This document shows positions 1 through 4,170 of a stretch of DNA of 4,170 bases, piece by piece. Position 1 is the stretch's first letter. The number at the start of each line of letters is the position of its first letter. The DNA is from a virus. Taxonomy: Duplodnaviria; Heunggongvirae; Uroviricota; Caudoviricetes. The translations under genes were made by a program, and so were the position numbers. A model generated the notes under the pieces. That model saw only the letters and a program-made list of their open reading frames with translations. It did not search any database and was not told the origin of the DNA. The DNA lies in IMG/VR virus record IMGVR_UViG_2684622619_000033; one strand, given 5' to 3'.

Positions 1-1119
1 TCAAATAACCAACTTAACCCATTCCTGACCTCGAGTATCGTTATAGCGATCGGTGGTTGCCTGGACTTTATGTCCTAGTAATGTTTTTGTATCGATACCC
101 TGTGCACGGTACAGCCGTTCTGATAGAGAGCGTTGTTCATGAAATGTTGGCGGAGTTTTTCCTGCTGGTGGAATTACCCCAGCCAGATCCCGTGCTTTGG
201 CAAAGTAGTCGCTCAGGTTGTCTTTACTCATCGGCTTCGGTTGTTTCTGGTGCCGACTATGGATTAGATATGGACTTAATATTCTGTCTCGGCACCCATC
301 AATAACTTCTTTTAACGTTATCCCAATGGCATCACAGCGTAGTGTAAGCGGTAACGCCAGACGCATTCCGGTTTTTCCCTGGGTGATATGCAAGTGTTCG
401 TTCCACACATCTGAAAAACGCATGTGGCAAATGTCATCACGGCGCTGACCAGTAACAATCGCAAGAAGCATTGCGTTACGGATAAAGTGTTTTTCAGGCG
501 TTGCATTGTAAATTTTTTGCCAGTCTTCCATGGTGAGCCTGGCTCTGGTTACTTTAGGGATCGGTTTACGGGTAGCCTCCGGAGGATTCCATCCAGGAGG
601 AACTTCCCCTGCATGCTGTGCTTCTTTATAAATATCAACCCATAATCCACGATTTACTCTCGCTGTACTGACCATGTCTTTATCCAGCCACTCATCCAGT
701 ATTAATGCAAAGTCTCTTACTTCCAGTTCTTTCAATGGGTGGTTTCCCAGACGGGAAACCAGGTATGCAGCCATTCGAGTTTTTTCTTTGTGAGTTGTAG
801 CTGCAATATCTCCATTTTTCAGTCGCGTGTCCTGTATTTTCAGATATCGATCAACCCATGCCTTTAATCTGATACCCCGACGTTTTGTTGCTGACGGACT
901 TTCATCAATTTTGCGCATGAAATATTCAGCTTCTGCTGCAGCTATTCGCTGATTGGCTGTGGAAGCGATTTTTTCTGCCTTACCTTTGTCTGTTCCGAGT
1001 CCGTGAAATTTTCCAGTCACAGGATTTTTATACTGGTAGTAAACTCTGCCAGTTCTGCGATCAAACTTTTCGTAAAGACCGGCTACGTCAGTGCTGTTTT
1101 TTCGTGGCCTCGGTGACAT
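1..1119 (-). CDS. int: Phage integrase, lambda Int-family tyrosine recombinase (372 aa, complete)
   Basis: Complete ORF with stop at 1-3 and ATG at 1117-1119; on the minus strand AAGGAGA lies 9 nt upstream of the ATG. C-terminal region HEQRSLSERLY...LLGHKVQATTDRYNDTRGQEW aligns by eye with lambda Int HELRSLSARLY...LLGHKSDTMASQYRDDRGREW, including the catalytic Tyr; box-I-like VTGQRRDDICHMRFSDV also present. Confidence 0.93.
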   Translation of the reverse strand: MSPRPRKNSTDVAGLYEKFDRRTGRVYYQYKNPVTGKFHGLGTDKGKAEKIASTANQRIAAAEAEYFMRKIDESPSATKRRGIRLKAWVDRYLKIQDTRLKNGDIAATTHKEKTRMAAYLVSRLGNHPLKELEVRDFALILDEWLDKDMVSTARVNRGLWVDIYKEAQHAGEVPPGWNPPEATRKPIPKVTRARLTMEDWQKIYNATPEKHFIRNAMLLAIVTGQRRDDICHMRFSDVWNEHLHITQGKTGMRLALPLTLRCDAIGITLKEVIDGCRDRILSPYLIHSRHQKQPKPMSKDNLSDYFAKARDLAGVIPPAGKTPPTFHEQRSLSERLYRAQGIDTKTLLGHKVQATTDRYNDTRGQEWVKLVI

Positions 1120-1357
1120 GAGTTAAAATCTCCTTCAGTGCATCATCATCGCCAGTATGAATTTCCGGCGCAATTCCCGTTTCACCAGGCCCAACAAATA
1201 CTGCTCGGCGATCTATCAGCCAACGCCCACGAATTTTTTGTGGTCTTGGAACGATGTATCCTAGTTTTCCGTATTTCACCAGGGTAGTGTTTGTTATTGG
1301 GAGACTGAACCGTTTTGGTTTCCACTCGTCGAGCGTTATCAGGTACTGTTCGCTCAT
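1088..1357 (-). CDS. xis: Excisionase (Xis-like, about 89 aa from the first ATG)
   Basis: ORF overlaps the int start by 32 nt, as in lambda xis-int. N-terminus MSEQYLITLDEW resembles lambda Xis MYLTLQEW. The track ORF begins at GTG 1364-1366; the first ATG is 1355-1357, with GGAG 8 nt upstream on the minus strand. Start choice is uncertain. Confidence 0.75.
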   Translation of the reverse strand: MSEQYLITLDEWKPKRFSLPITNTTLVKYGKLGYIVPRPQKIRGRWLIDRRAVFVGPGETGIAPEIHTGDDDALKEILTHVTEATKKQH

Positions 1358-1376
1358 GGCTATCACTCCGGAACGC

Positions 1377-1406
1377 GCCAGTTGCAGAATATCAACGACA
1401 ACTGGC
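1377..1406. repeat. 8-bp inverted repeat GCCAGTTG-N14-CAACTGGC just upstream of the xis ribosome-binding site
   Basis: Read directly: GCCAGTTG at 1377-1384 and its reverse complement CAACTGGC at 1399-1406. No U-tract follows on either strand, so it is not an obvious intrinsic terminator. Confidence 0.4.
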
Positions 1407-1497
1407 GACGGTTGAACATTAAAAATCAGCCTGACTCGGGATCAGTTTTTGCCAGATAACTGAAACGTATTTTGCCTGGTAACGGGCGTCATCAAGT

Positions 1498-1548
1498 NNN
1501 NNNNNNNNNNNNNNNNNNNNNNNNNNNNNNNNNNNNNNNNNNNNNNNN
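1498..1548. other. Run of 51 N (masked or unresolved sequence)
   Basis: Literal n characters in the sequence; nothing inside can be interpreted. Confidence 1.
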
Positions 1549-1674
1549 ATCGGTCATAATGGCAGATTGCGCTTCGCGTGATTGCTTAAGCCACCATTTA
1601 ATGGTGTCCCTCGCCGTGTGCTTTCGTGTTGTGTGCCTGCTTTTTACCACGTCAGGCGAGGTGGTCCCCGTTAT

Positions 1675-1720
1675 TCCCCAACAACAAGGATCTTGTTAAT
1701 CTGGATATCCCCAACAACAA
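1675..1720 (+). repeat. Two exact 13-bp direct repeats TCCCCAACAACAA (1675-1687 and 1708-1720), 33 bp apart
   Basis: Read directly. The repeats sit 15-60 bp upstream of the proposed start of the 1735-2250 ORF and bracket an imperfect palindrome ACAACAA-GGATC-TTGTTAA. Confidence 0.7.
1698..1710. repeat. Left arm of a perfect 13-bp inverted repeat (AATCTGGATATCC)
   Basis: Reverse complement equals GGATATCCAGATT at 2265-2277. Core GGATATCC is itself palindromic. A TTGTTAA heptamer adjoins both arms (1694-1700 and 2276-2282). Confidence 0.7.
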
Positions 1721-1734
1721 TAAGAGTATTGAAT

Positions 1735-2250
1735 GTGATCGCTGAATTAACGGCAGCAATGACGGCTATTCGTGAAACCGCCCAGATTGCAAAACTAATG
1801 AACGAGGCAAAAACTCAAGCTGAAGTAAATGCGGCTATTGGTGAACTGAACTCAAAGCTTGCATCTATTCAGCGCGAATGCGTGTCTCTCGTTGAGCTGG
1901 TGGGCACTTATCAAGAAATAAATGCTTCTCTCAAAGCTAAAATTGCAGAATTTGAAAACTTTGAGGCTCAGACGGAAGGTTATATCCTTAGCCAACTTGA
2001 GTCGGGAACTTTTGTGTACTCGAAGGAGGTAACCGTGAACGGCGGCAGCATAATCATGCATCTTTGTCCAAAATGTTTTGGACAAAAGATAGTATCGATA
2101 CTTCAGCCATTCCCGGTTAGAGAATATGAATTTTTTCATAAAAGCAGGTGCCTGTACTGTGAAAATCAGTTTCTTATGAATAAAAATCCGGATTACGTAT
2201 CACCTCCATCTATTGAAGAGTTGGCCAGAAAACTGAACGGCAATCTGTAG
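1735..2250 (+). CDS. Hypothetical protein, N-terminal coiled-coil plus C-terminal C4 zinc ribbon (about 171 aa)
   Basis: Long ORF ending at TAG 2248-2250. The track's 5' extension from 1582 is R/P/C-rich and looks non-coding. Start placed at in-frame GTG 1735 (AAGAG 8 nt upstream); alternatives are TTG 1729 and ATG 1759. Residues IAELTAAMTAIRETAQIAKLMNEAK...KAKIAEFENFEAQ look alpha-helical; the C-terminus has CPKC-x24-CLYC. Confidence 0.6.
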   Translation: MIAELTAAMTAIRETAQIAKLMNEAKTQAEVNAAIGELNSKLASIQRECVSLVELVGTYQEINASLKAKIAEFENFEAQTEGYILSQLESGTFVYSKEVTVNGGSIIMHLCPKCFGQKIVSILQPFPVREYEFFHKSRCLYCENQFLMNKNPDYVSPPSIEELARKLNGNL

Positions 2251-2264
2251 ATTTTTACTGTTAT

Positions 2265-2277
2265 GGATATCCAGATT
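2265..2277. repeat. Right arm of the perfect 13-bp inverted repeat (GGATATCCAGATT)
   Basis: Exact reverse complement of 1698-1710; lies 15 bp after the stop codon of the 1735-2250 ORF. Confidence 0.7.
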
Positions 2278-2289
2278 GTTAAAGAGCAT

Positions 2290-2313
2290 GCCGGATGCTT
2301 GCTTGTGTCCGGC
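2290..2313. terminator. GC-rich hairpin between the convergent ORFs (GCCGGA-N12-TCCGGC); weak terminator candidate
   Basis: 6-bp stem read directly. On the minus-strand transcript it is followed by AUGCUCUUU, a poor U-tract; on the plus strand no U-tract follows. Confidence 0.2.
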
Positions 2314-2364
2314 GCGTGTGCACCACTCTCCCCCCGTGGAGGATTCCTTAATTACCAGATTTCA

Positions 2365-2595
2365 TTAGTCAGAGTTTCTTGCTAACCAGCGACGCGCGCC
2401 AGATTCGGTTTTAAACGTTTTGCTTTTGGTATACGTCATCGCGGTGAACGTGCCGTCCTGGTTGGGAAACACGCCGCACACCAGAGATTCGTTGTTGCCA
2501 AGATCAAGAGTATCCATGCTGACCTCATATCCCCTTAACGCCGGGGTAGCGGAACAAAAACCTGCTGCATAGTTAAAGTTGAACCCTGCCGTCAT
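2365..2595 (-). CDS. Hypothetical small protein (76 aa), first ORF downstream of the leftward promoter
   Basis: ORF with ATG at 2593-2595 and GAGG about 9 nt upstream on the minus strand; stop TAA at 2365-2367. Sits about 95 nt downstream of a near-consensus minus-strand promoter. No family recognised; not Arg-rich like lambda N. Confidence 0.5.
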   Translation of the reverse strand: MTAGFNFNYAAGFCSATPALRGYEVSMDTLDLGNNESLVCGVFPNQDGTFTAMTYTKSKTFKTESGARRWLARNSD

Positions 2596-2674
2596 GTTCT
2601 TACGCCTCGGGCTGGCTACTTAATCCCTGACCACTGCCGGGTAACTCTAGGTATTGCCCTGTATTGTGTGGGAC

Positions 2675-2692
2675 GGGATGGGTTGGTATGGG
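2675..2692. repeat. Direct repeat copy 1: GGGATGGGTTGGTATGGG (copy 2 at 3064-3082)
   Basis: Read directly. Matches 3064-3082 GGATGGGGTTGGTATGGGG apart from G-run length. This copy lies at the predicted start of the leftward transcript. Confidence 0.7.
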
Positions 2693-2695
2693 AAA

Positions 2696-2724
2696 ACTAT
2701 AGGAAATGCCTAATTGCTTGTCAA
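2696..2724 (-). promoter_or_regulatory. pL-like sigma70 promoter, TTGACA-17 bp-TATAGT on the minus strand
   Basis: Plus-strand TGTCAA at 2719-2724 is TTGACA on minus; plus-strand ACTATA at 2696-2701 is TATAGT on minus; spacer is exactly 17 bp. It fires leftward toward the 2365-2595 ORF, xis and int. Confidence 0.6.
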
Positions 2725-2758
2725 TAGGCTACGCCTAATGATTTGGGTGCGACCTAAT
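2698..2758. promoter_or_regulatory. OL-like operator cluster built on half-site ATTAGGC / GCCTAAT
   Basis: Near-perfect 7-3-7 palindrome AATAGGC-TAC-GCCTAAT at 2723-2739 abutting the -35. Weaker site TATAGGA-AAT-GCCTAAT at 2698-2714 overlapping the -10. Possible third site ending in ACCTAAT at 2752-2758. Centres of the first two are 25 bp apart. Confidence 0.55.
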
Positions 2759-2832
2759 AGGTGATGGTTTGTGGGAGAGGTAGTAGGAGTTAACTAACGG
2801 GAACTAGGAATTTCCCGTCGGACCATATAAGT

Positions 2833-3309
2833 TTAAGTTCCTGTCTTGGTGATGTTCTGGCTTTTCCGTTTTGATTCTTGATTTTTCAGATAGTTAGCTA
2901 CCTTCATTTCCATTGCGGCAATGTAGGCACGAACGTCATGATCAACCCAACTAGGCTCCGTAGCATTTCCAGATAAGAGGAAAGCCACAATTGCTCTTTT
3001 TTCATCAGAGGCGGCTTGATAAAGGCTGTTTATGTCTAAAAGTTCACTTTTTGTATCTGAAGTGGATGGGGTTGGTATGGGGTATTCGTTAAGCCCCCAA
3101 TGCTCTGGACCAACCACATCAGAAAAGAAACGCCATAGTTCTGGAAGTTTGTCTTTACTTATCGAACCTTTCTTAATCCAGTCATGGATTGATGGTGGTT
3201 GGACTTTGAAATGACGTGCGATTTCCGCCTTTGATTTGACGGCTCCTGATGCAATTTTTTTGTTAATGGCCTGCTCTATCGCTCGGCCTAAGTCTTTACC
3301 ACTAAGCAT
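2833..3309 (-). CDS. racR: CI-type prophage repressor, HTH only, no S24 peptidase domain (158 aa); RacR-like
   Basis: ORF with ATG at 3307-3309 and AGGAGA 10 nt upstream on the minus strand; stop TAA at 2833-2835. HTH-like segment KSKAEIARHFKVQPPSIHDWIKKG. Diverges from a Cro-like gene across an operator-rich spacer. The length and neighbours match my recollection of the Rac racR-ydaS-ydaT region; the symbol is a family-level guess needing BLAST. Confidence 0.85.
   Translation of the reverse strand: MLSGKDLGRAIEQAINKKIASGAVKSKAEIARHFKVQPPSIHDWIKKGSISKDKLPELWRFFSDVVGPEHWGLNEYPIPTPSTSDTKSELLDINSLYQAASDEKRAIVAFLLSGNATEPSWVDHDVRAYIAAMEMKVANYLKNQESKRKSQNITKTGT
3064..3082. repeat. Direct repeat copy 2: GGATGGGGTTGGTATGGGG, inside the repressor coding sequence
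   Basis: Read directly. On the minus strand it encodes the PIPTPS segment of the repressor. Confidence 0.7.
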
Positions 3310-3336
3310 TGCTTAATAGTCTCCTATGCGCATCGC

Positions 3337-3404
3337 ATTAGGCAATACCTACTCTCGAAGCGTTAGGCATAGCCTATTGACAGTTGCATTAGGCTAAGCC
3401 TAAT
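3337..3404. promoter_or_regulatory. OR-like tripartite operator: O3 3337-3353, O2 3362-3378, O1 3388-3404
   Basis: O1 ATTAGGC-TAA-GCCTAAT is a perfect 17-bp palindrome. O2 is GTTAGGC-ATA-GCCTATT (one mismatch per half). O3 is ATTAGGC-AAT-ACCTACT (right half degenerate). Centres are 25 and 26 bp apart, between the divergent repressor and Cro-like genes. Confidence 0.7.
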
Positions 3405-3406
3405 AT
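3377..3406 (+). promoter_or_regulatory. PR-like sigma70 promoter, TTGACA-18 bp-TAATAT, driving the Cro-like operon
   Basis: -35 TTGACA at 3377-3382 and -10 TAATAT at 3401-3406; the -10 overlaps O1. GGAG at 3422-3425 and ATG at 3434 follow. Confidence 0.65.
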
Positions 3407-3433
3407 TATTGTGTGTTTTTTGGAGTTCATTCG

Positions 3434-3757
3434 ATGAAAAAAGATAACTATTCATTCAAACGAGCTTGTGCTGTTGTCGGTGGGCAATCAGCAATGGCTA
3501 GGCTTTTAGGTGTATCTCCTCCAAGCGTAAATCAATGGATCAAAGGTGTACGTCAGTTGCCTGCTGAGAGATGTCCTGCGATTGAACGAGCAACAAAAGG
3601 TGGTGTCCTGTGTGAAGAACTTCGTCCTGATGTTGATTGGACATACTTACGACGCTCGTCATGTTATTCGCAGAATATGTCGATGAAGCAACCAAATGAC
3701 GAAAACGATCATACCCGAAGCATCAAGAGGCAAATGATTCATGAAAATCAAACATGA
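3434..3757 (+). CDS. ydaS: Cro-like HTH regulator (YdaS-like, 107 aa)
   Basis: ATG 3434 with GGAG 8 nt upstream; stop TGA 3755-3757. HTH segment GGQSAMARLLGVSPPSVNQWIKGV is Cro/YdaS-like. The track ORF starts 21 nt earlier at an ATG without an RBS. Symbol from recall, needs BLAST. Confidence 0.85.
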   Translation: MKKDNYSFKRACAVVGGQSAMARLLGVSPPSVNQWIKGVRQLPAERCPAIERATKGGVLCEELRPDVDWTYLRRSSCYSQNMSMKQPNDENDHTRSIKRQMIHENQT

Positions 3758-4019
3758 GCACATCCGCATGGCGATGAATGCCTGGGCATATCCTGATGGT
3801 GAGAAAGTTCCTGCAGCTGAAATAGCCCGGACTTATTTCGAACTGGGGATGACGTTCCCGGAACTGTACGACGACAGCCATCCGGAAGCCCTGGCTCGTA
3901 ATACNNNNNNNNNNNNNNNNNNNNNNNNNNNNNNNNNNNNNNNNNNNNNNNNNNTTGACCAACAATATTCATGCCGGATTTCTTCCGGATGTTCGAGGGT
4001 AAAGTTCGGTATCAGATGA
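3741..4019 (+). CDS. ydaT: YdaT-like protein in the cII position; 3' portion obscured by the N-run
   Basis: ATG 3741 with AAGAGG 10 nt upstream; overlaps the Cro-like stop by 17 nt. N-terminus MKIKHEHI matches my recollection of Rac YdaT; the rest is diverged. Frame and stop after the 50-N mask cannot be fixed; candidate stops are 4000-4002, 4017-4019 and 4022-4024. Confidence 0.5.
   Translation: MKIKHEHIRMAMNAWAYPDGEKVPAAEIARTYFELGMTFPELYDDSHPEALARNXXXXXXXXXXXXXXXXXXDQQYSCRISSGCSRVKFGIR
3905..3954. other. Run of 50 N (masked or unresolved sequence) inside the YdaT-like gene
   Basis: Literal n characters. The length is not a multiple of 3, so the downstream reading frame is undetermined. 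Confidence 1.
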
Positions 4020-4026
4020 GGTGAGT

Positions 4027-4170
4027 ATGGCTAATGCCTGGCTCAGATTGTGGCATGACATGCCAAATGATCCCAAATGGCGAACCATTGCCAGGGTCTC
4101 AGGACAGCCAATCGCAACAGTGATGGCGGTGTATATCCACCTTCTGGTGAGTGCGTCACGAAATGTCACG
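4027..4170 (+). CDS. 5' end of a plus-strand gene (48 codons, runs off the window); possibly a replication-module protein
   Basis: ATG 4027 preceded by GAGGTGA; translates without stops to the window end as MANAWLRLWHDMPNDPKWRTIARVSGQPIATVMAVYIHLLVSASRNVT. Absent from the ORF track because it has no in-window stop. Its position after the cII-like gene suggests an O/YdaU-like function; this is unverified. Confidence 0.6.
   Translation, partial: MANAWLRLWHDMPNDPKWRTIARVSGQPIATVMAVYIHLLVSASRNVT

What the first reader, a model, noticed from the sequence alone, without database searches (positions are those of the whole stretch)
1698..2277. Perfect 13-bp inverted repeat precisely brackets the coiled-coil ORF
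AATCTGGATATCC at 1698-1710 and GGATATCCAGATT at 2265-2277 flank the ORF, 25 bp before its start and 15 bp after its stop, each next to a TTGTTAA heptamer. By rough estimate a chance exact 13-bp inverted match in 4 kb is unlikely but not negligible, and the placement adds weight. Two readings: these are the boundaries of an inserted moron cassette, or they are recombination sites of an invertible segment. Inversion would place the ORF co-directional with the leftward early operon instead of convergent with it.
Basis: partly seen in the sequence, partly recalled or inferred. Interest (0 to 1): 0.6.

Follow-up and report, generated by a model that had tools for sequence, protein, structure and literature searches.

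The report
Conserved chassis around prophage defence genes
The 13-bp inverted repeat is real and strongly conserved, but it is not a flip-switch: its two arms are the inner edges of a portable frame (promoter on one side, an rRNA-type anti-termination signal plus terminator on the other) that carries different anti-phage genes backwards inside prophage operons.

Summary
Observation confirmed: AATCTGGATATCC (1698-1710) and its exact reverse complement (2265-2277) bracket ORF 1735-2250. Alone this is weak (12.5% of shuffles reach 13 bp), but the pair recurs around homologous ORFs in at least 12 enterobacterial genera whose proteins are only 45-70% identical.

The ORF is a Rip1-family ("ring interacting pore") anti-phage protein. 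The window is an O157:H7 Rac-like defective prophage.

The left arm is the -10-to-+1 part of a promoter homologous to the mapped P22 sieB promoter. The right arm abuts, on the opposite strand, a perfect rrn-type boxA (TGCTCTTTAACAA, 2288-2276), preceded by a hairpin.

The same frame (promoter-left arm ... right arm-boxA-terminator) carries at least four unrelated cargo families. The variable DNA lies exactly between the arms.

No inverted copy was found in 5,426 complete E. coli genomes or in about 180 other loci. There is no target-site duplication, and the mobile unit extends beyond both arms.

Best reading (inferred): in the prophage's leftward early transcript, boxA recruits Nus factors so polymerase crosses the untranslated antisense cargo. 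The arms then pair like an rRNA leader-trailer helix. Covariation support is weak.

"Moron cassette" is partly right; "invertible segment" is not supported.

The parts
1627..2290 (+). Whole mobile cassette (chassis plus cargo) as delimited by homology breaks. In most relatives the right edge also includes an intrinsic terminator.
   Evidence: Alignment with EL361, F719 and RM14516 contexts. Empty-site comparison with cassette-free Qin-like prophages L113/L114 versus L008.
1635..1657 (.). Conserved GCCTG...CAGGC hairpin element upstream of the promoter. It is shared with P22 and lambda sieB and with HK620 hkaP / HK446 rip1.
   Evidence: Alignments A4 and A5. The stem is invariant in all 31 sequences. 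It is possibly the 3' end of a sas-like antisense RNA; this is inference from the 105-nt sas length given in PMC12197685.
1674..1687 (+). -35-like TTCCCC and first copy of the box TCCCCAACAACAA.
   Evidence: Direct repeat D14. Position assigned by homology to the annotated P22 sieB promoter.
1697..1702 (+). Predicted -10 hexamer TAATCT of the P_sieB-type promoter. It aligns with P22/lambda TAAACT and HK620 TAAAAT. Predicted transcription start is about 1707-1710.
   Evidence: The P22 RefSeq features 'sieB promoter' 29690-29720 and 'sieB RNA start site' 29727, mapped through alignment A5. The simple consensus scan does not call it.
1698..1710 (+). Left arm AATCTGGATATCC, covering bases 2-6 of the -10 hexamer through the predicted +1. 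The extended arm runs to 1723.
   Evidence: Sits at -37 from the start codon in nearly all arm-bearing loci, -35 to -39 in a few.
1708..1734 (+). Short C/A-rich mRNA leader: second box TCCCCAACAACAA (1708-1720) and a Shine-Dalgarno-like AAGAG (1722-1726).
   Evidence: Sequence; alignment A4.
1735..2250 (+). Cargo gene: a 171-aa Rip1-family (ring interacting pore 1) anti-phage protein, with long N-terminal helices and a C-terminal four-cysteine domain.
   Evidence: phrog_1244, with no Pfam or PADLOC hit. AF2 model pLDDT 85. Foldseek top hit PDB 9oox (HK446 Rip1 with T6 small terminase), E 3.7e-7, probability 1.0. phmmer against PDB, E 3.6e-7. tblastn hits to HK620 hkaP, HK446 gp37 and Pseudomonas DMS3/JBD30/D3112.
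2265..2277 (-). Right arm: GGATATCCAGATT on the + strand, AATCTGGATATCC on the - strand. The extended arm starts at 2252.
   Evidence: Conserved next to boxA in 28 of 29 distinct cassettes.
2276..2288 (-). boxA on the minus strand, TGCTCTTTAACAA. It is identical to the rrn boxA plus the first spacer bases and overlaps the right arm by 2 nt.
   Evidence: The only match to GYTCTTTAANA in the window (2277-2287, -); 0.03 expected. Consensus from PMC5725501; rrn boxA-spacer CACugcucuuuaacaauuua from PMC2724277 Table 1. The same pattern recovers the annotated HK620 nutL as a positive control.
2290..2313 (.). Hairpin GCCGGA-N12-TCCGGC immediately upstream of boxA in the leftward transcript. It also exists in the empty site. 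In most other genera this place holds the cassette's own terminator, GCGTCC-loop-GGGCGC-T6.
   Evidence: Sequence. L113/L114 comparison. Terminator called in L002 at 4663-4682. No terminator called in the window.
2696..2724 (-). pL-like early-left promoter TTGACA-17-TATAGT, embedded in operator repeats. It is the presumed source of the leftward transcript that enters the cassette from the boxA side.
   Evidence: operator inverted repeats I1, I7 and I9.

Best explanation
SHOWN.
- The inverted repeat belongs to a conserved, portable chassis for anti-oriented prophage 'superinfection-exclusion' genes.
- From left to right the chassis holds: a hairpin element; a promoter homologous to the mapped P22/lambda sieB promoter, whose -10-to-+1 segment IS the left arm; a short C/A-rich leader; a variable cargo (here a Rip1-family pore-forming anti-phage protein); the right arm; a perfect rrn-type boxA on the opposite strand, abutting the right arm; and a hairpin/terminator.
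- The frame sits backwards inside prophage early operons. It carries at least four unrelated cargo families and is never found inverted.

INFERRED MECHANISM.
- The repeat acts at the RNA level in the leftward (operon-sense, cargo-antisense) transcript made from pL.
- boxA, the first cassette element that polymerase transcribes, loads NusB/NusE/NusA/NusG/SuhB. This makes the polymerase resistant to Rho across roughly 600 nt of untranslated antisense RNA, which prevents polarity on the downstream early genes.
- The arm next to boxA stays tethered to the polymerase and pairs with the second arm when that emerges about 550 nt later. The result is a leader-trailer-type helix: 13 bp perfect, and 24-25 of 26 positions paired including G-U in the E. 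coli lineages.
- This helix loops out, and may allow RNase III to excise, the antisense cargo RNA.
- The left arm is doubly constrained, as promoter and as helix strand. The right arm tracks it.
For: Conservation and position of the arms across genera.

Promoter homology to P22/lambda sieB and HK620/HK446, with P22's annotated promoter and RNA start.

boxA:
- A single perfect match in the window, against 0.03 expected.
- Conserved in 28 of 29 distinct cassettes.
- The consensus and the rrn sequence come from PMC5725501 and PMC2724277.
- The same pattern recovers the annotated HK620 nutL.

Anatomy of the leftward transcript:
- A predicted pL lies upstream in the window.
- In EL361-type phages, my reading of the sequence places a candidate pL about 180 nt upstream of boxA, although the promoter scan there called nothing; the same scan did not call the intervening hairpin as a leftward terminator.

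Chassis with other cargo:
- 48 of 120 loci carry other cargo.
- 95 of 120 have the left arm 430-900 bp away.
- Flanks are 85% and 93% identical to the window where the cargo is unrelated.

Orientation:
- Cassettes are flanked by opposite-strand genes in all 7 gene-called contexts.
- 57 of 80 viral loci show the same, by a crude ORF test.

Folding and strand bias:
- The 613-nt minus-strand RNA closes with a 23-bp arm helix, -183 kcal/mol, z -7.6. The plus strand gives -174 kcal/mol, z -4.5.
- 82.1% of cells pair in the minus-strand RNA versus 75.6% in the plus strand.
- In the 13-bp core there are 7 wobble-preserving and 3 breaking changes on the minus strand, versus 1 and 9 on the plus strand.

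N-protein correlation:
- 0 of 193 boxA-bearing loci have an N-like gene on the pL side.
- Four N-bearing relatives use the same promoter type without the arm-boxA unit next to the cargo: HK620, HK446 and Edwardsiella L015 were checked directly on both flanks and with the boxA pattern, and P22 with the boxA pattern. Lambda fits by anatomy: N directly abuts sieB and no boxA match lies in the fetched stretch, but its nutL lies outside that stretch.

Precedents: rrn leader-trailer helices with boxA (PMC10250234) and boxA protection of untranslated CRISPR arrays (PMC7665894, abstract only).
Against: - There is no true compensatory (double) change in the 13-bp core.
- The strand bias rests on about 4 independent wobble events against 1. 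In the extension it is partly a by-product of the C/A-rich left sequence.
- Outside E. coli the helix is often only 11-18 bp, short for RNase III.
- Conservation of the left arm is explained by promoter function alone. Part of the right arm could be conserved as a NusA-binding boxA spacer.
- The promoter assignment is by homology only and is not called by the consensus scan.
- The N-gene survey used only three N queries.
- No transcript, Nus-binding or Rho data were available.
- In the window itself the prophage is defective (truncated exonuclease), so the function may be vestigial here.
Confidence: 0.45

Rival explanations
1. The arms are recombination anchors. They are the innermost conserved bases of two flanks that mediate cargo swapping between phages, by homologous recombination or by an unidentified site-specific system. 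On this view their inverted symmetry has no RNA role.
For: The variable cargo lies exactly between the arms, while the flanks stay 85-93% identical. The cassette occurs in several prophage backbones. The leader matches in 1,868 of 5,426 E. coli genomes.
Against: Homologous exchange needs the 70-100-bp flanks, not a 13-bp inverted repeat, and does not predict that one flank's edge is the reverse complement of the other's. No recombinase travels with the cassette. No inversion, which inverted sites would give, is ever seen. Both flanks have independent functional readings as promoter and as boxA/terminator.
Confidence: 0.2
2. DNA-level regulation. The two arms are twin binding sites for one protein: an operator over the -10/+1 of the cargo promoter plus an auxiliary operator at the 3' end, forming a repression loop. 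Alternatively the right arm is the core of an antisense promoter copied from the sense promoter.
For: The left arm covers the -10 to +1. Each arm contains the palindrome GGATATCC, typical of sites bound by protein dimers. The sequence is conserved rather than covarying. P22 sieB is known to be controlled by an antisense RNA, sas (PMC12197685).
Against: Arm spacing varies from 430 to 900 bp with cargo, so loop geometry is not kept. The palindrome is the most variable part of the arms (GGATTTCC, GGACATCC, GGGTATCC). No regulator travels with the cassette, and the host phages have different repressors. No conserved -35 can be placed upstream of the right arm on the minus strand (the position falls in the variable terminator loop), and no promoter is called there.
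Confidence: 0.15
3. 5'UTR-3'UTR pairing within the sense mRNA (as in icaR, recalled from memory), or a 3'UTR-derived small RNA, controls translation or stability of the cargo mRNA.
For: The plus-strand fold also closes with the arm helix. The right arm sits just before an intrinsic terminator, as seeds of 3'UTR-derived sRNAs do. The leader is C/A-rich and the 3' UTR is G/U-rich.
Against: By homology to the mapped P22 start site, the mRNA begins at the 3' end of the left arm, so most of the arm is not transcribed. Substitutions in the arms give A-C mismatches in the sense RNA but G-U pairs in the antisense RNA.
Confidence: 0.07
4. Invertible (phase-variable) segment whose crossover sites are the arms.
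For: Only the geometry: inverted repeats flanking a gene.
Against: The inverted junction is absent from 5,426 complete E. coli genomes and from 112 plus 72 other loci. There is no invertase in the window. The arms are unlike the 26-bp hix/gix/cix sites (consensus recalled from memory). The left arm is a promoter core.
Confidence: 0.01
5. Miniature transposon: 11-bp terminal inverted repeats (TCTGGATATCC) flanked by a 7-bp target duplication (TTGTTAA).
For: In the window the arrangement TTGTTAA|TCTGGATATCC ... GGATATCCAGA|TTGTTAA looks like terminal inverted repeats plus a target-site duplication.
Against: The left 'duplication' is CGGTTAA, CGGATAA or CGTTTAA in most relatives, and the right one is part of boxA. 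Homology with other contexts runs about 70 bp beyond the left arm. The empty site differs by a 43-bp replacement, not by a precise excision. No transposase is present.
Confidence: 0.01

Closest known systems
sieB locus of phages P22 and lambda (P_sieB promoter, sas antisense RNA, Esc)
   Same: The promoter region is homologous: the GCCTG..CAGGC hairpin, the duplicated CCCC-box, and the -10 at the same alignment column. The genomic niche is the same, an anti-oriented exclusion gene between the early-left genes and the immunity region. The biological problem is the same: a prophage-expressed abortive or exclusion function that the phage itself must cope with.
   Different: The cargo here is Rip1-like, not SieB. 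P22, lambda, HK620 and HK446 lack the AATCTGGATATCC arms and the cargo-adjacent boxA. Those phages have N and a nutL upstream. No Esc-like internal start or sas promoter was demonstrated here.
Rip1 (ring interacting pore 1) of phage HK446 and Pseudomonas Mu-like prophages (PDB 9oox; reviewed in PMC13434031)
   Same: Sequence and predicted-fold similarity over about 120-137 residues, conserved CxxC...CxxC, and prophage-encoded. HK446 rip1 sits in the same sieB-like position and uses the same promoter type.
   Different: Only about 27-30% identity. Activity and trigger were not tested. The Pseudomonas genes lie between the terminase genes, not in this chassis.
rrn operon antitermination signal plus 16S leader-trailer helix (boxB-boxA-boxC; Nus factors, SuhB; RNase III)
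   Same: boxA and the first spacer bases are identical (UGCUCUUUAACAAU). A hairpin lies just upstream of boxA. A complementary segment lies hundreds of nucleotides downstream, so that the intervening untranslated RNA is closed into a loop (PMC10250234).
   Different: The enclosed RNA is the antisense of a protein gene, not a structural RNA. The helix is 13-26 bp rather than long and multi-part. There is no boxC. Covariation is not established, and processing by RNase III is untested.
boxA upstream of CRISPR arrays, and lambda nutL
   Same: A boxA is placed at the start of a long untranslated transcript to block Rho (PMC7665894, abstract only). In EL361-type phages my reading of the sequence places the boxA about 180 nt from a candidate pL, roughly where nutL would be (the promoter scan called no promoter there).
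   Different: No boxB of the N type and no N gene were found. The boxA travels with the cassette rather than with the phage backbone; it is absent from the empty site.
Morons of lambdoid phages (as defined by Juhala et al. 2000, cited in PMC4104026)
   Same: An extra gene with its own promoter and terminator, present or absent between related phages, and expressed from the prophage.
   Different: Here the flanks form a reusable, conserved frame with an inverted repeat and an antisense-strand boxA, shared by unrelated cargo genes. Classical morons are described one by one, with individual flanks.
Hin/Gin/Cin/Pin and fimS invertible segments
   Same: Inverted repeats bracket a few hundred base pairs that contain or control a gene.
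   Different: Only one orientation exists in thousands of genomes. There is no cognate recombinase. The site sequence is unrelated (hix/gix/cix consensus recalled from memory).

Membership tests
Rip1 (ring interacting pore 1) family | Significant sequence similarity to a characterised Rip1 | tested here: met
   phmmer against PDB chain 9oox_L (Rip1 of HK446): E 3.6e-7 over residues 14-150. tblastn to HK446 gp37, HK620 hkaP and DMS3/JBD30.
Rip1 (ring interacting pore 1) family | Same fold: N-terminal long helices plus a C-terminal beta-rich, Cys-containing domain | tested here: met
   AF2 pLDDT 85. Foldseek top hits 9oox_M and 9oox_L, E about 4e-7, probability 1.0, TM 0.53/0.69. Four Cys invariant in 16 homologues.
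Rip1 (ring interacting pore 1) family | Anti-phage activity triggered by small-terminase or portal rings; pore formation | not testable with these tools
   The function is known only from the literature (PMC13434031).
Moron (self-contained extra gene in a lambdoid phage) | Present or absent between otherwise related phages | tested here: met
   Cassette-free Qin-like prophages L113/L114 versus L004/L008. The edges fall at window ~1635 and ~2290.
Moron (self-contained extra gene in a lambdoid phage) | Own promoter | tested here: inconclusive
   Homologous to the experimentally annotated P22 sieB promoter and start site. But it matches the consensus weakly (TTCCCC-17-TAATCT) and is not called by the scan.
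Moron (self-contained extra gene in a lambdoid phage) | Own terminator | tested here: inconclusive
   A strong intrinsic terminator follows the right arm in most relatives (L002 4663-4682). In the window only a hairpin without a T-run is present, and no terminator is called.
Site-specific invertible segment (Hin/Gin/Pin, FimB/E type) | Both orientations occur in nature | tested here: not met
   0 inverted junctions in 5,426 complete E. coli genomes. 0 of 112 and 0 of 72 loci inverted.
Site-specific invertible segment (Hin/Gin/Pin, FimB/E type) | Cognate invertase nearby | tested here: not met
   The window encodes only the prophage integrase and excisionase. Cassettes in other contexts have no linked recombinase.
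Transposable element with terminal inverted repeats | Target-site duplication and element ends at the repeats | tested here: not met
   The left TTGTTAA is not conserved. Homology extends about 70 bp beyond the left arm. The empty site shows a 43-bp replacement.
boxA / Nus-factor site | Match to the gamma-proteobacterial consensus GYTCTTTAANA | tested here: met
   Window 2277-2287 (-), the only match, 0.03 expected. 28 of 29 distinct cassettes match. Consensus from PMC5725501.
boxA / Nus-factor site | Lies in a transcript, downstream of a promoter and upstream of Rho-sensitive untranslated RNA | tested here: inconclusive
   A predicted pL lies upstream on the same strand. In L002 a candidate pL was read by eye from the sequence, but the scan called none. 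About 600 nt of antisense, untranslated sequence follows. No transcript data.
boxA / Nus-factor site | Binds NusB-NusE and confers Rho resistance | not testable with these tools
   Needs ChIP and reporter assays.
rrn-type leader-trailer helix | Complementary strands flank the enclosed RNA, with the 5' strand close to boxA | tested here: met
   The arms are 554 nt apart and the 5' strand overlaps boxA by 2 nt. The helix appears in the MFE and the centroid fold.
rrn-type leader-trailer helix | Pairing maintained by covariation | tested here: inconclusive
   No double compensatory change in the core. Wobble-compatible changes favour the minus strand (7:3 versus 1:9 cells), but independent events are few.
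sieB-type exclusion locus | P_sieB-homologous promoter region and anti-oriented position next to the immunity region | tested here: met
sieB-type exclusion locus | SieB protein, with Esc internal start and sas RNA | tested here: not met
   The cargo is Rip1-like, not SieB. Esc and sas were not examined beyond noting the conserved hairpin.

The most novel reading that the evidence does not exclude
Enterobacterial N-less lambdoid prophages use a standardised, self-insulating 'defence-gene socket'. It consists of a sieB-type promoter on one side and, on the antisense strand, an rRNA-operon-style module (hairpin, boxA, leader-trailer helix) on the other. This would allow any cargo to be carried backwards inside the early operon without Rho polarity, with the antisense cargo RNA looped out or excised, possibly to silence the defence gene during the phage's own lytic growth. 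The two arms plus boxA would then be a sequence tag that pinpoints uncharacterised anti-phage genes. At least four cargo families have been seen so far, including a 2-TM protein flanked by proline-rich micro-ORFs.
Probability: 0.35. Interest if true: 0.8.

Novelty: new variant of a known kind. Interest (0 to 1): 0.66.

Why it matters
If the reading holds, three things follow.

1. It explains how anti-oriented morons can sit inside essential phage operons without polar effects. It would also extend Nus/boxA-assisted long-range RNA pairing, so far a feature of ribosomal RNA operons, to a mobile phage module.

2. It gives a cheap, sequence-only handle (left arm ... right arm-boxA) for harvesting candidate anti-phage genes. 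The leader alone matches in about a third of complete E. coli genomes, and several cargo families have no known function.

3. It places the recently described Rip1 defence family in the classical sieB niche. Rip1 there shares sieB's promoter region, which suggests shared regulation and self-immunity logic.

Even without the mechanism, the finding is useful: a 13-bp repeat that is unremarkable by chance statistics turns out to mark the edges of a widely shared chassis.

Tried and rejected
- **Rfam.** No family matches anywhere near 1600-2300.
- **AgvB/anti-sRNA idea for the C/A-rich leader.** Rejected: those sRNAs lie at the PR' moron site.
- **H-type pseudoknot or riboswitch in the leader.** RNAalifold finds only the invariant GCCUG/CAGGC stem, with no covariation. 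The region is better explained as promoter DNA homologous to P_sieB.
- **Other binding sites for the arms** (sigma-32, sigma-E, sigma-54, LexA, IHF, DnaA, PhoP, CsrA). Considered by eye only, none convincing, and not pursued.
- **Target-site duplication / MITE reading.** Rejected.
- **First genome-contig scan with the single protein.** Found nothing. The alignment-based scan gave 14 loci.
- **Original sas/sieB papers and the primary Rip1 paper.** Not held in the library, so details of sas are second-hand.
- **Antisense promoter at the right arm.** No -35 can be placed and nothing is called.
- **N-gene survey.** It used only three N queries and would miss divergent N proteins.
Full report
**1. 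The observation**

There is no further copy, even with two mismatches. The complementarity continues inward to 26 nt at 81%.

The ORF they bracket runs from GTG 1735 to the stop at 2250 (171 aa). It is the RefSeq CDS WP_000559928 in E. coli O157:H7 TR01, to which the window stretch queried (1550-2700) is 100% identical.

Taken alone the repeat is not significant. 12.5% of 400 dinucleotide-preserving shuffles of the window contain an exact inverted repeat of at least 13 bp. Its core GGATATCC is also a palindrome.

**2. Context**

The window is a Rac-like defective prophage next to potC. Its layout is:
- integrase, 1-1119 (-);
- excisionase, 1088-1366 (-);
- a truncated 3'-5' exonuclease pseudogene, ending near 1614;
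- the ORF, on the + strand;
- a DUF1391 gene, 2365-2595 (-);
- a racR-type repressor, 2833-3309 (-);
- cro-, ydaT- and replication-type genes, on the + strand.

A strong pL-like promoter (TTGACA-17-TATAGT, 2724-2696, minus strand) lies among operator repeats. The ORF is therefore convergent with the early-left operon.

**3. What the ORF is**

Pfam and PADLOC are silent, and PHROGs gives phrog_1244, of unknown function. An AlphaFold model built on 16 homologues (pLDDT 85) has two long N-terminal helices and a C-terminal beta-rich domain with four invariant cysteines.

Its best structural match is PDB 9oox, Rip1 ("ring interacting pore 1") of phage HK446 bound to the T6 small terminase (Foldseek E 3.7e-7, probability 1.0). 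Sequence alone gives E 3.6e-7. tblastn links it at 27-31% identity to HK446 gp37, to HK620 hkaP ("putative superinfection exclusion protein") and to the Pseudomonas DMS3/JBD30/D3112 genes.

According to a 2026 review, Rip1 is a prophage-encoded single-protein defence. It senses terminase or portal rings and forms a pore (PMC13434031). The ORF is thus a Rip1-family defence gene in the classical sieB position. Its activity was not tested.

**4. The repeat is conserved far beyond E. coli**

I fetched the genomic contexts of homologues whose proteins are only 45-70% identical to the window's. Both arms recur in Salmonella, Citrobacter, Cedecea, Klebsiella, Lelliottia, Scandinavium, Symbiopectobacterium, Enterobacter, Kosakonia and Trabulsiella guamensis.
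- The left arm sits 37 nt before the start codon in nearly all of them (35-39 nt in a few).
- The right arm lies 0-88 nt after the stop, at a fixed distance from what follows it.
- Of 112 loci, about 100 have both arms.

The non-coding flanks are more conserved than the gene. Arsenophonus, Serratia symbiotica and T. odontotermitis homologues lack the arms.

**5. The left arm is a promoter core**

The roughly 110 nt upstream of the ORF are homologous to the region upstream of HK620 hkaP and HK446 rip1. They are also homologous to the sieB promoter regions of lambda and P22.

The P22 RefSeq record annotates the sieB promoter (29690-29720) and the sieB RNA start site (29727). Carried through alignment A5:
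- the -10 hexamer (P22/lambda TAAACT, HK620 TAAAAT) is TAATCT at window 1697-1702;
- the -35-like element is TTCCCC at 1674-1679;
- the predicted start is about 1707-1710.

The left arm therefore runs from base 2 of the -10 hexamer to about +1. This is an assignment by homology; the simple consensus scan does not call it.

A box CCCC(A/T)ACA occurs at -35 and again at +1 in all these promoters. It changes in concert between the sieB/hkaP type (CCCCTACAG) and this type (CCCCAACAAC). The reverse complement of the right arm carries a third, degenerate copy.

P22, lambda, HK620 and HK446 have neither the AATCTGGATATCC arms nor anything comparable downstream of the gene.

**6. The right arm abuts a boxA on the other strand**

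Read on the minus strand, the sequence next to the right arm is CA-TGCTCTTTAACAA-TCTGGATATCC. TGCTCTTTAACAAT is identical to the E. coli rrn boxA with the first bases of its spacer (CACugcucuuuaacaauuua, PMC2724277 Table 1). It also fits the gamma-proteobacterial consensus GYTCTTTAANA (PMC5725501).

This is the only match in the window, against 0.03 expected. It is kept in 28 of 29 distinct cassettes. As a positive control, the same pattern recovers the annotated nutL of HK620.

The left-hand TTGTTAA is CGGTTAA in most relatives and has no such meaning.

Just upstream of boxA in the leftward transcript lies a hairpin.
- In most genera it is the cassette's own strong sense terminator, AAGCGTCC-loop-GGGCGCTT-T6.
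- In the window and other Rac/Qin contexts it is a resident hairpin at 2290-2313 that also exists in cassette-free relatives.

**7. The arms frame a reusable chassis**

- 72 carry a Rip1-like gene, always in the same orientation.
- 48 carry something else.
- In 95 of the 120, the left arm followed by its CCAAC box lies 430-900 bp to the left.

Between the arms I found at least four unrelated cargo families:
- Rip1-like proteins;
- a 2-TM protein of 150-170 aa (phrog_6315), preceded and followed by proline-rich micro-ORFs;
- a 148-aa protein (phrog_5286);
- a 98-aa protein.

None of the non-Rip1 cargo has a Pfam or PADLOC assignment. Where the cargo is unrelated to the window's, the promoter flank is still 85% identical to the window and the arm-boxA flank 93%. 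The leader alone matches in 1,868 of 5,426 complete E. coli genomes.

**8. Edges of the mobile unit**

In yfd/CPS-53-type, DLP12-type and Rac-type contexts, homology with the window starts at about 1611-1627. It ends at about 2287 or runs on.

Cassette-free Qin-like prophages (L113, L114) share both outer flanks with cassette-bearing L008. They have 43 unrelated base pairs where the cassette sits. This places the edges at window ~1635 and ~2290.

So the arms are inner landmarks, not the ends of the inserted DNA, and there is no target duplication.

**9. Inversion**

I built the two junctions that an inversion between the arms would create, for the O157 type and for the 94%-identity type, and searched all complete E. 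coli genomes. 332 and 1,868 genomes matched parts of the queries. None had a place covering the junction.

All 112 homologue loci and all 72 Rip1-bearing viral loci have the gene in the same orientation relative to the leader. No invertase is present. The invertible-segment reading can be set aside.

**10. Which molecule uses the repeat?**

If the start site is as in P22, the sense mRNA begins at the 3' end of the left arm. A 5'UTR-3'UTR helix in the sense mRNA is then unlikely. The leftward transcript from pL contains boxA and both arms.

Evidence that favours the minus-strand RNA:
- Folding the 613-nt minus-strand RNA closes it with a 23-bp arm helix (-183 kcal/mol, z -7.6). The plus strand gives a shorter helix (-174 kcal/mol, z -4.5).
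- On 21 distinct cassettes, 82.1% of helix cells form standard pairs in the minus-strand RNA, against 75.6% in the plus strand.
- In the 13-bp core, single changes are wobble-compatible 7 times and disruptive 3 times on the minus strand. On the plus strand the counts are 1 and 9.
- In the E. coli lineages the 26-nt helix has 24-25 pairs on the minus strand and only 21-22 on the plus strand.

Caveats:
- There is no double compensatory change.
- The independent events number about four against one.
- In the extension the bias follows partly from the C/A-rich left sequence.

I regard strand preference as suggestive only.

**11. Model**

Shown:
- a conserved chassis;
- the left arm as promoter core, by homology;
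- the right arm fused to an rrn-type boxA on the antisense strand;
- cargo varying between the arms;
- constant anti-orientation: all seven gene-called contexts are flanked by opposite-strand genes, and 57 of 80 viral loci are by a crude test.

Inferred:
- The phage's early-operon polymerase, entering the cassette from the right, first transcribes boxA. It becomes Nus-modified and Rho-resistant, as on rrn operons and CRISPR arrays (PMC4807359 and PMC7665894, abstracts only).
- It can therefore cross about 600 nt of untranslated antisense RNA without polarity.
- The boxA-proximal arm, held at the polymerase, pairs with the distal arm as in an rRNA leader-trailer helix (PMC10250234). This loops out, or allows excision of, the antisense cargo RNA.

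Consistent with an anti-termination role:
- No N-like gene was found within 3.5 kb on the pL side of 193 boxA-bearing loci (only three N queries were used).
- N-bearing relatives share the promoter type but lack the arm-boxA unit. This was checked directly for HK620, HK446 and Edwardsiella L015, and with the boxA pattern for P22. In lambda, N directly abuts sieB and no boxA match lies in the fetched stretch. HK620 and HK446 keep their boxA in nutL.

A further, more speculative step is that the excised antisense RNA silences the defence gene during the phage's own lytic growth. That would be the role sas RNA plays for P22 sieB (PMC12197685).

**12. Rivals**

- The arms may be mere recombination anchors at the cargo boundary.
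- They may be twin protein-binding sites, or a duplicated promoter core.
- They may act in the sense mRNA.

Each is discussed with its evidence in the rival list. None explains the fused boxA as well, but none is excluded except inversion, transposition and chance.

**13. Verdict**

What is new is the architecture: a shared, inverted-repeat-framed socket for defence genes, with an rRNA-style antitermination module on the antisense strand. The parts are known (P_sieB, boxA, Rip1, morons). I found no description of the combination in the few papers I consulted; I did not search the literature for it specifically, and the primary Rip1 and sieB/sas papers were not available.

Noticed in passing
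L128, L136, L213, L165, L239, L183, L218 (viral contigs), between the same two arms: A second cargo class: a 2-TM protein of 150-170 aa (phrog_6315), preceded and followed by 26-62-aa proline-rich micro-ORFs (for example ..HMPPFKRPEPPPKP.. and ..HVPPKPRPPAPP..). No known function; weak PADLOC similarity to '2TM effector' models.
   Followed up: partly
window 1675-1687 and 1708-1720: The exact 13-nt direct repeat TCCCCAACAACAA lies at the -35 and +1 positions of the predicted promoter. Both copies change together between the sieB/hkaP-type promoters (CCCCTACAG twice) and this type. This suggests a shared binding factor or RNA partner. Unexplained.
   Followed up: partly
window 1635-1657: A GCCTG-N13-CAGGC hairpin is conserved from P22 and lambda to this cassette. 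On the minus strand in P22 it lies about 105 nt from the sieB start codon, which equals the published length of the sas antisense RNA. It may therefore be the sas 3' end; this is inference only.
   Followed up: no
window 1498-1548 and 3905-3954: Runs of N mask real sequence. The offset to the identical TR01 genome is 2245 to the left of the first run and 2451 to its right, so about 257 bp are represented by 51 N. The masked stretch lies inside the truncated 3'-5' exonuclease pseudogene.
   Followed up: partly
window 2700-2743 and 3335-3402: Operator-like TAGGC..GCCTA boxes form 15-25-nt inverted repeats between the OL and OR regions of the racR-type immunity module. The pL-like promoter 2724-2696 (-) is embedded in them.
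   Followed up: no
window 1419-1614 (-): The exonuclease gene is truncated and ends next to the left edge of the cassette. Relative to intact relatives (RM14516), the O157 prophage has lost dicB, DicF and the DUF1482 gene up to the cassette boundary.
   Followed up: partly
window 2680-2692 and 3069-3081: The exact 13-nt direct repeat GGGTTGGTATGGG occurs once just downstream of pL and once inside the repressor gene. Not examined.
   Followed up: no
L113 2400-2435 (-): A cassette-free Qin-like prophage carries a degenerate boxA-like GTTCTTAAC followed 17 nt later by AATCTGGATGTGT, inside the 3' end of a minus-strand gene. It may be a remnant of the arm-boxA unit or a coincidence.
   Followed up: no
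window 2365-2595 (-): The DUF1391 ORF can be read as 76 aa from ATG 2595, but RefSeq annotates only the last 50 codons (153 nt). The Pfam domain covers residues 28-75.
   Followed up: no

What the first reader, a model, noticed from the sequence alone, without database searches (positions are those of the whole stretch)
1735..2250. Unrecognised coiled-coil plus zinc-ribbon protein in the prophage variable region
This is the only sizeable gene between xis and the repressor, an interval that in lambdoid prophages typically carries accessory, exclusion or defence genes. About 100 residues look like heptad-rich helix, followed by CPKC-x24-CLYC. It is convergent with the leftward operon and, by a rough hand count of eight 60-nt lines, about 41 percent GC against roughly 45-50 percent in int. 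I do not recognise the family. A DksA/TraR-like zinc finger was considered, but the Cys spacing does not fit. I rate it the best candidate in the window for an undescribed lysogen-expressed function, possibly superinfection exclusion, anti-phage defence or regulation.
Basis: inference. Interest (0 to 1): 0.7.

Follow-up and report, generated by a model that had tools for sequence, protein, structure and literature searches.

The report
Rip1-type prophage defence gene in sieB slot
The unrecognised coiled-coil and zinc-ribbon gene is real and belongs to the Rip1 family, described in 2026, of prophage proteins that kill a superinfected cell by forming a pore around a ring-shaped phage protein; here it sits in the slot where related prophages carry sieB and uses the same promoter-leader.

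Summary
The ORF at 1735-2250 (+) is real. It is a 171-aa protein with a GTG start, identical to WP_000559928.1 of an E. coli O157:H7 Rac-type prophage, and it is under purifying selection (dN/dS 0.14).

It has no Pfam, NCBIfam or PADLOC match, but it is a full-length member of phrog_1244. It is also homologous to Rip1 ("ring interacting pore 1", PDB 9oox, phage HK446 Rip1 bound to T6 small terminase):
- Single-sequence E = 3.6e-7.
- Family-profile E = 6e-24.
- Foldseek probability 1.0, with no other significant structure.
- All four cysteines are invariant across the family.

"Undescribed family" no longer holds, because Rip1 was published in 2026 (Patel et al., Nature).

The less expected result concerns the roughly 100 nt upstream (1635-1734). 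They are far more conserved than the protein and are collinear with the mapped P22 sieB promoter and leader. The same block precedes at least 36 unrelated cargo families in lambdoid phages. It contains co-varying hairpins and may be the target, or the gene, of a sas-like antisense RNA.

Verdict: a new member of a known kind, with an interesting shared regulatory cassette.

The parts
1627..2287 (+). Portable cassette of leader, ORF and a short 3' tail. It is shared with phage PhiR49_1 and with Citrobacter prophages that have different flanking genes.
   Evidence: blastn gives window 1627-2287 = PhiR49_1 4342-5002 at 93.6%, and 1628-2285 at 68% in the Citrobacter loci. The neighbouring genes differ.
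1635..1664 (+). Near-invariant 5' motif. It comprises the arms GCCTG (1635-1639) and CAGGC (1653-1657) around a loop containing ACCAC (1646-1650), followed by GGTGG (1660-1664). This could be hairpin P1 with either a pseudoknot or an alternative helix.
   Evidence: Invariant across P22, lambda, HK446, HK620 and the window. Found in at least 120 IMG/VR contigs. K-12 Rac has GCCCGG/CCGGGC, which keeps the P1 stem through changes on both sides. Edwardsiella has ACCGC...GGCGG. No Rfam family matches.
1665..1690 (+). Variable hairpin P2, with arms at 1665-1672 and 1683-1690 (two C/A mismatches in the window copy). Its loop carries C/A-rich box 1, TCCCCAACAACAA (1675-1687).
   Evidence: The arms co-vary across 75 distinct leaders: own-arm duplex -8.55 against -6.06 kcal/mol for other leaders' arms, with 0 of 2000 permutations as low. 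The stems are listed.
1694..1702 (+). -10-like element TG-T-TAATCT, with GTTAAT at 1695-1700. It aligns with the -10 region of the annotated P22 sieB promoter. The predicted transcription start is near 1707-1709.
   Evidence: The P22 record annotates the sieB promoter at 29690-29720 and the RNA start at 29727. The alignment is A4. The consensus scan found no + strand site that passed its threshold, so this rests on homology alone.
1708..1720 (+). Box 2, TCCCCAACAACAA, an exact repeat of box 1 placed 33 nt downstream. By homology with P22 it lies at the 5' end of the mRNA.
   Evidence: Read directly from the sequence. Box 1 equals box 2 in 42 of 87 distinct leaders, with at least 6 box sequence types that change in concert.
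1722..1726 (+). Shine-Dalgarno sequence AAGAG, 8 nt before the GTG.
   Evidence: Read from the sequence. The same element is present in PhiR49_1 and HK446.
1735..2250 (+). Rip1-family gene: 171 aa, GTG start, TAG stop.
1741..1971 (+). N-terminal helical region, helices 3-23 and 28-79. It is moderately amphipathic and has no transmembrane segment. In Rip1 the N-terminal part is described as the amphipathic pore-forming part.
   Evidence: AF2 model with pLDDT 91.7. Hydrophobic moment up to 0.44; maximum Kyte-Doolittle 19-residue mean 1.13. The role in Rip1 comes from the review's description.
1984..2184 (+). C-terminal beta-rich domain, residues 84-150, with the four-cysteine CxxC...CxxC site. 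In Rip1 this half contacts the small-terminase ring.
   Evidence: The role comes from the review's description.
2365..2517 (-). DUF1391 gene (ydaF-like), the first gene of the leftward operon, convergent with the ORF.
   Evidence: Pfam PF07151, E = 6.6e-30; RefSeq annotation.
2696..2724 (-). Strong leftward promoter-like site, TTGACA-17-TATAGT (pL-like). Transcripts from it would read antisense through the ORF and its leader.
   Evidence: Matches 11 of 12 consensus positions. That transcription reads through is inferred.
2833..3309 (-). racR-type prophage repressor gene (context).
   Evidence: RefSeq annotation; 86% DNA identity to the K-12 Rac racR region.

Best explanation
The ORF encodes a Rip1-family anti-phage protein carried by a Rac-type prophage of E. 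coli O157:H7.

**Shown here**
- It is homologous over its full length, in sequence and in predicted fold, to the structurally solved Rip1 of phage HK446.
- It occupies the same antisense slot between the early-left genes and the immunity region as HK446 rip1.
- It has a promoter-leader collinear with that of P22 and lambda sieB.

**Inferred from the published Rip1 mechanism**
1. The protein is made in the lysogen and is harmless on its own.
2. A superinfecting phage reaches late gene expression and makes a ring-shaped oligomer, either small terminase or portal.
3. The C-terminal four-cysteine beta domain binds around that ring.
4. The ring templates a Rip1 ring, 12 Rip1 around 11 small-terminase subunits in the solved complex.
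5. The N-terminal amphipathic helices then line a pore that breaches the inner membrane.
6. The cell dies or lyses before progeny are complete.
For: - **Sequence.** phmmer against the PDB returns only 9oox Rip1 (E = 3.6e-7, query 14-150 against chain 28-159 of 164). A profile of 37 homologues gives E = 6.3e-24 for Rip1, with the next hit at 0.27. The protein is a full-length match to phrog_1244 (E = 1e-57), as is JBD30 gp30.
- **Fold.** The AF2 model has pLDDT 91.7. Foldseek against the PDB finds 9oox_M and 9oox_L (E = 4.5e-7, probability 1.00, TM 0.71 by target, 28% identity) and no other hit below E = 0.05.
- **Conserved residues.** C111, C114, C139 and C142, with Q46 and Y95, are invariant in both alignments, including the reference Rip1 proteins; G91 is invariant only among the 37 close homologues.
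- **Context.** HK446 rip1 (gp37), HK620 and HK630 hkaP and the window ORF are all antisense between the early-left genes and N or the repressor. JBD30 gp30 is antisense next to the large terminase gene, which fits the published description of Pseudomonas Rip1.
- **Selection.** dN/dS is 0.14. At least 338 complete E. coli genomes carry the locus intact.
- **Mechanism.** Described in the review of Patel et al. 2026, in a 2025 meeting report of the cryo-EM result and in the title of the PDB entry.
Against: - Identity to the characterised Rip1 proteins is only 24-31%, so the trigger specificity, and even the outcome, could differ.
- No experiment exists for this subfamily.
- I could not read the primary paper. 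The mechanism is taken from a review, a meeting report and the PDB entry.
- The + strand promoter is weak by consensus and was not picked up by the scan.
- The prophage has lost much of its early-left region, so the gene could be silent.
- Oligomerisation, zinc binding and pore formation cannot be tested with these tools.
Confidence: 0.72

Rival explanations
1. It is a Rip1 homologue that works differently. It still recognises an oligomeric phage protein, but it blocks packaging or assembly by sequestration rather than forming a lethal pore, or it senses a different ring-shaped protein.
For: Identity to the characterised members is low (24-31%). This subfamily has a specific C-terminal tail, residues 151-171. 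Reported escape mutations already map to different proteins in different hosts: portal in Pseudomonas phages and small terminase in E. coli phages.
Against: The N-terminal amphipathic helices and the whole architecture are conserved with the pore-forming reference.
Confidence: 0.12
2. It is a silent or decaying passenger gene in a defective prophage, with no current function in O157:H7.
For: The prophage lacks the recET/kil region, and a truncated exonuclease pseudogene lies next to the cassette. The -10 and -35 matches are weak.
Against: The ORF is intact and 100% identical in all 20 O157:H7 genomes listed, and at least 338 genomes carry most of the locus. dN/dS is 0.14. The leader is conserved down to the boxes and the Shine-Dalgarno sequence.
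Confidence: 0.07
3. It is a SieB-like superinfection exclusion protein, a membrane-protein abortive system, as its genomic position suggests.
For: It has the same slot, orientation and promoter-leader as sieB of Rac, lambda and P22. HK620 hkaP was annotated "putative superinfection exclusion protein".
Against: It does not match the SieB families phrog_1301 or phrog_6399. It has no transmembrane segment. Its fold and sequence match Rip1 instead.
Confidence: 0.03
4. It is a zinc-ribbon nucleic-acid-binding regulator of the prophage or the host.
For: CxxC...CxxC motifs are common in DNA- and RNA-binding zinc ribbons.
Against: Pfam and NCBIfam give no regulator-family hit. The only structural relative is Rip1.
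Confidence: 0.03

Closest known systems
Rip1 (ring interacting pore 1) of Escherichia phage HK446 (gp37; PDB 9oox) and of a P. aeruginosa prophage (Patel et al. 2026, Nature 651:1060)
   Same: It is a single small protein (164 aa against 171 aa). It has N-terminal amphipathic helices and a C-terminal beta domain with the same four cysteines. It belongs to the same phrog_1244 family. It is prophage-encoded and antisense to its surroundings. HK446 rip1 sits in the same slot and behind the same conserved leader.
   Different: Identity is only 24-28%. The window subfamily lacks the 10-residue N-terminal extension of HK446 Rip1 and has an extra C-terminal tail (151-171). Its trigger and phage range are unknown. 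The Pseudomonas members sit between the terminase genes and lack the enterobacterial leader.
HkaP of phages HK620 and HK630
   Same: It is a homologue (32% identity, E = 2e-21) in the same position between cIII and N on the opposite strand, with the same leader.
   Different: It has never been characterised. It carries only a positional annotation as "putative superinfection exclusion protein".
SieB/Esc of P22, lambda and Rac, with the sas antisense RNA of P22
   Same: It occupies the same genomic slot and orientation. Its promoter-leader is collinear with the mapped P22 sieB promoter and RNA start. SieB is also a prophage-expressed abortive exclusion function.
   Different: The proteins are unrelated: SieB is a membrane protein of phrog_1301, and this one is a soluble Rip1-type protein. 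Whether a sas-like antisense RNA controls this gene is unknown.
Other defences that sense phage packaging or assembly proteins (TerI, Avs1-3, Tab)
   Same: They are also triggered by, or aimed at, conserved late phage proteins such as terminase subunits.
   Different: They have no sequence or fold relationship to this protein. Avs proteins are large STAND NTPases with separate effector domains, whereas Rip1 combines sensor and effector in about 170 residues.

Membership tests
Rip1 / phrog_1244 | Full-length sequence homology to an experimentally characterised Rip1 | tested here: met
   phmmer E = 3.6e-7. Profile hmmsearch E = 6.3e-24, covering positions 6-152 of the profile against 16-160 of the 164-aa chain, with the next hit at 0.27. 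phrog_1244 E = 1e-57.
Rip1 / phrog_1244 | Same fold as the solved Rip1 chain | tested here: met
   AF2 pLDDT 91.7. Foldseek finds 9oox_M with E = 4.5e-7, probability 1.00, TM 0.71 normalised by target, and 120 aligned columns. No other PDB hit falls below E = 0.05.
Rip1 / phrog_1244 | Small single-protein architecture with an N-terminal amphipathic helical part and a C-terminal ring-contacting domain | tested here: met
   Helices 3-23 and 28-79, beta domain 84-150. Hydrophobic moment up to 0.44 and no transmembrane segment. The four cysteines are invariant, including in the reference proteins. Family members are mostly about 145-175 aa.
Rip1 / phrog_1244 | Encoded by a prophage as a separately oriented accessory gene | tested here: met
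   The gene lies in a Rac-type prophage next to potC in O157:H7 and is convergent with the leftward operon. HK446, HK620, HK630 and JBD30 show the same arrangement.
Rip1 / phrog_1244 | Assembles as a ring (12-mer) around a phage small-terminase or portal ring | not testable with these tools
   Only monomer prediction is available. This needs multimer modelling, pull-downs or cryo-EM.
Rip1 / phrog_1244 | Trigger-dependent membrane pore, premature lysis and phage protection; non-toxic alone | not testable with these tools
   Requires experiments.
SieB (phrog_1301 / phrog_6399) | Sequence homology to SieB and a membrane-spanning N-terminal region | tested here: not met
   PHROG scans at E <= 1 give no SieB family. 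The maximum Kyte-Doolittle 19-residue mean is 1.13. True SieB cargo behind the same leader scores E = 1e-122.
SieB (phrog_1301 / phrog_6399) | Genomic slot, orientation and promoter-leader | tested here: met
   K-12 Rac has sieB on the + strand between kilR and ydaF/racR. The leader aligns with P22 and lambda sieB. This is shared context, not protein membership.
DksA/TraR C4 zinc finger | Match to the zf-dskA_traR family | tested here: not met
   No such Pfam hit at E <= 1.
P22 sieB promoter-leader / sas antisense module (for nt 1635-1734) | Collinear with the mapped P22 sieB promoter, RNA start and leader | tested here: met
   Alignment A4 has 77% mean column identity. The P22 -10 region aligns with window 1695-1700, and the P22 RNA start aligns with about window 1708.
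P22 sieB promoter-leader / sas antisense module (for nt 1635-1734) | An antisense RNA of about 105 nt, made during lytic growth, that pairs with the 5' end of the mRNA | not testable with these tools
   That sas exists, is 105 nt long and acts in cis comes from reviews. Its coordinates are not annotated in the P22 record. No consensus promoter was found on the minus strand in P22 or in the window.

The most novel reading that the evidence does not exclude
The roughly 100-nt block upstream of the ORF (1635-1734) may be a portable module that provides both expression and self-immunity for the sieB slot of lambdoid prophages.

It would combine a lysogen-active promoter with a structured region that is the target, or the gene, of a sas-like antisense RNA made from the phage's own leftward transcript.

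On this reading, Rip1 and at least 35 other unrelated, mostly uncharacterised cargo proteins are all expressed in the lysogen. They are switched off translationally when the resident phage itself goes lytic, which solves the self-targeting problem of abortive defences.

The motif could then serve as a beacon for finding new prophage defence genes.
Probability: 0.3. Interest if true: 0.7.

Novelty: new member of a known kind. Interest (0 to 1): 0.42.

Why it matters
- **Annotation.** A gene annotated only as "hypothetical protein" in hundreds of E. coli genomes, including O157:H7, gets a specific and testable function: a one-protein sensor and effector that turns a phage's own ring-shaped packaging protein into the scaffold of a lethal pore.
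- **O157:H7 biology.** This strain carries many lambdoid prophages. Such a gene could shape which phages, including Stx phages, can grow in or be released from the strain. This point is speculation.
- **Gene discovery.** The shared leader shows that the sieB slot is a cargo-exchange site with a common promoter and leader. Dozens of small uncharacterised proteins behind that leader are therefore candidates for lysogen-expressed defence or exclusion functions.
- **Regulation.** The leader also suggests that the antisense switch known only for P22 sieB may be general.

Tried and rejected
- **Protein family libraries.** Pfam, NCBIfam and PADLOC v2 (2023) gave only sub-threshold coiled-coil noise for the ORF.
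- **DksA/TraR.** No hit.
- **Rfam.** Searched over the whole window at E <= 1, with no match.
- **Terminator after the ORF.** The scan found none. Folding 2245-2370 on either strand was not better than shuffles (z about -1.4).
- **GC as evidence of foreign origin.** Rejected, because racR and ydaS have the same GC.
- **Primary papers.** Patel et al. 2026 and Ranade & Poteete 1993 are not in the library. Literature searches for hkaP, for sieB with Rip1, and for sieB with hotspot found nothing relevant.
- **RNAalifold.** On a MAFFT alignment of short leaders it recovered only the invariant P1 stem, because the variable hairpin was out of register. I replaced it with an alignment-free arm-swap test.
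- **Strand of selection for the hairpins.** The minus strand folds better in 54 of 75 leaders (p = 2e-4). Loop composition could bias this, so I do not treat it as decisive.
- **Fetching diverged leaders.** A SieB alignment was too divergent for the search for related loci. Rac SieB alone returned only 99-100% identical copies.
- **Promoter for sas.** No consensus promoter was found on the minus strand near the P22 sieB start.

Full report
**Where the window comes from**

Apart from its two masked runs of N, the window is identical to a Rac-type prophage integrated next to potC in E. coli O157:H7 (for 1550-2400: 100% identity in all 20 genomes listed). RefSeq annotates these features:

| Feature | Window position | Strand |
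|---|---|---|
| int | 1-1119 | - |
| xis | 1088-1357 | - |
| Truncated 3'-5' exonuclease pseudogene | about 1419-1614 | - |
| Hypothetical protein WP_000559928.1 | 1735-2250 | + |
| DUF1391 gene | 2365-2517 | - |
| racR | 2833-3309 | - |
| ydaS-, ydaT- and ydaU-like genes | after racR | + |

The two runs of N in the window (1498-1548 and 3905-3954) stand for 257 and 258 real bases in strain TR01.

**The observation**

The ORF is as described. It starts with GTG at 1735, has AAGAG 8 nt upstream, encodes 171 codons and ends with TAG.

- A 94%-identical copy in phage PhiR49_1 uses the same GTG and ribosome-binding site. It differs by 18 synonymous and 10 non-synonymous changes, giving dN/dS 0.14.
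- In an alignment of 37 full-length enterobacterial homologues, Q46, G91, Y95 and all four cysteines (C111, C114, C139, C142) are invariant. This confirms CPKC-x24-CLYC.
- An AlphaFold2 model built on that alignment is confident (pLDDT 91.7). It shows helices 3-23 and 28-79 followed by a beta-rich domain at 84-150.
- The helices are moderately amphipathic, and there is no transmembrane segment.
- GC is 41.9% against 45.3% for int, but racR (42.6%) and ydaS (42.9%) are similar. Composition therefore says nothing here.

**What the protein is**

Pfam, NCBIfam and PADLOC (2023) have no family for this protein. PHROGs places it over its full length in phrog_1244, "unknown function" (E = 1e-57).

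A tblastn search of phage genomes finds relatives in three groups:
- HK620 and HK630, as hkaP.
- HK446.
- The Mu-like Pseudomonas phages DMS3, JBD30, D3112 and MP38.

The evidence linking it to Rip1 is as follows:
- Searching the sequences of solved structures gives one significant hit, 9oox, "ring interacting pore 1 (Rip1)" (E = 3.6e-7).
- With the family profile this becomes E = 6.3e-24 over essentially the whole chain. The next hit is at 0.27.
- Foldseek of the model against the PDB returns only 9oox chains M and L, [quoted passage not shown]. Probability is 1.00, TM is 0.71 by target and identity is 28%. Nothing else falls below E = 0.05.
- The four cysteines and several other residues are invariant across the window protein, HK446 Rip1, HkaP and JBD30 gp30.
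- The family is large. A profile search finds 3341 clusters (at 50% identity) with E <= 1e-3, and almost all of the 150 listed are single proteins of about 145-175 aa.

**What Rip1 does**

I could not obtain the primary paper (Patel et al. 2026, Nature 651:1060). The account below is taken from a review of it, from a 2025 meeting report of the cryo-EM result and from a 2026 paper that cites Rip1 as a sensor of the small terminase subunit.

- Rip1 is a prophage-encoded single-protein defence.
- It is not toxic alone.
- Escape mutants map to the portal in Pseudomonas phages and to the small terminase in E. coli phages.
- Twelve Rip1 monomers form a ring around an 11-mer small-terminase ring.
- The C-terminal half contacts the ring, and the N-terminal part is an amphipathic helix.
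- The complex has a pore, releases dye from liposomes and makes holes in cells, so the infected cell lyses prematurely.

I infer the same mechanism for the window protein. Membership of the family is shown here. The mechanism itself is transferred by homology at 24-31% identity and remains untested.

**Genomic context**

Every enterobacterial relative I examined lies on the strand opposite to the early-left operon, between the recombination, kil or cIII genes and N or the repressor:
- HK620 and HK630
- HK446 rip1, gp37
- PhiR49_1
- Citrobacter and Edwardsiella prophages

In E. coli K-12 Rac the homologous position, directly left of ydaF (DUF1391) and racR, is occupied by sieB. The window ORF is therefore a replacement cargo in the sieB slot.

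JBD30 gp30 (phrog_1244) is antisense between a phrog_756 DNA-binding protein and the large terminase. This matches the published location of the Pseudomonas Rip1.

**The upstream leader**

This part was unexpected. The homology shared with PhiR49_1 and the Citrobacter prophages is a discrete cassette, window 1627-2287, which includes 108 nt upstream of the GTG.

That upstream block is much better conserved than the protein. Long stretches are invariant even against HK446 and HK620, whose proteins are only 24-30% identical to the window ORF. Rfam has no matching family.

What follows the motif:
- Only 13 of those 120 have a Rip1 homologue downstream.
- The remainder carry ORFs at fixed offsets of about 68-72 or about 99-104 nt. 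They fall into at least 36 unrelated protein clusters.
- One cluster is lambda-type SieB/Esc (phrog_1301, E = 1e-122).
- Most of the other clusters have no Pfam or PADLOC match.

Where the leader occurs:
- P22 and lambda carry it in front of sieB.
- K-12 Rac has a diverged copy.
- 13 of 14 rip1 loci from different enterobacterial genera have it, whereas JBD30 does not.

**Reading the leader against P22**

The P22 record annotates the sieB promoter (29690-29720) and the mapped sieB RNA start (29727) inside this block. In the alignment, three window features line up with P22:
- The P22 -10 region aligns with window GTTAAT at 1695-1700, which is preceded by TG.
- The P22 RNA start aligns with about 1707-1709.
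- The mRNA would therefore begin at a C/A-rich box, TCCCCAACAACAA at 1708-1720, followed by AAGAG and the GTG.

By homology, then, the ORF has a sieB-type promoter. Because sieB is a prophage-expressed gene (established knowledge of P22), this is the best available support for expression in the lysogen. It is still an inference: the consensus scan did not call this site.

**Structure in the leader**

Upstream of the promoter the block has three notable features.

- *Near-invariant motif.* The arms GCCTG (1635-1639) and CAGGC (1653-1657) flank a loop containing ACCAC, and GGTGG follows at 1660-1664. Rac has GCCCGG/CCGGGC, which keeps the stem through changes on both sides. Edwardsiella has ACCGC with GGCGG. 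These are only single events.
- *Variable hairpin.* Its arms clearly co-evolve. Across 75 distinct leaders, each 5' arm pairs better with its own 3' arm (-8.55 kcal/mol) than with the arms of other leaders (-6.06). None of 2000 permutations reaches the observed value (stems listed). Relatedness among the sequences inflates this test, but the stems are visibly different sequences.
- *Duplicated box.* The hairpin loop carries a copy of the same C/A-rich box that starts the mRNA. The two copies change in concert between leader types, for example CCCCAACAAC, CCCCTACAG, TTCCACAGTCAA, CCCCAATGCAA and CCCCCACAA.

In the short leaders, the 3' arm of the hairpin contains the Shine-Dalgarno sequence.

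**A possible link to sas**

In P22, a 105-nt cis-antisense RNA called sas is made by superinfecting phage. It pairs with the sieB mRNA and switches translation from SieB to its inhibitor Esc, so that P22 escapes its own exclusion (Ranade & Poteete 1993, as summarised).

In P22 the conserved block from the 5' motif to the sieB ATG is 104 nt long. I therefore suspect that the block is the sas gene or its target. If so, the same switch may serve every cargo in this slot, including this Rip1 homologue.

Evidence for this is thin:
- The minus strand folds somewhat better (54 of 75 leaders, p = 2e-4), but loop composition may bias that result.
- No consensus promoter was found on the minus strand. 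An antisense RNA would have to come from the leftward pL-type promoter at 2724-2696 by read-through and processing.

I rate this idea at about 0.3.

**Verdict**

The gene is a prophage accessory gene and very probably a defence gene, but it belongs to a family that has now been described.
- It is a new, uncharacterised member, in a distinct subfamily, of the Rip1 kind.
- The more original lead is the shared sieB-type promoter-leader cassette and its many unknown cargoes. I found no description of it in the searchable literature. That library lacks most subscription journals, so I cannot claim it is new.

Noticed in passing
window 1627-1734 (also L133 3655-3758 in P22, L134 1398-1499 in lambda, L012 7567-7671 in K-12 Rac): The roughly 100-nt block upstream of the ORF is more conserved than the protein and is collinear with the P22 and lambda sieB promoter-leader. 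It is present in at least 120 viral contigs, in front of at least 36 unrelated cargo families. It has an invariant hairpin followed by GGTGG, a co-varying hairpin, and a duplicated C/A-rich box that changes in concert. No Rfam family matches. It may be the target or the gene of the P22 sas antisense RNA.
   Followed up: partly
loci L013-L132 (IMG/VR contigs), downstream of the motif: Other cargoes sit behind the same leader. They include a 148-aa phrog_5286 protein (11 loci), a 70-81-aa CxxC...CxxC zinc-ribbon protein (11 loci, weak PADLOC PDC-M14A hit), a 106-aa predicted membrane protein (9 loci), an 81-aa phrog_3311 protein (8 loci), and many singletons. Almost all are uncharacterised. They are candidate lysogen-expressed exclusion or defence genes.
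   Followed up: partly
window 1498-1548 and 3905-3954: The two runs of N (51 and 50 bases) replace 257 and 258 real bases of the O157:H7 TR01 genome. Window coordinates to the right of each run are therefore shifted relative to the genome, and part of the exonuclease pseudogene and of the ydaT-like gene is hidden.
   Followed up: yes
window ~1419-1614 (-): RefSeq annotates a truncated 3'-5' exonuclease pseudogene directly between xis and the cassette. Compared with K-12 Rac, the whole ralR-recT-recE-racC-kilR region is missing. This prophage has therefore lost most of its early-left operon while keeping the Rip1 cassette intact.
   Followed up: partly
window 2696-2724 (-) and 3370-3400 (+): A near-consensus leftward promoter (TTGACA-17-TATAGT) lies upstream of DUF1391. 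A TTGACA...TAATAT site faces ydaS. Both are embedded in repeated CCTAAT/ATTAGG motifs (about 2708-2760 and 3330-3400) that flank racR and look like RacR operator sites.
   Followed up: no
window 2365-2595 (-): The DUF1391 reading frame is open for 76 codons from an upstream ATG, but RefSeq annotates only the last 50 (2365-2517). The Pfam domain covers residues 28-75 of the long form.
   Followed up: no
L003 3588-3611 (HK620): The HK620 record places the leftward terminator tL1 inside the 5' part of hkaP, the rip1 homologue. Leftward transcripts would then cross the rip1 start and leader only when antiterminated, that is, during lytic growth. This fits the idea of an antisense switch. No terminator-like site was found at the equivalent place in the window.
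   Followed up: partly
L012 7406-7503 (K-12 Rac): K-12 Rac has an annotated small RNA, kilS, on the minus strand about 170 nt upstream of sieB, just beyond the conserved leader. Its relation to the leader, or to a sas-like RNA, was not examined.
   Followed up: no

Follow-up and report, generated by a model that had tools for sequence, protein, structure and literature searches.

The DNA analyzed here is a window of 4,170 nucleotides that ends with a repressor gene, a divergent Cro-like gene and a third gene whose product begins with MKIKHEHI, an order that an earlier note on the sequence had likened to racR-ydaS-ydaT of the Escherichia coli K-12 Rac prophage. The locus raises the question of whether its repressor holds an ordinary lysogeny switch or also restrains toxins, as that note had suggested from K-12. 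We found that O157:H7 chromosomes match the window at 100% identity, that the region adjoins potC, and that it is annotated as part of prophage Sp6 in strain Sakai (ECs_1501-1509) and as Z1764-Z1772 in EDL933. We consider it likely that Sp6 (CP-933N), a lambdoid prophage of E. coli O157:H7, has its immunity (lysis/lysogeny) region at positions 2690-4170, and we place similar, fairly good confidence in the mechanism described below as a whole. The repressor/Cro/CII-like lysogeny switch of Sp6 is an already annotated, known system, and our finding is mainly a correction about its ydaT allele. The racR gene, which encodes 158 aa, the divergent ydaS and the MKIKHEHI gene are all present in the order that had been claimed for them, at the coordinates given in Table 1.

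Table 1. Features of the Sp6 immunity region (window coordinates)
Feature	Position	Strand	Description
PL-like promoter (predicted)	2696-2724	minus	-35 TTGACA 2724-2719, -10 TATAGT 2701-2696, 17-nt spacer
OL	2699-2738		two predicted RacR-type inverted repeats, ATAGGAAATGCCTAA 2699-2713 and ATAGGCTACGCCTAA 2724-2738; motif search
racR	2833-3309	minus	CI-type immunity repressor of 158 aa, no peptidase domain; ECs_1506 / Z1770
O3-like operator	3302-3316		CTAAGCATTGCTTAA, over the racR start codon (CAT 3307-3309); read from the sequence
OR	3338-3403		three predicted RacR operators, TTAGGCAATACCTAC 3338-3352, TTAGGCATAGCCTAT 3363-3377 and TTAGGCTAAGCCTAA 3389-3403
PR (PydaST)	3377-3406	plus	-35 TTGACA 3377-3382, -10 TAATAT 3401-3406, 18-nt spacer
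ydaS	3434-3757	plus	107-aa Cro analog; ECs_1507 / Z1771; 17-nt overlap with ydaT
PracR4 (PRE analog) counterpart, inside ydaS	3524-3556	minus	from alignment to K-12 (hexamers named in PMC11879457); -10 TACGCT (plus strand AGCGTA, 3524-3529), -35 CTGACG (plus strand CGTCAG, 3551-3556)
YdaT-box island	3734-3764		31 nt: YdaT-box ATGATTCATGAAAATCAA 3734-3751 plus 13 conserved bases
ydaT	3741-3958	plus	CII analog, in reality 141 aa; ECs_1508 / Z1772; full gene at EC4115 L001 7142-7567
Start of lambda-O-like replication initiator gene	4027-4170	plus	345 aa with a DnaT DNA-binding domain

During this analysis, we also found that the window is masked at two places. At 3905-3954, 50 N stand in place of 258 real bases, and a second run of N, at 1498-1548, stands for 257 bases. 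When aligned to EC4115 (L001), window positions 1549-3904 correspond to 4950-7305 and positions 3955-4170 to 7564-7779. A 92-aa open reading frame that spans the first run is shown by this alignment to be an artifact of masking, and since the run hides 258 bases, the real ydaT gene encodes 141 aa and ends at window position 3958.

RacR and YdaS are both close to their K-12 counterparts. RacR is identical to K-12 RacR (b1356) at 145 of 158 positions (92%) and scores 246.8 bits over residues 1-145 against the NCBIfam RacR equivalog NF049929 (curated cutoff, 200). YdaS shares 83 of 98 residues (85%) with K-12 YdaS (b1357), exceeds the Pfam cutoffs for both YdaS_toxin (PF15943; 103.9 bits, cutoff 30) and P22_Cro (PF14549; 35.3 bits, cutoff 30.2), matches the Cro structure 3bd1 in the PDB (E = 2.8e-10) and is divergent from the repressor gene, so that it falls in the YdaS/Cro family. 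Its extra 9 aa relative to K-12 YdaS result from a CGA codon where the K-12 gene has its TGA stop. The DNA between racR and ydaS shares 93% identity with its K-12 counterpart, and full-length YdaT scores 41.1 bits against Pfam YdaT_toxin (PF06254; cutoff 21), so that the assignment of the locus to the Rac type of immunity module, made in the earlier note, stands. A PDB sequence search with RacR gave nothing meaningful (best E = 0.63), and its single-sequence AlphaFold model, whose mean pLDDT of 50.5 is too low for comparison of folds, lends weak support to an all-helical protein. A PADLOC search with five proteins returned no match.

The likeness to Rac extends to the predicted control sites. 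Using the operator motif derived from footprinting of the K-12 intergenic region (WTAGGC-n3-GCCTAW; PMC9638921), we found five sites with two or fewer mismatches where 0.41 were expected, and none of 200 shuffled sequences reached five. The operators of OR lie 25 to 26 bp apart and keep their half-sites relative to K-12, with 3-nt spacers that vary, and the O3-like stretch is identical in K-12, where it is operator 3 (PMC9638921). Both OL sites are also present in K-12 at equal spacing (L002 9630 and 9655); in Sp6 they overlap the -10 and -35 hexamers of the PL-like promoter, and we infer that RacR binds there. This promoter has 11 of 12 matches to the consensus, keeps both hexamers in K-12 Rac and is directed at a DUF1391 gene, xis and int. 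On the other side, PR overlaps the two promoter-proximal OR operators, and its hexamers are those of the mapped K-12 promoter (PMC9638921, PMC11879457). The counterpart of PracR4 keeps the K-12 -10 hexamer and differs by one base from the K-12 -35 hexamer (TTGACG); the placing of the -35 is uncertain because the spacer counts 21 nt in both sequences.

In contrast to racR and ydaS, the third gene is not of the Rac type. Its product is identical to Rac YdaT (b1358) at 44 of 144 positions (31%; E = 4e-14), compared to 87% identity to YdaT of CP-933P (Sp12), from which it differs at 18 of 141 positions, and 98.6% identity to the Sp14 copy. The recognition-helix segment, ALARNTQKIFRWLDKD, is identical to that of CP-933P YdaT, whose structure (8bt1) is matched in the PDB at E = 8.7e-80, with 3c4r matched as well. 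The full-length protein also belongs to the CII-like activators of phrog_163 (E = 3e-47), while the 54-aa part of YdaT that is visible in the window gave no Pfam match. With 31% identity to b1358 against 87 to 98.6% to the CP-933P subtype, Sp6 YdaT falls outside the class of Rac-type toxic YdaT proteins.

The change from one type to the other occurs within a short, shared sequence. Homology to Rac stops at window position 3764, which is 24 nt into ydaT and inside a 31-nt island that holds the ydaT start codon and codons 1 to 8 (MKIKHEHI). The YdaT-box in this island (WTGATT-N6-AATCAA, at the ydaS/ydaT junction) is exactly the footprinted K-12 YdaT-box (PMC11879457). The island is common to Sp4, Sp6, Sp10, Sp12, Sp14 and Rac, with unrelated flanks, and in other genomes and phages that match only in part, the alignment breaks off at 3733-3736 or at 3764. 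The replication genes that follow are also of the second type: the lambda-O-like initiator shares 96% identity with its Sp14 counterpart and has no relation to YdaU of K-12, and a lambda-P-type gene comes next, beyond the window. Thus, as judged from these alignments, the module is a mosaic in which OL, racR, OR and ydaS are Rac-type and ydaT from codon 9 onward, O and P are CP-933P/Sp14-type, and the joint between the two kinds of DNA is the 31-nt YdaT-box island. We found this racR-ydaS type in 1085 complete E. coli genomes; the partner at the junction is a CP-933P-type ydaT in 532 complete E. coli genomes and a Rac-type ydaT in 558. In a phage collection, the same racR-ydaS type occurs in one record, vB_EcoS-683R6.

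By analogy to the homologous systems, RacR, as a CI analog with an N-terminal helix-turn-helix and a helical oligomerization domain, would bind 15-bp inverted repeats of the motif above, of which two lie at OL and four at OR, counting the one that covers the racR start. Binding would occlude the strong promoter PR, which serves ydaS-ydaT-O-P, together with the PL-like promoter. Such occlusion at OR has been demonstrated with the K-12 homolog, and we would extend it to Sp6 and to OL; RacR has been reported to repress PydaS and to assemble into octamers, and when it is depleted, xis and int rise approximately 100-fold (PMC9638921, PMC11014345). YdaS would be the Cro analog. YdaT, the CII analog, would bind the YdaT-box over its own start and activate the reverse promoter in ydaS, leading to more racR transcription. 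Box binding and activation of the reverse promoter have been shown for Rac and CP-933P, whose YdaT proteins cross-activate PracR4 through the YdaT-box (PMC11879457), and the Sp6 protein presumably does the same. The cost of losing RacR would then be that of ordinary prophage derepression, with O/P replication from the integrated or excising element and expression of YdaS and of downstream killing and lysis genes. Operator binding, promoter activity and YdaT behavior in Sp6 are all transferred from homologs in this scheme. Speaking against the proposed source of the cost, the left operon has neither kil nor dicB, and the prophage has a defective portal and no J gene.

A different cost would be paid if racR-ydaS-ydaT were a repressor-controlled toxin module as in K-12, in which YdaS and/or YdaT kill and the element is addictive. 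Besides the closeness of racR, the intergenic region and ydaS to K-12, this explanation can draw on a study in which a K-12 racR deletion was obtained only when ydaS and ydaT were both deleted too and in which YdaS, the 85% identical homolog, was lethal when overexpressed (PMC5700373). It can also draw on transposon sequencing of EDL933, in which the racR homolog Z1770 (24 TA sites) is classed as "Underrepresented" and ydaS and ydaT as neutral (PMC6705877 S6 Table; the racR entry is taken from there, and in the S2 Table of that paper a row for an MFS transporter is misplaced at the racR position). However, the lethality in K-12 has been attributed mainly to Rac YdaT activating rcsA, and the CP-933P protein is reported to lack both toxicity and activity on rcsA. 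Since the third gene in Sp6 is of this type, the "toxin" explanation taken from K-12 probably fails to transfer as stated. The K-12 route, in which Rac YdaT acts on the promoter of host rcsA, is improbable here, as the Sp6 YdaT type reportedly lacks that activity, although with 18 of 141 positions different from the tested CP-933P protein, Sp6 YdaT may have gained toxicity. The toxicity of YdaS is itself disputed, a later K-12 study having found that YdaS is not toxic (PMC11014345). In addition, ydaS of MG1655 has insertions at 0 of 13 TA sites, compared to 83% of 12 TA sites for the Sp6 copy, which fits a harmless downstream ydaT but does not prove it.

The term "addictive" does not fit either. 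Loss of the whole element takes the repressed genes with it, which speaks against the killing of segregants by a stable toxin that outlasts a labile antidote; a K-12 strain from which all of Rac is missing is viable, cells short of RacR are rescued when Rac excises, and YdaS and YdaT are not a toxin-antitoxin pair (PMC5917428, PMC8630535). On balance, we regard a toxin module as improbable in Sp6, and the carrying over of YdaS/YdaT toxicity from K-12 in the earlier note is not supported as stated, the ydaT allele being of the CP-933P type. The related prediction that the repressor is not freely lost fared better, as the entry for Z1770 in EDL933 is published support for it (PMC6705877). Thus, RacR seems to be needed in Sp6, most likely because its loss derepresses the prophage, and losing it is probably costly.

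The low transposon count in racR would mean little if the switch had decayed, its immunity genes being irrelevant relics and the count a product of insertion bias (H-NS, low GC). Sp6 does have a truncated exonuclease gene, a frameshifted portal gene and no J host-specificity gene (PMC2669165 among the sources), and Warr et al. cautioned that Himar1 may under-hit genes of low GC content that were acquired horizontally and have no K-12 homolog, irrespective of fitness (PMC6705877). Set against this, the adjacent ydaS gene, with a GC content of about 43%, is hit at most of its TA sites, and comparison with K-12, at 86 to 93% nucleotide identity, finds no disruption in any of the three reading frames, the five operators, the two promoters or the YdaT-box, with half-sites kept where spacers are free to vary. 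Sp6 also excises spontaneously and can be transferred to K-12, where lysogeny follows (PMC2669165), and the same racR-ydaS type recurs in the complete genomes and the phage counted above. A decayed, irrelevant switch is a very unlikely explanation. A further idea, that the Sp6 repressor is made redundant by the RacR of another O157 prophage, found no support in the early regions of Sp4, Sp9, Sp10, Sp12 and Sp14, in which we found no second RacR and no RacR operator and hence no backup repressor.

With prophage derepression as the preferred reading, we compared the Sp6 switch with known systems. Rac (b1356-b1358) has the same gene order and orientation, operators at matching places in OR and OL and the same PR hexamers, in addition to the RacR, YdaS, intergenic and YdaT-box identities given above. 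It differs in its YdaT, in a YdaS that lacks the extension overlapping ydaT, in having ydaU/ydaV replication genes where Sp6 has lambda O/P types, and in its attachment site, which is at ttcA for Rac and at potC for Sp6. Unlike Rac, the left arm of Sp6 is without kilR, sieB and recET, and no kil or dicB gene was found in its left operon. The paaR2-ydaS-ydaT locus of CP-933P shares with Sp6 the logic of CI, Cro and CII analogs, the YdaT subtype with its recognition helix and a near-identical YdaT-box at the ydaS/ydaT junction. Its repressor PaaR2 (123 aa) is unrelated to RacR and is followed by the paaA2-parE2 toxin-antitoxin pair, whereas Sp6 has no such pair downstream of racR, and its YdaS is only about 42% identical to Sp6 YdaS, over 55 aa. 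The resemblance to cI-cro-cII of lambda lies in the divergent repressor and Cro genes, the three or four operators over PR, the second set over a leftward promoter and the activation, by a CII-type protein, of antisense repressor transcription that starts inside the cro-cII region. Unlike in lambda, RacR has a helical C-terminal domain, only about 650 bp separate OL from OR, and YdaT is a POU-like tetramer with no sequence relation to lambda CII; in addition, no N-like gene was identified in Sp6.

The architecture of RacR also bears on how the switch could be flipped. A Peptidase_S24 scan of RacR returned nothing even at E values of up to 10, placing it outside the LexA/CI-type SOS-cleavable class, while the same scan gave 42.7 bits for the 214-aa CI of the neighboring prophage Sp14, which served as a positive control. 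Without an S24 domain for autoproteolysis, RacR cannot undergo RecA-stimulated cleavage. The lack of a LexA-like cleavage domain, already read from the sequence in the earlier note, agrees with a 2009 study of Sp6 that had reported both the missing peptidase domain and the absence of induction by mitomycin C (PMC2669165). As had also been noted, the window holds no antirepressor gene, and we found two Ant-like genes elsewhere in Sp6, one encoding Bro-N and P22_AR_C domains (292 aa; WP_000835336.1) and one P22_AR_N (189 aa; WP_001056806.1). The former follows Arc-family genes, an arrangement like that of immI in P22. In Gifsy-type induction, the antirepressor gene is under LexA control. A search of the whole prophage for a strict LexA box (CTGT-N8-ACAG) found none inside it, and the single match lies in the next element beyond potA.

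These results bear on how such loci are read from their annotation. The RefSeq name "toxin YdaT family" and the Pfam labels YdaS_toxin and YdaT_toxin invite the copying of K-12 lethality onto every racR-ydaS-ydaT locus. Approximately half of this racR-ydaS type is joined to a YdaT subtype for which published data indicate neither toxicity nor action on rcsA. If O157:H7 does need the repressor, the cause must then be a different one. How the non-SOS switch of Sp6 is flipped also bears on the spread of virulence genes, because the prophage is mobile and carries the effector genes nleL, espN and espK; the question of its induction was already raised in 2009.

The YdaT-box island may have consequences beyond Sp6. 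The Sakai genome has ydaT genes in Sp4, Sp6, Sp10, Sp12 and Sp14, each with its own box, and all but one of these five boxes match WTGATT-N6-AATCAA perfectly. Given the shared island and the reported cross-activation, YdaT from one awakening prophage could raise repressor synthesis in others, and the island could conceivably couple the prophages of one O157:H7 cell through a trans-acting brake on collective induction, a speculation to which we give little weight. Insertions in Sp6 ydaS were neutral in vitro and strongly depleted in the rabbit colon, a hint that the switch is in use in the gut.

The proposal in the earlier note that the window carries a Rac-type immunity module was borne out: all three genes of the racR-ydaS-ydaT set are present as described, and their family assignments are supported by sequence identity and profile models. 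RacR scored above the NCBIfam RacR equivalog cutoff (246.8 bits versus 200), YdaS passed the Pfam YdaS_toxin and P22_Cro models and also matched the solved Cro structure 3bd1, and full-length YdaT passed Pfam YdaT_toxin and the PHROG "CII-like transcriptional activator" family. Orthology to the genes of Rac, the cryptic prophage of Escherichia coli K-12, holds for RacR (145 of 158 residues identical, 92%) and YdaS (83 of 98, 85%) but not for YdaT (44 of 144, 31%; E=4e-14), and YdaU, encoded after ydaT in Rac, is unrelated to the product of the window's next gene. Everything structural at the locus is already annotated and published; what we add is where exactly the mosaic is joined (at the YdaT-box), that racR-ydaS is shared almost equally between two YdaT subtypes, and a tie between this locus and existing transposon data.

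Window positions 1-1497, 1549-3904, and 3955-4170 aligned to E. coli O157:H7 EC4115 with 0 mismatches. In this alignment the N runs at 1498-1548 (51 bases) and 3905-3954 (50 bases) stand for 257 and 258 real bases, respectively. Both runs are masks, not assembly gaps, so coordinates, frames, and ORF lengths across them differ from those of the real genome. Because the second mask replaces 258 bases, the ydaT product is 141 aa, ending at window position 3958; a 92-aa ORF spanning this N run was rejected as a masking artefact on the basis of the same alignment. Window positions 2600-4170 are 100% identical to many O157:H7 chromosomes, and the Sakai annotation names the region, which adjoins potC, "prophage Sp6; lambda-like phage," with ECs_1506, ECs_1507, and ECs_1508 as a phage repressor, a ydaS antirepressor, and a transcriptional regulator, respectively. 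The EDL933 counterparts of racR-ydaS-ydaT are Z1770-Z1772, in a prophage that starts at Z1764. In EC4115, Sp6 spans about 45 kb from potC to potB, with the effector genes nleL, espN, and espK aboard.

Features of the window and their coordinates
Feature	Coordinates	Strand	Remarks
Lambda-type integrase	1-1119	minus	
Excisionase	1088-1354	minus	
Truncated exonuclease pseudogene	between excisionase and 172-aa ORF		masked stretch inside
172-aa ORF	1732-2250	plus	
DUF1391 gene	2365-2595	minus	
RacR operator motif matches downstream of racR	2699, 2724		
Leftward promoter-like element	2724-2696	minus	TTGACA, 17 nt, TATAGT; conserved in K-12
Palindrome	2752-2762		ACCTAATAGGT
racR	2833-3309	minus	
Fourth OR site, predicted	3302-3316		CTAAGCATTGCTTAA; overlaps racR start codon, like K-12 operator 3
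Other RacR operator motif matches	3338, 3363, 3389		
PR (mapped K-12 PydaST hexamers)	3377-3406		TTGACA and TAATAT, 18-nt spacer
ydaS (Cro-like)	3434-3757	plus	
YdaT-box	3734-3751		ATGATTCATGAAAATCAA
ydaT (MKIKHEHI N terminus)	from 3741; real end 3958		
Replication gene	from 4027		start only

The 172-aa ORF is oriented against the early-left operon, in the position held by sieB in K-12 Rac, and encodes a protein whose N-terminal half is a coiled coil and whose C-terminal part bears a CxxC...CxxC pair. The ORF matched phrog_1244 (unknown function); Pfam yielded no family that passed the threshold, and PADLOC no match. We regard it as a candidate for a moron or exclusion gene.

Between racR and ydaS, the intergenic DNA shares 93% identity with that of K-12. 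The RacR operator motif WTAGGC-n3-GCCTAW, taken from K-12 footprints (PMC9638921), has five matches in the window against 0.41 expected, and at least five were found in 0 of 200 shuffles. All five recur in K-12 Rac with their relative positions unchanged; the half-sites are kept, and the 3-nt spacers differ. The two sites downstream of racR overlap the minus-strand promoter-like element, and we read this arrangement as a putative OL/PL that is presumably active. A conserved palindrome situated between racR and OL is identical in K-12 and has a spacing unlike that of the RacR operators.

By homology to studied relatives, RacR would act as a CI analogue that represses PR, regulates its own gene, assembles into octamers, and silences xis and int, all of which have been reported for those relatives (PMC9638921, PMC11014345). 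YdaS would likewise be the Cro analogue, and its overexpression is known to trigger Rac excision (PMC11014345). YdaT would be the CII analogue, binding the YdaT-box and activating a reverse promoter inside ydaS, an activation that reached up to 29-fold and raised racR expression in published work (PMC11879457). In the window, the -10 hexamer of this reverse promoter is identical to the named one and the -35 hexamer differs by one base; given the 21-nt spacer between them, the -35 assignment is taken with caution.

Even at E<=10, Peptidase_S24 was not detected in RacR, in a scan in which the CI of the O157:H7 prophage Sp14, as positive control, scored 42.7 bits, in agreement with the earlier description of a repressor without a LexA-like cleavage domain; a low-confidence model suggests that RacR may be all-helical. 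The missing domain is not a new observation, as Asadulghani et al. (2009) described the Sp4, Sp6, Sp9, and Sp10 repressors as lacking a peptidase domain and found mitomycin C not to induce Sp6, which nevertheless excises spontaneously and can be passed to K-12 (PMC2669165). A search of the rest of the element for a LexA-controlled antirepressor, as suggested previously, turned up two Ant-like genes and no match to the LexA box CTGT-N8-ACAG within the prophage. One, in the lysis region, codes for a P22_AR_N protein of 189 aa. The other belongs to a P22 immI-like insert between tail genes L and K (22342-23997 of L003, the Sp6 region), in which a divergent pair of Arc-family genes is followed by the gene for a 292-aa Bro-N/P22_AR_C Ant; one member of the pair is just 36 aa, and repeated TCACAGTG motifs lie in the DNA that separates the two.

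DNA homology to Rac extends over window positions 2530-3764 (86.3% identity) and ends 24 nt into ydaT, beyond which the sequence follows the lineage of CP-933P (Sp12). Sp6 YdaT is 98.6% identical to that of Sp14, 87.2% to that of Sp12/CP-933P, 78% to that of Sp4, and about 31% to those of Rac and Sp10, and for the replication initiator the identity to Sp14 is 96%. The crossover falls within a 31-nt island, (W)TGATTCATGAAAATCAARCATGARCACATC, that is common to Sp4, Sp6, Sp10, Sp12, Sp14, and Rac and has unrelated flanks; matches in other genomes and sequenced phages end at its edges (3733-3736 and 3764). The first 18 bases of the island are the YdaT-box, which is identical to that footprinted in K-12 (PMC11879457) and one base off the CP-933P operator (PMC9986795). 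The MKIKHEHI signature is largely the protein shadow of this DNA site and is therefore kept between proteins only 31% identical. Compared with K-12 (window 3692-3757), ydaS has CGA where the K-12 gene has its TGA stop, with a 12-nt deletion upstream of this codon. Translation therefore continues across the YdaT-box, so that ydaS and ydaT share 17 nt and YdaS has 107 aa instead of the 98 aa of K-12. The racR-ydaS type of the window occurs in 1085 of 5426 complete E. coli genomes, joined to a CP-933P-type ydaT in 532 and to a Rac-type ydaT in 558, figures that are counts and not natural frequencies since the collection is rich in O157:H7.

In K-12, racR can be deleted only if ydaS-ydaT is removed too (PMC5700373), and the killing was later ascribed to YdaT, not YdaS (PMC11014345); in PMC11879457 this toxicity is traced to YdaT directly activating the promoter of the host gene rcsA. 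The CP-933P homolog was unable to activate rcsA (PMC11879457) and showed no toxicity in an independent study (PMC8630535). The long HTH loop and recognition helix (FPELYDDSHPEALARNTQKIFRWLDKD) of Sp6 YdaT are identical to those of the tested CP-933P protein. Judged by sequence, the window's YdaT belongs to this type, reported as non-toxic and rcsA-inactive, so the K-12 mechanism, which the earlier note carried over too far, should not be assumed here. "Addictive" is also the wrong word for the element, since loss of the whole prophage removes the repressed genes as well; K-12 cells escape precisely by Rac excision.

In a Himar1 library of EDL933, the racR homolog Z1770 (24 TA sites) was "Underrepresented" and ydaT was neutral (46% of 13 sites hit), as was ydaS (83% of 12 TA sites hit) (PMC6705877). 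The early regions of Sp4, Sp9, Sp10, Sp12, and Sp14 yielded neither a second RacR nor a RacR operator. Our reading is that RacR is needed for the ordinary reason of a prophage repressor. PR leads to intact O- and P-type replication genes, with hokD and a lysis cassette further along Sp6; which de-repressed gene would do the damage we can only infer.

In an MG1655 Himar1 library, none of the 13 TA sites in ydaS (b1357; 10366-10662 of L002, the K-12 Rac region) was hit, compared with 3.3% of 30 in racR, and ydaT was neutral (66.7%). The difference from the freely hit Sp6 ydaS fits lethality of insertions that drive a downstream Rac-type ydaT. Sakai Sp10 (8353-9525 of L006, the Sp10 region), at the Rac attachment site ttcA, encodes a YdaT that shares 94% identity with the toxic K-12 protein; its gene has a perfect TTGATT-N6-AATCAA box, and the repressor and Cro that precede it are an unrelated HTH protein of 139 aa and a protein of 84 aa, respectively. 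If K-12-type YdaT toxicity occurs in any O157 prophage, it would be in Sp10, not Sp6.

Insertions in Sp6 ydaS (EDL933_RS08280/Z1771), neutral in vitro, were "conditionally depleted" in the colon of six out of seven infant rabbits (log2 fold change, -3.6 to -8.5). This depletion comes from the published EDL933 transposon data and is unmentioned in that paper's text (PMC6705877); it could reflect polarity, transposon read-out, or the switch actually being used in the gut.
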